NCBI GenBank assembly: GCA_977020255.1
Contig: CDROCS010006097.1
Coordinates: 1 to 64,000, forward strand
Direction: 5' to 3'
Length of the DNA: 64,000 bases
DNA from: Obrimoposthia wandeli
Lineage: Eukaryota
Below the pieces are notes generated by a model. The model saw only the letters and a program-made list of their open reading frames with translations, was not told where the DNA came from and did not search any database. This document shows positions 1-64,000 of the stretch, in pieces; position 1 is the stretch's first letter; each line of letters starts with the position of its first letter. Both the position numbers and the translations under genes were made by a program.

Positions 1-269
1 ATCGTAGTAGAAAAAGCGACGCATTCACCGTGTTGCCCTTCAAGGATATAGCGAACAACTACCCCTGTTCCAGGTATTAGCACATCTTTATAATCAGCAG
101 GACTTAACTTACTTGGGAATTTAACGAGTAAATAACGGCCCAAGTCGATACCAATAACAGTTGGTTTAATTCTAACAATATTTAGACCACCAAGTTGAAG
201 ATCGATCACCTTCCCTGGGGTCAAATGATTTATAAATTCATTGATTAGCTGGTTGTTTACATCGGTCAT
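1..269 (-). CDS. Flagellar brake/PilZ-family c-di-GMP effector, N-terminal part (runs off the window edge)
   Basis: Not in ORF track. ATG at 269 reads MTDVNNQLINEFINHLTPGKVIDLQLGG...IGIDLGRYLLVKFP...VVVRYILEGQHGECVAFSTT, open to position 1. Resembles the YcgR/PilZN-type N-domain; the PilZ domain itself lies outside the window. Confidence 0.6.
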   Translation of the reverse strand, partial: MTDVNNQLINEFINHLTPGKVIDLQLGGLNIVRIKPTVIGIDLGRYLLVKFPSKLSPADYKDVLIPGTGVVVRYILEGQHGECVAFSTT

Positions 270-914
270 GAGTTAGTTTTTCTTATAATTTTTTTATTAA
301 TATGCATGAGTCACTTATAAAATTCAATGGTTCAATTAATTGTTTTTACAGTACTTTAAGAAAAGAGTTGGTATCTTTAATCGTTATTGATTCTTTCTTA
401 GTAAGAATGATTAATATCGCTTTTATCTAATGTCCTATGAATTCGCTTCCAGTTAAGTTACGCAAGACTATCAAGTCATTATCTGTTAACGCTTAGTTCT
501 CTAAGAAATAATTAACTTAATATGAGCGAGCGTGATTGGGTTATATTAAAACAATGTTGAATAGATTGTTTCTAACCCTAACGGAGCTCACTTTAATTAA
601 AAACTACCTATTTAATTATTGTCAATTTTATGATTTCTGGCAATAGTGATCAGGTACTGTATCTATATGTACAATATTGTAGACGAACTTTTTTGTAAAT
701 GACGATAATTGGCCTTATTTATCTGATATTTATACGAGAGTAATATTTGACGCTATTACAGCGCTGTTTAGATGCCATGAGCCCCACCTTCTAACATTCA
801 CTTAACTTGGGCAAACACATGTGCGCGTTAACTCGGCTTCATTTTTCGATAAGTCGCTATGGACTCAAATAGATTCCTAATCTGCTGATGACAGATGACT
901 GCTTAGCGGATTAT

Positions 915-1538
915 TTAAAACGGACATGGTGATTCAACCGCGATCGCCTCATCGGTCATGGGGTGAATAAACTTGAGTGTTTGCGCGTGCAGGCACAGTT
1001 GAGGTGCTTGTGCGAGCGCCATAGGGTGGGCATAAAATCGATCGCCGCAAATGGGATGCCCCAAAAACTGCATATGCACCCGCAGTTGATGAGAGCGACC
1101 GGTTTCAGGGTGGAGCATCACTCTGGTAGTGTCTGCATTACGCTCAGTTACTTGCCAGTGCGTGGTGGCCGCTTTACCGTGCTGATGATCAATGATCTGC
1201 AGTGGGCGATTTTCCCAGTCACAGCGTAGCGGTTGCTCAACAGTGCCTTTGTCTGTAGAGATGCAGCCACAGAGTAACGCTTGATAGCTTTTCTCAATTT
1301 TTCGGTTTTGGAACAAACCGCTGAGTAGTTTATGGCTCAACGTACTCAGGGCTAAAATCATTAGGCCTGAGGTGGCGTAATCTAGACGGTGCACGATGCG
1401 TGCAGTAGAAAATCCTTGGCGCTGTAACTGACGATCTAAACTGTCTTGCTTGTCCGGGCCTTTACCAGGTACGGAGAGAACATCGTGAGGTTTATTGACA
1501 ACAATTAAGTGCTCGTCTTGATAGAGTACTTCAATCAT
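915..1538 (-). CDS. rluA: RluA-family pseudouridine synthase
   Basis: VNKP, catalytic VHRLDYATSG, TGRSHQLRVH and GHPICGD motifs; 4-bp overlap with rlmD. Confidence 0.85.
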   Translation of the reverse strand: MIEVLYQDEHLIVVNKPHDVLSVPGKGPDKQDSLDRQLQRQGFSTARIVHRLDYATSGLMILALSTLSHKLLSGLFQNRKIEKSYQALLCGCISTDKGTVEQPLRCDWENRPLQIIDHQHGKAATTHWQVTERNADTTRVMLHPETGRSHQLRVHMQFLGHPICGDRFYAHPMALAQAPQLCLHAQTLKFIHPMTDEAIAVESPCPF

Positions 1539-2878
1539 TTTTTGCCCTTACGGCGAAACAGTGCCATTGATTCGATATGTGCCGTATTGGGGAACATATC
1601 CATGACACAAAACTTATCCATCTCATAACCTAAACTCACTAGTTGCTGGCTGTCGCGTGCCAGAGAGGAAGGATCGCAGGCGATGTACAGAATCATTTCA
1701 GCACGATACTGAGCGATGTTATCAATTAAGTCAGTGGCGCCGGTACGTGGTGGGTCGAGCAGTATTTTATCAAAACCTTGGCCGAACCAAGCTTGTTCAC
1801 GAATATCCGCGTTTAGATCTGCCTGGTAGAAATGACAGTTACTCAATTGATTATCAAGAGCGTTTTGTTTTGCTCTGGCGACCATCGCCGCGCTACCTTC
1901 AATGCCCACCACACTGGCGGCACGAGTCGACAATGGCAGAGAAAAATTACCTAATCCGCTAAATAAGTCGAGCAAGCGATCATCGGTACTGACTTCTAGC
2001 CATTCTAGTGCACGCTCTACCATTAGTTGATTGACGCTGGCATTGATTTGAATAAAGTCGCCAGGTTCGAAGCTCAGAGTTAACCCACATAGTGAGTAAG
2101 TTAAGGGCGGATAATCTGCCAGAGGTTCTAAAGCACTGTCAGTGCGTAAATAACCTTGAAGCTGTAATTTATTGACGGCTGCTAACAGTAGTTGCTTGCT
2201 CTGTGTGCTCAATGTTTGTTTGACGCGAAAAGTCAGTGCGCCATTGGGCTCACCTTGTAGGTACTCAATATGGGTAATTGCTTTGGCGTTGTCAATTTGA
2301 TCAAAAGTACTACGTAATACATCAAATAATGAGGCGGCACTTTTTGGTAGCACAGGACACTGTGATACCTGGAATAGCTTGGCGCTGCTAGGGCGCCTAA
2401 AACCGACAATGTTTTCCTGTGATTGGGCGCGCTGGTTAACCCCAATGCGAGCGCTGCGACGGTAGTGAAAGCTTTGATCGGCCAGAGTTTCGTGCACCTG
2501 AAGGGGCGTTACTTTAGCCATTTTGTCCAGTAATGTTAGAACTGACTTTTGTTTTTCATCCTGTTGACCTTGCGCGCTGAGATGCTGTAACTGGCAGGCA
2601 CCACACTCTTGGTAGTGTGGGCAATGGGCGACAATACGCTGTGCTGAGGGCTCACTAATGCTGAGAGTGCTCGCCTCATCGTAGCGCTTGTGACCTTTTG
2701 TTATTTTGGCTTCTACGGTTTCGCCTGGTAGCGCACCTTCGACAAAAATTGTTTTACCTTGTTCTCTGGCGACGCCGCGGGCGTCTAAACTAAGTGAATC
2801 TATGTATAGTGAGAGTGCCACTGCAGGCTTACTCTTTTTAACTTTAGGGCGACCAAATTGAATTTTGTTACGTGGCAT
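1535..2878 (-). CDS. rlmD: 23S rRNA m5U1939 methyltransferase
   Basis: TRAM N-domain, CPHYQECGAC Fe-S motif, FIQIN, LDLFSGLGNF, LDPPRTG, catalytic YIACDP. Confidence 0.92.
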   Translation of the reverse strand: MPRNKIQFGRPKVKKSKPAVALSLYIDSLSLDARGVAREQGKTIFVEGALPGETVEAKITKGHKRYDEASTLSISEPSAQRIVAHCPHYQECGACQLQHLSAQGQQDEKQKSVLTLLDKMAKVTPLQVHETLADQSFHYRRSARIGVNQRAQSQENIVGFRRPSSAKLFQVSQCPVLPKSAASLFDVLRSTFDQIDNAKAITHIEYLQGEPNGALTFRVKQTLSTQSKQLLLAAVNKLQLQGYLRTDSALEPLADYPPLTYSLCGLTLSFEPGDFIQINASVNQLMVERALEWLEVSTDDRLLDLFSGLGNFSLPLSTRAASVVGIEGSAAMVARAKQNALDNQLSNCHFYQADLNADIREQAWFGQGFDKILLDPPRTGATDLIDNIAQYRAEMILYIACDPSSLARDSQQLVSLGYEMDKFCVMDMFPNTAHIESMALFRRKGKK

Positions 2879-3036
2879 TAAATACTTACTCGAGTGGTTT
2901 TGTCTAAGTTGCCGATCTTTGTCAGCTGTAAATGGTGACTATTATACCCCACCTGTATGACGATAGTAGGTTACAGACAATTGCATTGTGCAAATGGGCT
3001 GTTTATCATCGTTTTTTTAATTGGCGGGGCAGCAGT

Positions 3037-4020
3037 GTGCAAGAGCATCCATTCGCGCAGTATGTGCGCATATTAGGTAAAGGTAAAAAAGGCACTCGCT
3101 CGTTAACACGCGATGAAGCTTACACAGCAATGAGTATGATCTTTGCAGGAGAGGTTCGCCCAGAGCAACTAGGCGCTTTTTTAATGCTATTGCGCGTAAA
3201 AGAAGAGGCACCAGAAGAGTTGGTCGGCTTTATTGAAGCGAGTAGGGAATCAGCCAGCGCGCCGAAAAATATCACCGTGGACCTGGACTGGTCGACCTAC
3301 GCGGGTAAAAAGCGCCAGTTACCGTGGTTTTTATTGGTCGCGTTGTTGCTGGCTGACAACGGCTATCGCATCTTTATGCACGGAGCTAAGGGCCATACTG
3401 CTGGGCGGATGTACACCCAAGATATGCTTTGTCTCTTCGGTATTCACCCCTGTAAGGATTGGCAGCAAGTTGATCAGAGCTTAACACAGAGTAATTTTGC
3501 CTTTATGGGGCTAGATGCCATGGTACCAAAGTTGAGTGAGATCATTGAATTGCGCAATATTTTTGGCCTGCGCTCTCCAGTCCATACCCTGTGCCGGATG
3601 ATTAACCCTTTGCGTGCTGCGCACTGTGTCGACGGTGTTTTTCATCCGGCTTACGCGCCGATGCATCAGCAGACCAGTGCTTTATTGGGTGTAGCCAATA
3701 GCTTAACGATTCGCGGTGATGGCGGTGAAGCTGAACTGCGCCCCGATGCCGAGTGTGAAGTGCGCTGGGTGCGCGGGCAACAGTTGGAAGATGCCATGTG
3801 GCCACGCCTATACGCAAAACGAGAGGTCAAAGATGAACATCTTGACGTTAATAATTTACTTGGCCTGTGGCGCGGTGATATAGATCATGCCTATGGAGAG
3901 GGGGCTGTATTAAGTACCGCCGCGGCAGTACTCAGCTTGTTAGATGTAAAGCTGAGCGTGCAGCAGGCTAGCAGCAAAGCGCAACTGTTGTGGTCGAAGC
4001 GGGATCGAAACAAGTATTAA
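3037..4020 (+). CDS. Glycosyltransferase family 3 / TrpD-like (YbiB-like) protein
   Basis: GKGKKGTRSLT..EA, QLGAFLMLLRVKEE, DLDWSTYAGK, GLRSPVHT, HGVFHPAY-like motif; GTG at 3037 is the likely start (track start 2932). Confidence 0.75.
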   Translation: MQEHPFAQYVRILGKGKKGTRSLTRDEAYTAMSMIFAGEVRPEQLGAFLMLLRVKEEAPEELVGFIEASRESASAPKNITVDLDWSTYAGKKRQLPWFLLVALLLADNGYRIFMHGAKGHTAGRMYTQDMLCLFGIHPCKDWQQVDQSLTQSNFAFMGLDAMVPKLSEIIELRNIFGLRSPVHTLCRMINPLRAAHCVDGVFHPAYAPMHQQTSALLGVANSLTIRGDGGEAELRPDAECEVRWVRGQQLEDAMWPRLYAKREVKDEHLDVNNLLGLWRGDIDHAYGEGAVLSTAAAVLSLLDVKLSVQQASSKAQLLWSKRDRNKY

Positions 4021-4230
4021 GTCTCTCTATAAGCTTTGCGCCGGGAATAAATATAGCTGCGGAGCTTACTAGAGGGTCTATTCGTCATAAGGGGCTATGA
4101 TATTGATATTAGGGCTAGCTTCATTCCTAGGCTTTATTTAAAATAGCCGCTCGATAAGAAGCCTCTTTTGATATTTGATGATACTGCGATGTATTTTCTG
4201 ATGTCAAAGGCGCATGACAAAGGATAATTT

Positions 4231-5430
4231 GTGTTTGATTTTGTAAGACCCATCAATTTATTACTGCTACCTATGCTCTTTATAGCAGGCGCTATTTATG
4301 CACTGCCCTTTAGCAATCAAATACCGGTGCAATGGCATTTCTTTATTCCCTGGCTCCCTCTAGGTATCAGTGCAGTGCTGTTTCTGGTTGTCGGATTTTT
4401 TAACTTCAGCCGGATTTTGTTTGCAGGTTTAATTAGTCTAGCGGTTTGGACCTTTATTAAGCTCGATTTTGGTCAGTCCAATTTCACTCAGCTCGCCATT
4501 ATGGTGATGTCCGTTAACATGCTGTTGATCGCTTTCTATAAAGAGCGCGGCACCTACACCATAACTGGCTTACTGCGGATTGGTTTGATTTTCAGTCAGC
4601 CTGGCATCTTGATGCTCGCTTATGTTTTTCAATCCAATAAATTCAACGACCTGACAACCTGGCCACATATACTGATCGCAGAATACAGTATTTCGATTCC
4701 AGCGCTGGCAGTATTTAGTCTTTGTTTTGTCTATTTGTTAGTTAAGTTATTTGTCCAAGGCTTGCTAATTGATGCCTACCTGTTAGTCACTTTACTCTTT
4801 TCTGGCTGGTTGTTAATGATGCCGCCGGGTAATGAAATACAGTTGAGCCTATTGGTCAGCCTCAATCAATTGCTGTTGGTTGTCGCACTGTTTAAACGTT
4901 CTTTGAGCATGGCTTATATTGATGAGTTAACCGGTTTACCTGGGCGTCGGGCACTTAATGAACGCATGGTGAAGCTAGGTAAGAATTACAGTGCAGCGAT
5001 GCTGGATATAGATTTCTTTAAGAAGTTTAACGACACTTACGGCCACGATGTCGGCGATCAGGTGTTACGCATGGTGGCGCAAAAAATCCGCCAGGTAAAA
5101 GGGGGTACCGCATATCGCTATGGCGGTGAAGAGTTTTGTGTATTATTTCCCTCGACCGATATTGATACGGTAGCACAATCGCTGGAAGCGGTACGCGCCA
5201 GTGTTGAGCAGGCCAGTATGCATATTCGCAGCAAAGGGCGTACTAAAAACAACAAAAAAGGTCGGTCACAACGTGGAAATGGTGGCAAAGGTGAATCGGT
5301 ATCGGTCACCATTAGTGCCGGTTTAGCAGTGGCACGCACCAAAACTAACCCGTTAAAAGCAGCCGATAAGGCGTTGTATCAAGCTAAGGGTGAGGGACGT
5401 AATAAGGTCTGTGTACAAGGTTTAAATTAG
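4231..5430 (+). CDS. Membrane-bound diguanylate cyclase
   Basis: About 8 hydrophobic segments, then DELTGLPGRR, DIDFFKKFNDTYGHDVGD, RYGGEEF, ADKALYQAK. Confidence 0.88.
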   Translation: MFDFVRPINLLLLPMLFIAGAIYALPFSNQIPVQWHFFIPWLPLGISAVLFLVVGFFNFSRILFAGLISLAVWTFIKLDFGQSNFTQLAIMVMSVNMLLIAFYKERGTYTITGLLRIGLIFSQPGILMLAYVFQSNKFNDLTTWPHILIAEYSISIPALAVFSLCFVYLLVKLFVQGLLIDAYLLVTLLFSGWLLMMPPGNEIQLSLLVSLNQLLLVVALFKRSLSMAYIDELTGLPGRRALNERMVKLGKNYSAAMLDIDFFKKFNDTYGHDVGDQVLRMVAQKIRQVKGGTAYRYGGEEFCVLFPSTDIDTVAQSLEAVRASVEQASMHIRSKGRTKNNKKGRSQRGNGGKGESVSVTISAGLAVARTKTNPLKAADKALYQAKGEGRNKVCVQGLN

Positions 5431-5451
5431 TCAGGGTAATCGACAGGAAAT

Positions 5452-5484
5452 AAGCCCGAGCTATCGCTAGTATCGGGCTTTTTT
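5452..5484 (+). terminator. Rho-independent terminator
   Basis: AAGCCCGA...TCGGGCTT stem followed by a T tract, downstream of the DGC gene. Confidence 0.6.
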
Positions 5485-5961
5485 GTGCCTGATTTGAGCG
5501 CCCATCAACAAGGGTGCCGATAATAGAAATCATGATGATTATACGGGGATATGGAGCCTGCCTTACGTGTTCTATTGTTATTCCAAGCAGGTTGACCAAT
5601 TATGCAAATGATCAATTAGGCTGTTGCATAAATTGCAGGCCAGCCATTGATCCCGTTACCCGCACGATTAAAGGGCCTATCTCAGTGCTTCTTACCTTTT
5701 TCTTCCAGTTGATATTGCCAATTTTCGTCGAATTACCACGAACGCGCATAGCTTAGCCACATCCAAGTTTTAGAGTTTTGCTTTTTGTTAAACACAACTT
5801 TCTAGTGTGTTTCTGTGGTTTCAAAGGGATAAAGGTCAGTCTTGGCATGCACATGAATAGCGCTTCGAACATTGAGTAATATGTCCAGGCAAGTAAATCA
5901 AAAAACAGTTGAGAAACTAAAGTTATGATTAATTGCATTTGTTGTGCTCACTTAGAATGCA

Positions 5962-5998
5962 CAAAAAATGCAGGCCAATATCGAAAAATATTGGCCTG
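5962..5998 (-). terminator. Rho-independent terminator of mfd
   Basis: CAGGCCAATAT/ATATTGGCCTG inverted repeat, with a T tract on the minus strand just after the mfd stop. Confidence 0.6.
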
Positions 5999-6007
5999 TC
6001 GTAATAA

Positions 6008-9000
6008 CTAGCCCTTAGCTAACTGTTCTATCAGCCCTTCAACGGCATTGAAGCGCTGTTCTACTTCTTGCATCGGTAGGGTAAATTTGAGCTGGCTAGC
6101 TCCTTCCAGTTTGAAACGTGTCGGTTGTTTTTGTACTAGAGAGACAATGGTGAAAGGGTCAACTTTGGGTTCAGAGCCAAAGTCGATCTTACCAGTGCCG
6201 GCACCTGCATCAATCTTGATGATTTTTAAGGCATTGGCCCGTAATTTCAATGAGGTAATGCGGAACAAGTTTTTACTTTGTTGTGGCAGTAAACCAAATC
6301 GGTCGATCATTTCAATTTGTAGTTCTTTGAGCTCGGTATCGTTTTTGCAGCTACTGATGCGCTTGTACATCACTAAACGCCCATGCACGTCAGGCAGATA
6401 ATCGTCTGGAATCAACGCGGCGATGTGTAAATTAATTTCCGATCCGTATTGTAAAGGTTTGTCTAAATCAGGGGTCTTACCTTCTTTAATTGATTCAATC
6501 GCCTGTTCTAGCATTTCCATATACAAGCTAAAGCCAATCCCTTGAATTTGTCCACTTTGCTCTTTACCCAATAGTTCACCGGCGCCGCGAATTTCCAAGT
6601 CGTGGGTGGCCAAGGTAAAGCCTGCACCTAAATCTTGGGCAGCGGCAATGGCTTCCAAGCGTTTGTTGGCATCTTTAGTGATTGCTTTGGGGTGAGGTGT
6701 CATCAGATAAGCGTAAGCTTGATGATGAGAGCGACCAACACGTCCGCGCAGCTGGTGTAATTGCGCTAGGCCAAATTTATCGGCGCGCTCAATGATAATA
6801 GTATTGGCGTTGGGCACGTCGATACCCGTTTCTATGATGGTAGTACAGAGTAAAACATTGAAGCGTTTGTGGTAGAAGTCTGACATTACTTGTTCGAGTT
6901 CGCGCTCACGCATTTGACCGTGACCAATGCCGATACGCGCCTCGGGGACAAGTTCACTCAATTCACGGGCGCGTTGCTCAATAGATTTTACTTCGTTGTG
7001 TAAAATATAGACCTGACCGCCTCGCAGTAATTCTCGCAAGAGAGCTTCCTTAATCACCGCATTGTCATCTTGGCGAATAAAGGTATTGACCGAGAGCCGT
7101 CTGGCCGGTGGCGTGGCTATGATAGATAGATCACGCATGCCGGACATTGCCATGTTGAGCGTACGTGGGATAGGGGTGGCGGTCATAGTGAGAATATCTA
7201 CTTCGGCGCGCAGCGATTTCAAACGCTCTTTTTGCTGTACCCCAAAGCGATGCTCCTCATCAATAATGACTAGACCCAACTCGGAAAATATTACATCTTG
7301 TTGGATGACCTTATGGGTGCCGATTAAAATATCGACTTTTCCGTCCGCCAGCTGCGCCAAAATAGCACTCTGCTGTTTGGCGGTACGAAAGCGCGATATA
7401 AGCTCTACGCTGACAGCATTGTCGGCGAAACGGTCGGTAAAATTATCGTAATGCTGCTGCGCTAATAACGTAGTCGGCACTAAGATAACCACCTGCTTAC
7501 CGCTTTGTACCGCAACAAAAGCGGCGCGCATCGCCACTTCGGTTTTACCAAAGCCAACATCACCACACACTAGTCGATCCATCGGTTGACCACTAGTCAT
7601 GTCGCGTATGACCGCTTCAATGGCGGTCGCTTGGTCGGGGGTTTCTTCAAACGGGAAACTGGCGGCAAAACGCTGGTAATCTAAGGCGGGTTTGTCAAAG
7701 GCAAAACCTTTACGGGCGGCGCGTCTAGCATAAATGCTCAGTAACTCAGCGGCGGTGTCGCGTACTTGTTCAGCCGCTTTCTTTCGCGCTTTGCTCCACT
7801 GCTCTGTCCCTAGACGGTGAAGTGGGGCCGTATCATCACCGGAACCGCTGTAGCGACTGATTAAATCTAAACTCGATACCGGTACATAAAGTGTTGCTTC
7901 ATTGGCGTAAGCTAGCTTGACAAATTCATGGCTCTGGCCATCCAATTCAATGCACTCAAGACCTAAATAGCGGCCAACACCGTGATCGATGTGTACTACG
8001 GGTGCATTGAGTACTAATTCAGTTAGGTTGCGTACAACGAGCTCAGACTGTTCTTTATCCCGGGCGCGACGGCGGTGTTGAAATACCTGGTGACCAAAAA
8101 GCTGCGATTCACTGATCAGTTCGATTTCACCGTGAAAGCTCATTCCGCGTGATAACGGAAAAACACAGATAGCTAGAGAGGCATCACTACTGTTAAAGCT
8201 GTGCCAATCGTCGAATAATTGAGGCTTAAGATCAATACGCCCGAGCAGGTCGAGTAATGCTTCACGTCGACCAGCCGATTCAGCGCAAAACAGCACCCGA
8301 CTGCTGCTATTCACTTTTAAGTGTTGTTGCAGTAAGCGTAATGGTTCAACACTTTGCGCTTCGACACTGAGCATAGGAGGGGCGAGAAAATCAATATTGC
8401 TTCGTCCACTGCCTTCTACGGTTTCACTGCTGTGCTGTAGTTTACTAAAGGGTTTGATCGCCCGCATAAAATCATTGCTGTTTAAAAAGAGCGATTGCGG
8501 CTCGAGCACAGGGCGCTCGATATCGTGACGGCGCTCTTCATAGCGGTTGCTAGCATCCTGCCAAAATTCTTGGCATTTAGTTTCTAAGCCTGATTGGTTA
8601 ATAATCAGAGTGTCATCTGGTAGAAAGTCGAACAAGGTACTGGTTTGATCAAAGAACAGCGGTAGATAGTACTCGATCCCGGCAGGTGCAAAACCGTTAC
8701 CGACATCTTGATAAATTGGGCAGCGCTTTTGATCAACATCAAAAAGCTCGCGCCACTGTTTCTTAAACAGACTGATCGCTGTAGCAGTCAGCGGGAATTC
8801 CCTAGCGGGAAGTAATTTAATGCTCTCTATTTGCTCAATAGAGCGTTGAGTTTCAGGGTCAAATGTCCGTAGAGAATCTATTTCATCATCAAATAAATCG
8901 ATACGAAAAGGATGATTGCTACCCATGGGATATAAATCGATGATAGAGCCGCGAAAGGCAAATTCGCCATGGGAAAACACGTTGTCGACACTGTGATAAC

Positions 9001-9451
9001 CAGCCTCTACTAGTTGAAGCTTTAACTTGTCTAGATCCAAAACTTGACCTTTGTCTAGAACCAAGGTGTTGGTGTGTAAAAAGCTGGCAGGAGGTATGCG
9101 GTGCATTAATGTGCTGACTGGGACGACAATTATTCCCTTATTAATCAGTGGGAGTTGGTGCAACGTAGTCAAACGGCTAGAGATAATGTCTTGATGGGGC
9201 GAAAAATTATCGTAAGGTAATGTTTCCCAGTCGGGAAAGGGCAGAATATCCAATGCTTGCGCGGCGGCAAAAAACTGAATTTCACTTTCTAAAACTAATG
9301 CACTATTGGTGTCATTACAAATTACCAAGGTCAAGCTGTCATGGCGCTGTGCGGCTTGGGCTATCATCCAACCAGCACTGGCTCCCTCGACTCCACCGAG
9401 CCATTTTTTGTCGCCATTAGTACTGGGTAAAGTGAACGAAAGTTGGGTCAC
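6008..9451 (-). CDS. mfd: Transcription-repair coupling factor
   Basis: PYDNFSPHQD, CarD/RID region HIDHGVGRY, GDVGFGKTE, DEEH, QLRGRVGR, TRCF C-domain; 1147 aa. Confidence 0.98.
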   Translation of the reverse strand: MTQLSFTLPSTNGDKKWLGGVEGASAGWMIAQAAQRHDSLTLVICNDTNSALVLESEIQFFAAAQALDILPFPDWETLPYDNFSPHQDIISSRLTTLHQLPLINKGIIVVPVSTLMHRIPPASFLHTNTLVLDKGQVLDLDKLKLQLVEAGYHSVDNVFSHGEFAFRGSIIDLYPMGSNHPFRIDLFDDEIDSLRTFDPETQRSIEQIESIKLLPAREFPLTATAISLFKKQWRELFDVDQKRCPIYQDVGNGFAPAGIEYYLPLFFDQTSTLFDFLPDDTLIINQSGLETKCQEFWQDASNRYEERRHDIERPVLEPQSLFLNSNDFMRAIKPFSKLQHSSETVEGSGRSNIDFLAPPMLSVEAQSVEPLRLLQQHLKVNSSSRVLFCAESAGRREALLDLLGRIDLKPQLFDDWHSFNSSDASLAICVFPLSRGMSFHGEIELISESQLFGHQVFQHRRRARDKEQSELVVRNLTELVLNAPVVHIDHGVGRYLGLECIELDGQSHEFVKLAYANEATLYVPVSSLDLISRYSGSGDDTAPLHRLGTEQWSKARKKAAEQVRDTAAELLSIYARRAARKGFAFDKPALDYQRFAASFPFEETPDQATAIEAVIRDMTSGQPMDRLVCGDVGFGKTEVAMRAAFVAVQSGKQVVILVPTTLLAQQHYDNFTDRFADNAVSVELISRFRTAKQQSAILAQLADGKVDILIGTHKVIQQDVIFSELGLVIIDEEHRFGVQQKERLKSLRAEVDILTMTATPIPRTLNMAMSGMRDLSIIATPPARRLSVNTFIRQDDNAVIKEALLRELLRGGQVYILHNEVKSIEQRARELSELVPEARIGIGHGQMRERELEQVMSDFYHKRFNVLLCTTIIETGIDVPNANTIIIERADKFGLAQLHQLRGRVGRSHHQAYAYLMTPHPKAITKDANKRLEAIAAAQDLGAGFTLATHDLEIRGAGELLGKEQSGQIQGIGFSLYMEMLEQAIESIKEGKTPDLDKPLQYGSEINLHIAALIPDDYLPDVHGRLVMYKRISSCKNDTELKELQIEMIDRFGLLPQQSKNLFRITSLKLRANALKIIKIDAGAGTGKIDFGSEPKVDPFTIVSLVQKQPTRFKLEGASQLKFTLPMQEVEQRFNAVEGLIEQLAKG

Positions 9452-9610
9452 TAAAAAAACTCCTACAAATGATATTTATTAATAGATCAGTGAGTTATAA
9501 AAATATAGCCAATCTAGATAAAAGTCTAACCGATTTAGGTTTGATCCCAGCTACCGAAATAGGGATAATGCGCCCACCAACCAACTGTACCAAAATTATT
9601 GGAGAGTACT

Positions 9611-11044
9611 GTGAGTCGAGAGCAAGTTTTTGCCGCATGGAAACAGCGTGAAGCACTATCAGAGGAAATGGTTCCTTTAGTCGGTGTGTTATACCGTGAT
9701 TACAATATAGAGACGTCTGTATTCGGTCGTCTTCTGGTTAAACGCTCAGTTATCGATATTCTAAAGGCGCACCGCTTTGGTCGTCAAATAGAAAGTACTG
9801 AGCTCACAGTACACGATACTTTTCCTATTCTGAAATTGTTGTCAGAGCTTAACATCAAAAACGCTCATATCGATATCGGTAAGTTAGCGGTTAAGTACCG
9901 TAACCTAACGGAACAGGGTGATTTAAAAGAATTTTTACAGCAGGAGTTGAGCCCCGCTGTCGATAATAACTTGGATGATGCAACCGATGTCGTGCTTTAC
10001 GGTTTTGGTCGTATTGGTCGATTACTTGCACGCTTGCTCCTTGAGCGTGCTGGTGGTGGTGCGGGGATGCGCCTAAGCGCTATCGTAGTGCGTAAAGGTA
10101 AAGCTGAATTTGATTTAGAAAAGCGCGCTAGCTTATTGCGTCGCGATTCAGTACACGGCTCTTTCAAAGGTAATATCGTTGTCGACAATGAAAATCACGC
10201 GCTGATTGCCAATGGCAACATGATCAAGATTATTTTTGCTAACACGCCAGAAGAAGTGGATTACACACAGTACGGCATCAACAACGCATTGATCATTGAT
10301 AACACGGGTATGTGGCGCGACAAGGAAGGCTTATCAAAGCATCTACAGTCTAAGGGTGCCGCTAAGGTGTTGCTGACAGCTCCGGGTAAAGGCGTTAAGA
10401 ACATTGTTATGGGTGTTAACCATGATGATGTTAAAGATGAGGATACCATCCTATCAGCGGCTTCTTGCACCACCAATGCAATCACACCTGTACTTAAAGC
10501 GTTGTGTGATGAATACGGTGTTGAAAACGGCCACGTTGAAACTATCCACTCATTCACCAATGATCAAAACCTAATTGATAACTATCATAAAGGTGATCGT
10601 CGTGGACGTGCTGCTACCTTAAACATGGTAATTACTGAAACAGGCGCGGCAAAAGCTGTCTCTAAAGCGCTCCCAGAAATGGAAGGCAAGTTGACGGGCA
10701 ACGCAATCCGCGTACCTACGCCAAACGTGTCTATCGCTATCTTAAATCTTAACCTTAAGAAAGAGACGAATCGTGAAGAACTCAATGAGTTTTTACGTAA
10801 TGCAGCGCTACATTCTCCGTTGCAAAAGCAAATTGGTTACAGCATATCTCCAGAAGCTGTGTCCACTGATTTTGTTGGTTCGCGCTCTGCAGGTACGGTT
10901 GATGCACTGGCAACAATCGCTGAAGAAAACCGTTGTGTGCTCTACGTCTGGTACGACAACGAATTTGGTTACAGCTGCCAGGTGATGCGTCTAGCACAAA
11001 AAATGAGTCGTAATACGCTTAAGGCTTTCCCGCTAGAAGGTTAA
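9611..11044 (+). CDS. gap: Glyceraldehyde-3-phosphate dehydrogenase with ~130-aa N-terminal extension (Pseudomonas type)
   Basis: GFGRIGR, catalytic AASCTTN, WYDNEFGY; GTG at 9611 follows a GGAGAG RBS; divergent from mfd. Confidence 0.95.
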   Translation: MSREQVFAAWKQREALSEEMVPLVGVLYRDYNIETSVFGRLLVKRSVIDILKAHRFGRQIESTELTVHDTFPILKLLSELNIKNAHIDIGKLAVKYRNLTEQGDLKEFLQQELSPAVDNNLDDATDVVLYGFGRIGRLLARLLLERAGGGAGMRLSAIVVRKGKAEFDLEKRASLLRRDSVHGSFKGNIVVDNENHALIANGNMIKIIFANTPEEVDYTQYGINNALIIDNTGMWRDKEGLSKHLQSKGAAKVLLTAPGKGVKNIVMGVNHDDVKDEDTILSAASCTTNAITPVLKALCDEYGVENGHVETIHSFTNDQNLIDNYHKGDRRGRAATLNMVITETGAAKAVSKALPEMEGKLTGNAIRVPTPNVSIAILNLNLKKETNREELNEFLRNAALHSPLQKQIGYSISPEAVSTDFVGSRSAGTVDALATIAEENRCVLYVWYDNEFGYSCQVMRLAQKMSRNTLKAFPLEG

Positions 11045-11065
11045 TCGCTACTCAGGCTGTATCAG

Positions 11066-11092
11066 AAAGATCGCTGTGGCGGTCTTTTTTTT
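11066..11092 (+). terminator. Rho-independent terminator of gap
   Basis: AAAGATCGC-TGTG-GCGGTCTTT stem followed by a T run. Confidence 0.6.
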
Positions 11093-11105
11093 ACCTTGAA
11101 TTTGA

Positions 11106-11294
11106 GCCGGCCGAGGCTCTGGTATTGGTAGCAAGTTAGTAGAAAGGGCGTTGGAGTTTGCCCATGATAAAGGTTGTAAGCGAATGACATTATTAACCGG
11201 TCATGATAATGATGGTGCGCATAGACTTTATCAAAAGCATGGTTTTAGCCAATCGACAATGATTCGTTTTAGTCAATCACTAAACTGGGTATAA
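11106..11294 (+). pseudogene. C-terminal fragment of a GNAT acetyltransferase
   Basis: Reads AGRGSGIGSKLVERALEFAHDKGCKRMTLLTGHDNDGAHRLYQKHGFSQSTMIRFSQSLNWV* (GNAT motifs A and B); in-frame TGA immediately upstream, so the N-terminal half is missing. Confidence 0.7.
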
Positions 11295-11410
11295 CAAAAA
11301 ATATCGAGCCCTTTCAGTAATTGCCAAAAATCGGTTTTATCGAACTTATCATTGTCGAATGGAGACCACTATACACTGGCTTTGGCAGCGGGCTAACATC
11401 GGTCTTAGCC
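11289..11410 (+). repeat. Degenerate attC-like site
   Basis: GTATAAC overlaps the GNAT stop; ATCGAGCCC ... GGGCTAACAT partial inverted boxes; R' degraded to CTTAGCC. Confidence 0.4.
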
Positions 11411-11728
11411 GTTATTGTTAATAGGTATCATTTGAATAAATCAATTATGGTTATCAAGCTGGCGATGGAATTGAAATGTTTACGCGGCTACGACTGAGTT
11501 CAAATGATGCTGTGCTATATACCTCATATAAATATAGAGTTATATAGGTGTCAATTTACAAGGGTAGAATTACAGACGAATCCTATTCGCACCAGTTCTT
11601 ATGGCCATAGTTTCTCCGATGAGCTATACATTTTTGTAGCAGGAATACATGAAATTATTGTGCTTTCTATATTGAGAAATTGGAGTCTATTGGTCGATAA
11701 TAATATTCATTTAGCGAGGTAATAAGTT

Positions 11729-12088
11729 TTGGAATCACTGCTAAAAATATCTTTGGTCATTACAACAGCGGCGGCTTGTTTCTATAGCACTAGAGTTTTC
11801 GGAATCGGCCTTTGGTCGATAGCCTTTCTATTTTTGAGTCTGTTTCTTATCTTGTCAATGTTCTTCAGCAGACTCACTTTATTCGCTAGAATTGTTGCGA
11901 GATTTATGGGAGGTTCTGCGCTAGTAGCGTTTGCTTTACTTATGCTGGCCTCAACCATAGGTGGCTCCTTCCATATGTCTGAGAGTAATGAAAATATAGC
12001 CATTTATTTAGCGGCCATAACATTCTTAGGTTGTTGCTTCTTTTTCGTCAAAGGTGATGAAACGGTAAATAGTAAACAGCGGCAGTAA
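11729..12088 (+). CDS. Small integral membrane hypothetical protein (~4 TM)
   Basis: 119 aa, almost wholly hydrophobic; GAGG RBS upstream of the TTG start. Confidence 0.65.
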   Translation: MESLLKISLVITTAAACFYSTRVFGIGLWSIAFLFLSLFLILSMFFSRLTLFARIVARFMGGSALVAFALLMLASTIGGSFHMSESNENIAIYLAAITFLGCCFFFVKGDETVNSKQRQ

Positions 12089-12183
12089 ACTTGGCTGCGG
12101 GTTATACTTTGAGGAAAATGAATCAAGTTCTAGCTCAATTTCCTATTAAAATTTCAGAGATCAAGGGAGTATAGAAGAGTAGA

Positions 12184-12515
12184 AAAATCATCAGTTTAGT
12201 GGCATCACTTTCTGATTTTTTTTAAACAGTAGGAATATGAGTCATCCGATGAGTTTAGTCATATTTTTAAGGAAAGTGAATTTTTTAAACTTAATAGAAG
12301 ATTCAAAATATTCCACCTTCGTGTATGAAACCGAAGGGATAATAATGGGTTATGTGGCGATAAAAGGTAATAATCCTTTTTGTTTCCCAAGAACTCAAGA
12401 TAAGGCCTTATCAAGGTAACTTTGGGAGGTTGGGATGAATACATGTAAAGCTAAAGTTATACGCTTAGTATCATCAATATATGCCGCCCAAATATATAAA
12501 AAAATGGCCTCGTAG
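12184..12515 (+). pseudogene. Decayed GNAT acetyltransferase (Acetyltransf_10-like)
   Basis: Fragments IISLVASLSDFF* / STFVYETEGIIMGYVAIKGN...QDKALSR*LWEVG...VSSIYAAQIYKK; stops and an apparent deletion. Confidence 0.6.
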
Positions 12516-12668
12516 AGGAGGGCATAGAAGGGGAGGGACGTTATTGGCTTCTAATCGATGGAGTTACGGATATGAAAGGCAAGCGGAAATAACTTGCTAA
12601 AACTGCGTATTTTCCATTCCTAATAGCTGACTTTTGTCGATAGCGGTTACATGGGCAGAAGGCATGCT

Positions 12669-15131
12669 TTATTCTTTCGTACTATCTTTTAGATACTTAA
12701 GCCAGTTATCTACAGGAAGAGGCTTTGAGAAATAATATCCTTGTGCGCGATGACCACCGATGTGTACTAGGGTATCTACATGACTTTGTGTTTCTACACC
12801 TTCTGCAATCACAGATAAACCTAATACTTGTGCCAGCTTTAATACAGTATTGGTTATTTCAAAATCTAGTTTTGATGAGTTTAAATCTTCAATAAAACTG
12901 CGATCGAGTTTGAGGTAGTCGGCGGACAAGTTTTTTAGCACAGAGAGTGAGGAATATCCTGTGCCAAAATCATCAATAGCTATTTTGTAGCCTCGCGCTC
13001 TGAGGGTATCAATTGTTTGTACACATGTAACAAAGTCACGCATCATATCCCGTTCGGTAATTTCTAGTATTAGCTGATGGGGTTGGCAACCGGTTTCATC
13101 GAGGATTATTTGAAGCTGATCAGCGAGGTCTGACATATAAAACATTCGCGCAGAAAAGTTTACCGCGAATGCAATCCCCTCTAAATTTATACCACTGCTT
13201 TGCCACTGGGTAATCAGGGTTGCAACTTTTTTAAACACCCATTTATCAATTGCGATAATGAGGTCTGTCTTCTCGGCAACTTCAAGGAAATCCGCGGGAG
13301 GTAAAAGCCCTAATTTAGGGTGTTCCCAGCGAACCAGTGCTTCAGCGCCTAATACTTTTCTGGTGCGCAGATCTACTTTAGGTTGGAAAAAGACCACAAG
13401 TTCGTCATTTTCAATCGCCTGGTGCAGGCCTACATTTGTTTCAATTAAGTCTGTTACTTCAAGCGTCATCTTATCAGCATAGATGCGGTACTGGTCTTTG
13501 CCATTTCGTTTAGCGTGATACATTGCTGTGTCGGCGTTGCGGATGAGTGTTTCATCATCTTTACCATGTAGTGGGAACTGACACACACCAATACTGGCGG
13601 AAACGAATATATTATTATCGTTAAGGTAATAAGGTTTGCGCAGTGCTTTGTTAATTCGCTCAGAGAGAATTTCTCCGCGCTTTAAACTGGCGTCTACGTT
13701 GATCACAATCATGAACTCATCACCGCCCATTCTAGCGACAAACCCGATGCCAACTATAAGTTCTTTGAGTGTTTTAGAAATGTTGATGAGTAAGTTATCG
13801 CCGGATGTATGGCCTAAAGAATCGTTTATAGTCTTAAATTCATCAATATCTAGATAGATGAGTAAGAAGGATAAGTTTTCCTTTTTTGCTTCAATTATAT
13901 ATTGATTTAGTTTCTTGGTTGCCAATAGCCGATTTGCCAAGCCCGTTAATGGGTCGTGGTGAGCGAGGAAATCGAAATTTTTCTTCTCATCGTTTAAATC
14001 TAAATAGGCATCAGATAAGCGAAGGGACATTGTATTAAATGCGTTCTCAATATGGCTCCACTCATCTGTTCGTCCAAGGTTTATAGGTTTATTGACGCCA
14101 TCGGACTCTAAACCTTCAAACCCCACCTTAAGGTCATCAAGAGGCTTTCGAATATGACGTTTAACCACCAAACTGATCAATAAAAAGGAGAGGAAAAATG
14201 CTAAAATACTGATAAAAATTGCGTTAAATCGCGAGTTTTCTATTTCCTTTTTTAAGTTTTCAGTAAGTTCTACCGCTTGTTTTTGCACGCGGATTTCTGC
14301 GCTTTCAACCATAGAGAGTAGTTCGTTTTGAGAGTTTACTAAGGCTCCAACTACTAACCAGCGTTGTTCTAGATTGGCACGAATACGCCTAAGTGCCGCG
14401 TTGTACTGTCGCACGGTCCGTTTCATGCGTTTTTTCTGATCTTTGACTTGTGGAGTATCTATATCAACGTTTGCCAGATGTAAAAGAAAGATGTCTAGTT
14501 CTTTTTCTACTTCAATGATCAGGATTTTTTCAGTCTCAGGGGTAATGCGACTGTGAATACTACCAACCATTTTACCGGTCATTAGAAACGCTTCTCGCAA
14601 CATACTGATTAAATCGAGTTCATTGTTGTAAATCATGTAGTCAGAATCTTGAATATGCTGCAGCTTCTTTTCTGAAATATATAGTTCTAGTTGGTCCAAT
14701 TGCTCGGCCAGTAAATTATCAATCTTCTGGCTTTTTTTAAGAATACGATTAAGTGAAAGTGAGCTGCCTAAAAATCGATGAAAATTATCGATAAAAACAT
14801 CCATTTTATCGGATAAATCACGGTTAGTTGATAGTTCACGAAGTTTTTGCAGTTGTAAGTCGATAGAAAATGCTTCTTCGGAGAGTGTAGTTTCACTGAA
14901 TAAAAATGCTTGTTCTAATAGCTTTACTCTAGATGTCAGTTTAAATACTCGCCGGCTAATGTCAGAGTTAGCTGTTAAAACAGTTACGTGTTCAGATGCT
15001 TGGGATTTTAAGGTCGACTCCACGTAGTAGAGTGAGCGAATTACAATGAAAATCGCTAAACTTACAATTACCAAGGAAAATAAATTGGCTATTATTAGCC
15101 GCTGAATGATAGATACTTGATTGAGTTTCAT
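12669..15131 (-). CDS. Membrane sensor with periplasmic helical domain, HAMP, GGDEF and EAL domains
   Basis: 2 TM segments, HAMP, HDPLTGLANR, RMGGDEF, GAEALVRW, DDFGTGYSSL; ATG 15131 overlaps the upstream stop (ATGA). Confidence 0.92.
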   Translation of the reverse strand: MKLNQVSIIQRLIIANLFSLVIVSLAIFIVIRSLYYVESTLKSQASEHVTVLTANSDISRRVFKLTSRVKLLEQAFLFSETTLSEEAFSIDLQLQKLRELSTNRDLSDKMDVFIDNFHRFLGSSLSLNRILKKSQKIDNLLAEQLDQLELYISEKKLQHIQDSDYMIYNNELDLISMLREAFLMTGKMVGSIHSRITPETEKILIIEVEKELDIFLLHLANVDIDTPQVKDQKKRMKRTVRQYNAALRRIRANLEQRWLVVGALVNSQNELLSMVESAEIRVQKQAVELTENLKKEIENSRFNAIFISILAFFLSFLLISLVVKRHIRKPLDDLKVGFEGLESDGVNKPINLGRTDEWSHIENAFNTMSLRLSDAYLDLNDEKKNFDFLAHHDPLTGLANRLLATKKLNQYIIEAKKENLSFLLIYLDIDEFKTINDSLGHTSGDNLLINISKTLKELIVGIGFVARMGGDEFMIVINVDASLKRGEILSERINKALRKPYYLNDNNIFVSASIGVCQFPLHGKDDETLIRNADTAMYHAKRNGKDQYRIYADKMTLEVTDLIETNVGLHQAIENDELVVFFQPKVDLRTRKVLGAEALVRWEHPKLGLLPPADFLEVAEKTDLIIAIDKWVFKKVATLITQWQSSGINLEGIAFAVNFSARMFYMSDLADQLQIILDETGCQPHQLILEITERDMMRDFVTCVQTIDTLRARGYKIAIDDFGTGYSSLSVLKNLSADYLKLDRSFIEDLNSSKLDFEITNTVLKLAQVLGLSVIAEGVETQSHVDTLVHIGGHRAQGYYFSKPLPVDNWLKYLKDSTKE

Positions 15132-16268
15132 TGAACTTTCCAAATGCGCAGATACACGTCACGGTAGCCATTTTGAGGATCATAAATTCCGGTATTTTTT
15201 TGATTGATCAACTCATCTACATTATTCGGTGTTACCAAATGGACAGGGGTGGAGTATCCGCTGGGAGGGTGATCATTAAATGCTCTGTTTAGTTCGTCTA
15301 TGATCTGCCATCCCTGTAGATTAAGGGGCTCAGGGACAGTTGCAAGTTGAAAAATTGTTTTGGCTAATTCGTTTATAAGCGGCTTTGCTGCCATCTCCCG
15401 CTGAAATATTTTGTGGGACCTGTTTTTGTCTATCAAGTCTGGCTTCTAATGAAGGTATTGCGTAATCGATATATAGATCATTAATCGATAAGATATGTGT
15501 GATTTCTTCGTCATGTACTTGCCACAGCTTTTTGAAGGTATCTGGCATTTCCTCAGCAATTTTATCTAGGGGAAGTGCTTTTAATTCTAACACCTTGCAT
15601 GTATTACAACGTTTTATTGTCTCCACCATTACTTTGGCTTTAATAGACGCAATTTTGTAGTTTGGATCGTTGAAAACAATCGCTTTAGCTTTTCCTTTAG
15701 AATCTACAATGGCCAACAATGCAGCAACTTCAGCAACCTCGATAGGATCAGTCGTAATATTGGTGAACAATCCCAGTTCATTATTACTCCCAGCGAGTTC
15801 AGATGCGTGCCATCCAATGATAACAATGCCCAAGCTTTTTGCTTGCTTTAGAATGTCTTTATGATGAAGAGCGTCAATGCCACCTAGAATGATAGCGTCA
15901 GGTTTAAAGCCAATAGCTTGTCTTAACGCAGCTCCTTGGCGAACTTTTGAGCCTCGACTATCAATAAATCTCAAATGCCAATCAAGATTTGAGAGTGCTT
16001 CAGACATACCTTTGGCTACGCCATAAACGCCGCCATTTCGAAGATCTGAAGCTATAAAAATAATTTTTTTGTCACGTACGAGACGTGGCCCAGTTGTAGG
16101 ACCATCCCAAGTTCGATTGTTTTCGACCGCCTTGGCTACTTTTTTTTGAGCGATAGAAAAAAAACTATTGTTATCAGTCTCAGCTAATGATGATGAAATA
16201 AAGGCAAAACCAAATACGCTAACTAGGCATCTAATATATTTAATTATCATTGTTTTATTTACATTCAT
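15128..16268 (-). pseudogene. Sugar-type (PBP1) periplasmic binding protein, split by a +1 frameshift
   Basis: ORF 15330-16268 (signal peptide, PBP1 motifs) continues in the frame of ORF 15128-15436 (QLATVPEPLNLQGWQIIDELNRA); removing one base from the A5 run at 15350-15354 fuses them. Confidence 0.75.
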
Positions 16269-16327
16269 ATTTTAGGTTATAGTATTATAGATTAGCATTA
16301 TAAAACAATCTATTAGTGGTGGTAGTC

Positions 16328-17440
16328 ATGGGTCGTCATACTTTTAAGGTATCATTTGTTGCGTTGACATTAGTGTTGATGGTCTTTCCAACGAGTGGCA
16401 TAACGACTGAATTGAATAGTAATACGCCTTCTAATTATCAAGTAGATAAGGATCAACTGGAGAAGTTTCAGGAAATTGTTAGTGCTGACCCGATACCACT
16501 GGTAGATAAAAAGATAAGCACTCCAATTCGTATTGCTGTCATTTATCCAAGTACCGACATATCCGACTTCTGGATACGCAACTACATGGCGATGACTAAG
16601 CGGCTAGCCACACTAAAAATTCCTTTTGAAGTGGATGAATACACCTCTAAACAGATACAGCATTCACTACAAACACAGCACACCCAAACGGTCCTGAACG
16701 CGAAAATGCCTTATGATTTTGTGATTTTTGGCCCATCGGAACTTGCTCATCAAGCGGCCAATATTCAAAAACTGGCGGCTTCCGAAGCATTCAAAACATT
16801 TATTTGGGCGTTTCATACGCCGGATCCAAGCTGGAAGTATCAACCGGATGCATGGTTTGATTTTTCCAGTGCTATGGGGGCGCAAGCGTTATGTGACTAT
16901 GCCATAGAGTCTCTTGGCGAAGATATTAACTTTGCTGCAAACAGAGGGATTCCGGGCATTACCGATACCCAGCGTTCACAAGGGTTTATTGACTGTGTAG
17001 AAGAGAATGCTGGTTGGTTGAATTTGTATGAGCACTTCGGACAATATCAGAAACTCGGTGGTGCTGATGGCGTAAGATTATTTCTTGATAACTTTCCAGA
17101 AGTTCAAATGATTCATAATGCCAACACTGCTATGACGATGGGAGCAGTTGATGCCCTTGGAGAAGCAGGGAAATTGTCGGAGATATTTGTGACTGGCTGG
17201 GGAGGGACGGCGAAAGAAATTGAAAAAATTAAGCAGGGTGAATTGAACGCTACCCCGATGAGAATGAGTGATGATCTGGGCGTGGCAACGGCGGAATCTA
17301 TTAAATTCTACCTCGAGAAAAGAGAGTCGGAAATACCACTTACTTACCTTGGTAGAATCATCGTTGTACATAGTGAAATGAGTGATGCTGAATTAAACTT
17401 CTTCAGCGAAGAAGCATTTCGATATTCAGGTAATAAGTAG
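16328..17440 (+). CDS. luxP: LuxP-like autoinducer-2-binding periplasmic protein
   Basis: IAVIYP..ISDFWIRN, GWGG, MRMSDDLGVATAESIK and C-terminal AFRYSGN match remembered Vibrio LuxP motifs; signal peptide. Confidence 0.8.
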   Translation: MGRHTFKVSFVALTLVLMVFPTSGITTELNSNTPSNYQVDKDQLEKFQEIVSADPIPLVDKKISTPIRIAVIYPSTDISDFWIRNYMAMTKRLATLKIPFEVDEYTSKQIQHSLQTQHTQTVLNAKMPYDFVIFGPSELAHQAANIQKLAASEAFKTFIWAFHTPDPSWKYQPDAWFDFSSAMGAQALCDYAIESLGEDINFAANRGIPGITDTQRSQGFIDCVEENAGWLNLYEHFGQYQKLGGADGVRLFLDNFPEVQMIHNANTAMTMGAVDALGEAGKLSEIFVTGWGGTAKEIEKIKQGELNATPMRMSDDLGVATAESIKFYLEKRESEIPLTYLGRIIVVHSEMSDAELNFFSEEAFRYSGNK

Positions 17441-17848
17441 ACGTTGCGGCCAGTCTACCTTGTGGCTTGCTATTAGATCTCTGTAGTTTCGTGCTGAAGT
17501 GCGGTTAACAGAGTTATTAGCGCGCTAAAATTGACTTGTGTTCTTTATTGTTTGTGTCTTTTACTATGCTTAAAACCTTCATAGCAAATTTACATTAAAT
17601 CAGCGACTCTTTGATAGTTGCTGGTGAATTAGTAATGTTTAGCTCTAGAATTTTATTATGAGTAAATGTCACGGGTAGTGGCGCCCAATATTAATATATC
17701 GAATACTCTATATGACCTGATGAATGGTTAAAGCTAGGATAAATGACATCTATAAGTATAACCAGCTAAGTTGAAGGTCGCTCTAGAGTACTTAAATTTA
17801 ATGTCAGTGTTGAATTTCGTACGAGCTTTAGTTAGATTTATTCACTAA

Positions 17849-18265
17849 ATGTATATCAATTACCCTGAGGCCATAGAATCGATGCGCTATATCCCCAATG
17901 ATCACCAACCAAACTTTTATGACCAAGTATGGCAGCAAGCCCGCCAAGTGCCATTGGGTAAAGTGGCGACATACAGTCAGATAGCGAAAATTTTGCTTCG
18001 GCCAGAAGGTATCAAACTCGAGGAATATAACGAGTTCAGCGCGCGATGGGTAGGAGATGCCATGGCAGCTTGCCCCAGAGATGTACCTTGGCAACGGGTT
18101 ATTAACGCTCAAGGCAAGGTGAGTAATAGAGTTGATTCTCAAAAGCAAAAGCGACTGTTGGAGGAGGAGGGCTTAGTGTTTATTGAGGATAAACTCGATT
18201 TAAGAGTTTATCAGTGGAACAGTGACACTAAGGAAGATGAGCCTATTCAGGCTTCATTGTTTTAA
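17849..18265 (+). CDS. MGMT-family alkyltransferase-like protein (Atl/YbaZ type)
   Basis: VPLGKVATYSQIA, ARWVG, PWQRVINAQG (Trp in place of the catalytic Cys of PCHR). Confidence 0.85.
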   Translation: MYINYPEAIESMRYIPNDHQPNFYDQVWQQARQVPLGKVATYSQIAKILLRPEGIKLEEYNEFSARWVGDAMAACPRDVPWQRVINAQGKVSNRVDSQKQKRLLEEEGLVFIEDKLDLRVYQWNSDTKEDEPIQASLF

Positions 18266-18460
18266 TTTGTTTTAGGCCATACCACTACCAGTGGCTACTC
18301 TCTTTATCTCATCCTAAATTGTAGGATTTATTATTGATATCGTTTAAATGTCAAAGTACCTACCTAGGCATCAGTACTCTCCATTGAATCAGTCTGCATA
18401 AGCGCGCTCGACTACAGTGCACTATACTTATTACACGTTTCTTGGCTAAGGCGTTAATAG

Positions 18461-19441
18461 ATGAGCAAACATAGAATAATCATTTTCATACTTAAGATGA
18501 ATTCGAGATTATGGAATGTCTTCAATGATTTGCCACTGGCGTTTCGTGGCCTAATTCTAGGGCCTCTCATACTAATAATAGCTATCAGTATTAACGAGTG
18601 GATAAATTTGGAATATCCCAGCCGGCCGCCTTCACAATTCAATTCAAACCGTATCCAGCATCCCAATTATCATAATATTGCCACGTTAGCGCTAAGAAAA
18701 TTTTCAGCCTTAACACCTGAGGCAAAAGATAGTTTACTACGCAGGCTAGAAAGCAATATTACGCCAATCGGAGAATGGTTGGCACAGCTGAATAAATTGA
18801 GCTACCAAATGCTCTGTTTGGGTGAGTCGCATGTTGAGTACACACGAAAATTCCTAGCTGAAGAAGTATTCAATAAACATGGTTTTGATACCCTTTATCT
18901 AGAAGCAACAGAAAATCAACTGAGTGAAATAAATCAGCGGTTATCTGCTGATAGTCATTATTACCCAATGTTAGGTGCAGACATTTTACAGTTGCTGCGC
19001 AGCGTAAAAAAACGCAACCCCACTCTTAAGGTTCATGGTATTGAAGTCAATGAGCAACAAATCGCCTCACAGGGGGAATCGAAAAAGTCCCGTGATGACT
19101 TGATTCTGGATAACTTCTGGCTTAACTATAGGCCTCAAACTAACAATATAGTATTGATAGGCGCAATGCATTGTAGCGATTCGGATTCCTGGTTTTATGC
19201 AAAAATGAAACGAGAAATGGCGAAGAATAATATCCAACGAATAAATAATATTCGAGTACTGAGTGAGCACGAAGAAGGGCCAATAGAAGCGTTTGTATAC
19301 TTTTTGGATGAAATCGGCATCGAACAAGCAGATTTTGTTATCACCAACACTGACGTTGTCGCATCTGAAATCCGACAGCTGTTTCCACTGATCACAAAAT
19401 TCATTCTTGAACCCTATCAAACTGTGGTTGTTTACCGATAA
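18461..19441 (+). CDS. Membrane-anchored hypothetical protein, possible EreA/ChaN/TraB-like fold
   Basis: N-terminal TM segment; LCLGESH, LYLE and IGAMH motifs in the spacing typical of that superfamily. Confidence 0.55.
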   Translation: MSKHRIIIFILKMNSRLWNVFNDLPLAFRGLILGPLILIIAISINEWINLEYPSRPPSQFNSNRIQHPNYHNIATLALRKFSALTPEAKDSLLRRLESNITPIGEWLAQLNKLSYQMLCLGESHVEYTRKFLAEEVFNKHGFDTLYLEATENQLSEINQRLSADSHYYPMLGADILQLLRSVKKRNPTLKVHGIEVNEQQIASQGESKKSRDDLILDNFWLNYRPQTNNIVLIGAMHCSDSDSWFYAKMKREMAKNNIQRINNIRVLSEHEEGPIEAFVYFLDEIGIEQADFVITNTDVVASEIRQLFPLITKFILEPYQTVVVYR

Positions 19442-19799
19442 TAGATCAACCTTAGGGGGATATCGCTTAGAGGGCTGAAAAGAGCATATACGTGACGCCA
19501 GTATCTGAAAGGGACAAGCTCTATTCAATGTGATTTGTTAATGCTTATCGCTGAGCTTCCAGTTGCCTGTCAAAGAATCCTTTGGGTAAAGTACTACTTC
19601 AATCACAATTTATTATCTGCACCAGAGGTATTTTAGACAGTCGGCCTATTCCTAAACCAACTCTTAGACTAATGGCTAAGTTCCTATATGACAGATGTTG
19701 AATAAACATTGCCATAAGCACCATTAGCTAAGATCGCTCGTATAGAAAAATTTATAGCCAAGGTTATAAATAACCGTCCTGGGAAGCTTTAGTTTTTTC

Positions 19800-20714
19800 T
19801 TAAATATGTTTGGCGTTCACTTTGGATGGAGACCATTTAATAATGCCCAGCGCAAATATAATACCAACACTGACACTGCTAATGCCTAACTGTTCTGCCC
19901 AGGTAATGCTTTCTTCGAGTAACAGTACGGCTAAAAATAATGTGATAGGCGGGACCAATGCGGCAAATACAGAACCCTTGGAAGAGCCGAGTAGAGTGAT
20001 AGCTTTAGAGTAAAAGAACAAAGCTAAAATAGCTGTCATGACGCCTTGTATCATCCCTTGTTGGAGTAACGTTGTCAGTGACATCTCACCGAGTTGGTTG
20101 GGGAAGTAGCTTAAATATATCGGTAGGTAAATGATTAAAGAGACGACGGAAACCAAGGCTGTCGCCATCCAGGCATCTATGTTCCAATGTTTACATAAGA
20201 GAGTATAGCTAGACCATAAAATACCACAGCAAACAAACATTAGGTCACCTTGTAATGTTGCGCTGGAAATACTGCCAATATTACTGGCGCCGACAACAAG
20301 CACTCCAAAGAAAATACACGAGACGCCAAATAATCGTAATAAACTAATTTTTTCACCAATAAAAAAAACTGAACCTAAAGTGGTACATAACAGCATAGTA
20401 CTGGGGGCAATAATACCAAAGTGCGAGCTAGGGGCGTAAGTTAAGCCTTGTGTTGCCATCAGTACATAAGGTGTTCCAGCACCTAGGGATAGGACGAAAC
20501 CTTTTAATAGTAATGCTTTAGTTAATTTAAAGCGTAGCAGTAGAATAGGTAACAGCAGCGCACCAGCGACAATGAAACGGATTGCAGTAATATCCCAGGG
20601 TGTCACTGACTGTAAAGTGGCCATTTTCGAAAAAACAGGCCACCCTCCCCAGATAAAAGCGGCTAATAAACCAAAGACGATACCATAGACTAGCGAATGT
20701 TTATTGGCAGGCAT
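19800..20714 (-). CDS. DMT/EamA family transporter
   Basis: About 10 TM segments in two EamA repeats. Confidence 0.9.
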   Translation of the reverse strand: MPANKHSLVYGIVFGLLAAFIWGGWPVFSKMATLQSVTPWDITAIRFIVAGALLLPILLLRFKLTKALLLKGFVLSLGAGTPYVLMATQGLTYAPSSHFGIIAPSTMLLCTTLGSVFFIGEKISLLRLFGVSCIFFGVLVVGASNIGSISSATLQGDLMFVCCGILWSSYTLLCKHWNIDAWMATALVSVVSLIIYLPIYLSYFPNQLGEMSLTTLLQQGMIQGVMTAILALFFYSKAITLLGSSKGSVFAALVPPITLFLAVLLLEESITWAEQLGISSVSVGIIFALGIIKWSPSKVNAKHI

Positions 20715-20853
20715 GTGTGCTCCTTTATTAGGTCTGATCAGAAAATTAAGATAGCGCTATTTTATTAGAGTATTTATCTAAATGCGCTGCATTTTCCAAC
20801 TAGTTAAGTAGTATATTATGCGTATAGAGTAACTAAACACAGGAAAGCTGCGT

Positions 20854-21309
20854 ATGGATAACCTGGACTACAACATTCTGCAACAACTACAAGTTAATTG
20901 TAGGCAAAGTACCGAAGAGTTAGGAGCTAAAGTTGGCCTGTCGGCCACGGCTTGCCAAAGACGGATAAAAAAGCTGCGTCAACAAAAGGTGATAACCAGT
21001 GAAGTGGCAATTGTAAATCCACAACAAGTAGCCAATTACTTAACTGTTTTGGTGGATGTAAAATTAGTGAAGGGTGGCGCTCAAACGGTCGATAAATTTA
21101 AGCGTGAAATGCAATTATGTGAGGCAGTACAGCAATGCTACTACCTGGCAGGTGAAGTGGATTTCTCATTAATAGTGAGTATTAAAAATATGCAGCACTA
21201 CGAAGCATTAACTAGAAAATTACTATTAAACAATGCTGATGTGTATACTTTTTTATCTAAGTTCAGCATGGATAACGTCAAAACTAGTTGGCGAATACCG
21301 TTAAACTAA
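20854..21309 (+). CDS. Lrp/AsnC family regulator
   Basis: LDYNILQQLQ..S..ELGAKVGLSATACQRRIKKL HTH plus RAM domain; divergent from EamA. Confidence 0.92.
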   Translation: MDNLDYNILQQLQVNCRQSTEELGAKVGLSATACQRRIKKLRQQKVITSEVAIVNPQQVANYLTVLVDVKLVKGGAQTVDKFKREMQLCEAVQQCYYLAGEVDFSLIVSIKNMQHYEALTRKLLLNNADVYTFLSKFSMDNVKTSWRIPLN

Positions 21310-21419
21310 AGTAGGTCGTGGAGTACAGTGCGTCGGCTATTTACTGGTAGTGGTCATATAGCTGTCTGCTTGTCACCACAGTGATTTCACGTTATCGATT
21401 TAATACTTAGAGTTAACAA

Positions 21420-22292
21420 CTAACTAAATAAAAAGAGAAACTTCTGCCGTAATTGATCAACAAAACGCATTTTGGCAGGTGATAAATGCTCTCCATGGAG
21501 TAACCTGATCTCTCTCTGCCCTAATATAGGTAGCTCCCACTGGGTTGGAGCCACTCTCAGTTCAGTTGGAATGTTATTGTCTGCAATAATAGTTAGGCCC
21601 ATACCGGCAATAACTGCCGCTTGAATACTCATGGAACCCTGTGCTGAAAAAACAATGCGATAGGGGACTCCCAGTGTTTTCAATAACTTCATAGTATGCT
21701 CTCGGTAAAGGCAACCTTCTGGATGAAGTGATAGTGGTAAGGGTTGTCCTGGTTGGTAATTAAAGCTTGGACTGCAGACCCATTCTAAGTTGGTTGTTGC
21801 TAGCCTTTCACCTGCAAGTTGGCCGGGAATTGCACTGACAATCGCAATGTCTAATTGGTTATCACCAGTCATTTTAATGAGATCACCGCTCAAGCGCATG
21901 ATGAGTTCAACGTCTATCTCGTTGCTTAACTGAAGCTCATTGGCCATGACTGTTTGAAAAAAATAATTAGCTTGATCCTCTTCTAATCCCAGTTTAAGCA
22001 CTTCCTTGTGAGTGGCTTTACACAACATGTCTACCATTCGATCATGTTGCTCCAATATCGCGACGGCCTCAGGTAGCAGTAATTTACCGTCCGCCGTTAG
22101 TCTAAGACTATGATAATTACGGTGAAATAAACTGGCTCCTAGCTGTTGTTCAAGCTTTTTCATACGTAATGAAAGTGCCGTTTGCGAGCAGTGCATTCTT
22201 TGTGCTGCACTGGTAAATGAGCCAAGTTTTTCAGCCAGTACAAAACTGCGTAACGCAATAATATCCATATTCACCATACTGGCCATAAGCAA
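21420..22292 (-). CDS. LysR family regulator
   Basis: LRSFV..GSFTSAA..MHCSQTALSLRMKKLE..LG..LF.R HTH. Confidence 0.92.
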   Translation of the reverse strand: MLMASMVNMDIIALRSFVLAEKLGSFTSAAQRMHCSQTALSLRMKKLEQQLGASLFHRNYHSLRLTADGKLLLPEAVAILEQHDRMVDMLCKATHKEVLKLGLEEDQANYFFQTVMANELQLSNEIDVELIMRLSGDLIKMTGDNQLDIAIVSAIPGQLAGERLATTNLEWVCSPSFNYQPGQPLPLSLHPEGCLYREHTMKLLKTLGVPYRIVFSAQGSMSIQAAVIAGMGLTIIADNNIPTELRVAPTQWELPILGQREIRLLHGEHLSPAKMRFVDQLRQKFLFLFS

Positions 22293-22434
22293 ACCTTTTA
22301 GCAGTTATAAAAAACTTGAAGTTTACTGCTGGCAGTCGACTAAGTAAAGTCAATGCCTATCAGTGGTGATAATGCCAACGCGTCGCTTGGCTTGAGAAAC
22401 CTCACAATCAACTAAATATAATAAATGGTGATTT

Positions 22435-23646
22435 ATGGACGAGATAGAACCGATAAGTATCGATAGTTATCAAACAGGGCGCTCCTTCCCCAAAGAAGTA
22501 CTATTTGATAAATCTAGAATGAAAAGGCTGTTTAGAAATAAGTGGTTCTTTGTTGGCACGCGAGGTGATGTACCAACGATTGGTAGTTATCTATCATTTG
22601 ATCTATTTGAAGAGTCCTACTTTCTCATCCATGGTGATGATGGAGAAATAAGATGTCTAGTGAATCGTTGTGCTCATCAAAGTGCACGCTTAATTACACA
22701 GGATAGTGGTAAAACATTGGCAAAAATTATCTGCCCCAATCATCAGTGGACTTATAATTTGAATGATGGGAGCTTAAATTCTGCGGCCAGGATGCCCAAA
22801 GATTTCGCACAATCTCAGGCGGGAAAAAATTGCGGCCTAGATAGTATAAAGATCGAAGAAGTTGAAGGGATGGTATTTGCATGCTTGGGGAACGGTGGCT
22901 CTGCAATAGAGAGTACCGCTGCAATAGAGGATGTCATTAAGCCGTACATTCAAGATTATAACGTTGGTAAAGGCGGTTATAAGCTAGCCTACCATGAGAG
23001 AGTAGAGCTAGATGCCAATTGGTTGGTAGTGATGTTGAACAACAGAGAGTGCTGCCACTGTCAGATGAACCATCAAGGTCTACTTAAATTATTTAGCGAT
23101 GATAGTTTTAATGGCAGTAAAAATTCGAGATATTTAGCGTTGTTTGAAGCGGCCACTCAGCGATGGGAAGCAAGCGGATTAATGTGGAAAGAAGAGGCAT
23201 TTGCTAAGCATGACAGCTGTCGTATTGCACGCTACCCGATGAAAAAAGGTTATAAGTCGACAAGCTTTGATGGTGAACCCTGCAGTAAAAAATTAATAGG
23301 GCCGCATAAAGAATACGATGAAGGTACGTTGTCATTTTGGTTCAATCCTAATGCTTGGATTCACTTTGCTAGTGATCATATTGCTACCAATTGGGTGTTA
23401 CCTATAGACGAAAATAAATGTGTTTTATACACCAGTTGGATCGTTCATGAGGATGCCGTTGAAGGAGAAGATTATCACCATAAGCATATGACTGATGTTT
23501 GGAAAGTCACTAATGCTGAGGATGAAGCATTGTGCCAGTCAATGACTAAAGGGGCCGCATCTGAGTATTATAAACCCGGCTACTTTTCAGCGGATGAACG
23601 TCATTGTCAGCAATTTTGTACATGGTATATGGAGCATTCCAAATAA
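22435..23646 (+). CDS. Rieske non-heme iron oxygenase alpha subunit (GbcA/betaine demethylase-like)
   Basis: Rieske C-x-H (RCAH) and C-x2-H (CPNH); NNRECCHCQMNH and NAED mononuclear-iron ligands. Confidence 0.9.
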   Translation: MDEIEPISIDSYQTGRSFPKEVLFDKSRMKRLFRNKWFFVGTRGDVPTIGSYLSFDLFEESYFLIHGDDGEIRCLVNRCAHQSARLITQDSGKTLAKIICPNHQWTYNLNDGSLNSAARMPKDFAQSQAGKNCGLDSIKIEEVEGMVFACLGNGGSAIESTAAIEDVIKPYIQDYNVGKGGYKLAYHERVELDANWLVVMLNNRECCHCQMNHQGLLKLFSDDSFNGSKNSRYLALFEAATQRWEASGLMWKEEAFAKHDSCRIARYPMKKGYKSTSFDGEPCSKKLIGPHKEYDEGTLSFWFNPNAWIHFASDHIATNWVLPIDENKCVLYTSWIVHEDAVEGEDYHHKHMTDVWKVTNAEDEALCQSMTKGAASEYYKPGYFSADERHCQQFCTWYMEHSK

Positions 23647-23658
23647 CTAGTTAGCTTG

Positions 23659-24003
23659 TTAGCTTGTTACTAAAGGTATCATCCGTTCTATATTTGGCAA
23701 GTCAGCAAAGTAGAAGTGTTCGCGAAACCTAATATTTACAGAGAAACCACTGTTATTTTCACGTAATAACGGTGGGTACTGGCTCATCCCCCTCTCTTCC
23801 TTCTTGGTTGTATCCCTCACGATGTACGAGAACGTAGAACCAAGCTGAAAATTCAGATTCATTTGTCTTAGCGTATAATTCAGTGAGACTGGAAATGCCA
23901 TTGAATCGCACTCATGCTGTGCGAATGAGTTTTGTTGTGAGGTTTGATCGGATCGAAAAGCTTCTAAATTAAGTACGTTGGCGCGGTATTTTCTTCTCCT
24001 CAT
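23659..24003 (-). CDS. Hypothetical protein
   Basis: 114 aa with AGAGGT RBS; no recognisable family. Confidence 0.35.
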   Translation of the reverse strand: MRRRKYRANVLNLEAFRSDQTSQQNSFAQHECDSMAFPVSLNYTLRQMNLNFQLGSTFSYIVRDTTKKEERGMSQYPPLLRENNSGFSVNIRFREHFYFADLPNIERMIPLVTS

Positions 24004-24110
24004 TTACCACCTCTAACAAAGCACTAGTTTTAACGTTTCAAATTAGGTTATTCTTGTACGGTGAGTTATGTAATAACTTATCTCAGACTCCTTTTTTGAA
24101 GGAAGAGAAT

Positions 24111-24824
24111 ATGAAGAGTATTTTGTTAATCTTTGGCTGTACTTTAATCTACAGTACAACACTATTCGCCGCACCTGAGCTGATTTTTGCCCAAATTAAG
24201 AATACTCCCGATCAACAAATCGGCGCAAGCATTCTAAAAATCGCTTATGGCAGGCTGGGTATTCCGATTAAGTTTGTAGAGATGCCAGGTAAAAGAGCAC
24301 TGCAAGAATCCAGTAATGGCCGGATTGACGGTGAGGTGCATCGAATTATTGAAGTCGGTGAAGAATTTTCAACGCTCATCAGAGTGCCTACAGCAATCAA
24401 CTATATAGAACCGACTGTTTTCTCGAAAAACTATGATTTCAAGGTAACAAACTGCGCTGCGTTGAAAGAATATACCATAGGTATAGTGGGCGGTATCAAG
24501 CACGCAGAGTTGTGTACTAAAGGAATGGATTACGTGCAAGAATTCGGTTATAGCCCAAAGATGATGGAACTACTTCATCTAGGCAGAATAGATCTCGCTA
24601 TTACGGCCAAAATAAATGGTTTGCTGTTAGCTAAAAGTATGAATTTACAGCATATTAGCCCGTTATCACCTCCTTTACGGAAGATGCAGGTTTATCACTA
24701 CTTACACCAGAAAAACAAAGATATCGTGCCAAAAATCAATCAAGTATTTCTGGAGATGCAACGCTCAGGTGAGCTGGTAGAATTACGTGAGAAAGCAATC
24801 AAAATGTTATTACAAAAGTACTGA
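24111..24824 (+). CDS. Solute-binding protein family 3-like periplasmic protein
   Basis: Signal peptide MKSILLIFG; PGKRALQ..SNGRIDGE..R; YHYLH.KNKDIVPKINQV. Confidence 0.75.
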   Translation: MKSILLIFGCTLIYSTTLFAAPELIFAQIKNTPDQQIGASILKIAYGRLGIPIKFVEMPGKRALQESSNGRIDGEVHRIIEVGEEFSTLIRVPTAINYIEPTVFSKNYDFKVTNCAALKEYTIGIVGGIKHAELCTKGMDYVQEFGYSPKMMELLHLGRIDLAITAKINGLLLAKSMNLQHISPLSPPLRKMQVYHYLHQKNKDIVPKINQVFLEMQRSGELVELREKAIKMLLQKY

Positions 24825-24975
24825 TATTGAATAAATATTATATTGATTGCCATGAGGAGTTTCTTGCTCTCATTTGTTTTTATACCCGTGATTTTCATCT
24901 CCGAGCTTAGGGCATCAGTAATAGGTGGGTGTTAATGTCAGTCGTAACAGTTTGTGCAGCAGGTCGTACTAGGCG

Positions 24976-25380
24976 ATGGATGAGCAAGTTAAAACTAAAA
25001 TAGAGACCTATCCTTTAAATGTAAGGCCGATGTTCCTTAGTATTCGCCAGTTGATCTATCAGATTGCTGAGGATGAGTCACTCGGTGAGGTGGTTGAATC
25101 GTTAAAATGGGGCGAGCCTAGCTATCAGTCTAAAAGTGGCAGCGCGGTTAGGATCGATTGGAAAAAATCGTCGCCATCATGTCTTTCACTGTATTTTCAT
25201 TGCCAAACTTCTTTGGTCGACACGTTTAAGCAAATATACCCAGATACGTTCCATTTTATAGGCAACAGAGAAATCGCTCTAGCTTGCGCGCAAGAGGTTC
25301 CCGTAGTGCAATTACAAGTGTGTCTTTCAATGGCGCTGCGCTATCACAAGATTAAGCATTTATCGCTCCTAGGTTCATAG
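24976..25380 (+). CDS. DUF1801 domain protein
   Basis: ESLKWGEPSY..K.GS.VRIDWK..P..LYFHCQT.LVDTF..GNRE pattern. Confidence 0.8.
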   Translation: MDEQVKTKIETYPLNVRPMFLSIRQLIYQIAEDESLGEVVESLKWGEPSYQSKSGSAVRIDWKKSSPSCLSLYFHCQTSLVDTFKQIYPDTFHFIGNREIALACAQEVPVVQLQVCLSMALRYHKIKHLSLLGS

Positions 25381-25436
25381 TACCGACGACTTAAGGTAAA
25401 GTTGATCAAATTTTAAAGCAGAAGACAGATCAGAAA

Positions 25437-25910
25437 ATGAAATTACCTATTACGATTGGCGCAAGGACTACGACTGATCATGTCAGGATATTACTCAGCT
25501 CATATCGTGAATGTTTTAAGCAACCGTTAATTACTGGATATGATGAGCTAGAAGAGGCTTTTGAAATGCTCTGGCAAGCGGATTTTGTCTTGTTATCTCA
25601 CGGCACCGAAGAAGACCCGCTGTTTAATTTTGGCAACCAACAAGCACTCGCACGTTTCGAGATAGAATATAAAAATTTGGTCGAATTACCTTCCAGAAAG
25701 TCAGCGGGAATCAGTACACAGCAAGAACGTAATAAGCTGTTGGAAACGGTGACAAACCAGGGGTATATTGATAATTATTGTGGTATTCGAACCTCGACAT
25801 CGGGTAAGCAGTTTTATATCGAAAACGCCAAAGTTTGGAATTTAACCGATGAAGAGGGGGGGTATTGCGGCCAAGCCGCTATGTTCGATAAATGGACAGA
25901 TATAAGCTAA
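25437..25910 (+). CDS. Stand-alone MEKHLA (PAS-like) domain protein
   Basis: LLSHGTEEDPLFNFGNQQAL..FE...LPSR.SA..ER..G..DNY.GIR.S..GKQF.I...VWNL.D..G..GQAA.F. Confidence 0.85.
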   Translation: MKLPITIGARTTTDHVRILLSSYRECFKQPLITGYDELEEAFEMLWQADFVLLSHGTEEDPLFNFGNQQALARFEIEYKNLVELPSRKSAGISTQQERNKLLETVTNQGYIDNYCGIRTSTSGKQFYIENAKVWNLTDEEGGYCGQAAMFDKWTDIS

Positions 25911-26183
25911 ATGTGTAAATCCAGTTTCTCGTAACTATGCCAAAACAGTGTACTGGTTATGATCGTTGCATTAAAAGCAAAGATATTAGTATCTGCTCTG
26001 CTAAGAATAGGTGATAGCGTACCAACGAAGACATACATTGAAGGTTCTGGATATGCTTGATGTAAAATAATCTACTGAGTACGCAGCATTCACAAAGTTG
26101 TGGTCGGAATAAGCATTGAGAGTAATCAAAAACGTACTAAAAGGATGCTGTGCAAGCGTAATCAGCGCACAACATCTTTGCTA

Positions 26184-27044
26184 TTATTCAATTTGCTTGT
26201 TTTTATTAAAGCGAAACTTGTGCCCAGGATATGTGCCGATTACTCGCATTTCACTGGAAAAATAGGCTAATTCTTGCAGTGCAAATTGCATTCGCTGTTC
26301 GTCCGGATGACCCTCTACATCCGCGTGAAAACTAGATACTGTCATGGTATCTGACGCCATATAACTCTCTAGCTTCACCATGTTAATACCGTTAGTCGCA
26401 AATCCTCCCATTGCTTTAAACAGCGCAGAGGGGATATTACGGACGGTGAACATGATAGTGGTGATAAACGTGGTATTGGTTTGAAATGTGGGTATCTGCT
26501 GCTCTTTCGCCAAAATGATAAAACGAGTTGTATTACCATCTCTATCTTGGAAGTTTTCTTTAATAATATCTAACTGATAGAGTTCAGCAGCGAGTTCAGA
26601 TGCAATGGCAGCGTGATTAGGCTGTTTGGTGAGTGCTAGCTCTTCTGCTGAGCCGGCGGTATCTAAATGAGCTATTTGGCTCAAACCTAGGGCTTGGATA
26701 GATTTATTACACTGGGCTAGGGCTTGAGGATGAGAAGAGACCGTTGCCAACTGATCTATGTGCGTGCCTGGTAGTGCTAAGAGACAGTGATTTACCGGTT
26801 CGAAGTGCTCACTAATAATATGCAGTTGAGTTTGCGGCATGAGACGATAAATTTCTTCCACACGTCCAGCCGTGGAGTTTTCCAATGGAATCATTGCCAG
26901 TAGTGCATCGCCACGTTCAACCATATACATTGCTTGAGCAAAGCTCGAACAAGGGTGGGCTTTCATTTTAGGGAATACTTTTTTGCAAGATAGATGGGAG
27001 TAAGCGCCAGCATATCCCTGATAGGCAATTGTATTGGTACTCAT
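26184..27044 (-). CDS. pheA: Monofunctional prephenate dehydratase
   Basis: AYQG..GAYSH, PLENSTAGRV, SHPQALAQC, NTTRF, ACT domain with KLESY; no chorismate mutase domain. Confidence 0.92.
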   Translation of the reverse strand: MSTNTIAYQGYAGAYSHLSCKKVFPKMKAHPCSSFAQAMYMVERGDALLAMIPLENSTAGRVEEIYRLMPQTQLHIISEHFEPVNHCLLALPGTHIDQLATVSSHPQALAQCNKSIQALGLSQIAHLDTAGSAEELALTKQPNHAAIASELAAELYQLDIIKENFQDRDGNTTRFIILAKEQQIPTFQTNTTFITTIMFTVRNIPSALFKAMGGFATNGINMVKLESYMASDTMTVSSFHADVEGHPDEQRMQFALQELAYFSSEMRVIGTYPGHKFRFNKNKQIE

Positions 27045-27156
27045 TGTGACAGCTAACCCCTAAAACGTAGTAAGGAAAAGCAGCATTTGGCTGCGCTGAG
27101 AAAATACTCTTTTTTATCACTAAGCGCCAGAAAAATTCGTCACTAAGATGACTGCA

Positions 27157-28350
27157 CTATGTATTAGCTGTCTTAGTACGAGTGGTGTAGATAAAATAAA
27201 CGGGGGTTAGTACAGCAGCGATGATATAGCTGTGGTTTAGCACGGTATATACATTACTGTCCCAGTATGTCCAAGCGAGTAAACCGAAAAATGCAATTAA
27301 AGCACTTTGCGAGTAATAGCTTTTCATTAGAATATAGGGCGCATCGGGGTAATGCAGTGCTAAATCGTAAAAACGTTTATTGAACGCCAGACGAAACAGA
27401 GCAGTGAGGAAGGCAATTGTACATAAATAAAGGAACTGGCTAACCAAACTTAAATTATCATCTAAGTTTGCACGCAGTAACCAAGAAGCTAGATAACCGA
27501 CTACAGATACGGTGTAAACCAGCTGCTCAGGCATTCGGTCAATATACTTTTTCAAAACAAAGAACACCACAGATAATGCGATGGTGATAGCAATAATCAT
27601 AAAACCAAGCTGCATGAAGCTCTGCTTTAGAATAAGAAAAAGCGATAATAGCCAAAAATAACTCTCAAGAAAGAGAAAGAAGCCATCTAGCGCAAATACT
27701 TCTCGCGAACGATACTTGTCCTTAAAACGAATCACTTGATTAATAGGTACGGTTGCCCATCGTCTAAAAGGCCAATCAAGGGGCCCTTTGAGTTGGATGA
27801 CCAGCGCAAAACTAACGATACTGAGAAGGGCCGAAATGGCGAGTAACCATCCCATGTGGTCTTTATCTAGCAGGGCGCCACCCAGAAAAACCCCCAGCTT
27901 TAAGAATGCGACCACAAACACTTGAAAGTTACCGTATCGATCCCCGGTATTGTGGCTGCTACTGCGTTGAATGAAAAGTGCGCGTTGAGTGGTCCAGAAA
28001 AAACACTGGTATAACCCGTAACTGGCAGCAATTAAATAAACATAGTGATGCGTTTCAGCAATATGCGGTGCGCACAACACTAATGTTGTAATCATGGTGA
28101 GCTCTAATAAGTAGCATAGCCCAAGTAAGCTGCGTGGGCTCAACAGTGCTTTTACTCTGTCCCACAGCCACATGCCTAAGGTGAACGTGACGGCACTAGC
28201 GGCGATAAACAAACAAATCTCGCCTAAACTCAATCCTTGTTTATAGAGGAAAACGGGGAGAAAAAAAGGAAAGAGACCAATCAAAAAAGAGTGGCTGCAA
28301 ACAAAAAGATAAAATTGCTTTTGTTGCAGCGCTGCTTGGTTAGCTGTCAT
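27157..28350 (-). CDS. MFS-type transporter
   Basis: 397 aa, about 12 hydrophobic segments; start overlaps the upstream stop (TAATG). Confidence 0.75.
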   Translation of the reverse strand: MTANQAALQQKQFYLFVCSHSFLIGLFPFFLPVFLYKQGLSLGEICLFIAASAVTFTLGMWLWDRVKALLSPRSLLGLCYLLELTMITTLVLCAPHIAETHHYVYLIAASYGLYQCFFWTTQRALFIQRSSSHNTGDRYGNFQVFVVAFLKLGVFLGGALLDKDHMGWLLAISALLSIVSFALVIQLKGPLDWPFRRWATVPINQVIRFKDKYRSREVFALDGFFLFLESYFWLLSLFLILKQSFMQLGFMIIAITIALSVVFFVLKKYIDRMPEQLVYTVSVVGYLASWLLRANLDDNLSLVSQFLYLCTIAFLTALFRLAFNKRFYDLALHYPDAPYILMKSYYSQSALIAFFGLLAWTYWDSNVYTVLNHSYIIAAVLTPVYFIYTTRTKTANT

Positions 28351-29261
28351 TAATAGGTATCAGTTTGGCTGATATTTAAGGCATCAAGTTTAGCGTAATA
28401 CGGGCTTAAATCTTCACGTTGGCCTTGACGGGGTACGTCGTGCATCTTCAAATAAGGACGGGAATTTACTTCCAGTAGAATACATTTCTGTTGATCGAAA
28501 GGAACATCAATTCCTTTTTCCATAATGACATCTATGCCTAAAATGTTGGCGTTAAACGCTTTCAATACTTTGAGCAGCATTGTCTTATTGACGTCTGGAA
28601 TGGTATTTTTATCTAAAGTGTGGATCGTTCCACCCGGCGCAAGTGCAATGCGATAAAATAAGGTAACGGTTTCATTGAGAGCGGGCACAGAGTCAAAACT
28701 TAAGCCCTGTTTAGCCAAATACTTTGTTGTTAGATCTGTTTCTTTGATCGGATAGATAGTTGGAAAGAGCCCCATTTCTTGACGAGTATTATTCTCAGCT
28801 GCAGCCAAAGTGCGAATATTATCCTCACCATTTCCAGTCACCGTGGGCGGGAAGCGTTCAATGGCCGACATGATTTCACCATCAATGACAACGACGCGGT
28901 AATTATGGCCCTGTAAGTATTGTTCTATTACAGTGGTTGGCCACCAAATTTTGGCGAGTAGCAACGCTTTATAGAGTTCTTTGTAATTGCGAATAGGAAA
29001 ATAACTACCGCGCGAAAATCCGCTGACATTAGGTTTAATAACAAGTGGAAAGCCATGCTCTTTGACGAAATTATGAGCGGCTAGCGGGCCAAAAATTATC
29101 TTTCCTTTAGCATGCGGAATATCGTTAGCGGCAAAAGTGTCACGGGCTTGTTTTTTGGAACGACAGCCGCGGCGTACATCTAACGAATTGTAACTACTAC
29201 AGTCAGACATGAACTTTTGACTAACCCAAGCATAAATTTTACGTTTAATTGCGAACATCAC
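28350..29261 (-). CDS. Stand-alone CphA/GshF-type ATP-grasp ligase
   Basis: GFPLVIKP, IEQYLQG.NYRVVVIDG, R.PPTVTGNG, GGT, GIDVI, LEVNSRP; lid insertion typical of cyanophycin/glutathione synthetase ATP-grasp domains; no Mur-ligase or GshA domain. Confidence 0.8.
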   Translation of the reverse strand: MMFAIKRKIYAWVSQKFMSDCSSYNSLDVRRGCRSKKQARDTFAANDIPHAKGKIIFGPLAAHNFVKEHGFPLVIKPNVSGFSRGSYFPIRNYKELYKALLLAKIWWPTTVIEQYLQGHNYRVVVIDGEIMSAIERFPPTVTGNGEDNIRTLAAAENNTRQEMGLFPTIYPIKETDLTTKYLAKQGLSFDSVPALNETVTLFYRIALAPGGTIHTLDKNTIPDVNKTMLLKVLKAFNANILGIDVIMEKGIDVPFDQQKCILLEVNSRPYLKMHDVPRQGQREDLSPYYAKLDALNISQTDTY

Positions 29262-29265
29262 TAAC

Positions 29266-30111
29266 TCACTTAGTTCTAGGTTGGAATAAGGTTTTTTTGA
29301 TAAAAACTTTTTTACTTTCTTGATGTTTCGGGATCACTCCTACCAAGCTGACAAGGTGGTACATACTGGAAAGGATAAAGCGAAATTTTTCTTTGAATTC
29401 AACTGTTTTATCCATCAAGTTTATCGGCATTGGCAGGTAAAGGTTAATCTCAATGACTTTAAAATTACCTTGCTGTAGCGCTTCGAGCGACTCTGCACGC
29501 ACCCCAACGCGGGCAAAGTTATAATTCCCGATACAAGCGACACTTTTCCAAATATCGTTGAGCTGGTTTGGGTTTAGTTTGGCGGTCATAGAAGTATAAA
29601 AGGTGTGTTCGTTCTTAACACTGTTGACCGGTAAATCCATGCCACTGGTATTGGATGTTTCCGTTACGGTTAAGCAGGTGTAGCTCGAAAGCTCGCGATG
29701 ATCCCGAATATAAAAAATTTCAAACTCACGCTTCTCTTGAGCCGCTTCCTGAATCAAGTAGACCATTTTGCTATTCATGCAGTGGTTGCGTATATAGGCA
29801 AGTTCAGTGGCGTTGTCAGCGCGGCGTACGCCTTGACCATTTTGGCCCCACTCTGGTTTTACAAATACAGGAAAGCGTTCAGGGACCAGTAAACCATCAT
29901 CTATCGATTGCTTCAGGCGCCAGCTTGGCGGGATGTTCTGATCGATATCATTTTTAGAATAGATCCCTAGTGCTTCATTGAAATGCGCTGCGTTAATTTG
30001 AAAATAACGCCAAGGTGCTTTTAGGCGTCTTATACAGGTCAAAATGAAGGTGATAACTAATAAAAATCTAATCAGCATATAAAGTCCTTTAACATTCAAT
30101 TGATTGCTCAA
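29266..30111 (-). CDS. Divergent ATP-grasp (carboxylate-amine ligase-like) protein
   Basis: FPVFVKPEWGQNGQGV, YLIQE..EFEIFY, FKVIEIN; hydrophobic N-terminus; 4 nt from the next gene. Confidence 0.65.
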   Translation of the reverse strand: MSNQLNVKGLYMLIRFLLVITFILTCIRRLKAPWRYFQINAAHFNEALGIYSKNDIDQNIPPSWRLKQSIDDGLLVPERFPVFVKPEWGQNGQGVRRADNATELAYIRNHCMNSKMVYLIQEAAQEKREFEIFYIRDHRELSSYTCLTVTETSNTSGMDLPVNSVKNEHTFYTSMTAKLNPNQLNDIWKSVACIGNYNFARVGVRAESLEALQQGNFKVIEINLYLPMPINLMDKTVEFKEKFRFILSSMYHLVSLVGVIPKHQESKKVFIKKTLFQPRTK

Positions 30112-30394
30112 TTGAATACTGGCTCAGCTGCGGATAAAACGATATTAGCCGTCAGCTTAAAAATAGTTAATTTTATTTAATTCATCATAAATAAAACCGT
30201 TGTAACTATAAGTATTTACGCCCAGTAAGCGTCTATAGATTCAAAATAAGGGGATAAAAACTAAGGTTATTCTAGATAAAGTAAAGATTAGCTCACTTTG
30301 AGGACAACACTCATTTTAAACCCGGTACTTCAGCTATATCCGCAAATAGCGAATAAGCTGAGTGGGGTGATTTTAATCACTTATGCGAGGATGA

Positions 30395-32545
30395 TCAACC
30401 ACGCTTGAAGCTGTGGTATTTTTCTACCCATCTAAGTAGCTTTTCAGGCGAGTGTGCCTTCTTCCAATTACCTGCAGCGTACTTGTTAGCTTCGGCCATG
30501 GTGGGGTAAGTGTGAATAGTGCCAAGAATTTTATTCAAGCCTAAGTTGTACTTCATTGCTAAGACGAATTCAGTTAAAAGCTCACCTGCGTGTAATCCTA
30601 CAATGGTTGCTCCCAGAATTTTATCTTTACCTGGCACGGTGAGTACTTTAACGAACCCTTGTGTCGCGCTTTCAGCGATAGCGCGATCAAGATCGTCCAA
30701 CGGGTAGCGAGTTACTTCATAGGGAATACTTTGTTCAATGGCTTCCTGCTCGTTCAGGCCGACTCGAGCAATTTCAGGATCAGTAAAGGTTGTCCAAGGA
30801 ATAACTGAATAATCGACTTTAAAGCGTTTAAAATCACCAAATAGTGCATTCACACTGGCATACCAAGCTTGATGTGCCGCTGTATGGGTGAACTGGAAGG
30901 GACCAGCGACATCACCCGCAGCGTAGATGTTTGGATAGATGGTTTGCAAGTACTCATTAGTAATAACAGTGCGTTCAGTATCTACACCTAAAGTTTCTAA
31001 ACCATACCCACTCAAACGGGCAACACGGCCGACTGCGCAAATAAGTTCATCATACTCAATCGCCACTTCTTTACCATCGTGCTCGGCGATAAGAAACTTC
31101 TTAGAATCTCGTTTTTCACAGCGCAATGCTTTATGTGCGGTGAGTACATTAACGCCACTTTGAGTTAATGCCGTTGTCGTTACTTCAGAGACCTCTTCAT
31201 CTTCACGAATCATGATACGCTCAAGCATTTCAACTTGAGAAACGTGGGCGCCTAATCGAGCAAAGCTCTGGGCCAACTCGCAGCCTATTGGCCCTCCGCC
31301 AAGTAACACTATTTTTTGTGGTATTTCTTCACGCTTTGCCATCTCGTGCCACAGCGTATCACTGGTCAAATAGCCTGTTTCTTCTATGCCCGGAATAGGG
31401 GGGATAAAAGGTTGGGCACCGGCGGCGATGATTATTGATTGCGCAGTTAACGTTTTTATCTCGCCTTGATTAGTGGTGATTTGCACTGTCCAAGGGTCAA
31501 TGATTTTGGCATAGCCGGGTACAACATCTACACCGAGATTCGTGTAGCGCTCAACACTGTCGTGAGGCTCTATCTGACGAATAACATCATCGATACGTGC
31601 CATCACCTTTTTAAAGCTAAATTTAACTTCGCCAGGTGTTAGGCCATAGTGATCAGCGTGGCGAATTTGATCGGCAATTTTGGCGCTTTTAATCAGCGCC
31701 TTGCTGGGAACGCAACCATAGTTAAGACAGTCACCGCCCATTTTATGTGCTTCAACTAATGTGATTTTCGCTTTAACAGCGGCGCCTATATAAGCGCTAA
31801 CCAGACCTGCTGCACCACCACCAATAACAATGATGTTGCGGTCAAAAGATTTAGGTTTCGTCCATTTGGCATAGACTTTACGTTTTTGCACTTGAGCGAC
31901 AATCTTTTTACCGATAAGCGGAAAGACGCCTAAAAGTATGAAAGAGAACAGTAAACCAGGGGAAAGAATACCTGAGAGGCTGTCTATTTGGATGAGCTGT
32001 GTACCGGCGTTAACAAAAACAATGGTTCCGGCTAACATTCCCAACTGACTTACCCAATAAAAAGTAACAGTGCGAATGGGGGTTAGCCCCATTAACAAGT
32101 TGATCATGAAAAAAGGAAATAGTGGTACGAGGCGCAAGGTAAATAAGTAAAAAGCACCTTCGCGAGCAATACCTTGGTTGATTGCCTGTAATTTATTGCC
32201 AAAGCGCGCTTGAGCGCTCTCACGAAGTAAAAAGCGGGTGACTAAAAACGCCAGTGTCGCGCCGATACTTGAGGCAAATGATACTAGCAGGGTTCCCCAA
32301 AAGAGACCGAAAAAAGCGCCTGCGGCCAATGTTAATACGACCGCTCCAGGTAGTGACAGAGCAGTCACTAATATGTAAATAAAGAAAAAACCCCCAGCCA
32401 GCAGAATAGGTTGCTCTGTTTGTAGTTGCGAAAAATGCTGTTGGCTCTGTTTGATCCCCTCTAAAGTGAGATATTGATCTAAGCCAAGCTGATAAAACAT
32501 GACAGCCGCAATGATGACTGCAGCAATGATTGAGAGCTTTTTCAT
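30395..32545 (-). CDS. DedA/VTT membrane domain fused to a class-I pyridine nucleotide-disulfide oxidoreductase
   Basis: N-terminal SLPGA..LRLVPLFPF (VTT); GGGAAG, GGDCLNYGCVPSK, GGGPIG, HTYPTMAE. Confidence 0.9.
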   Translation of the reverse strand: MKKLSIIAAVIIAAVMFYQLGLDQYLTLEGIKQSQQHFSQLQTEQPILLAGGFFFIYILVTALSLPGAVVLTLAAGAFFGLFWGTLLVSFASSIGATLAFLVTRFLLRESAQARFGNKLQAINQGIAREGAFYLFTLRLVPLFPFFMINLLMGLTPIRTVTFYWVSQLGMLAGTIVFVNAGTQLIQIDSLSGILSPGLLFSFILLGVFPLIGKKIVAQVQKRKVYAKWTKPKSFDRNIIVIGGGAAGLVSAYIGAAVKAKITLVEAHKMGGDCLNYGCVPSKALIKSAKIADQIRHADHYGLTPGEVKFSFKKVMARIDDVIRQIEPHDSVERYTNLGVDVVPGYAKIIDPWTVQITTNQGEIKTLTAQSIIIAAGAQPFIPPIPGIEETGYLTSDTLWHEMAKREEIPQKIVLLGGGPIGCELAQSFARLGAHVSQVEMLERIMIREDEEVSEVTTTALTQSGVNVLTAHKALRCEKRDSKKFLIAEHDGKEVAIEYDELICAVGRVARLSGYGLETLGVDTERTVITNEYLQTIYPNIYAAGDVAGPFQFTHTAAHQAWYASVNALFGDFKRFKVDYSVIPWTTFTDPEIARVGLNEQEAIEQSIPYEVTRYPLDDLDRAIAESATQGFVKVLTVPGKDKILGATIVGLHAGELLTEFVLAMKYNLGLNKILGTIHTYPTMAEANKYAAGNWKKAHSPEKLLRWVEKYHSFKRG

Positions 32546-32606
32546 TGTGATCCACATGATTGTTGAGAAATGAAAGACTACCTAGGGGCTAAGTAGTCTT
32601 GAAGTG

Positions 32607-33095
32607 TTAAATATGCTTTTTGTTCAGTACAGCGAGGATAAGGCCTAAGACAAAAATAGAAACGGCTGCAGCGAAAAGAGAACCGCCATCGCTTTTTCCT
32701 TCGTGTAATACTTGAACCCCAAGAGGCGTGAATAAATGGAAGAACGCAGCACCAGCCATAATAGCCGAAGAGACTAGGCCGCCAAGCGTAAAGAAAATTG
32801 CAGGATTTGGTGTGCGTTTTAAAATGCCGGTAGCACTGAGTACAACGCTAAGTAAGGCGGTGATCAAAATAGCGGAGGCTATTATTTCTGCACTGCCAAC
32901 AACGACTGCACCGTATTGAGTGAATAGCTCGCCCAAGCCAGTTGAAATAGTCTCTGACATCCACTGACCAATAGTGCTAAAAATATGTTGAGTATCCGGG
33001 TGGTTACTAAATTTATAAGGGATTGAACTGAGGAAAACCTTACTGATCCACAGGGTAATGATAACGCTTATAATACGGGTAATCTTTAACGACAT
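32607..33095 (-). CDS. DoxX-like membrane protein
   Basis: 4 TM segments; FLSSIPYKF, GSAEI, GAAFFHLFTPLG pattern. Confidence 0.6.
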   Translation of the reverse strand: MSLKITRIISVIITLWISKVFLSSIPYKFSNHPDTQHIFSTIGQWMSETISTGLGELFTQYGAVVVGSAEIIASAILITALLSVVLSATGILKRTPNPAIFFTLGGLVSSAIMAGAAFFHLFTPLGVQVLHEGKSDGGSLFAAAVSIFVLGLILAVLNKKHI

Positions 33096-33291
33096 AGCTA
33101 AATTCTCTTGGGCTAAATATATTTATGATAGATATTGGTCACTCAAACCTACAGCTTAAGCTGAACCAGTAGCTAGAACATTATTAGTAACTATAACAGA
33201 TACGCAGTGAAATCTGTTGTAGATTCAAATAGCTTAGATCAATGCTGCAATAATTTTTAGTGGTATCCATCTTAATTAATGAAAACCCTTT

Positions 33292-33783
33292 TTAAGGGAC
33301 CTTGTAGTAGTTGAGTGGTACGGCAGTGCTGTCGACAATTTTTCGCATAATGAAGGCAGACTTAACCCCGCTGACCCCTTTTATGCAGGTTATTTTTCCC
33401 AGTAATATATCGTGATACCTATCCATATCCGGTACGGCTACTTTGAGTTGGTAGTCGGCGTCGTGTCCTGTAATGAGATAGCATTCCATGACTTCCGGAA
33501 AAGTTTGAATAACACGTTCGAACTCAGCAAACCGCTCTGGTATATGTTTGTCCATGCTGATGTGTAATATGGCATACAGCGTTAACCCCAGTGCGCGTCC
33601 ATCTACCCGCACGACTCTGTCTTTAATAACCCCTAAGTCTTCTAAGTTTTTAATGCGTCGTGAACAAGGCGCGGCGGTAAGTCCAACGCGTTCTGCAAGT
33701 GCTTGATTGGACAAGCCCCCGTCGTTTTGTAATTCACGCAATATCTTTAGATCAAAACGGTCAATGTTGAGATTTTTTTCCAT
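33292..33783 (-). CDS. Lrp/AsnC family regulator
   Basis: IDRFDLKILRELQNDGGLSNQALAERVGLTAAPCSRRIK; EVMECYLITG..DY; divergent from leuA. Confidence 0.92.
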   Translation of the reverse strand: MEKNLNIDRFDLKILRELQNDGGLSNQALAERVGLTAAPCSRRIKNLEDLGVIKDRVVRVDGRALGLTLYAILHISMDKHIPERFAEFERVIQTFPEVMECYLITGHDADYQLKVAVPDMDRYHDILLGKITCIKGVSGVKSAFIMRKIVDSTAVPLNYYKVP

Positions 33784-34094
33784 AACTAAGGCTACTTCCG
33801 CAATAATAAATAAGCTTAAGGGCAATGTACTTTACTAAATTTGCGCAGAAATGCAAAATAAACAATAAATCGCTGGGATATTGCGCGGTATATTTTTTAT
33901 AATAGAGTTACTCGAGATTACTCCTCTCAAGTACGGTACCAAGGTGTGATACTATCCGATTCACACCAAAACTAGGGCTACCCGCCTCATGTTTGTAAAG
34001 GTACTTGTCTATCAGACAAAGACGCAGTTAAGGTGCACTAAGTCATGTACCAACTGCGTTATTCACTTTCACTTCTAATCCTTTAGGCAGCAAT

Positions 34095-35756
34095 ATGTTT
34101 GATCATCGTAAATATAAAGTGTTTGAAACCGTTAAATTAAAAGATCGTACTTGGCCAGATAAGCAACTAACAAAAGCGCCGGATTGGTGCAGTGTTGATT
34201 TGCGTGACGGTAACCAAGCGCTGGTCAATCCGATGAATGTCGAACAAAAAACAAAAATGTTTAAATTGCTGCTCAAACTTGGATTTAAGGAAATAGAAGT
34301 AGGTTTTCCATCGGCGTCTAAACCTGACTTTGATTTCGTACGTAAATTGATTGAAGAAGATTTAATCCCTGCAGATGTTACTATCCAAGTATTAACTCAA
34401 GCACGTGAAGATTTAATATCCAGAAGCTATGAAAGCCTTGTGGGCGTTAAACAAGCCGTTGTACATGTTTATAACTCCACCTCTGTCGTGCAACGTGAGC
34501 AAGTGTTCGAGAAAGATAAGGATCAAATCAAAGCGATTGCTGTGCAAGGAGCAAAATGGGTCAAAGAATATGCGGCTAAATACCCACAAACGCAGTGGCA
34601 CTTTCAATATTCTCCCGAGAGTTTTACGGGAACTGAAACCGATTATGCTATTGAAGTATGCGATGCCGTTATAGAACAGTGGGCACCGCAACATGGTCAG
34701 CCAGTCATTATTAATTTACCGTCCACGGTTGAGATGAGCAGCCCTAATGTGTTTGCTGATCAAATAGAGTATTTCTGTCGTCACTTAGCTAAGCGCGAGT
34801 TAATACGTATTTCTTTACATACACACAACGATCGCGGGTGTGCTGTTGCCGCCGCTGAGCTGGGTGTCATGGCAGGAGCTGATCGGATAGAGGGCACGTT
34901 GATGGGTAACGGTGAACGTACCGGTAACATGGATATTGTCACAATGGCAATGAACTTGTACTCCCAAGGTATCGACCCTGAATTAGATTTATCCAATATT
35001 ATCGACATCATCGAGACAGTCGAATATTGTAATGAATTACCCGTACCAGCGCGGCACCCTTGGGCTGGTGAATTGGTGTATACCGCTTTTTCTGGTAGTC
35101 ATCAGGATGCTATTCGAAAATCCGTTAATTATCATGACCGTCATAACTTAACGCAATGGGATGTTGCCTATTTACCTATTGATCCTCGTGATATTGGTCG
35201 CGAATACGAAGCGGTTATTCGGATTAACAGCCAAAGCGGCAAAGGAGGAGTTGCACTCGTACTCGAGCGCGATTTTGCAATAGAATTACCGAAATGGATG
35301 CACGCGCCAGTTAGCCAATTAGTGCAAAAAGAGGCAGAAGAGCAGGCGGTTGAAGTATCAGCACAGAATATCAAAGCGATATTCGATAATAACTTTGTCA
35401 CTACCGATAATCATTGGGCGCTACAGCAATACGATATACATACCCAAGATCATCAAATACGTGCGCAGTTCACTATCGGTAATCGCCAATATAGCGGTAA
35501 CGGTGCCGGCGCGCTCGAAGCGTTGTGTGATGCATTAGGTACACAGTATCAGTGTGAAATAGAAGTGCTTAATTACGATCAGCGTGCGATAGACCAAGGT
35601 ACTAACGCTCAAGCACGAGCATGTATTCAAGTAAAAGTGGGGAGTGAAATTATTTGTGCAACAGCACAAGATGAAGATACAACTCATGCAACTTTACAGG
35701 CTCTACTAACGGCAATTAGTCGCTGTAGCGCAGTGACAATCCAAAGCGTTGCTTAG
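34095..35756 (+). CDS. leuA: 2-isopropylmalate synthase
   Basis: CSVDLRDGNQAL, EIEVGFP, SLHTHNDRG, GNGERTGN, FSGSHQDAI, IRINSQSGKGG; C-terminal regulatory domain. Confidence 0.95.
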   Translation: MFDHRKYKVFETVKLKDRTWPDKQLTKAPDWCSVDLRDGNQALVNPMNVEQKTKMFKLLLKLGFKEIEVGFPSASKPDFDFVRKLIEEDLIPADVTIQVLTQAREDLISRSYESLVGVKQAVVHVYNSTSVVQREQVFEKDKDQIKAIAVQGAKWVKEYAAKYPQTQWHFQYSPESFTGTETDYAIEVCDAVIEQWAPQHGQPVIINLPSTVEMSSPNVFADQIEYFCRHLAKRELIRISLHTHNDRGCAVAAAELGVMAGADRIEGTLMGNGERTGNMDIVTMAMNLYSQGIDPELDLSNIIDIIETVEYCNELPVPARHPWAGELVYTAFSGSHQDAIRKSVNYHDRHNLTQWDVAYLPIDPRDIGREYEAVIRINSQSGKGGVALVLERDFAIELPKWMHAPVSQLVQKEAEEQAVEVSAQNIKAIFDNNFVTTDNHWALQQYDIHTQDHQIRAQFTIGNRQYSGNGAGALEALCDALGTQYQCEIEVLNYDQRAIDQGTNAQARACIQVKVGSEIICATAQDEDTTHATLQALLTAISRCSAVTIQSVA

Positions 35757-35789
35757 ATTTAGCATATGGCGAGTGCACACTCGCCATTT

Positions 35790-36014
35790 TTAATCAGCTG
35801 AGCGATAGGTTGCTGCCATTAAGATGCAAATCAAATGCGCGACTCCGCCAACGACTGCTGGAAAGATCAAAAACCAAAACCAATAATTGACAGTGATAAA
35901 GATAAAAAAGAACGCCGCTAGTAATAACCTACCTTGAATTAACTGTCCTAAGCCTGGGATAAATAGATTACATAATGCGGCAATGACGTTGCCTGTACTT
36001 CCTTGAGATGCCAT
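35790..36014 (-). CDS. Small membrane protein
   Basis: GNVIAALCNLFIPGLGQLIQGR pattern, 74 aa. Confidence 0.6.
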   Translation of the reverse strand: MASQGSTGNVIAALCNLFIPGLGQLIQGRLLLAAFFFIFITVNYWFWFLIFPAVVGGVAHLICILMAATYRSAD

Positions 36015-36509
36015 TTACACGATTCCTGATGCTAAAAACTGCAGTCTGCGTGAGTTTATGCTGTTTTGCAAATTTCAAAAGATGCGAAAGATAACAGTTA
36101 TTTCCATCACTACTGCCCATTAATCGTCATCTGACACAGACCCCTGAGAGCGCGTTCATTAGCCGAAAGTGGTGTTTTATTGTTCGAAAAAGATAAGATT
36201 TGATGTTACGCCTAAATCAAGCGGTTTTTGTGTCAGGTCCCACAAATAGTGAAACCGTCCGCAATTTACAAGATGACTCTGTGTTAGCAGTGGCAGCTAA
36301 CGGCCAAGCGGACGTTCCTTGATGTGAAAAATATAGGGGTCTTCTGTATTGAGGCACAGTGAATTACAAAGCAGCTAATTCCTTGTTTTATAAGCTAGTT
36401 TCTAGCGGCACGTTTCACCGTAAAGTGATACTTTCGAACTCATTTTAATTCGGTTGCTTATCGATGTTTTCGTGTTTGATAGTGGGTGGTGGTTCGGAAA
36501 AATGAGACG

Positions 36510-36629
36510 CCGCATATGATTAAAGTAGATAAACTGTTTTATCCAAGCGATATAGATTTTCAGTGCGTAAACTGTGTTGTAGCACGCTTAAAAAACGGCT
36601 AATTTTATTGGGAAGGGACTTGAAGCCAT
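36510..36629 (-). pseudogene. intI: 5' relic of integron integrase
   Basis: Minus strand from ATG 36629, across frames: MASSPF.. / HSLRTE / YIAWIKQFIYFNHMR, the IntI N-terminal pattern (SPFL..YSLRTE..Y..WI..FI.F..RHP); frameshifts, a stop, no catalytic domain. Confidence 0.75.
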
Positions 36630-36651
36630 CACTAGCTCTTTTTATCGAAAG

Positions 36652-36667
36652 CTGTATAAATATACGT
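36652..36667. promoter_or_regulatory. Degenerate LexA (SOS) box of the intI promoter
   Basis: CTG-TATAAATATA-CGT; one base from CTG-N10-CAG; about 23 bp upstream of the intI ATG. Confidence 0.5.
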
Positions 36668-36879
36668 ATATCAAAAAATAGCCAGTTTTCTTAATTCAGG
36701 TTTGATTTTCAATGGCGCGTTTTACAACAAAGTGATATGTTTGAATTTCTTATAATTCAGTCATTTACGGACGCTTTTAGGGTTGATAGTGCGCTGATTA
36801 TTTTGTAGAAAACGAGACGTCTCGAAAAGAACATACACTATTTTAAAAATACCTTATAAACCAAGTGTTTATTAGATAT

Positions 36880-36934
36880 TAAAGTAGATATCAAATGAGC
36901 GTAAATGAGACGTCGCACAATTAAGCTGTTAGGT
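36880..36934 (+). other. Putative attI site
   Basis: GTTAGGT core at 36928-36934 opens cassette 1 and has no upstream attC; lies between intI promoter and array; left boundary approximate. Confidence 0.55.
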
Positions 36935-36941
36935 TATTTCT

Positions 36942-37242
36942 ATGAGTAAATTTTTTGCTGAAGCAATGATACAACTTTTTAATAATGGGCTTACACTGCA
37001 TGATTTTTACATTGTTGGCGAAGTAATTTGTTGTTCAAACAGTAATTTCCCATCAGAACTAGAGGGCTTAGATAGGGGCGTATAAGATGTCTGGAAGAAT
37101 GTGAAAATACTTGTATGATTTTGAGTCTTCATAAATAGCGCCATGCTTTTAAATCGGGCTAATTTTGAATCTAACAATGGTGATCCCGATTTTGGTTCTG
37201 AGAAATGGAAATTAAATGATTGTGTCAATGGCACCAGCCTAA
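36942..37242 (+). pseudogene. Cassette 1: decayed ORF of unknown function
   Basis: ATG 36942 stops at 37085; further fragments end at a TAA inside R'' of attC1. Confidence 0.4.
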
Positions 37243-37356
37243 CAAGTCTGTGCACAGGAACAACAAAGCTACGTTTTGTAATTAATGCACTACGCTATAG
37301 CTTCGCTAACATAAATTACAACTTCGCTTTCCTGTTTTGTGACAGAGGCGTTAAGT
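37237..37356 (+). repeat. attC1 (120 bp)
   Basis: R'' GCCTAAC ... R' GTTAAGT; CTGTGCACAG / TGTGACAG boxes; long central arm. Confidence 0.8.
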
Positions 37357-37366
37357 TTCAAAAGTA

Positions 37367-37708
37367 ATGAATATGAATAAACCGTTTTACGTATACGTTG
37401 ATGTAGATGAAACCTTCGTGAGGAGTGCAGACTAAGCGTATTCCTATGACCTCCGGTTATAGCGCTATCAAAAGAGCTTAGAACAAAGGTGCCATAATGT
37501 ATTGTTGGGTTCTGGTGGCGCTGACTACGCGGAAGCAAGTGCTAAGGAATTTGGGATCGCTTACTGCTTTGTTGGTTTTCTTCCTAAACCTGTAGTTACG
37601 ATCGATGATATGGATTTTTCTCAATGGCGTAATCTGCTTCAAGTTCACCCAAACGAGTGCCCCGGAAATACCGTAGATACGTATCGGGAGAAAATAGTTG
37701 AGCAGTAG
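37367..37708 (+). pseudogene. Cassette 2: frameshifted HAD-superfamily hydrolase-like gene
   Basis: Three-frame mosaic: YVDVDETF (motif I) / TKRIPM..MYCW / SGGADYA..FLPKP..TIDD. Confidence 0.65.
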
Positions 37709-37714
37709 CCTTTA

Positions 37715-37795
37715 ACTGAACAAGGCTAAGCACGTACGCACGCTACGCGTGCTGGACTCACAACAAGTTGCTCGCTCGTGTTGGCGGCGTTATAT
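37715..37795 (+). repeat. attC2 (81 bp, R'' mutated)
   Basis: ACTGAAC ... GCTAAGCAC / GTGTTGGC ... GTTATAT. Confidence 0.7.
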
Positions 37796-37815
37796 TTTTC
37801 GGAGAGTATCGCATC

Positions 37816-38370
37816 ATGGATGAGTTCAATAGGTATCTTGCTGAAGCCATAAGAATTCGAAGAAGCATTCAAGTTTATAGTGAACTGTTCGACTCTAGGG
37901 AAGCTATAGACGTTCTCATTAGTAAGTCTCTTGAATTCTCTGCAATATTAAAAAGATCTATGCATGATGAAATCTTAATTTCGTTATCCAGACTATTTGA
38001 TACAGATGGATATAAATATAAGAGCGAATTATTCGAATATCTTTCCCAAAGAAATTTAGTTATTAAGCATGAAGATCTTCTTGATGATAAATTAAAAGTG
38101 CTTCGTAAGAGAACTGCTGAATTGTGGGGTGATATAGAAATTAAAGAATACAGAGATTTTAAGCTAGCCCATAATGACAAGTCTGTTCTTTGTGGCTTAA
38201 GAGAAAGCTTGAGTCATAATGTTAGTTTTAATTCAGCGCGAGAATTGGTAGAAACATCCATACAACTTGTCTTGGGTATTATGACTAAAACAGGACAAAG
38301 TAGTATCTCTGTTAATTTAAACGAAAAATATGAAGATATTGGACGTAAATTTATAGAATCAATTAAATGA
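37816..38370 (+). CDS. Cassette 3: HEPN-domain protein, AbiU2-like
   Basis: ILISLSRLFD helix and RDFKLAHND (R-x5-H HEPN motif); GGAG RBS. Confidence 0.62.
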   Translation: MDEFNRYLAEAIRIRRSIQVYSELFDSREAIDVLISKSLEFSAILKRSMHDEILISLSRLFDTDGYKYKSELFEYLSQRNLVIKHEDLLDDKLKVLRKRTAELWGDIEIKEYRDFKLAHNDKSVLCGLRESLSHNVSFNSARELVETSIQLVLGIMTKTGQSSISVNLNEKYEDIGRKFIESIK

Positions 38371-38374
38371 AAAA

Positions 38375-38449
38375 ATATAACAAGTTGCAGCACTTCAGCC
38401 CCTGCGGGGCTCGGACGCGTTTCACGCGCCCGTGTGCAAAGCGTTAGCT
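38375..38449 (+). repeat. attC3 (75 bp)
   Basis: ATATAAC..TTGCAGCAC / GTGTGCAA..GTTAGCT; internal hairpins. Confidence 0.88.
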
Positions 38450-38482
38450 CTACTAGTCACGAAGAAGAACGGAGCCTGATTT

Positions 38483-38866
38483 TTGTCTGAGAGTGAAATG
38501 TATACTGGCTACAAAGTTTGTGAAAAGCTGGAGTCCAATGAGAAATGTTTTCGCCTTCACGAATATCGAGAAGGAGAGTTCTACGATTTATTTCATGAGC
38601 ATGTGCCGAAGCACAGAATAAGCACTGATAATGCAGTAAATTTCATGAAAGCATTGGTTGTTCGGCACTCTGCGCTAGGCGACCCCGAAATACTTCGTAC
38701 TTATCTTAACAAACGAGGTGAAAAGCCTATCGCTATCGAGCTTGGTCAAATCTTAACTGAATATCCTGAGTCAGGAGTAATTAGGAAGTACTTTTCAAGT
38801 GGGAATACCATTGCGTGGTTCGATGAGGTTATTTCTAAATCAGCATTCAGAACAACATGTGAATAA
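38483..38866 (+). CDS. Cassette 4: hypothetical protein
   Basis: 127-aa ORF filling the space between attC3 and attC4; GGAG RBS. Confidence 0.7.
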   Translation: MSESEMYTGYKVCEKLESNEKCFRLHEYREGEFYDLFHEHVPKHRISTDNAVNFMKALVVRHSALGDPEILRTYLNKRGEKPIAIELGQILTEYPESGVIRKYFSSGNTIAWFDEVISKSAFRTTCE

Positions 38867-38874
38867 AATTAAAG

Positions 38875-38950
38875 GGCTAACAAGTTTAGGCACAGCGAAT
38901 TGTCTCTGCTGCTTCGCAGCTCCACCAATTGCGTGCTAAAGGCGTTAGGC
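38875..38950 (+). repeat. attC4 (76 bp)
   Basis: GGCTAAC..TTTAGGCAC / GTGCTAAA..GTTAGGC. Confidence 0.88.
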
Positions 38951-38955
38951 AAACT

Positions 38956-39600
38956 ATGTCAGCTGAAGATTGGTACCGTTTAAAGAATTGGAGCGCCGAA
39001 AACCAAAAAGCGTTTTTGGCACGGCTAAATCGCTCTCGATCCGAGTTTCACAAGGCTCAATACTTGAGGATTCAAGCATATGAGCTTGTAAATGACATAT
39101 CGAAGCCCGATTATAAAACAGCACTATTTTTACTCGAGCATCTTTTGACCGAGTTTCCCTGTGAGTCAGAATTGTCTTGTGCTCTGATGCAGCAAGGAGA
39201 GTGCTACATGGCAACAGGAAAAAACGAACTTGCATTGAGTTCGCTTGGAAAAGCTCTTAGGGCTAGGCGAAGCTACCCGAATAGCAACAACTCGTCACAT
39301 CAATTGTATGCAGAGTTAGTATTACAAATGAAATTGGACTCTAGATATTTGGATGCTCTATCTGTAATAGATGAGTTTTTGTCATCTGAACCATTTCCTA
39401 TAATGAGATACAAAACTGCTAGAGCGAGATCGTTGCTTCATGATCGGATTGGTAATAGCACTGAGGCTAAAAAATTTGCTATGGAGGCCATTTGTGCAGC
39501 AAATGCAGACGAGTCCCCATTTAAATATCATAAGAAGCTAGGGCTAGTTCATACCCCGGATTCAAGGATGCATAAAAGATTGGTTGAGCTATGTCGTTAG
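38956..39600 (+). CDS. Cassette 5: helical-repeat (TPR-like) hypothetical protein
   Basis: Amphipathic Ala/Leu helices with TPR-like spacing (ALMQQGECY..GKNELALSSLGKAL); ATG just after R'. Confidence 0.7.
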   Translation: MSAEDWYRLKNWSAENQKAFLARLNRSRSEFHKAQYLRIQAYELVNDISKPDYKTALFLLEHLLTEFPCESELSCALMQQGECYMATGKNELALSSLGKALRARRSYPNSNNSSHQLYAELVLQMKLDSRYLDALSVIDEFLSSEPFPIMRYKTARARSLLHDRIGNSTEAKKFAMEAICAANADESPFKYHKKLGLVHTPDSRMHKRLVELCR

Positions 39601-39607
39601 TATTATT

Positions 39608-39679
39608 GCCTAACAAATTAAAGCAGCAAGGGCCTTCGGCCGGGACGCGTTTCACGCGCCCCTGTTTAAAGCGTTATGT
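39608..39679 (+). repeat. attC5 (72 bp)
   Basis: GCCTAAC..TTAAAGCAG / CTGTTTAA..GTTATGT. Confidence 0.88.
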
Positions 39680-39691
39680 GAATCGAAAGTC

Positions 39692-40141
39692 ATGAACTGG
39701 AAGTTAGCGAAAAAGCACTTTGAAGATGATGGAATGCTTGTAGATGTTTACTATGAGCATATGACTAAGTGTGGATGGGAAAAGCTGTTCGGGTGGATTT
39801 CAACTAATTCAAATGTGACATCCATCAATTGCTACATCCCAGCAACTGATAAGAACTTGGAAAAAATACCTAAAGAGGTCGCTGCGTATATTGACGTTAG
39901 CGGATTTTATTGCTTTGTTTCAATATTGGTTGGCGACATAACCTTATTTCTACGGTTTTATGAAAAAGCAGAGTTGGAGTGTGATATTTCACCTTCTGAT
40001 ATTGATAGCGAGGAAAAATTATTTGCTCTCTTAGGTGTCCTTGAGGAAATTAAAATTATTGCTGATTCGCCGCGCTACTTAGTGTGCCCAGAAAATAGTA
40101 AAGAAGGTGCATTTATTGTTAACGGCGAGCTTGTCGCATGA
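39692..40141 (+). CDS. Cassette 6: acidic hypothetical protein
   Basis: 149-aa ORF between attC5 and attC6 (FEDDGMLVDVY..W motif). Confidence 0.72.
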   Translation: MNWKLAKKHFEDDGMLVDVYYEHMTKCGWEKLFGWISTNSNVTSINCYIPATDKNLEKIPKEVAAYIDVSGFYCFVSILVGDITLFLRFYEKAELECDISPSDIDSEEKLFALLGVLEEIKIIADSPRYLVCPENSKEGAFIVNGELVA

Positions 40142-40148
40142 AATTATC

Positions 40149-40208
40149 ACATAACAAAAACAAGCAAGGCGACGCTCGTACCTAGCGCACTTGTTGTTGG
40201 CGTTATAC
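40149..40208 (+). repeat. attC6 (60 bp)
   Basis: ACATAAC..AACAAGCAAG / CTTGTTGTT..GTTATAC. Confidence 0.85.
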
Positions 40209-40223
40209 GCCAAAAGGTAGCCT

Positions 40224-40631
40224 GTGAATCTCATCGAAAAATTTTCACTTCAAGAACATGATTGTGAATATGAGAATCGACCTTTAAAGTCTTTGTTGTA
40301 CTATTGCGAAGAAGCTCTGGGTGTGAAAGTTCCTGGCTACGTAATTGATAAGCAATTTGAATTAGAAGATTACTTTCTTTTATTCATTAGCTGGGATTGC
40401 CCGTTTGAAGAAGGCTGTGAAATTATTGTGCTAAATAAACTTAATAAAATTGTTGGCAGCTACAGTTTCAACCCATTCTATAATAGTTATAATTTACATG
40501 CTGTAGTGGAGCTATCAAAAAATCACTATAAGCTAACTTTTAATAAGTCAGAACATTACGAGGTGATTATAAATTACCCCAAAAAGCACTTATTAAGTAA
40601 AGCCATAACAGTGAGCGGAATTGAAGTATAA
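40224..40631 (+). CDS. Cassette 7: hypothetical protein
   Basis: 135-aa ORF (WDCPFEEG motif) whose stop lies inside R'' of attC7. Confidence 0.72.
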   Translation: MNLIEKFSLQEHDCEYENRPLKSLLYYCEEALGVKVPGYVIDKQFELEDYFLLFISWDCPFEEGCEIIVLNKLNKIVGSYSFNPFYNSYNLHAVVELSKNHYKLTFNKSEHYEVIINYPKKHLLSKAITVSGIEV

Positions 40632-40724
40632 CAAGATAAAAAATAAAGATTCACCAAGGCTTCATGCCGTTTACTGAGAAAGTCGCCGCCAGCGCTTGGT
40701 TCGCTTATTATTAGGGCGTTAATT
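40626..40724 (+). repeat. attC7 (99 bp)
   Basis: GTATAAC..AATAAAG..CCAAG / CTTGG..CTTATT..GTTAATT. Confidence 0.78.
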
Positions 40725-41205
40725 CCGAATCTAAAGAAATCCGTTTTGTGTCAAACGCAGAAACTTATAATCACTAGCATCCCTTATCCAGTATGAAACT
40801 TTACTGAGTTAGAATCTTGATTCCTCCGCTACAAAAAACCTCTATACAGTCATTTATATGAAACGACCTTCTGAACTTGGTCTAGTGCCGATTCCGAGGG
40901 GATGGACATAAAACCACTTGTTAAAAACCCATACAGGTGAGGATTTATGGCGCTCATTCCTTTTGATATTTTATTTCATTACTTATGAAATTCGACATTT
41001 TGCAGATGGTCTAGGACTATGTTGCACATTCATCAACGTGCTTTATGATGAATTATCTTACCTATATATCGGCGACACTCTCGTTTGAATTACTAGTGCT
41101 CGCTAGCGGCCTTAAAGTATATAATTCATCAGCGTACAGTGGCTTTTATCACTAATTTGAATGGTTAATATTCTTTACAATAATAAATTAATGTTGAGGA
41201 CCATC

Positions 41206-42372
41206 CTAATGGTCCGTGTGGTTTTTAAAAGGAAGTAACTCACGTGCTTGGGTTTGATATTCGATTATTGCAGGCGTTTCACGCTGAAGAAAATCCTCGA
41301 TAGCATCGCTGAATTGTGGGTGTGCTATATAGTGGCTAGAGTAGGTGAGGGTAGGTTCAAAGCCGCGTTGTATTTTGTGCTCCCCTTGGGCGCCGGGATC
41401 GAACTGGCCAATCTTGTGTTTGATACAATATTCTAAGCCGTGATAGTAGCAAGTTTCAAAGTGTAAACTGTCGTATTCATCCAAGCATCCCCAATAACGG
41501 CCGTAGAGAATGGACAACTCAGGATCCGTGTTTTTAAAGCATAGGGCGCAAGCGACAATATCACCTTGATGGCTGGCACAGAACATCACTAAGTGTTGCG
41601 GCATAGTCGCCAGTATACGTTGGAAAAAATCAAAGTTGAGATAACCTTGGCGACCGCGTTTGAGATACGTTAGATGGTAACAGTGATAAAAAGCCTTGAG
41701 CTGATCAGTACTGATACTTTCTCCTTCAAGTGTTTCTATCGTGACGAGTTGCTCAGTGACTTTGCGTCGCTCGCGTTTAATTCCCTTGCGCTTACGTGAA
41801 TTAAAACTTTCTAAGTAGTGATCAAAAGATAGATAGTCATGGTTGTACCAGTGGAACTGGCAACCGACTCGCCCTAGTAGCCCTAATTGTTGACGGCTTT
41901 GGTTTTCTTTTTCAGGGTGGAACAGGCTGTGCCAACTAGAAATACCTCGCAGCTGACAAATGCTTTTAATCTGCTCGATAAAATGGACCAATAGGTCACT
42001 GTGGCAATGTTGGCTGACAAGTCTAGGGCCGTTGCAGGGACTAAAGGGTATGGCATTAAGTAACTTGGGGTAGTAGGCGATATCATTACGTTGATAAGCG
42101 TCAGCCCAAGCCCAGTCAAATACGTACTCGCCATAGGAGTTTTCTTTTAAGTACATTGGCATCACAGCGATCATCAGGGCAGAGGGCAGTTCAGAATCAA
42201 AGAGTGCGAGGTGATATGGTTGCCAGCCGGTTTTTTTATCACAACACTGACTCTCTTCCAAAGCGGCAAGGAAAGCGTATTGCAGAAAAGGGTAGTGTGA
42301 CGGCGCCAGCTGATCCCACTGTGGTTTTCCGATATCTGATATTTTATGAAAGACTTTAAAAGAATATTGCAT
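41206..42372 (-). CDS. FemAB-like GNAT protein (DUF482 type)
   Basis: YLKENSYGEYVFDWAWA, QFHWYN, YGRYWGC, LHFETCYY, GAQGEHKIQRGF. Confidence 0.85.
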   Translation of the reverse strand: MQYSFKVFHKISDIGKPQWDQLAPSHYPFLQYAFLAALEESQCCDKKTGWQPYHLALFDSELPSALMIAVMPMYLKENSYGEYVFDWAWADAYQRNDIAYYPKLLNAIPFSPCNGPRLVSQHCHSDLLVHFIEQIKSICQLRGISSWHSLFHPEKENQSRQQLGLLGRVGCQFHWYNHDYLSFDHYLESFNSRKRKGIKRERRKVTEQLVTIETLEGESISTDQLKAFYHCYHLTYLKRGRQGYLNFDFFQRILATMPQHLVMFCASHQGDIVACALCFKNTDPELSILYGRYWGCLDEYDSLHFETCYYHGLEYCIKHKIGQFDPGAQGEHKIQRGFEPTLTYSSHYIAHPQFSDAIEDFLQRETPAIIEYQTQARELLPFKNHTDH

Positions 42373-42496
42373 AGGAGTTTCGCAGCGCTGATGGTTGTTT
42401 GTTAAGATGGATAAAACATTAGATACTATAGTAAATTCAACAAGATCTGTAGGTTGAGTTGATTATAAAAACGCTACCCAACGCGGAGAAAAATTC

Positions 42497-42943
42497 ATGG
42501 ACCAATTAGAATACGAATTTGTGCTCGATGCACAGATCGCCAGCGACTGTATATTCCTCGGAGAGTTACCTTTATGTCGTGTGTTATTAATGAATGATAG
42601 CCAGTTTCCATGGTTTATTTTAGTCCCGCGCCGCGCCGGTGTTTCTGAGCTATATCACTTATCTTTGCAGGATCGCCAGCAAATGATGGTGGAGTCTTGT
42701 GATTTGAGTGCGGCATTGGCAGATGGTTACAACGCGGACAAAATGAATGTAGCCAATCTAGGTAATATGGTTAAACAATTACACATTCACCACGTGGTAC
42801 GCTACCAAAGTGACGTAGCTTGGCCTGCACCTATTTGGGGTAAACAAGAGCGCGTGCCCTATAGTACTGAGCAAATTGCCGAAATTAAGCTAAAAGTGGC
42901 CAGCTTATTGGAAGAAGAACTCAGTTATCGCCCAGTGGTTTGA
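42497..42943 (+). CDS. HIT family protein
   Basis: LMNDSQFPWFILVPR, NVANLGNMVKQLHIHHVVR, WPAPIWG. Confidence 0.9.
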   Translation: MDQLEYEFVLDAQIASDCIFLGELPLCRVLLMNDSQFPWFILVPRRAGVSELYHLSLQDRQQMMVESCDLSAALADGYNADKMNVANLGNMVKQLHIHHVVRYQSDVAWPAPIWGKQERVPYSTEQIAEIKLKVASLLEEELSYRPVV

Positions 42944-43206
42944 CGAATAGGGTCGCCGCAGCCCTTAACCCAGTCACAGTCACTGGGATGTGTCGTTTAA
43001 TCATTCGCAAGAAAAGTAGAGTGAGTCTCATTTTTAGCGGTAATGACAGCGTAAGTTATTCAAGAGAGCTTCACCCGTAGATAAGTATTCTCTTGCGTTC
43101 TTTTTAGTCCCTTTGTCTCCCTTTGCTTATATGAGTTTGCACAGCATATGGATGCCTTGAATCTATTGAGGTATAATCCGGCCTTTGCTTATTTTGGAAC
43201 AAAGAA

Positions 43207-43437
43207 ATGCCTATTTTTGACTTTGAATGCGGCCAGTGTGGTCATGTGTTTGAAAAATTGGTGTTGCGCTCAGATGCGCCTGCCCCTAAATGCCTATCAT
43301 GTGAAAGTGAACAGGTAGAGAAAAAAATCTCAGCACCCGCATTTCGCTTAGCCGGTGGAGGTTGGTATGAGACTGACTTTAAAACGGGCGCTAAAAAGAA
43401 CTTAGCCGCAGGCAGCGATAGCGCCAGCGACAGTTAG
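43207..43437 (+). CDS. FmdB family zinc-ribbon protein
   Basis: MPIFDFECGQCG..CLSC..F.L.GGGWYETDF. Confidence 0.88.
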   Translation: MPIFDFECGQCGHVFEKLVLRSDAPAPKCLSCESEQVEKKISAPAFRLAGGGWYETDFKTGAKKNLAAGSDSASDS

Positions 43438-43521
43438 CGATTTATTTTGCTAACAAGATAACATTCTGTGGTACTAGAGCCACTCCCTAACAATATTAGA
43501 TAGATTCAATAGGATATTACT

Positions 43522-45291
43522 ATGCGCAGCCATTATTGTGGCGACTTGCGAAAAGAGCAAGTTGGTGAAGAAATTACGTTAGTCGGTTGGGTTCATCGCC
43601 GTCGAGATCACGGTGGAGTTATCTTCCTAGATGTCCGTGATCGTGAGGGTATTTCACAGGTAGTTTTTGATCCGGATCGCGAAGAGAGTTTCGCAATAGC
43701 TAACTCAGTGCGCAATGAATACGTTATCGAGCTGAAAGGCCTAGTACGCAACCGCCCAGATGGCACGGTTAATCCCGATATGCCTACAGGCGAAATCGAA
43801 GTACTGGGTAAAGAGTTAGTCATCTTAAATAAATCTGAAACGCCGCCGTTCCAGTTGGATGATCATCAGCAAGTGGGTGAAGATGTTCGCCTAAAAAATC
43901 GTTTTATCGATTTACGTCGTCCAGAGATGCAGCAAAAACTCCGTCTGCGTGCAGCGGTAAGCTCGTCCATTCGCCGTTTCCTCGATGACAATGGTTTCCT
44001 TGATATAGAAACACCTATCTTGACACGTGCTACGCCTGAAGGCGCACGTGACTATATATTACCTAGTCGTACTCACGAAGGTAGCTTCTTTGCTTTGCCG
44101 CAATCACCACAGTTGTTCAAACAAATGTTGATGGTTTCAGGCTTCGATAAATACTATCAAATAGCTAAGTGTTTCCGCGATGAAGATTTACGCGCTGACC
44201 GCCAACCAGAATTTACCCAAATTGATATAGAAACTTCGTTCCAAGACGAAGATCAAATCATGGGTATGGCTGAAGAAATGATCACTGGCTTGTTCAAAGA
44301 CAAGTTAGATATTGATTTGGGAAATTTCCCGCGCATGACATATGCCGATGCGATGTCACGTTTTGGCTCCGACAAGCCTGATTTACGTATTCCGTTAGAG
44401 TTAGTCGATGTTGCTGATTTAATGGCAGACATTGAATTTAAGGTTTTCGCAGGTCCGGCTAATGATCCGAAAGGTCGGGTTGCCGCACTTAAAGTTCAAG
44501 GTGGTGCTAAACTGACCCGTAAGAATATCGACGATTACACTAAGTTCGTCAGTATCTATGGTGCTCGTGGTTTGGCATGGATTAAAGTTAATGCACTGGC
44601 AGAAGGTGCTGCAGGTTTACAATCGCCGATTGTTAAGTTCCTAGGTGAAGATGTTGCGATGAAAATCATGGAGCGTTTAGGTGCTCAAGATGGTGATATC
44701 GTATTCTTCGGTGCAGACAAAACTAATATCGTAAACGAAGCACTCGGTGCATTACGTATTAAAGTGGGTACTGATCTTGAGATGCTAACTTCGCAGTGGG
44801 CGCCATTGTGGGTTGTTGACTTCCCGATGTTTGAAGAGACATCTGCTGGTGGCATTACTGCGATTCACCATCCGTTTACCGCACCAAGCTGTTCTCCAGA
44901 AGAGCTTGAAGCTAGCCCATTGACAGCCTTGTCACGTGCTTATGATATGGTACTTAACGGTTGCGAGCTCGGTGGTGGTTCTATTCGTATACATAAGCAG
45001 GAGATGCAAAAAACTGTTTTCCGCTGCTTAGGTATTAGCGATGAAGAAGCTGAAGAAAAGTTCGGCTTTTTACTGAATGCCCTTAAGTACGGTGCTCCAC
45101 CGCACGGTGGTTTAGCATTCGGTCTTGACCGTTTGATCATGTTGATGACAGGTACTGAGTCTATTCGTGAAGTTATCGCTTTTCCGAAAACACAGACAGC
45201 TGCATGTCCATTGACCAATGCACCCGGTGCGGTGAGTAGTGCTCAATTAAAAGAATTGAACATTAGATTGCGTGAAAAAATCAAAGTATAA
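43522..45291 (+). CDS. aspS: Aspartate--tRNA ligase
   Basis: [50 protein letters not shown]. Confidence 0.98.
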
Positions 45292-45315
45292 AGCGTATTA
45301 AGGTTTATGTTTTAT

Positions 45316-45340
45316 AACGCAGCCTTTTGGCTGCGTTTTT
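45316..45340 (+). terminator. Rho-independent terminator of aspS
   Basis: AACGCAGCC-TTTT-GGCTGCGTT followed by T's. Confidence 0.75.
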
Positions 45341-45573
45341 GTTTGTAGCACTGATTGATGCATAAGATAGGTGAGTTAACAGCGTAATGGCTGTGGGACC
45401 TGCGAATATAGCGATCAGATAAGTGTTTATCATAATGGGATCTAATGGATGGACCATCAATTGTTGCTAATCGACAACACTGATTGTTTTAATGATGTGC
45501 AATCGTTTTACCGCAAGCGCTAATCTCAAGGCGCTATTAGCACTAAGATTTTAAATTAGGCATCTAGGTTGTC

Positions 45574-46482
45574 ATGAAACCAAAAAACAAAAGTGAATCA
45601 ACTAAAGGACAGCTCCATCCACGTAACCCTCATCGTGGACGCTATGATATTGCGGCGCTTGTGAAACACTGTCCAATGCTTAGTGAGTGGCTACGTGTTA
45701 ATCCACGCGGTGAGCAGAGCATTGACTTTAGCAGTGATCAAGCAGTGCGCCTGCTTAATCAGGCGCTACTGGCGCAGCACTATCATATAGCGCACTGGAA
45801 TATACCCAGTGGTTATCTGTGCCCACCTATACCTGGGCGTGCGGACTACATACACTACGCGGCGGACTTATTAGCTGAACATGATAAAAAACCTCGGGTA
45901 TTAGATATAGGGACAGGGGCCAACTGCATTTATCCCATATTGGGTGTCTGCAGCTATCAGTGGCGGGTAGTTGCCAGTGATATTGACCCAGTGTCAGTGC
46001 GGAGCGCACAGTTAATTGTCGATAGTAATAGAGTGTTAAAAGGTAAGATAGCTGTGCGTTTGCAAAGTGATAGCAACGCGTTTTTTAGCAATGTAATTGC
46101 TGTTGGAGAGTACTTTGATTTAACGCTGTGCAACCCACCGTTTCATGCGTCCCAAGCTCAGGCAGATGCGGCAACTACACGTAAACAGCAAAATTTAACA
46201 CCAACTAAAACAAGCGATCCTGTCGCTGCTGGCCGTAATTTTGGCGGTCAACAAAGTGAGCTTTGGTGTCGTGGTGGTGAAATTCACTTCCTCAAGGAAA
46301 TGTGCAAGGAAAGTGTTCGTTTTGCCAGCCAAGTGGGATGGTTTAGCAGTTTAGTATCAAAGCGTGAAAATATTAGTCCGTTGCGCCAGTTGTTAACAAA
46401 ATTGGGTGTTAAAGAAATAAAAGTCATTGATATGGCCCAGGGACAAAAAGTGAGCCGTATGCTGGCGTGGCGCTTTCACTGA
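45574..46482 (+). CDS. rlmF: 23S rRNA m6A1618 methyltransferase
   Basis: LHPRNPH, LCPPIPGRADY, LDIGTGANCIYP, CNPPF, NFGG. Confidence 0.93.
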   Translation: MKPKNKSESTKGQLHPRNPHRGRYDIAALVKHCPMLSEWLRVNPRGEQSIDFSSDQAVRLLNQALLAQHYHIAHWNIPSGYLCPPIPGRADYIHYAADLLAEHDKKPRVLDIGTGANCIYPILGVCSYQWRVVASDIDPVSVRSAQLIVDSNRVLKGKIAVRLQSDSNAFFSNVIAVGEYFDLTLCNPPFHASQAQADAATTRKQQNLTPTKTSDPVAAGRNFGGQQSELWCRGGEIHFLKEMCKESVRFASQVGWFSSLVSKRENISPLRQLLTKLGVKEIKVIDMAQGQKVSRMLAWRFH

Positions 46483-46575
46483 ATCGTTATCTTGATGCGA
46501 TGATGCAAGTCGGATTATATCTGGACAAGTGTATCGAGGCGCACGATTAGGCGCTGATTTAATAAAGGAGAGAGC

Positions 46576-47169
46576 ATGCAAGAGCTACAGCAGCAGTTAG
46601 ATTTTATTTTAGAGTTAGATCGATTAAAGGCCGTTTATCGTCAAACCATGGTTAAATCGGATCAAAATCGCCGGGAAAATAGTGCTGAGCACAGTTGGCA
46701 TATTGCAATGATGGCAAATGTGCTGTGTCCATATGCGCAAGAAAAGGTTGAGATTGGACGTGTAGTCAATATGTTGCTTATACACGATATTGTCGAAATT
46801 GACGCCGGGGATACTTTTGCTTTCGCAGCGCAACAAGAACTCGATGGTCAAGAAGATAAGGAGCTTAAAGCAGCAGAGCGAATTTTTGGCTTGTTACCAG
46901 ATACCCAAAGTGAATTGATGAAAACCTTATGGTTCGAGTTTGAAGCCGCTGAAACTGCCGATGCTAGATTTGCTAAAGCGATGGACCGTGTTTTACCGCT
47001 ATTACAGAATATGGCGAATGAGGGGGGTAGCTGGTCGAAGCATCAAGTGAAAAAGACACAAGTGTTGAATCGTAATAAATACTTGCAAGGATTAGCGCCC
47101 AAATTGTGGGAGTATGCCTGCGAGCAAATAGATACAGCTGTCAATAAGGGTTGGTTGATCGATCAGTAG
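46576..47169 (+). CDS. HD domain phosphohydrolase (HD_3 type)
   Basis: RENSAEHSWH, LLIHDIVEIDAGD, EFE..ET.DARFAKAMDR. Confidence 0.85.
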   Translation: MQELQQQLDFILELDRLKAVYRQTMVKSDQNRRENSAEHSWHIAMMANVLCPYAQEKVEIGRVVNMLLIHDIVEIDAGDTFAFAAQQELDGQEDKELKAAERIFGLLPDTQSELMKTLWFEFEAAETADARFAKAMDRVLPLLQNMANEGGSWSKHQVKKTQVLNRNKYLQGLAPKLWEYACEQIDTAVNKGWLIDQ

Positions 47170-47388
47170 ATCAAAACAGTCATATGCGAGGACAGTTTAA
47201 CTGTCTTTTCTGTGTTACTTCTATTTTTCTATGTCCATGGTAAACTTAGTATCAGATAGATCGACCTTTACCGTTCAGGATTGTTGGCTGATAGACCATC
47301 TCAAGTTTAAGACAAGATAGTGTGATAAGTCCTCTAGATATATAGCGCTTTTAGTTAATAGAGCGTTGTAGTTATAAAAGGAGCACCT

Positions 47389-48441
47389 ATGAAGTTTCTC
47401 TTCAGTACATTTATTTTTACTCTAATGATCGCTTCTCCATTACGTGCAGAAACATTACGTTTGCTTAACTGGGAAGGTTATCTCAGTGAAAGAGTGACAG
47501 CGTTATGGCAGCAGCAGGGACACAGTCTCGAAGTCATTCTCTTTGATAATGATGAGAAGCGAGATGCTATTTTAATCAATGCGAAAAAAAACAGAATAGA
47601 TGTGGCTGTTGTCGATGAAACAGTGGGTAAACTCTTTGGTCAAGAAGGTCGCCTACTAAAAGTTAACGAAAGTAATGTGCCTTCATTAGCACAGATAGAT
47701 CCTTTTTGGCGTGACCGCTGCGGTAAATATGCAGTACCGTATTTATGGGGTACTTTAGGTATCGCCTATCGTTCTGATGTGGTCAATTTGCCACCGAATA
47801 GCTGGCGAGATATTTTGGAGCCGAACGATGCGTTAAAAGGTCATATTGGCATGATGGATGATTTTACAGATATGCTGGCCCCGGCACTCTTTATGAAAGG
47901 CTTCTCCGTAAACACAGAGAATAAAGCGGAATTAAAGCAGGTGTTTAATGTACTGAAGCGCCAAGCTCCTAATGTGCTTACTTACGAATATCCCATTACC
48001 TTCCTCACTAATAGTGCTAAAGCGGACCAGTTATATATGGCTTTAGTTTATGGTGGTGATCAATCGATGATGAATGAAAGAGCTGGGGTTGAAGGGCTTT
48101 GGAAGTATGTGGTGCCAAAAGAGGGAACGTTACTTTGGGTAGATTGCCTCGCCGTGAGCAGTAATACACAACATAAAGATCTCGCGTTCAAATTCTTAAA
48201 CTTTCTAAGTCAGGCTGACATAGCGGCAAAAAACGCAGAAGACTTATATGTGGCTACGCCGAACAACGCAGCTAAATTACTATTGTCTGAGGCCTTTAGG
48301 AAGGATGGCGAAGTGTTCCCCAAAGACAGTATCATTGAGCGTAGCCAACTTTATCAAATGTTGACTAGTGATAACATAAAATTGCGTTTACGTATCACCA
48401 ATGCAGTAGTGAATATTTATGAATCTAGCAAAGCGCGCTAG
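47389..48441 (+). CDS. nspS: NspS-like polyamine-sensing periplasmic binding protein (PotD/PotF family)
   Basis: LNWEGY, FDNDE, CGKYAVPYLWGTLGIAYR, PKEGTLLWVD; overlaps the downstream sensor; no ABC permease or ATPase nearby. Confidence 0.78.
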   Translation: MKFLFSTFIFTLMIASPLRAETLRLLNWEGYLSERVTALWQQQGHSLEVILFDNDEKRDAILINAKKNRIDVAVVDETVGKLFGQEGRLLKVNESNVPSLAQIDPFWRDRCGKYAVPYLWGTLGIAYRSDVVNLPPNSWRDILEPNDALKGHIGMMDDFTDMLAPALFMKGFSVNTENKAELKQVFNVLKRQAPNVLTYEYPITFLTNSAKADQLYMALVYGGDQSMMNERAGVEGLWKYVVPKEGTLLWVDCLAVSSNTQHKDLAFKFLNFLSQADIAAKNAEDLYVATPNNAAKLLLSEAFRKDGEVFPKDSIIERSQLYQMLTSDNIKLRLRITNAVVNIYESSKAR

Positions 48442-50740
48442 CTTACTTATCCTCCCCGTTGTCATTGTTAGCTATGCATTGGTGGGGTGGTTTATTTACG
48501 ATCGTGAATGTAGTACGTTGGCTAAGTTTGAACAGAGCAGGCTTGAGCAGCGTGCCGATCATTTAAAGTTTAGCTATAAATCATCAAGTAGCTTTATCGA
48601 CTCCTACTTTAACTCTCTTATCGAGGGGAGTATTTTCTCTTCCTATTTAAGTGAAGTCAGTAATATTTACCGTGAAAAAATGTTAACTAACCACTTAAAA
48701 GCGGCTGTTAATAGATTTGAAGGAGAACAGCAAATATTTGCTTCACTCACGTTGTTTGATAGTCAAAACCAGTCAATTTTATATATCGAAAACAGCACCG
48801 ACCCTTTTGCCGAAGAGCACCCTAAGCAAAAAATTTTGGTGCAGCAGATGGCGGAGCAAAAACTTCTGCAAGCTTGGCAGCATATTGTTGAAGAGGGGGT
48901 GTCAATTATACAGCATGGTATTACGCTAGATCCCAGAACGTTGGCAATGCCGGTGCTGCTCGAAGAACAAAGTACGACTAGAATGGTCATTTCGGTTAAA
49001 GCGACCAGGTACGATGAGCTTTTGCAGCAAACGAAGTCAGAATATAACGCAAGTATCCGCTATGTTGAAAAGGTACTGACTAATGATGAAAAGCCATTGG
49101 GAATATTTACTCAAGTCAAACTCGCTAATAACCGAGTACTGCTGATTACCCCTGATAATGACTTTCTAGGAGTTCAGCTAAAACAGCTAAAAATTCGATT
49201 GTTAGTCGTCATGTTGCTGAGTATATTTTTTACCTTTTCTCTTTTACAGTGGTTGATTCGTAAATATATTACTGCACCAATCGCGCAATTGGATAACCAG
49301 CTAACAGAAGTCATTGAGCGCAGGAAAGACAACATAGACCTTTCTCATTCGGGCGGTGAGGTCGGCAGGTTAGGCCTTAAGTTTCACTCGCTCTATCGAG
49401 CACTTAATAGTGCTTTTCAGGAGAGCTATACCCAAGCGCGTATAGATTCTTTGACGCAATTACCCAACCGCGTCTGCTTTAACGAAGAAGCATTGAAACT
49501 ACTGCAGTTTGCGCAACAGAGCAATAGTATGTTGAGTGTTGTCTATGTTGATATCGATAACTTTAAGTTCGTCAATGATAAATACGGTCATGAAGTTGGG
49601 GATAATTTACTTCAATCGATCGCTAAAAAGTTTAATGTGTTAGTGGATACTATCTTGCCTGATCAAGGTGCCTCGCTCGTGTATAGGCTCTCTGGGGATG
49701 AGTTTATTATACTTTTGCCTCATCATGATCGGGCAAAAGCGCAAGAGATCAGCGAACAGGTACTTCGGTTGTTTGCCAATGGGTTTAACCAAGAAGATCG
49801 ATATTTTGCAGTTTCAGCCAGTTTAGGTATTGCGTGTTTCCCTGAAGATGGTAATCAAATATCGCAGTTAGTTTCAAATGCAGACCTAGCGATGTACCAA
49901 GCAAAGAAAGCTGGGAAAAACCGTCTGGCGGTATACTCCAATGAACTGGCGAAAAATGAAAGAAAACTCAAAGAAATTGAAACAGTGCTAAAAGAGGTTA
50001 ATCCTGAAGAAGAGTTTACGCTCAACTACATGCCTATTATTGATGCAGCAGGAAGGTTTAGAGGGTGTGAGGCATTATTACGCTGGCTTTCGCCAAAAAT
50101 TGGTCAGGTCTCTCCCGCGGACTTTATTCCAGTGGCAGAAGAGAGCGGTGTGTTTGAGATGATTGATATGTGGGTGATTGAACAGGCCTTCAAAGATTTC
50201 GAGCTGTTACAACATATTTGGTCAGAGGCATTCAGTATTTCTATCAATGTATCTTCTGCAGAGCTGAATTCGGATCGTTTTATCAAGCAGCTACAAGCTC
50301 TTTGCACGTGCTACAGTATTCCAGCTAATCGTTTTGTGCTTGAAATCACCGAAACTTTTGCTCTGGAACAGGGCGAAGATGCAATCAATTGGCTAGAGAA
50401 AATTCAACAGTTAGGATTTCAAATAGCTATTGATGATTTTGGTACAGGTTATACCAGTTTGATGCAAATGGTCGATTACCCTGTTGATGTGATTAAATTT
50501 GATAAACAGTTGGTCGAACGTATTACTCAAGCCGAGCGTCAGCATCTGGCAAACGCGTTAATCAATTTATGCCATATACAGGGGATATCAGTGGTGGCAG
50601 AGGGCATTGAAACACAAGCGCAAAGTTTGTGTTTACAGCAAGCTAACTGTGATTACCAACAAGGATTTCTGATCGCTAAACCTATGCCATTGGGTGAACT
50701 TCAAATATGGCTGGAGCAGCACCGCTTAAAAGTGGGTTAG
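48419..50740 (+). CDS. mbaA: MbaA-like HAMP-GGDEF-EAL membrane protein
   Basis: 2 TM segments, periplasmic domain, HAMP, RLSGDEF, CEALLRW, DDFGTGY; follows the NspS-like gene. Confidence 0.78.
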   Translation: MNLAKRASLLILPVVIVSYALVGWFIYDRECSTLAKFEQSRLEQRADHLKFSYKSSSSFIDSYFNSLIEGSIFSSYLSEVSNIYREKMLTNHLKAAVNRFEGEQQIFASLTLFDSQNQSILYIENSTDPFAEEHPKQKILVQQMAEQKLLQAWQHIVEEGVSIIQHGITLDPRTLAMPVLLEEQSTTRMVISVKATRYDELLQQTKSEYNASIRYVEKVLTNDEKPLGIFTQVKLANNRVLLITPDNDFLGVQLKQLKIRLLVVMLLSIFFTFSLLQWLIRKYITAPIAQLDNQLTEVIERRKDNIDLSHSGGEVGRLGLKFHSLYRALNSAFQESYTQARIDSLTQLPNRVCFNEEALKLLQFAQQSNSMLSVVYVDIDNFKFVNDKYGHEVGDNLLQSIAKKFNVLVDTILPDQGASLVYRLSGDEFIILLPHHDRAKAQEISEQVLRLFANGFNQEDRYFAVSASLGIACFPEDGNQISQLVSNADLAMYQAKKAGKNRLAVYSNELAKNERKLKEIETVLKEVNPEEEFTLNYMPIIDAAGRFRGCEALLRWLSPKIGQVSPADFIPVAEESGVFEMIDMWVIEQAFKDFELLQHIWSEAFSISINVSSAELNSDRFIKQLQALCTCYSIPANRFVLEITETFALEQGEDAINWLEKIQQLGFQIAIDDFGTGYTSLMQMVDYPVDVIKFDKQLVERITQAERQHLANALINLCHIQGISVVAEGIETQAQSLCLQQANCDYQQGFLIAKPMPLGELQIWLEQHRLKVG

Positions 50741-50857
50741 GTAAAATCTGCTAAATAAGTAATATCATAAATTCAGTATTTTTATACTGGGAACGTTGTA
50801 TTGACAAAACTTAGTTCGCTGACTAAATTGACTTCTTTTCACTAGCAGAGCTTCATC

Positions 50858-51223
50858 ATGAATTTGACTGAAATTAAGAGTTTTTGGGCCCAATCTATTA
50901 GTACCGCTGCATTGAAAGTAACTGCACTGCAAGATAATTACCAGGGGTTAACAGCGATCGTTCACAATGCAAGTTGGTGCCCCGATTGCGAGCGCGAAGT
51001 GTCACAATTATTAGCCCTAGATGCAAAAGCTAGCGTAGGTTTTACAGATATAAAGCTACATAGTTATGAAGATAAAGAAGTATACAAGTCACGTAAAGCG
51101 AGTGGTGATTTAGCGATCACTTGCTTACCTACCTTGATTTTTGTTCGCGCTGGTGAGGAAGTGTTACGCATTGAAGAAGATTCGGCGGGGGAGCTGCAAG
51201 CGCTGTTACAGCAATTAAAATGA
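50858..51223 (+). CDS. Thioredoxin-like protein
   Basis: WCPDC motif and cis-Pro region LPTLIF. Confidence 0.7.
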   Translation: MNLTEIKSFWAQSISTAALKVTALQDNYQGLTAIVHNASWCPDCEREVSQLLALDAKASVGFTDIKLHSYEDKEVYKSRKASGDLAITCLPTLIFVRAGEEVLRIEEDSAGELQALLQQLK

Positions 51224-51376
51224 TTATGATTATTTCAAGGCTTCTAGTCGCTAAAAAGCTGCTTGATATCGTATTGATCAGAGCAGCTAATTCCAAGATA
51301 CTCTGATCTAGAGTAAATACGCCGTATCTAATTAAAAGCACATAATTTCAGATGGTTTTCTAGCGACATTGCCACC

Positions 51377-54300
51377 CTATATATCGACGATGATGTTAGC
51401 ATTGTCTATCAAATTCTCCATAAACAGTGGGTATTCAGTGTTTGCTAAATGCGTGTTAGAAAGTGTGGCACCATCGTTAACAGTCTCTAGGTTAATACTT
51501 ACATCACTAGACCCATCATCTTCATTTGTAGACGCGCGGGAATCATCACTCTCTTGTGCCGTATATAGATAATGATCAAGGCTGCTTATTTTACCCTCAC
51601 TACTGTCTAATAATTCAGAAAGATCAAGAATGCTTGAGGGGACAACTGTGGTTAGTACAGGGCCATTAGTCTGTTCATTATAATTTGGCATTAACAGGCT
51701 TGCTTCGACAGTATCTCTCTCATTAATCGTATTATCGCTCTCAAGCAACAAGGCTGACTGGGTATCTCGAGCGCCACTAGTAATTGCTTGTGATGTACCT
51801 TCTTGATCAAACATGGGGTCATAGGGGGCCAATAAATCAACGTCGGTAGCGGTTAAAGGCGTGTCTTGATTGACAGAGGCTCCATCAGTGTAAGTAAACC
51901 AGACATCGGCAATATCCCTTGTAACACCTTGATCGTCAATGTAGTTGCTCTCTAGTGCGGTGATGTTCCCATTCTCTTCTTTATAAGTGACATTGGCATT
52001 TAGTGATATTTCACTCACGCCAGCTTCTGCCAACGTCATTAACTCACCTTGATCGGTTAAGCCATTAGAGTTTTTATCTTGCCAAATTCTTAACGTATTA
52101 AAGCCCTCATCCTTAGCGCTAATTTTGCCATCGAGATTGGTATCTTGTTCAGCTAGCGCATCGTAGCCGTCTTTGGCGAGTGAGCCGTCAGCTTTAACGG
52201 TCTCTTCACCAAAGAGCTCAGAAGCGTCATTTATTTCACCGTCGCCGTTTAAATCAGTGACAAGTAAGCCATCACTGCTTGATACCCATCCCGTTTTATC
52301 TTTGATGCCGTCGTTATTGATGTCAAATAGCACACCGTCATCATGTGATAATGTTTGTACACCATCACCATTAAGGTCTAATATCAGGGGAGAACTAACG
52401 GAATAGGCCCACAGATATACATCGGCAGATGATATATTTCCTTCGCTATCTTGGATTGTGTATTCAAGCTGGAAAGATCCTTTTCGCTCACCAAGATACA
52501 TTTTTATTTGGCTTGTCCCAACGCCACCATCGTTCCAACTTCTTCCAGAACCATAGTTCCACGCGACGGGACTACCATTGTAAGCTATTTCTACAATTGA
52601 AAAATCCAATCCGTCAGGGTTTAAATCATTACTGATAAGGTTCGTCGTAAGCACTGCATAACCCCAAGCCTGACGGTAGGCATAGTTACCGCTGTCATCG
52701 ATAGCGATCACGCCCGTTAATAAATTATCTTCAACGTCACCAGTGCCTAAGTTATGGTGAATGTCGGTGAAATCTTTACCTTGTACGCTAATTTCTGATT
52801 TCAATCCGCTGCCATCAGAATTAAAAATAGCACTCCACTGTGTATTAGACTCTTTAGTAAAGTCGGATAGACTGCCATTTTTAATAACAATGTCATCAGT
52901 GCTAAAACCGATGACAGTTTCGCTGAAGTCAAAATAAACAGGGACACCTGCTGCCAATGCGTCACCTCTGTTAATATCGAGGATAGGACCTTGGGTATCG
53001 ATTAATGCTTGGTCAGTATTACTTAAATCACTCATGGTACCAAAAGGAGAAATGGTATTAGCTTTGACGATAATTGTTGCTCCCTCAATAGGGCTTGGGA
53101 CGCCATATAGAATCTCTCCGCGATTAATATCATCCTGGGTTATCTCTTCAATATCTCTGTATTGTGCACCCTCAAAGCTGGTACTCCACACTCTTATTGT
53201 ATCGCCGGCAACAATGTCATCAGACAAACTTATGCGAGTAACCACTGTTGAAGAACCAGCTAATTCAGTGTTATTGATCACTTCATTATCATTGCTATCA
53301 GTATGGATGGTGATTTCTGGCGCATCCGGTTTTCTTGGTGAAAAACTAAGTGTAGTACTGCTGCCGGTACCGTTGTTGTCGTATAAATCGACATAACGGC
53401 TATCGTTAATGGTGATGGTCGGTTTTGCTGTACTTTGATCAGAGGTAAATATCGCTGTCCATAACCTTACATTCACTTGCTCAAAGTGAGTGATGACGCC
53501 GCCTGTTATGACCAGATCGTTTTGTAGAAACCCGCTAGGCGCCTCATTGAAACTAAACTCAATGTTGACTGGCGCCTCTGTAATGGTTGTTAGTTCAGGA
53601 GTTATGGTGAGAATTGGTCCTCTAGTATCAATTAAAGCGGAGTCTTCACTGGTTGGCCCAATTTTTCCCTCGCCACTTTCTGCTCTAGTAGTGAGAGTAA
53701 GCGTTTGATTTTCTAGAGGTACTGGGACTTGATAGTGGACTAGCCCGTCGTTGATATGTTGTTGAGTGATGGTAGTTACGAGCTGAAAAATAGCAGCGGG
53801 GTCGGTACCTATTTTTATGAATAGTTTGTTACCAACGACTAGGTTTTCTACATTAATAGCTGCTTGAGCTATTGTTTGGCCTGCTATGTCGCTAAAGTTA
53901 AGCGTGCCATCGTTATTAATATCTTCTGTTATCATCACGGTGGCTGCATTTGGCTTTACATCAACCAATACACGGCTAGTATCAAAGGTTGATTCACCCA
54001 CATTGCCAGCTTGATCAACTAACCAACCGGTGGCTTTAACTTGATTGGTAGTGCTATCAATAGCGAATAAATTACCTGCTATTTCCACTCTAAAATCACT
54101 TGCAGGGGCTAAATCCGCCGCCGTCATAGTGTGAGTGTATTCAGCAATATCGTCACCATTAACGTCTATATGTAGCACATCACCAACCACTAGTAATTCA
54201 GGTAACCTAAGTTTGATGGGGACATTTCCAGCTAAAACCTCATCTTCAAGTATGTCATCCCCTCCATCTAATATTTCGACGCTGAGAGGGGCAATTGGAG

Positions 54301-55312
54301 GCGTCGAATCTAAAATGAACGTGGTTTTAGCAGGATAGCTAGTGGTGTTACCTATACCGTTAGCAATGACCAGTGATAGTTCGTAACCACCGTCGATGTA
54401 GTCACCATTGATATCTGTAAGGCTACTTTTTGGGGCCGCCTGAATGAAGGAGCCGTTGCGAATATCTTGAAGAGTGACGGTGTGCGAAATGATACCGGCC
54501 TCTCCAGCAGGGTTTTCAACGATGATAATGGCTGTTTCACCAACGGTAGTGGCGATGGGAATGGTGATTTTAAATTCAAGTTTACTGTCGCTACTTAAGA
54601 GATTAGTGATCTCAGATAGGTTTAACAGCCCATCATCATCTAGTACTTGAATGAAATTATCATTATGGTTGCTAGGTACTACTTTAGGTATTACTTTATT
54701 GACCACTGTTATAGCAATCGTATTAGAACTATCCGATTTAGAATATAGTTCTGATTGGATGGTAAAGTTATGAGCACCCGCTTCTAGGGGGGATAGCTCA
54801 GCACGCCAGTTGCCCGCGTTAGAGGTAGTTGTTTCACCTACCTTCGTTGTCCCCTGATAAATGCTGATAATACTGTAGGCCGATGCAGAGCCTTGCAGGG
54901 AGATTGTGTCTTGGGTGGTTAGCCCCTCGTTAGTATCAGTGATAGTTAATGTGGGCTTATGTAGGACGACATCTACATCACTGCTATCTTTTACCGCTCG
55001 ACTAATGCGTCCCGCCTTATTGGTGATAGTGACTGAAGCGGAAACTTGATCTTCATCAACAGCAAAGAGAGAGCCTTTAAATTTATGATTGATTACCCGT
55101 CCTATATGACGTTTTTTAACGGTAATTATTCGCTCGGGGACCCCGTCATTGTTTAGGTCTATTTTTACTAAGTCGCCCACTTTGGCTGATTTTGGAATGC
55201 CAATTTTTATACGAATGTAATTATTCAAGTTGTTCGCCGTTAAATGTTGATCGCGACCATCGAGAATTTGCACCCAAGATGGGCCTGCTATTCCATGCGA
55301 TTTTTTAGCCAT
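51377..55312 (-). CDS. Large Ig-like repeat exoprotein/adhesin with FrpC-type module and T1SS-like C-terminus
   Basis: No Sec signal; paired Ig-like repeats (F.F.E...GF...D...GG.I..F..W.A.F.SD twice); Dx[DN]xDG motifs; C-terminal ILDLSELL..SLDHYL. Confidence 0.8.
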   Translation of the reverse strand: MAKKSHGIAGPSWVQILDGRDQHLTANNLNNYIRIKIGIPKSAKVGDLVKIDLNNDGVPERIITVKKRHIGRVINHKFKGSLFAVDEDQVSASVTITNKAGRISRAVKDSSDVDVVLHKPTLTITDTNEGLTTQDTISLQGSASAYSIISIYQGTTKVGETTTSNAGNWRAELSPLEAGAHNFTIQSELYSKSDSSNTIAITVVNKVIPKVVPSNHNDNFIQVLDDDGLLNLSEITNLLSSDSKLEFKITIPIATTVGETAIIIVENPAGEAGIISHTVTLQDIRNGSFIQAAPKSSLTDINGDYIDGGYELSLVIANGIGNTTSYPAKTTFILDSTPPIAPLSVEILDGGDDILEDEVLAGNVPIKLRLPELLVVGDVLHIDVNGDDIAEYTHTMTAADLAPASDFRVEIAGNLFAIDSTTNQVKATGWLVDQAGNVGESTFDTSRVLVDVKPNAATVMITEDINNDGTLNFSDIAGQTIAQAAINVENLVVGNKLFIKIGTDPAAIFQLVTTITQQHINDGLVHYQVPVPLENQTLTLTTRAESGEGKIGPTSEDSALIDTRGPILTITPELTTITEAPVNIEFSFNEAPSGFLQNDLVITGGVITHFEQVNVRLWTAIFTSDQSTAKPTITINDSRYVDLYDNNGTGSSTTLSFSPRKPDAPEITIHTDSNDNEVINNTELAGSSTVVTRISLSDDIVAGDTIRVWSTSFEGAQYRDIEEITQDDINRGEILYGVPSPIEGATIIVKANTISPFGTMSDLSNTDQALIDTQGPILDINRGDALAAGVPVYFDFSETVIGFSTDDIVIKNGSLSDFTKESNTQWSAIFNSDGSGLKSEISVQGKDFTDIHHNLGTGDVEDNLLTGVIAIDDSGNYAYRQAWGYAVLTTNLISNDLNPDGLDFSIVEIAYNGSPVAWNYGSGRSWNDGGVGTSQIKMYLGERKGSFQLEYTIQDSEGNISSADVYLWAYSVSSPLILDLNGDGVQTLSHDDGVLFDINNDGIKDKTGWVSSSDGLLVTDLNGDGEINDASELFGEETVKADGSLAKDGYDALAEQDTNLDGKISAKDEGFNTLRIWQDKNSNGLTDQGELMTLAEAGVSEISLNANVTYKEENGNITALESNYIDDQGVTRDIADVWFTYTDGASVNQDTPLTATDVDLLAPYDPMFDQEGTSQAITSGARDTQSALLLESDNTINERDTVEASLLMPNYNEQTNGPVLTTVVPSSILDLSELLDSSEGKISSLDHYLYTAQESDDSRASTNEDDGSSDVSINLETVNDGATLSNTHLANTEYPLFMENLIDNANIIVDI
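51895..52393 (-). other. FrpC-like self-processing module (SPM) homolog with Ser-Pro at the cleavage position
   Basis: SPLILDLNGDG..LFDINNDG..TGWVS.SDGLLV.DLNGDG.INDASELFG..GYDALA..DTN.DGKI...D..F..LRIWQDKN.NG..D.GEL.TL...G. Confidence 0.75.
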
Positions 55313-55834
55313 TTTTACAGTCCGTTAGTCAGTTGAATTAATCGATACATTAAAAATAATAGTGAGCGAGTATGCTAAATAGAGCGGTAGCAAACATGCC
55401 ACGATATGGATATTTCTTTTGCCGAGTCATGCGCATCGTTAAGTGCCAGAATCTCATGACAATTCAGTTTCAATTAATAAATAATAACCGCTGTATAATA
55501 TCTAATCAATAGATTGTATTGTCGAGGTGTACTTTAATTTCAAATAGCTGCTTGATTAATAAGTTTAGATGTTTACAGAGTGTATCTGTCCAATCAGAAC
55601 ACGCGAAAATATAAGGTAAGAGATGGTGAATACTTCACAAAAACGCTGGTGGTTAATGTGATATCTAGTTAGCTGCATAAACAACGCTTTATCGCTTATT
55701 TATGCCAGTTATTAAATATAGCGGTTGTCATTTTTCATGATAGTGCCGTTATGTGAGATAAGAGGGCTAATAGATTGAAACTAAAGTGAAAGGCATGTGT
55801 CCTACAGCTACCTTAAATTCTCCTGGTTTGGTTA

Positions 55835-56233
55835 ATGCGTAAGTCTGTCTGTGTCATATTAATTTGTTGCATCCAATTTGTCCTCTGGACCAATTTGGCT
55901 ATAGCAAAACAATACGTGACAGCGAGTGCCAATAAATCCAATACCACACACGTAATAGAGAATAATAATTTACTCGTAATGCCGATGAGCAATGATACAA
56001 CGTTCACATTATCGCTGGTCACCACATTCGATACAGGAGAAAGTAAGTCACAACAAGTCATCGTAGATCTATGTTTACCTGAAGTTATTGTGAAAAACGA
56101 CATTCCAACGCAACAGCATCTTGCAATGCGCAACGAGGGCCGTGCGTTCTCAAAAGTTACGTGGCAACCTTTGTCTGCATTAAAACCTCCGATTCGATCA
56201 CTTGGTAATGACACTCTTAAATTGATGGCCTAA
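55835..56233 (+). CDS. Exported hypothetical protein with late KPP motif
   Basis: Hydrophobic signal-like N-terminus (..LAIA|K); LKPPI near the C-terminus. Confidence 0.5.
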   Translation: MRKSVCVILICCIQFVLWTNLAIAKQYVTASANKSNTTHVIENNNLLVMPMSNDTTFTLSLVTTFDTGESKSQQVIVDLCLPEVIVKNDIPTQQHLAMRNEGRAFSKVTWQPLSALKPPIRSLGNDTLKLMA

Positions 56234-56381
56234 AAATGGCTAACAAGCCCCTTGAATATAGGTGGGCTGGAGTGAACTAGGTACGCCTAGTATGTATCAG
56301 TAGATGCCGCTTATTCTCAGTGTCTACTTAAAGTGATCTACTTGAAATGTCAGTTTCAAGGAATAAAGTTTCGGAAATATT

Positions 56382-57329
56382 ATGAATACAACAACATTAG
56401 ACTCTTGTGTGGGTAATCGTTATTTGCCTGTTTACCAAGCTAACCAGCTAGCATTGATTTTGCGTATGGGATTGGGAGCTGTCTTTATTATTGGCGGTAT
56501 CTCTAAACTCAGCTTGTTACTAGACAGTACAAGCCATGATGCGATGGTCGCCAATTATATGTCCACTAGTGGCTATATCAATGCACTCTTCCAACAATTC
56601 TTGTTCAGCGGATTTTTGGGTAATCTATTAACTCCCAGTGGTTTTTTAATTGGTCTCTCCAGTTTTGAGCTTTTCAGTGGTATTGCGCTGATGATCGGTT
56701 TCTTAGTGAGACCATTAAGCTTGCTGTACGCATTTTTACTTTGGTCTTTCGTGGTGGCACTGCCAACGATGACCGTACCGGGTTTGGATATCAGTGAGAA
56801 AACGTACACCTCACCAGCAATATTTGTCCAAATAAGGGATATAGGCTTATCGGGAATGATGTTTGTTTTGTTTAACTTAGGAGCTGGTAGCTATAGTGTT
56901 GATGGCCGTTTTTCACCGCAAAATATTAACATTGAAAGGGATGCGGTCGCACTCTTATTACGTTTGTCACTAGGCGTAGTTTTTGTCGTCGCTGGTTTCT
57001 TTAGTGGCTTTGCTAATATTCAATCATTCGCTACAGCGCCCTTATTATTGATCTTCATTAGTCTAACGTTATTGTTTGGCTCCGCGACTACTGTGCGGAT
57101 AGCGGGTGCGGTTGTGATCGCAGTGATGTTATGGTTTATCGTCAACAAGTTTAGTGTCGATAAAAGTATGATTAAGAATTTTAACGGATTTAAAAGGGAA
57201 TTTGCCTTAATAGCTGCAGGCGCCGCTCTGGTGTTATTAGGTGGAGGTAAACTATTTACTCTGTCGGATATACTGATGCGTACCAAGTGCTATTTTGCGT
57301 TATATTTAACAGGAAAATCAATTTCGTAG
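56382..57329 (+). CDS. Tandem DoxX/DoxD-family membrane protein
   Basis: LILRMGLGAVFIIGGISKL, FELFSGIALMIG, IRDIGL, GAGSYSVD; second repeat LLLRLSLGVVF. Confidence 0.75.
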   Translation: MNTTTLDSCVGNRYLPVYQANQLALILRMGLGAVFIIGGISKLSLLLDSTSHDAMVANYMSTSGYINALFQQFLFSGFLGNLLTPSGFLIGLSSFELFSGIALMIGFLVRPLSLLYAFLLWSFVVALPTMTVPGLDISEKTYTSPAIFVQIRDIGLSGMMFVLFNLGAGSYSVDGRFSPQNINIERDAVALLLRLSLGVVFVVAGFFSGFANIQSFATAPLLLIFISLTLLFGSATTVRIAGAVVIAVMLWFIVNKFSVDKSMIKNFNGFKREFALIAAGAALVLLGGGKLFTLSDILMRTKCYFALYLTGKSIS

Positions 57330-57342
57330 TCATTGCTGCGAT

Positions 57343-57378
57343 ATGGCAACAGCGGGTTTAAACGCCAGCTGTTGCCAT
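57343..57378 (+). terminator. Inverted repeat / probable terminator
   Basis: ATGGCAACAGC ... GCTGTTGCCAT, just after the DoxX stop. Confidence 0.55.
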
Positions 57379-58147
57379 TATTTTCAATAACCTTAATTCA
57401 ACAGAGAAAACAAAATACTTAAAATACGTGTAAAGTTTACGGTTGTGACTAGAAAGTTGGGGTTTGTTTTCTTGAATTTACCAATGTAACGCGATTAGAA
57501 TTCGAGTTTGCTCGGCTACAATGCGAATTTAAAGCCAATATAGATACCGGTAAAAATCGACAGGCCTTGCAAGCAATCAATCCACTAGTCGAGTATTTCA
57601 AGAGTGGACGGGGCCTCTTTAAGGTTGAGCTAGATATTGGGCGCAGCATTACAAAAAAAGCGTGGCAATCATTGGTTGAAATCCTCTACGGCCTGATCTT
57701 TAGCTACTACACAACGTAGAGGGTTGATGGACTCGCTGACTAGCAAAAGGTTAAGTGGAACTGTATTGGAGCGTGTTAATAAGCATAATCGTATCGCGGT
57801 GTTTGGTCTCTGTCATCGTGTTGTTGAAAGAAAGGGCAAGCCGTTGCTAATGCAGATACTCTAGAGCGAAAGCTTTGGCTGATAAATCAGGAGTTATTAG
57901 CGGGTGCCAATGCGCCAAAACCTTGAGTTATAAGCTACCAGAGCCCCTAACTAGGAGGGCGATACGCAGGGGTTTAGCGCCATTTTTCCGAGGTTAGGTA
58001 ATGTATATTTCGAACCTCTTTAGGGTGATAGAATAGCTCTTTAATTGCGCATGTGCGGCGCACAGTGTAAAGTTCGCAGCCATTGAGAAGTACCTGCTTT
58101 TACCGTACATCGCACCACATTAGCCTCTAATCCGGAAAGATATTCAC

Positions 58148-60320
58148 ATGGAAATCACCGTAAATTTTTTAGAAAATCTCAGGCTTAGCTGCGTTTGATG
58201 ATTTCACCGTCACCGCTGACCAGCCTATTCGCTATAAAGGTGATGGTTCTGCGCCAAGCCCATTTGATTATTTTTTGGCATCATCTGCTTTGTGTGCCGC
58301 ATATTTTGTGCGTGTTTATTGCCTATCTCGCGACATTCCAACCGATGATATTCGTTTGTCGCAAAATAACATCGTCGATCCAGAGAACCGTTATAATCAG
58401 GTATTCCAAATACAGGTTGAATTACCAGAGAGTATTAGCGATCGAGATCGCGAGGGGATTCTTCGTTCTATTGACAGATGTACCGTTAAAAAAGTAGTAC
58501 AGCAAGGTCCTGACTTTAAAATAGAGTCAGTGACTAGTTTGGAGCAAGATACATCTCTGATGAGCATGCAGCGTCCAGATGAGAATCTGAACACTTCCAT
58601 TATAGGTAAAGACTTACCTCTGGAAAAAACCATAGCTAACATGACCTCTATTCTGGCAGATTTAGGGATTAAAATAGAGATCGCATCATGGCGTAATATA
58701 GTGCCCAATGTTTGGTCATTGCATATTCGCGATGCAGCCTCCCCAATGTGCTTTACCAATGGTAAAGGGGCCAGTAAAGACAGTGCACTGTGCTCGGCAC
58801 TCGGTGAGTATATTGAGCGTGCTAGCTGTAATTTCTTCTATAACGATTACTATTATGGTGAAGAGATTAGCAACAGTGATTTTGTTCACTATCCAAATGA
58901 GAAGTGGTTTCAAAGTGACAAAAATGATGCCTTACCTGAAGGGCTCATGGATCAGAATATGTTGGACATCTACGATCCTGAGCAAGAGCTTAGAGCATCA
59001 CATTTAATCGATACGAACTCGGGGATGAGTGAACGCGGTATTTGCGCACTACCCTTTATCAGACAAAGTGATCAGCAAACGGTATATGTACCTTCTAACC
59101 TGATTGAGAATTTATTCTTGAGCAATGGAATGAGTGCAGGCAACAATGTTTATGAGGCACAGGTGCAGTGTCTGTCTGAAATTTTCGAGCGTGCGGTTAA
59201 ACGTCAAATTATTGAGCAGGAAATAATACTGCCAGATGTGCCACAAGAAGTACTGGCAAAATACCCCCATATATTGGCTGGAATCAACGAACTGGAAGAT
59301 AAAGGCTTTCCAGTGGTGGTTAAAGATGCCTCTCTAGGTGGCGAATATCCGGTAATGTGCGTTACTTTAATGAACCCTAAGACAGGAGGAGTTTTTGCCT
59401 CCTTCGGTGCTCACCCAAGTTTCGAGGTCGCGCTAGAGCGTAGTTTGACGGAGCTGCTGCAAGGGCGTAGTTTTGAAGGCCTTAACGACATTCCTCCGCC
59501 AACGTTCAACACGATGGCCGTGACGGAGCCTAACAACTTTGTTGAACACTTTATCGATTCCACGGGAATTATTTCATGGCGCTTCTTCAGCGACAAACAT
59601 GATTACGACTTCTGTGAGTGGGACTTTAGCGGTACAACCGAAGAGGAAACAACACGCTTAATGGCTATTCTGGCGGAGCTGGAAAAGGAAGTGTATGTTG
59701 CGGTTTATCAGGACTTTGGCGCCAGTGCTTGCCGTATACTGGTACCCGATTTTTCAGAAATATATCCAGTGGAAGACCTTATATGGGACAACACGAATAA
59801 AGCTCTCAATTACAGAGAAGATATTTTAAATATACATTCGTTGAGCGATGATCAGCTGGCCGATTTAGTCGAGCGTCTAGAAGAGAGCCAGTTAGATAAT
59901 TATAGCGAAATATCTGAACTCATCGGTGTTGTCTTTGATGAAAATACCGTTTGGGGACAGCTAAATATTGGCGAGCTGAAAATTCTGATCTATTTAGCGT
60001 TGGAGCAGTTCGAAGATGCCAGCGAATTAGTGCAAGACTTCTTGAGATTCAACAGTAATACCGTGGCGCGGGGCTTGTTCTATCAAGCGATGAATACGGT
60101 GTTGGACATCGCATTAGATGATGAATTAGAGCTTGAGGACTACTTAAGTAACTTAAGCCGCATGTTTGGTCAAGAAGTGATGGAAAATGTTGTCGGCTCG
60201 ATCAATGGCACGGTTAAGTTTTATGGATTGACTAAAACAAGCATGAAGCTAGAGGGCTTAGATAAGCATCTCAAGTTGATTGAAAGCTATAAGAAATTAC
60301 ATCAGGCAAGATCTGTTTAA
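58148..60320 (+). CDS. OsmC-YcaO fusion protein, with a frameshift at ~58187
   Basis: MEITVNFLENLRL (ATG 58148) shifts frame into AAFDDFTVTADQPIRYKGDGSAPSPFDYFLASSALCAAYF..RC; YcaO motifs NGKG, SALGEYIER, SNGMSAGN, EIFER. Confidence 0.85.
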
Positions 60321-60354
60321 CTGTAGCTTAACTTGAACGAGTTCATAGGGTAGA

Positions 60355-60383
60355 CAAAGCTCAGTTGGAATGACTGAGCTTTG
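60355..60383. terminator. Hairpin between convergent genes
   Basis: CAAAGCTCAGT ... ACTGAGCTTTG. Confidence 0.5.
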
Positions 60384-60436
60384 ATCTGATGTGACAAAGT
60401 TTTAATCCAGTGAATGCCCATAACAAACATCGTGTA

Positions 60437-61381
60437 CTATTGGGCCGGTAGCGACACGGTGAAAAGCGTTCCTACACCTTCACGGCTTTTCACATCGATA
60501 GTACCTTGATGCTTGTCAATGATGCCAAAAGATACCGATAAACCCAGGCCAGTGCCAGAACCAACAGGTTTAGTCGTGTAAAAAGGGTCGAATATTTTTT
60601 TCATTACTTCTTTAGGCATCCCTTTACCATTATCGCTAATTTGGATCACGATCCATTTTTTACCTTCAACTTCTCTAATACCCGTCTTAATTGTTAGTAT
60701 GCCTTTGTCTTCACAAGCGTGGCTAGCATTGAGGAATAAGTTCATCAATACCTGATGGATTTCGCCAATATGACAAGGTACAGGTGGTAAATCGGCGAAT
60801 ATTTTTTTTACCTCCATATTATATTTAAGCTCGCTCCAGACAACTTTGATCGAATCCTCAATCACTTGATTGATATTGGCCATTTCTTTCTCTATAGGCC
60901 CGCTGTGGCTGACTTTGTTTAAGTTGGCCACAATGCTACTAACGCGATGAAGCCCTTTGATGGAATCGGCAAGCAGTTCGCTGGAGTCGGCAGTTAAAAA
61001 ATCAATGTCTTCTTGTTGACGTAAACTTTGATATTGCGAAGAAAAAGCAGTGTCACTGAGTGTGTCCAAATGCGTCACTACTAACTGGTCAAGCTTTAGA
61101 ATAGATTCGAGATAGCCGGTAAGTACTGATAAATTACTCAGTGAAAAACCGATAGGATTATTGATTTCGTGCGCAACACCTGCCGCTAACTGGCCGATAG
61201 AAGCCATCTTTTCAGACTGGACGAGTTTGTCTTGTGTCTCTTCCAGGACGCTGACCGTGTTTTGTAGTTCGACAACATTATCATACAAACTGCGAGTCTT
61301 TTCATTGAGTAGACTCTCGGCTTTATGCCTTGCCGCGCGTTCACGCTCATAAGCAATTTTGTAAGGATTATCATCAGCCAT
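60437..61381 (-). CDS. Soluble histidine kinase (H-NOX-associated, HnoK-like)
   Basis: Coiled-coil N-terminus, H-box AHEINNP, N-box NLFLNA, DNGKG, F-box IFDPFYTTK, GTGLGL; 3 nt from the H-NOX gene. Confidence 0.9.
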   Translation of the reverse strand: MADDNPYKIAYERERAARHKAESLLNEKTRSLYDNVVELQNTVSVLEETQDKLVQSEKMASIGQLAAGVAHEINNPIGFSLSNLSVLTGYLESILKLDQLVVTHLDTLSDTAFSSQYQSLRQQEDIDFLTADSSELLADSIKGLHRVSSIVANLNKVSHSGPIEKEMANINQVIEDSIKVVWSELKYNMEVKKIFADLPPVPCHIGEIHQVLMNLFLNASHACEDKGILTIKTGIREVEGKKWIVIQISDNGKGMPKEVMKKIFDPFYTTKPVGSGTGLGLSVSFGIIDKHQGTIDVKSREGVGTLFTVSLPAQ

Positions 61382-61384
61382 AGT

Positions 61385-61930
61385 TTAATCCTTGAAGGAT
61401 ATAATCAATTTACAGCGCTTGGCACCTGTGTGCATGCATTGCGGATGCAAAATGTCTATTTCTTGATTAAAGTGTTTGGCTGCGCCGCGTATAAGGCCAA
61501 TGCTGGCGTGACACATTTTTCGCTTAGAACTGTAAAACATGATGAGATCTCCGTTCTCACCATCGGCATATTCAAATTTTGGTAAATAGGCTTGTGGGTG
61601 TAAACGCTTCACTTCAACGTGAATTAAACCATCAATTGAGAGTAAAAAATCACGTAGTTTGGTAATGTTTGATATATCGACAGGGCAGGTTTGGTAAAGG
61701 TTTGTAAAGAGATATTCACCAAAAGATTCCACAAGTGCTTCAACGGCTACACCCGTTTTCTCCGAAAGCAAAACTACCATATTAATCAGTTCGCTATCAT
61801 CGTATTGTTCGCCGCTAGTGTAAAAGCCTTGGGAGGCAGGTTGGGTTTTCTCGAGCAGTTCATTCCACTGCTCCATGCCCATTTTTTCAATAATCATATC
61901 TGAGAAGGTAGTAAAGATTGATCCCTGCAT
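61385..61930 (-). CDS. H-NOX (heme-NO-binding) protein
   Basis: MQGSIF, YDDSE, proximal His (IHVEV), LP.F, YSSKR heme-propionate motif. Confidence 0.9.
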   Translation of the reverse strand: MQGSIFTTFSDMIIEKMGMEQWNELLEKTQPASQGFYTSGEQYDDSELINMVVLLSEKTGVAVEALVESFGEYLFTNLYQTCPVDISNITKLRDFLLSIDGLIHVEVKRLHPQAYLPKFEYADGENGDLIMFYSSKRKMCHASIGLIRGAAKHFNQEIDILHPQCMHTGAKRCKLIISFKD

Positions 61931-62168
61931 GGTAAATCCTCCTTGAAACTATGGGCATTAATAAAGAACAGGTTGACGTTATGTCCTTTATGCACCTAAA
62001 CAAGAGACTGGAATTAGATAGTGAAGGACAATGTATATATCTACTATTAAATCCAGCCTTAGTATCAATCATTTAACAAGAGTAAAGAGCGCTAATCAAG
62101 CGTCTTAAAAAGATACTTTTTAAATATTTAGCAAGTTTAGGTACATTTCACCTTTAACCATAGCCAGT

Positions 62169-63404
62169 TCAAGGCACGGCTAGCACCTTTGCATTACAAA
62201 GGTCGTCACTGGTAAATGTGGTCAGCTCGCCAGCTTTTAGGCCGGGTACGGGAAACAGACGCACAGTGAGTGGTTTGTTTAACCTAAAGGCTAAGGTACC
62301 AGTATCGCGCATCAGCGCGGCTATCTTGGCGATGGATGTATCGCCTGGGATTGGCACTGTATCTAACCCTATGCCACAAACTGAGCTGTTACTGAGTAGG
62401 GTGCCAATATCCAGCTGATTATCGATACTAGCCTGGGCTAACCCGCGATCTTCAGTCAGAGCGAGCATCAAACCTGAAAAACCCACTAAGTCTGCATTGC
62501 GAATAGATTTAAATACCTTGGTTAGTAAGGCTGAGGCCTCAAGTGTGCCACTGGCACCGAAATAAGGTACGCCGAGTAAGCGGTATATATCCACCATACT
62601 GGCACAATCTTTGGAGGGTGCGGCTGAGCTATCAAAACCGCAGAATTTAAAGTACTCGCTAGTGCAAATGGCTTTTGCGATAGGGTCAATTTTATCTATA
62701 TGATATTGCAGTGCCTGGTGCATCGCCTCATAGTGCGCTCTACGGGTTTGTTGATGAGAGAGAGCGGGACTGAGCTGAATGTTTTGTAATGTATGTACCA
62801 GTAGATCTGGCGTTTCTAGACCAACAACAACACATGGTCCTAGTTTTTTGTCATGATAGCTTGCGGGGAAGTAGGGAATTAAAGGTGCGCAGTTAAAGTT
62901 CACGGTGAAGTTAAAATTACCTTCGCCACCTGGAGTCATTTGGCTAATTTTTCTCACTGCACGAGCACAATGAGTGATCAGCTGATTGTCTAATATAGCG
63001 TGATCATCAACAGGTATGTTGACACAGACATTACATAAATCACCAAATTCACTGATTAATTGCGGCAGTAGTTCAATTTCATCGGCGCTTTTGGCCTCGC
63101 CTATGGCAAATCTAAGCCTCAAATTTGATTGGTTATTCTGTTGTAATAACTCAGCTAAATAGCTTAAGCCTTCCCGTGCAGTGCTTAAGTTGCTTAGGTT
63201 TAAATACTCTCCAAAAGGGTTAGTGACGATTCTCACGGACTGCACATCGTATTGCTCTTGTATTAAGGCTTGCGATAGCTTGGTACACAGCGTGGCAGCT
63301 TCAAATATTTTTTGTGACCAGCTAGATTGATCGGAATCCAGTGATATAAACGTTGTAATAGTTCTGATTTTGCAAAGTTTCTGGGGATCGATGTTAATAG
63401 TCAA
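62169..63404 (-). CDS. DUF711 (PFL-like/UPF0210) family protein
   Basis: IRTITTF, NFNFT, PLIPYFPASYH, GFSGLML..ED..LA, SSVCGIGLDTVPIPGD, KPLTVRLFPVPG. Confidence 0.8.
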   Translation of the reverse strand: MTINIDPQKLCKIRTITTFISLDSDQSSWSQKIFEAATLCTKLSQALIQEQYDVQSVRIVTNPFGEYLNLSNLSTAREGLSYLAELLQQNNQSNLRLRFAIGEAKSADEIELLPQLISEFGDLCNVCVNIPVDDHAILDNQLITHCARAVRKISQMTPGGEGNFNFTVNFNCAPLIPYFPASYHDKKLGPCVVVGLETPDLLVHTLQNIQLSPALSHQQTRRAHYEAMHQALQYHIDKIDPIAKAICTSEYFKFCGFDSSAAPSKDCASMVDIYRLLGVPYFGASGTLEASALLTKVFKSIRNADLVGFSGLMLALTEDRGLAQASIDNQLDIGTLLSNSSVCGIGLDTVPIPGDTSIAKIAALMRDTGTLAFRLNKPLTVRLFPVPGLKAGELTTFTSDDLCNAKVLAVP

Positions 63405-63645
63405 GGGTTAATCCTGTGTCATTGGTGAGCTCTTGTAATAATGACAAAGGTAAGTCTTTGTATGACATATGTCAATTATAATGAGGTATTAGTTCTAAAG
63501 CTACACTGTTTTTATACGGTCGTTAATTTATGGCTAGTAAAGCGCTATCAAGTATCTAAAATAGCGGCTACTCCCATGTGCTGTTGGCACAAAAAAATGG
63601 CCAGTTACTGGGGATGTAATAAATTTATTATTTATCGAGAAATAT

Positions 63646-64000
63646 GTGAAATTAAGCTTACGTCTACAGACCGTTTCTGCTCTGATTAAAAATAATTACC
63701 ATACTATTTGGGATTGTTGCTGCGATCATGGGCATCTTGGGATGAACTTAATCACCAGGGGCGCGGCCGAGCATGTCCACTTTGTTGATAATGTGCCCTC
63801 GATTATTAATCAGTTGCACAGTCGATTAGAAACTCATTTCACGGGATCGATATCAAAATTTTCTTGCCATTGTATCGATGTTCAAAGTATTCCTTTAGCA
63901 GATATACCGCCACAACAGGCGCAATTGATCATTCTTGCTGGTGTAGGTGGGGAGTTGACTCTAGATGTTGTGTTGCAGCTATTACAACAGCATCCACAGC
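63646..64000 (+). CDS. trmK: tRNA (adenine22-N1)-methyltransferase family protein, 5' part
   Basis: Not in ORF track. GTG 63646 reads MKLSLRL..IWDCCCDHGHLG..HFVD..ILAGVGGEL, open to the window end. Confidence 0.8.
   Translation, partial: MKLSLRLQTVSALIKNNYHTIWDCCCDHGHLGMNLITRGAAEHVHFVDNVPSIINQLHSRLETHFTGSISKFSCHCIDVQSIPLADIPPQQAQLIILAGVGGELTLDVVLQLLQQHPQ

Follow-up and report, generated by a model that had tools for sequence, protein, structure and literature searches.

Only two c-di-GMP enzymes driven by a binding protein are established, MbaA with NspS and ScrC with ScrB (PMC8050422). NspS and ScrB are periplasmic solute-binding proteins that are thought to switch MbaA and ScrC between cyclase and phosphodiesterase (PMC8050422, PMC8967002). 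They belong to type II (SBP_bac_8 and SBP_bac_3), and the sensors of MbaA and ScrC are described as dCache-like (PMC8050422). TorT-TorS is cited as a precedent along with these two pairs (PMC8050422).

The window analysed here is a stretch of 64,000 nucleotides of Obrimoposthia wandeli DNA. It contains three genes at positions 12669-17440, where a first-pass annotation had placed them, with corrections that are given below. A LuxP-like gene on the plus strand is divergent from PBP2, the gene of a second binding protein, and the gene of a GGDEF-EAL enzyme lies downstream of PBP2 on the same minus strand. The features of this trio are as follows.

12669..15131, minus strand: membrane enzyme with GGDEF and EAL domains, ATG at 15131, 820 aa (Pfam GGDEF E 5e-41, EAL E 1e-71)
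12720..13427, minus strand: EAL domain, residues 569-804, with EALVR, DDFGTG, EGVE and other catalytic motifs kept (Pfam)
13494..13964, minus strand: GGDEF domain, residues 390-546, with the GGDEF motif at 469-473 (Pfam)
13992..14156, minus strand: predicted HAMP linker, residues ~326-380 (family profile match to a NarQ/Tsr segment)
14232..15026, minus strand: periplasmic sensor domain, residues ~36-300 (~265 residues), helical bimodular (HBM) fold (AlphaFold model, Foldseek, VIA-align)
15128..16268, minus strand: PBP2, predicted periplasmic type I (CUT2 sugar-type) binding protein, split gene (Pfam Peripla_BP_4, translations, orthologue alignment)
15350..15354, no strand: A5 run (T5 on the coding strand), site of the one-base frame change in PBP2 (translations, orthologue alignment)
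16269..16327, no strand: control region of the divergent pair PBP2/LuxP-like gene, short and AT-rich (sequence)
16316..17440, plus strand: LuxP-like, predicted periplasmic binding protein with signal peptide, Peripla_BP_4; 374 aa if started at the GTG at 16316, with a probable ATG start at 16328

The two binding-protein genes are head to head, as had been noted, and the earlier figure of about 60 bp between starts agrees with the 47-77 bp that result from different choices of start codon. It was also correct that no kinase follows the supposed luxP: no kinase or transporter gene is present within about 6 kb of the trio in the window, and no permease or ATPase for the binding proteins was found within 8 kb, either in the window or in 44 gammaproteobacterial loci. 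The description of an ATGA-coupled operon needs to be amended. The 4-bp ATGA overlap is present at 15131-15128, but PBP2 is not a single open reading frame, and the overlap joins the stop of its C-terminal frame to the ATG of the enzyme. In orthologous loci the divergent spacer nearly always measures 33-130 bp, with 304 bp in L046, and TTATA[AG] elements recur in it. One promoter-like match is found in the window at 16258-16285(+), and it is not above chance.

The neighbourhood of the trio proves to be conserved across genomes. All 44 gammaproteobacterial loci retrieved have the same layout (the contig of L007 ends inside PBP2), and the enzyme follows PBP2 in every one where the contig reaches that far. 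The loci are from Vibrio, Grimontia, Enterovibrio, Marinomonas, Pontibacterium, Oceanobacter and uncultured Pseudomonadales; the genes flanking the trio vary between genera, and all holders found are marine. In one Cellvibrionaceae genome the unit consists of the LuxP-like gene and the enzyme, and no remnant of PBP2 is left. When distance matrices of the three proteins are compared, the correlations are r 0.87-0.97, with partial r of 0.39 and 0.53, values that are not rigorously above shared ancestry. Conservation is strongest in the LuxP-like protein, whose mean distance is 0.43 as against 0.53-0.63 for the other two. The shared layout supports a unit made up of the genes for the two binding proteins and for the GGDEF-EAL enzyme.

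The enzyme has the domain order TM1, periplasmic HBM domain, TM2, HAMP, GGDEF, EAL, with TM windows at residues 11-35 and 301-325. A Pfam search of the sensor domain gave no match, and neither TorS_sensor_domain (PF21689) nor the LuxQ-periplasm domain (PF09308) is matched by the window enzyme in Pfam. The AlphaFold model of the sensor domain is all-helical (pLDDT 81), and its best Foldseek matches are TorS sensor-TorT complexes. With VIA-align, the top match is McpS-LBD (2yfa; Z 17.9, rmsd 2.5, 222 residues aligned), and the TorS structures 3o1i, 3o1h and 3o1j give Z 17.2-17.4 over 229-233 residues. Among the 205 proteins found, this sensor family is restricted to enzymes of 820-830 aa.

The earlier reading of a HAMP-GGDEF-EAL protein with both catalytic motifs intact holds as far as the motifs are concerned, since the window enzyme and 45/45 orthologues compared have kept both the GGDEF motif and the catalytic motifs of EAL intact. 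The RxxD I-site is absent from the enzyme. HAMP is not called by Pfam in the window enzyme, but a HAMP domain is supported by sequence comparison: the segment of NarQ that spans TM2 and HAMP is matched by the family profile (E 5e-5), as is that of Tsr, and a precomputed PF00672 match is present in relatives of the enzyme.

The plus-strand gene had been taken for luxP itself. V. harveyi LuxP is by far the closest solved relative of its product (phmmer E 2e-40, residues 49-373; the next, RbsB, gives 1e-9), and identity to two LuxP-clade representatives is 30-32%. The AI-2 contact residues of LuxP are reportedly Q77, S79, W82, N159, R215, T266, W289 and R310, a set attributed to Chen et al. in 2002. 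With the LuxP numbering checked against the 1zhh alignment, six of these eight positions are kept, including both borate-contacting arginines, and two are lost (Q77>D81 and N159>A165). However, the kept residues S79, W82, R215, T266, W289 and R310 are common to the whole superfamily, importer-linked members included, and therefore are not diagnostic. Q77 and Q158-N159-I160-T161 are near-invariant in 29 LuxP-side representatives, whereas the alternative, with W-A-F-H in place of the latter four residues, is invariant in the trio and importer clade. The pocket residues D81, S83, W86, W164-A165-F166-H167, R220, T271, W295 and R316 are invariant in both importer- and enzyme-linked forms.

In a quick IQ-TREE run with 68 proteins, a split with a support of 100 puts the LuxP-like protein on the ABC-linked side, outside the LuxP clade. 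P0373 and P0375 (298 and 343 bits to 1jx6) are on the LuxP side, where both of the two representatives sampled have an adjacent partner with a LuxQ-periplasm domain. The trio clade is sister (support 99) to the binding proteins of an importer with an ATPase of 251 aa and a permease of 374 aa. A bona fide LuxP is not supported in view of this position, of Q77>D and N159>A, and of an enzyme that has no LuxQ-type domain; the gene is LuxP-like only, and its family is sister to importer binding proteins. JGI and UniRef names carry automatic ‘LuxP’ labels for this family, which make AI-2 receptors seem more widespread than they are, and the residue signature together with the tree split provides a simple way to tell true LuxP from look-alikes.

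PBP2 can be followed in frame 1 from 16268 to 15330 (312 aa), and its last ~60 residues are in another frame, at about 15349..15128; the split is exposed by alignment to intact orthologues of 372 aa. The model of an orthologue (pLDDT 90) matches YtfQ, RbsB and other sugar binding proteins in Foldseek. Searches by profile and by fold lead to generic sugar binding proteins, with no special likeness to TorT. The N-terminus of PBP2 resembles a signal peptide, as does that of the LuxP-like protein when read directly, and from these N-termini both proteins should be exported to the periplasm.

Outside the trio, the nearest relatives of the LuxP-like protein are ABC-importer binding proteins in alphaproteobacterial LacI/lactonase sugar loci, and the protein is 50-57% identical between alpha- and gammaproteobacteria. 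PBP2 is 38-40% identical to the binding protein of the neighbouring importer (~325 residues, E 1e-70). The two importers are co-located in 22 of the 31 loci with enough upstream sequence, and the adjacent CUT2 pair is seen in Ruegeria, Hoeflea, Tritonibacter and others. In 35 loci of the alphaproteobacterial type the binding proteins have their cognate permease and ATPase, and among relatives of the importer permease the 120 best all come from alphaproteobacteria. No lsr-type genes were found at the importer loci of the sister proteins. As the alphaproteobacterial relatives of both proteins serve two adjacent ABC importers, this suggests that the binding-protein pair was recruited from transport to signalling.

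The reading preferred here, to which we give a probability of roughly 55%, is that the unit is a binding-protein-gated c-di-GMP switch that responds to one or more sugar-like ligands. The binding proteins, ligand-free or ligand-bound, would dock on the HBM domain as TorT does on TorS, and docking, relayed by HAMP, would tip the enzyme towards c-di-GMP synthesis or towards breakdown, as in NspS/MbaA and ScrB/ScrC. For the ligands, one sugar-like nutrient or two related ones are most likely, because both proteins are close to CUT2 importer binding proteins and the LuxP-like pocket residues are identical whether importer- or enzyme-linked. Nutrient availability would thereby enter the biofilm/motility decision. 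What the unit reports is probably a sugar-like nutrient and not a quorum signal, since the family of the ‘LuxP’ gene is sister to that of the true AI-2 receptor.

A quorum signal was nevertheless the original proposal: the LuxP-like protein would bind AI-2 (furanosyl borate diester) or a close borate/sugar signal and, with PBP2, convert quorum information directly to c-di-GMP. The nearness of the V. harveyi structure and the six kept contact positions, both arginines among them, can be cited in its favour, as can the marine habitat of the holders, seawater being boron-rich. Moreover, true LuxP-clade proteins adjoin GGDEF-EAL enzymes elsewhere (L088), and therefore an AI-2-to-c-di-GMP logic exists in nature. 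However, the kept residues are superfamily-wide, the diagnostic ones are replaced by D and W-A-F-H, the protein is split from LuxP in the tree, its sister proteins feed ABC importers beside LacI regulators and lactonases, and the partner domain is HBM and not LuxQ-periplasm. In addition, luxS is absent from Marinomonas, which holds the trio, and the trio-bearing vibrios V. splendidus and V. coralliilyticus retain a separate, working LuxPQ (PMC2561040, PMC11837519). The assignment of AI-2 as the signal is not supported by this comparison and is highly improbable. A two-input coincidence sensor can also be imagined, in which the importer-derived binding proteins dock on two modules of one HBM domain and jointly set c-di-GMP, the LuxP-like protein recognizing AI-2, or a marine sugar as its furanosyl borate ester, via the two arginines shared with LuxP. 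This appears decidedly doubtful; if true, LuxP quorum sensing and the nutrient sensor would both descend from one superfamily that binds borate sugars.

Perhaps only part of the trio signals. PBP2, or an HBM domain that binds a small molecule directly, would then control the enzyme, and the LuxP-like protein would be a transport protein for an importer encoded elsewhere, merely co-regulated via the shared divergent promoter region. Translational coupling to the enzyme is seen for PBP2 and not for the LuxP-like gene. Direct binding of small acids is known from HBM domains such as McpS, whose LBD is the top VIA-align match, so the sensor may need no binding proteins. The LuxP-like gene is divergent and outside the operon, and its 50-57% identity across the two classes could mean service to a transporter encoded elsewhere; its strong conservation and unchanged pocket are as expected of a protein that still docks on a permease. 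Direct binding by HBM domains, the divergent position of the gene and its 50-57% identity also count against the switch. On the other hand, the gene stays with the enzyme in 44 loci despite varying flanks, its product is the sole binding protein beside the enzyme in the Cellvibrionaceae variant, no ABC genes lie within 8 kb at any gammaproteobacterial locus, and the importer permease has only alphaproteobacterial relatives among its best 120. Signalling by part of the trio is considered unlikely. PBP2 is also out of frame in the window, a further point against the switch, and the module might be decaying in this genome, with a real frameshift, a lost coupling to the enzyme and a unit that is partly or wholly non-functional. 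The frame switches at 15350-15354, PBP2 is intact in all 43 other orthologues, and it is the sole clearly split gene in 64 kb, so that a generally error-ridden assembly is not evident. Yet +1 changes in homopolymers, here one of 5 bases, are typical of assembly errors. Only one public run contains this DNA; its coverage is about 5-7x there, and its contigs end at 15307 and restart at 15375, flanking the A5 site, which the available reads leave uncovered. Both halves of PBP2 are free of further stops and 70% identical to orthologues, and the enzyme and LuxP-like gene are fully intact with all motifs. Decay is quite unlikely, and the frameshifted PBP2 is either a homopolymer assembly error or a copy running on the LuxP-like protein alone, like the one natural variant.

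The switch reading matters in that sugar-class binding proteins and helical bimodular sensors are absent from both MbaA-NspS and ScrC-ScrB. Dozens of species of Vibrio, Marinomonas and their relatives carry the unit, coral and shellfish pathogens among them, and there it would tie a specific nutrient to the biofilm/motility decision. It would also be a clean example of transport proteins recruited to signalling.

With CUT2 ABC sugar importers (RbsB/YtfQ type) the trio shares Peripla_BP_4 proteins with signal peptides, close in sequence as given above and with the same LuxP-like pocket residues, but it has a c-di-GMP enzyme in place of permease and ATPase. With LuxP-LuxQ it shares a type I binding protein of the same superfamily, six pocket equivalents, the absence of a transporter and a predicted membrane partner for signalling. 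It differs in the clade of that protein, in Q77>D and the change of Q-N-I-T to W-A-F-H, in having a second binding protein, and in an enzyme with HBM instead of the tandem PAS of LuxQ-periplasm and a GGDEF-EAL output instead of a kinase.

The suggested analogy to NspS-MbaA of V. cholerae is reasonable in function, and extends to ScrB-ScrC of V. parahaemolyticus: a binding-protein gene lies beside that of a two-TM GGDEF-EAL enzyme in the same operon. There is no sequence homology outside GGDEF-EAL, and the trio has two binding proteins rather than one. Judged by its sequences, the trio is an analogue and not a member of this type, because its binding proteins are type I sugar-class Peripla_BP_4 and its sensor is HBM, as opposed to SBP_bac_8/SBP_bac_3 and dCache-like. 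TorT-TorS has a type I binding protein that docks on an HBM sensor, placed as in the trio between two TM helices and followed by HAMP; its output is a histidine kinase and not GGDEF-EAL, the ligand class differs, and the trio has neither a TorS_sensor_domain match nor a specially TorT-like PBP2. By analogy, the best reading is that the trio resembles NspS-MbaA in function and TorT-TorS in architecture.

The trio in the window consists of a gene for a LuxP-like binding protein, a gene for a second binding protein (PBP2) and a gene for a GGDEF-EAL enzyme:

12669..15131, minus strand: GGDEF-EAL enzyme, 820 aa, with Pfam GGDEF (residues 390–546, E 5e-41) and EAL (residues 569–804, E 1e-71) domains
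down to 15128, minus strand: PBP2, a Peripla_BP_4 protein encoded upstream of the enzyme and split in two frames
16316 (GTG) or 16328 (ATG)..17440, plus strand: LuxP-like protein, Peripla_BP_4

The first-pass annotation put about 60 bp between the divergent starts, which agrees with a start-to-start distance of 47–77 bp, depending on the starts chosen. It also described the LuxP-like gene as not followed by a kinase, and there is indeed none among the flanking genes, nor is there an ABC gene. These neighbours (mfd, a GAPDH-like gene, an MGMT-type DNA-binding protein, EamA, AsnC and LysR) are unrelated housekeeping or regulatory genes. The GAPDH-like ORF (9599–11044, plus strand) has 481 aa from the first possible start and Pfam domains that begin at residue 130; its true start probably lies further downstream. 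Neither binding protein has an NCBIfam match above cut-off.

Relatives of the LuxP-like protein turned up in 371 species when one genome per species was scanned with motif guidance, and the best 80 loci were retrieved. The 44 gammaproteobacterial loci among these all show one layout, the LuxP-like gene divergent from PBP2 and then the enzyme; at one of them (L007) the contig ends inside PBP2 and only the LuxP-like/PBP2 pair is visible. Trio holders are Vibrio nigripulchritudo, V. penaeicida, the Splendidus and Coralliilyticus groups, Grimontia, Enterovibrio, Marinomonas, Pontibacterium, Oceanobacter and uncultured Pseudomonadales. Neighbourhood conservation, suggested earlier as a check, is thus borne out, as the layout is kept while the flanking genes vary from genus to genus. 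The divergent spacer (window 16269–16327; loci L006–L049) is AT-rich and 33–130 bp long nearly everywhere (304 bp in L046). It contains repeated TTATA[AG] elements that are conserved within genera, perhaps promoters that overlap or a binding site for a regulator. In Marinomonas, two loci (L003:8222–11299 and L040:9779–12856) have an ammonium-transporter (Amt) protein of ~1025 aa fused to PAS-GGDEF-EAL beside the trio, and a third (L012:1755–3965) has a 736-aa Amt-type protein there.

Representatives of the wider superfamily were collected by an exhaustive profile-free search, with P0373 and P0375 serving as canonical LuxP stand-ins (298 and 343 bits against LuxP crystal sequences). The resulting 68-protein tree has two sides (100* split), with the LuxP proxies on one and the window's LuxP-like protein on the other. 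Inside a 99* clade, the trio proteins (98*) have as their sister group the binding proteins of an alphaproteobacterial ABC importer, and other ABC-linked representatives are found further out on the same side. The eight positions that we take, from the 2002 structure, to be the AI-2 contacts of LuxP were numbered on the 1zhh alignment. On the LuxP side these are, almost without exception, Q77, S79, W82, Q158-N159-I160-T161, R215, T266, W289 and R310; in the trio and its importer sisters the same positions are invariantly D, S, W, W-A-F-H, R, T, W and R. The residues shared with LuxP, both arginines included, occur throughout the superfamily and so do not point to AI-2 or borate in particular. 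A protein with a LuxQ-periplasm domain adjoins both sampled LuxP-side representatives, and Pfam finds no such domain in the window's enzyme. Thus the gene had been named LuxP, but its product lies outside the LuxP clade, has an altered AI-2 contact signature and has a partner without the LuxQ-periplasm domain; by these tests it is not a LuxP.

Vibrio coralliilyticus, a trio carrier (P0021, P0146), has a separate working LuxPQ (PMC11837519). LuxS, LuxPQ and LuxUO are present in V. splendidus, and luxS is absent from Marinomonas sp. MED121 (PMC2561040). The MED121 ‘LuxP’ of that study is a different gene from the LuxP-like trio gene. No literature was found on a LuxP paralogue paired with GGDEF-EAL.

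A separate observation comes from a 39-kb metagenome contig (ENA ERZ18242372 NODE_998; L088:5001–8837), in which the gene of the LuxP-clade P0373 (298 bits to a LuxP crystal sequence, AI-2 residue signature complete) lies 4 bp ahead of a gene for a 912-aa protein in which Pfam finds LuxQ-periplasm, PAS, GGDEF and EAL domains. This is direct LuxP-to-c-di-GMP wiring of the sort that the first-pass annotation envisaged, although the organism is a different one and the sensor is of the LuxQ type. No paper was found on this pair.

Structural modelling of the enzyme, built from 36 orthologues (pLDDT 81), predicts an all-helical part with TM1 at ~11–35, a periplasmic region at ~36–300 and a long helix through TM2 into HAMP. 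The top Foldseek matches are TorS sensor-TorT complexes (E 7e-4), followed by McpS (TM 0.68 on target). VIA-align gives Z 17.9 against McpS-LBD (rmsd 2.5, 222/235 residues) and Z 17.2–17.4 against TorS (229–233 residues), scores that exceed its quoted level for unrelated helical bundles. Because of the all-helical model and these matches, the periplasmic domain is predicted to be a helical bimodular (HBM) sensor. A LuxQ-like (tandem-PAS) or dCache-like sensor was ruled out, the model being all-helical. In TorS, the HBM fold serves to sense TorT, a type I binding protein (PMC8050422). A word search with the sensor region returned only 205 proteins, all of them 820–830-aa GGDEF-EAL proteins from the same taxa as the trio, and none has a functional name. 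The HAMP domain assigned at first reading is not called by Pfam in the window's enzyme; the enzyme-family profile does match the TM2 and HAMP segment of NarQ (E 5e-5) and that of Tsr. The catalytic motifs had been read as intact, and GGDEF, EAL[VI]R, DDFGTG, EGxE and the other EAL catalytic motifs are kept in all 45 orthologues. The RxxD I-site is absent from the enzyme.

The importer loci shed light on the origin of the binding proteins. In 35 alphaproteobacterial-type loci the gene order is ATPase (~251 aa, a single nucleotide-binding domain), permease (~374 aa) and, last, the LuxP-like binding protein. Of the 31 loci whose upstream sequence is long enough, 22 have a second CUT2 importer immediately upstream, with genes for a LacI regulator, an ATPase of 507 aa, a permease of 340 aa and a binding protein of 350 aa; in L072 it is inverted and 4 kb away. 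Outside the trio, PBP2 is most closely related to this 350-aa binding protein (38–40% identity over ~325 residues, E ~1e-70). Both families therefore travel together in two different contexts, the importer loci and the c-di-GMP trio, and this co-occurrence appears to be best explained by recruitment of the two binding proteins from neighbouring importers to the enzyme. A SMP-30/gluconolactonase-type lactonase gene comes next in 12 importer loci, and those of Ruegeria, Tritonibacter and Epibacterium have further genes of PdxA-like, enolase-superfamily dehydratase, DHDPS-like and aldehyde dehydrogenase type; the importer loci are thus devoted to the use of sugars or sugar acids. The importer is found in Ruegeria pomeroyi DSS-3 (on the megaplasmid) and Phaeobacter inhibens; its substrate is not mentioned in an R. 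pomeroyi transporter screen (PMC10130141) or in a 2026 transcript-marker preprint. In L072 (2560–5674, a Geminicoccaceae MAG), the LuxP-like importer is directly preceded by genes for a DctP-type (TRAP) binding protein and for a histidine kinase with HAMP and a weak, sub-threshold Pfam TorS_sensor_domain match; these two may be another pairing of a binding protein with a helical sensor.

The proposed mechanism builds on observed features: gene content, the conserved layout, topology and folds, catalytic motifs that are intact, and an evolutionary link with importers. Both binding proteins would be periplasmic, judging from signal-peptide-like N-termini, and would dock on the HBM domain; docking may bias the enzyme, via HAMP, between c-di-GMP synthesis and hydrolysis, and the ligand would be the sugar-like compound that the sister importers take up. 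We give this joint reading a probability of about 0.55. That the trio senses AI-2 or borate is very improbable: although V. harveyi LuxP is the best solved relative of the LuxP-like protein (E 2e-40 over residues 49–373; ribose-binding protein follows at 1e-9), the tree and contact residues separate the two, and no lsr-type AI-2 processing genes were seen in the alphaproteobacterial importer loci. In a rival reading, the enzyme would be controlled by PBP2 alone or by a small molecule that it binds directly, and the LuxP-like protein would work for a transporter encoded elsewhere. No ABC genes lie within 8 kb of the trio in any of the 44 gammaproteobacterial loci. A two-gene variant in a Cellvibrionaceae MAG (OZ245996.1; L050:5053–9113) has the LuxP-like gene divergent from an HBM-GGDEF-EAL enzyme across a 480-bp spacer that contains neither PBP2 nor a remnant of it, and so ties the LuxP-like gene to the enzyme independently of PBP2; control by PBP2 or a small molecule alone is unlikely. 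Distance correlations among the three proteins (r 0.87–0.97; partial r 0.39 and 0.53 once catalytic-domain distance is removed) are all high and do not separate models of trio wiring.

Decay of the window copy, which is compatible with the other readings, is quite unlikely, and bears on PBP2. This had been read as one ORF, but a 312-aa frame stops at 15330, and another frame, reaching to 15128, encodes the final ~60 residues. Alignment to intact 372-aa orthologues puts the change between ...AYKRISQNNF and QLATVPEP..., and the one-base shift lies within an A5 run at 15350–15354 (T5 on the coding strand). The ATGA overlap with the enzyme at 15131–15128 is real and joins to it only the C-terminal frame of PBP2. 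All 43 other PBP2 orthologues align over the full length. Public data here come as contigs from the single run with this DNA (~5–7x), and these end at 15163/15307 and start again at 15375, so that the A5 run is uncovered; the change may reflect either a mistake in assembly or a true pseudogene. PBP2 is the sole clearly split gene in the window, and a check for widespread homopolymer errors showed just one other, ambiguous ORF pair. This pair, at 28353–30123 (minus strand), comprises two same-strand ORFs of 327 and 285 aa, the first with a weak RimK-like ATP-grasp match, whose stop-to-stop ranges overlap by 64 nt across T7/A5/T6 runs; it may be one split gene or two genes.

No paper was found that describes the trio. 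In function it is like NspS-MbaA and ScrB-ScrC, but by homology it stands apart from these known SBP-gated c-di-GMP systems, and MbaA and ScrC have been ascribed dCache-like sensor domains where the trio enzyme has an HBM sensor. LuxQ, with its tandem-PAS periplasmic domain, differs from the enzyme in the same respect. The architecture resembles that of TorT-TorS, although PBP2 has no special likeness to TorT: an intact orthologue was modelled (pLDDT 90) with a generic CUT2 sugar-binding fold, its matches include YtfQ and RbsB at 12–20% identity, and profile and fold searches for a TorT relationship return generic sugar binding proteins only. By descent, both trio binding proteins belong with those of CUT2 importers, the LuxP-like one in a sister family of LuxP.

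Follow-up and report, generated by a model that had tools for sequence, protein, structure and literature searches.

Two ATP-dependent amide-forming enzymes of the predicted ATP-grasp type and a membrane transporter are encoded by a real, uncharacterized gene module, which is shared by hundreds of marine and animal-symbiont bacteria and which, in a tentative reading, builds a small sulfur-containing amide and moves it across the inner membrane. The module was examined in a window of 64,000 nucleotides (contig CDROCS010006097.1, positions 1 to 64,000), where two intact ATP-grasp genes, here named G1 and G2, and a divergent gene of the major facilitator superfamily (MFS) lie tightly packed on the minus strand and a genuine pheA starts 112 nt further on. 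The arrangement described in the first-pass annotation, i.e., a 4-nt gap, a TAATG overlap and a prephenate dehydratase gene 112 bp downstream, was thus confirmed. Its interpretation as an undescribed peptide or amide operon of two ligases and a transporter, possibly with pheA as a phenylalanine-supply gene, was supported only in part; the trio is a co-conserved, uncharacterized unit, G2 is a stand-alone ATP-grasp protein of the CphA/GshF/Ngg type without partner domains, and no cyanophycinase, GshA or Mur domain is found nearby, but a membership of pheA is not supported. The annotation also missed a fourth core gene, a set of accessory genes, hypotaurine-synthesis genes embedded in the clusters of other lineages, and the kinship of G1 with ligases of aminolipid operons.

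The longest open reading frame of G1 spans positions 29266-30111, but the real start is the ATG at 30078 (gene 29266-30078, minus strand), which is preceded by a conserved AAGGA ribosome-binding site and yields a protein of 270 aa, matching the 270-aa homologues. The sequence evidence for an ATP-grasp protein is weak (Pfam CPSase_L_D2 E 0.0016, below cut-off), but the predicted fold is clear, i.e., the AlphaFold model has a pLDDT of 91.6 and a Foldseek search yielded more than 450 PDB matches at E ≤ 0.001, led by D-Ala-D-Ala ligases (Ddl) at E 1e-8 and a TM-score of about 0.5. The residues K74 (in VKPEWGQN), R190, E210 and N212 (in IEINL), i.e., the ATP-binding Lys and the Mg-binding Glu-x-Asn motif among them, are invariant in 27 sequences, and the profile aligns the Lys region with VanA and Ddl. 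The protein has no N-terminal pre-ATP-grasp (substrate) domain; only about 55 residues precede the central domain, and residues 1-19 form a hydrophobic helix with a mean hydropathy of 1.91.

G2 (28350-29261, minus strand) probably starts at the ATG at 29258, which gives 302 aa as in its homologues. It matches only the G-domain part of cyanophycin synthetase (TIGR02068, E 1e-42, positions 212-462 of 862, 145.9 bits against a cut-off of 850), the C-terminal ATP-grasp part of the bifunctional glutathione synthetase GshF (NF002688, E 1e-24, 86.5 bits against 425), and positions 323-528 of the N-acetylglutaminylglutamine synthetase Ngg (TIGR03103, 85.7 bits against 569). Because these scores are far below the family cut-offs and the full architectures (N-G-M, GshA plus ATP-grasp, and GNAT plus ATP-grasp, respectively) are absent, G2 does not belong to any of these three families. 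Profile searches of the PDB gave hits to CphA1 and CphA2, and the fold search agreed (CphA1, E 1e-18, TM-score 0.71; GshF-type entry 3ln6, E 2e-17), although the G2 model is of only moderate confidence (pLDDT 74.5). Residues K76, E113, D244, E264 and N266 are invariant.

The MFS gene (27157-28350, minus strand; 397 aa) passes the Pfam MFS_1 gathering score only just (34.7 against 33.4 bits). The protein has about 10 hydrophobic segments and an Atlas feature score of 0.99 to MFS clusters, which places it in the superfamily, but no PDB sequence relative was found and no subfamily could be assigned. The G1 stop codon, TGA, is separated by 4 nt from the GTG or by 7 nt from the ATG of G2, and G2 and the MFS gene are translationally coupled by the TAATG stop/start overlap. 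The unit is preceded by an AT-rich leader and promoter region of 316 nt (30079-30394, minus strand) with a promoter-like site at 30398-30370; this region has no Rfam match and, apart from the ribosome-binding site, is poorly conserved among relatives. The likely 3' boundary is a terminator-like hairpin at 27080-27094 (minus strand), GCAGC-loop-GCTGC followed by a T-run, which is a consensus match only. Beyond it, pheA (26184-27044, minus strand) is a standard prephenate dehydratase that passes the NCBIfam equivalog NF008866 (399 against 359 bits).

The packing of these genes is not chance. The same order recurs in 80 of 80 related genome loci that were fetched, where G1 occurs in 79, the MFS gene in 72, and a further gene, TM4, in 60. 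TM4, which is found in the window at 32607-33095 (minus strand), encodes a four-helix, DoxX-like membrane protein of 162 aa and is the fourth core gene of the module. It is located directly upstream of G1 in most of the 60 loci that carry it, stays in the cluster where the gene order is rearranged, and in 7 of 7 genomes checked is single copy and always found beside G1/G2. Its Atlas feature score is 0.91 to clusters named "DoxX family", but the window protein has no hit to Pfam DoxX or DoxX_2 and only 2 of 22 family members reach DoxX_2 (best E 4e-4), i.e., the DoxX assignment is a lead and not a family match; invariant His, Asp and Glu residues are present. Pairwise-identity matrices of G1, G2, MFS and TM4 correlate (Spearman 0.56-0.81). 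Recurrent accessory genes in other loci encode a secreted YHS protein (54 of 80 loci), DinB (36) and TANGO2 (19), and these genes also remain together in rearranged orders. The YHS proteins carry a signal peptide and one invariant Cys at the position that is Sec in seleno-forms (PMC13188914). None of the three is found on the contig of the window.

In the window, TM4 and G1 are separated by an inserted gene (30395-32557, minus strand; 720 aa) encoding a VTT/DedA domain fused to a pyridine-nucleotide-disulfide oxidoreductase (Pfam VTT_dom plus Pyr_redox_2 and Pyr_redox_dim). It was found at this place only in the 8 closest loci and is a possible accessory gene, although its VTT part is not closely related to the stand-alone VTT genes of other clusters. 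In SUP05-type loci, such a stand-alone VTT/DedA gene replaces the MFS gene, i.e., the two alternate as the last gene. The pheA gene is adjacent only in 8 of 80 loci, all from the closest clade (within that clade, two loci have about 5 kb of other genes in between), and it is absent from the neighborhood everywhere else; it is therefore a neighbor and not a supply gene.

A possible link to substrate is provided by clusters from at least three distant lineages, in which an Arg-type cysteine dioxygenase (CDO) and a CSAD-like decarboxylase, which together make hypotaurine, are encoded directly upstream of G1. A group-II PLP decarboxylase and a cupin sit between TM4 and G1 in a SUP05/Thioglobus genome, a Sedimenticola MAG and a Desulforhopalus genome. 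The best solved relatives of the decarboxylase are cysteine sulfinic acid decarboxylases (E 2e-66). The cupin aligns with mammalian and Bacillus cysteine dioxygenase; a profile of three cluster cupins aligns with rat CDO (4pix, E 1.5e-8) and keeps the 3-His iron site (H-x-H and H), the Y-x-R carboxylate clamp and the H-x-Y motif, while Gln-type thiol dioxygenases score much worse. A metagenome scan seeded with the cupin returned 12 loci, of which 9 have G1, or G1 and G2, immediately downstream. However, only about 12 of roughly 110 cluster loci seen carry the pair, the clade of the window lacks it, and three related genomes have no such CDO anywhere, which means that the amine used here could differ.

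G1 is also homologous to an ATP-grasp family encoded in ornithine-lipid (OlsF and OlsBA) operons (hhalign probability 93.5%, E 2.4e-7, and HMM hits). Members of this uncharacterized sister family are mostly fused to a VTT/DedA domain, and sometimes also to an alpha/beta-hydrolase, and are found beside OlsF, or beside OlsB-like plus OlsA-like genes, with the same accessory genes, i.e., YHS, DinB, TANGO2, DedA and a TM4-like gene. That system pairs the ligase with aminolipid acyltransferases and has no G2 or MFS, and its ligase is fused to DedA, whereas G1 carries only a single N-terminal helix.

The reading that we favor, although only tentatively, is that G1, G2, the MFS protein and TM4 form a conserved membrane-associated amide-ligase module that makes a hypotaurine- or taurine-capped amide and moves it across the inner membrane. 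In this model, each ATP-grasp enzyme would activate a carboxylate as an acyl-phosphate and join it to an amine. G2, which resembles enzymes that extend the C-terminal carboxylate of an N-blocked amino acid or peptide, would make the first amide from amino acids, while G1, held at the membrane by its N-terminal helix, would cap a carboxylate with an amino-sulfinate or amino-sulfonate, namely hypotaurine or taurine. The anionic product would then be moved across the membrane by the MFS protein or, in other lineages, by a DedA/VTT protein. Outside, the secreted YHS Cys/Sec protein and the DoxX-like protein would use it in a redox or sulfur-handling role where they are present, and DinB and TANGO2, a putative Cys-Ntn amidohydrolase, would modify or recycle it. 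Because no cluster-linked hypotaurine genes are found in this genome, the amine would come from the host or the environment. The gene content, the folds (as predicted by models), the conserved catalytic motifs, the co-conservation and the embedded CDO/CSAD genes of other lineages are results of the analysis, while the substrates, the order of the steps, the direction of transport and the physiological role are inferred, and no product, substrate or expression has been shown. Furthermore, both ligases lack the N-terminal domain that usually helps bind the acceptor, i.e., the analogy with CphA or GshF is loose.

The main rival, less likely but not remote, is a remodeling of lipid head groups, in which the ligases would act on a carboxylate-bearing membrane lipid, such as an aminolipid, phosphatidylserine or an N-acyl amino acid, and extend its head group with amino acid and/or taurine-type residues on the inner leaflet, after which the MFS or DedA protein would flip the modified lipid. 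The link of the sister family to aminolipid synthases favors a lipid substrate, as do the membrane helix of G1 and the fact that three of the four core proteins are membrane-bound, and ATP-dependent taurine transfer to ornithine lipid (cerilipin) is known biochemically although its gene is unknown (PMC12971839). On the other hand, no acyltransferase was found in any of the roughly 110 loci of the G1-G2 type, an OlsF homologue was found in only 1 of 7 genomes that carry the cluster, the characterized relatives of G2 all use soluble substrates, and the lipid acceptor would have to be guessed.

The remaining alternatives appear unlikely. A glutathione-like or other redox peptide of proteinogenic amino acids, for example a gamma-Glu or Cys peptide exported as a periplasmic redox buffer, would fit the match of G2 to the ATP-grasp half of GshF, the name "glutamate--cysteine ligase" given to some homologues in databases, and the redox-flavored neighbors (DinB, the YHS Cys/Sec protein, the DoxX-like protein and the disulfide-reductase fusion). 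However, there is no GshA-type domain, the database names are automatic labels, and the only recurrent substrate-supply genes are CDO plus CSAD, which remove the thiol and the carboxylate of cysteine. Even less likely is a cyanophycin-like polyamide, where G2 would elongate a poly-aspartate-type backbone and G1 would replace the Mur-like M domain in decorating the side chains; although CphA1 and CphA2 are the closest solved and annotated relatives of G2 and two ligase activities match the G-plus-M logic of CphA1, G2 has no N domain to hold the polymer, no M domain and no cyanophycinase, and the obligatory pairing with an MFS or DedA transporter and small membrane proteins does not fit a cytoplasmic storage granule. 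A phenylalanine-containing product with pheA co-transcribed as a precursor-supply gene is very unlikely; the same-strand position of pheA and its adjacency in the closest relatives are outweighed by the restriction of this adjacency to one clade, the equivalog-level identity of the enzyme and the hairpin in the gap.

A more far-reaching possibility, considered unlikely on present evidence but not excluded, is that G1-type ATP-grasp enzymes are the missing ATP-dependent taurine/hypotaurine ligases of bacteria. In OlsF/OlsBA operons these would make taurine-capped ornithine lipids of the cerilipin type, a step for which the gene has been unknown since the 1970s, and in the G1-G2 module of the window they would make a previously unseen hypotaurine- or taurine-containing peptide. 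Marine symbionts of Osedax, Bathymodiolus and corals would then export this peptide as a periplasmic antioxidant or sulfane-sulfur carrier, serviced by a Cys/Sec YHS protein and a DoxX-like, quinone-linked partner.

The module is widespread; a scan of one genome per species returned 335 matches and a protein search returned more than 1,100 protein clusters, yet it is annotated only as "cyanophycin synthetase", "glutamate--cysteine ligase" or "hypothetical", i.e., at the least these misleading annotations can be corrected. It is concentrated in ecologically important marine bacteria such as Osedax bone-worm symbionts, Bathymodiolus and SUP05 sulfur oxidizers, Endozoicomonas, and Psychromonas and Colwellia. 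Culturable carriers include Neptunomonas japonica, Amphritea balenae, Psychromonas arctica and Colwellia psychrerythraea ND2E. In vent and seep animals, hypotaurine and thiotaurine are considered major osmolytes and sulfide buffers. The link to hypotaurine synthesis offers a concrete substrate hypothesis for an orphan pathway, and the kinship of G1 with the ligases of ornithine-lipid operons offers a candidate for the unidentified taurine-transfer enzyme of aminolipid biology.

Compared to the G domain of cyanophycin synthetase, G2 shares the ATP-grasp core in sequence and fold, with the Lys, Glu and Glu-x-Asn catalytic motifs, and probably the same chemistry, i.e., acyl-phosphate activation of a C-terminal carboxylate followed by amide formation, but it is composed of 302 aa against about 870 and is always paired with a second minimal ATP-grasp protein and with membrane proteins. 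The ATP-grasp halves of GshF and Ngg, each of which adds an amino acid to the carboxylate of an N-acylated residue, are the second-closest relatives, but the GshA and GNAT partner domains are absent and the scores are 5 to 7 times below the family cut-offs. The cluster variants that carry CDO/CSAD follow the logic of the animal carnosine pathway, where an acidic-amino-acid decarboxylase (GADL1/CSAD) supplies an unusual amino compound that the ATP-grasp carnosine synthase joins into an antioxidant amide; however, the ligases are unrelated in detail, a cysteine dioxygenase precedes the decarboxylase in the bacterial variants, which points to hypotaurine and not beta-alanine, and the window has neither gene. 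In MprF-type synthase and flippase pairs a cytoplasmic head-group-modifying enzyme is likewise coupled to a membrane translocator, but MprF uses aminoacyl-tRNA and not ATP-grasp chemistry, and the proteins are not homologous. A graspetide or microviridin system, in which a precursor-peptide gene lies next to RimK-type ATP-grasp ligases, was not found, since in most loci the gaps between TM4, G1, G2 and the MFS gene are too short for a gene, and PsnB-type ligases rank far below CphA in the fold search.

All four ORFs that the first-pass annotation reported at 26184-30111 are present on the minus strand, i.e., the underlying observation is correct. The longest ORF of the first ligase gene, G1, spans 29266-30111, but all 270-aa homologues and a conserved AAGGA ribosome-binding site place the start at the ATG at 30078. 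By sequence, G1 is only a borderline ATP-grasp protein. However, an AlphaFold model built on 27 homologues is confident (pLDDT 91.6), and its best structural matches are D-Ala-D-Ala ligases at E 1e-8. The Lys of the VKPEWGQN motif, R190 and the E-I-N of IEINL are invariant. The protein lacks the usual N-terminal domain and begins instead with a hydrophobic helix, which has a mean hydropathy of 1.91 over residues 1-19. The second ligase gene, G2 (28350-29261), probably starts at the ATG at 29258, and its product matches only the G-domain core of cyanophycin synthetase and the ATP-grasp halves of GshF and Ngg, in all cases far below the family cut-offs. A profile search of the PDB and a fold search, the latter with a model of moderate confidence, agree with this assignment. 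A profile comparison of G1 with G2 revealed no specific relationship beyond the Lys motif. The third gene encodes a divergent MFS protein for which no NCBIfam or PDB relative was found that would define a subfamily, and pheA encodes a bona fide prephenate dehydratase. The junctions are as described in the first-pass annotation, i.e., 4 nt between G1 and G2 (or 7 nt to the ATG), a TAATG overlap between G2 and the MFS gene, and 112 nt before pheA.

A scan of one genome per species identified 335 places that encode a G2 relative, of which the best 80, at 57-79% identity, were retrieved. In this set, G1 is found in 79 of 80 loci, directly upstream of G2, and the MFS gene in 72, directly downstream of G2. 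In contrast, pheA is found in only 8 loci, all of them in the closest clade (Nitrincolaceae and Osedax-symbiont relatives), and in two of these it is located about 5 kb away. In the window, a terminator-like hairpin lies between the MFS gene and pheA, and a 316-nt AT-rich gap precedes G1. A search of this leader returned no riboswitch or other known RNA, and it is poorly conserved. Given its restricted distribution and the hairpin, pheA is a neighbour and not a member of the unit. The interpretation offered in the first-pass annotation, an undescribed peptide or amide operon of two ligases and a transporter that possibly included pheA as a Phe supply gene, is thus partly supported: the ligases and the transporter are co-conserved, while the inclusion of pheA is rejected.

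An all-against-all comparison of the flanking regions uncovered recurrent families that had been overlooked in the first-pass annotation. These are a four-helix membrane protein of 150-170 aa, here referred to as TM4, in 60 of the 80 loci, a YHS-domain "(seleno)protein" (NF041384) in 54, a DinB-family protein in 36 and a TANGO2/NRDE protein in 19. The usual order is YHS-TM4-G1-G2-MFS-DinB-TANGO2, and some lineages rearrange this order but keep the genes together. In the window, TM4 is located at 32607-33095. In this clade a gene at 30395-32557 (minus strand), which encodes a 720-aa fusion of a VTT/DedA membrane domain to a MerA/Lpd-like flavoprotein disulfide reductase, has been inserted between TM4 and G1. 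Because TM4 is single copy and is found next to the ligases in all seven genomes checked, we count it as a fourth core gene. It has invariant His, Asp and Glu residues and resembles DoxX proteins by language-model features, but it does not reach a Pfam match. The YHS proteins have signal peptides and a single invariant Cys in PQYGGYCAW, which is the site that is selenocysteine in seleno-forms (PMC13188914). YHS, DinB and TANGO2 are absent from the window's contig, and three genomes related to the window have YHS paralogues but no DinB of this type.

In SUP05-type and other small genomes the last gene of the cluster is a stand-alone VTT/DedA gene rather than the MFS gene, although one such genome has the MFS gene. 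Orthology of the window's VTT-flavoprotein fusion with these stand-alone VTT genes was not supported. In SUP05-type symbionts, the cluster is preceded by a conserved block (L107:2378-5499 and L112:1820-4597, two of the related loci) encoding a TPMT methyltransferase, an SLT transglycosylase, a small Rieske protein and a TrpD/YbiB-like glycosyltransferase-3 protein, the last of which lies directly upstream of TM4. Overall, the module is rare and patchy: it was found in 3 of 201 sampled Gammaproteobacteria and it also occurs in Desulfobacterota.

A clue to the substrate is provided by three distant lineages, a SUP05/Thioglobus genome (locus L104), a Sedimenticola MAG (L073) and a Desulforhopalus genome (L110), which carry the same two-gene insertion in front of G1, i.e., a group-II PLP decarboxylase followed by a small cupin. 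The three pairs are orthologous. The best solved relatives of the decarboxylase are cysteine sulfinic acid decarboxylases at E 2e-66, followed by GADL1 and GAD65/67. The cupin profile aligns with mammalian and Bacillus cysteine dioxygenase (CDO) and retains the Tyr-x-Arg clamp, the three iron-binding His residues and the His-x-Tyr motif, while Gln-type thiol dioxygenases score much worse. Cysteine dioxygenase followed by this decarboxylase is the established route from cysteine to hypotaurine. A metagenome scan seeded with the cupin returned 12 loci, of which 9 have G1, and G2 where the contig allows, immediately downstream, in the order (YHS)-TM4-decarboxylase-CDO-G1-G2-(MFS or VTT). The remaining three loci show the pair, or the cupin alone, without the ligases. 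At one locus without the ligases (L119:388-6027), the pair of a CSAD-like decarboxylase and an Arg-type CDO is found next to a 1,238-aa DUF3683-FAD-FeS oxidoreductase, which looks like a free-standing bacterial hypotaurine pathway. Hypotaurine has an amine but no carboxylate, such that in an ATP-grasp reaction it can only be the nucleophile, giving an amide that ends in a sulfinate. The clue stems from a minority of loci, none of them in the window's clade, which has no such CDO; if the same amine is used here, it must be imported. In the literature searched, no paper was found that links hypotaurine with a bacterial ATP-grasp enzyme or that describes this gene set.

A sister system was found on another contig (C666) of the same assembly, at L105:5101-9233 and L106:270-2169, where an operon encodes a VTT/DedA protein, a 401-aa ATP-grasp protein, DinB, TANGO2, YHS and an OlsF-type ornithine-lipid synthase. 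This ATP-grasp protein is homologous to G1 (hhalign probability 93.5%, E 2.4e-7), but not to G2. A search of 1.8 billion representatives yielded 973 relatives of it at E < 1e-30, most of which have 530-590 aa. All six of the longer members (549-935 aa) that gave a Pfam hit carry a VTT/DedA domain N-terminal to the ATP-grasp part, and two of these also carry an alpha/beta-hydrolase. The ligase family is usually fused to VTT/DedA. A comparison of TM4 with the sister ATP-grasp showed no similarity, i.e., TM4 does not appear to be a detached N-terminal domain of that protein. Three further loci of this family each display part of the same gene set: the order is hydrolase / VTT-ligase / OlsF / YHS in L126, OlsB-like / OlsA-like / DinB / TANGO2 / hydrolase-VTT-ligase / YHS in L128, and YHS / TM4 homologue / unknown / ligase in L129; a fourth locus was on a contig too short to show any of these genes. 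A G1-like ligase together with YHS, TM4, DinB, TANGO2 and DedA thus forms a recurring set, which pairs either with aminolipid synthases or with G2 plus the MFS protein. According to a 2026 review, taurine transfer to ornithine lipid is ATP-dependent and its gene is unknown (PMC12971839). The ligase of the OlsF operon is a candidate for this taurine transferase.

From these data we conclude, with high confidence, that the locus is a conserved, membrane-associated two-ligase module of four core genes from which pheA is excluded. The mechanism that we favor is more tentative. In this view, G2 would make a first amide from amino acids and G1, at the membrane, would cap a carboxylate with hypotaurine or taurine, after which the MFS protein, or DedA elsewhere, would move the anionic product across the inner membrane. 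There, the secreted Cys/Sec YHS protein and the DoxX-like protein would act on it or with it, while DinB and TANGO2, the human homologue of which was recently proposed to be a Cys-Ntn hydrolase (PMC13044924), would modify or recycle it. The gene content and its conservation are established by the analysis, but the substrates, the product and its transport, as well as transcription of the genes, remain inferences; among the sequencing runs, of which only contigs were compared, a single run, guessed to be RNA, covers 28796-30197 across the G1/G2 junction, which is too weak to count.

The main alternative, which we regard as rather unlikely but not far behind, is that the carboxylate belongs to a membrane lipid and that the transporter is a flippase. 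This model is supported by the sister family and its DedA fusions, but no acyltransferase was seen in about 110 loci of the G1-G2 type and an OlsF homologue was found in only one of seven carrier genomes. A glutathione-like peptide, a cyanophycin-like polymer, a graspetide RiPP and a Phe-containing product are less likely. The presence of DinB also prompted a comparison with thiohistidine-dipeptide clusters (NHISS plus ATP-grasp, PMC13674229), but this identity was rejected because no sulfoxide synthase is present and because the DinB found here is a stand-alone 180-aa protein.

The 1.35-Gb assembly that holds the window (G000) comprises 6,912 contigs and is a mixture of organisms, such that hits to its "own genome" come from other organisms. 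At least five copies of the cluster are found on different contigs, including C2877, C506, C2866 and C2315, all outside the window. The C2315 copy has 3 in-frame TGA codons in TM4 and 4 in G1, which suggests either a pseudogene or a TGA-recoding lineage; a homologue labelled Candidatus Gracilibacteria also appeared among the search results. Within the window, a stand-alone MEKHLA-domain protein (Pfam E 3e-52) and a DUF1801 protein are encoded at 25437-25910 (plus strand) and 24976-25380 (plus strand), just downstream of pheA on the other strand. Judging from ORF clusters, similar small proteins appear to lie next to pheA also in the closest relatives, although a direct tblastn search found no match. 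On the other side, just upstream of TM4 (33292-35756), a gene for an Lrp-family regulator on the minus strand lies divergent from a 2-isopropylmalate synthase gene, leuA, on the plus strand, both of which are ordinary housekeeping genes.
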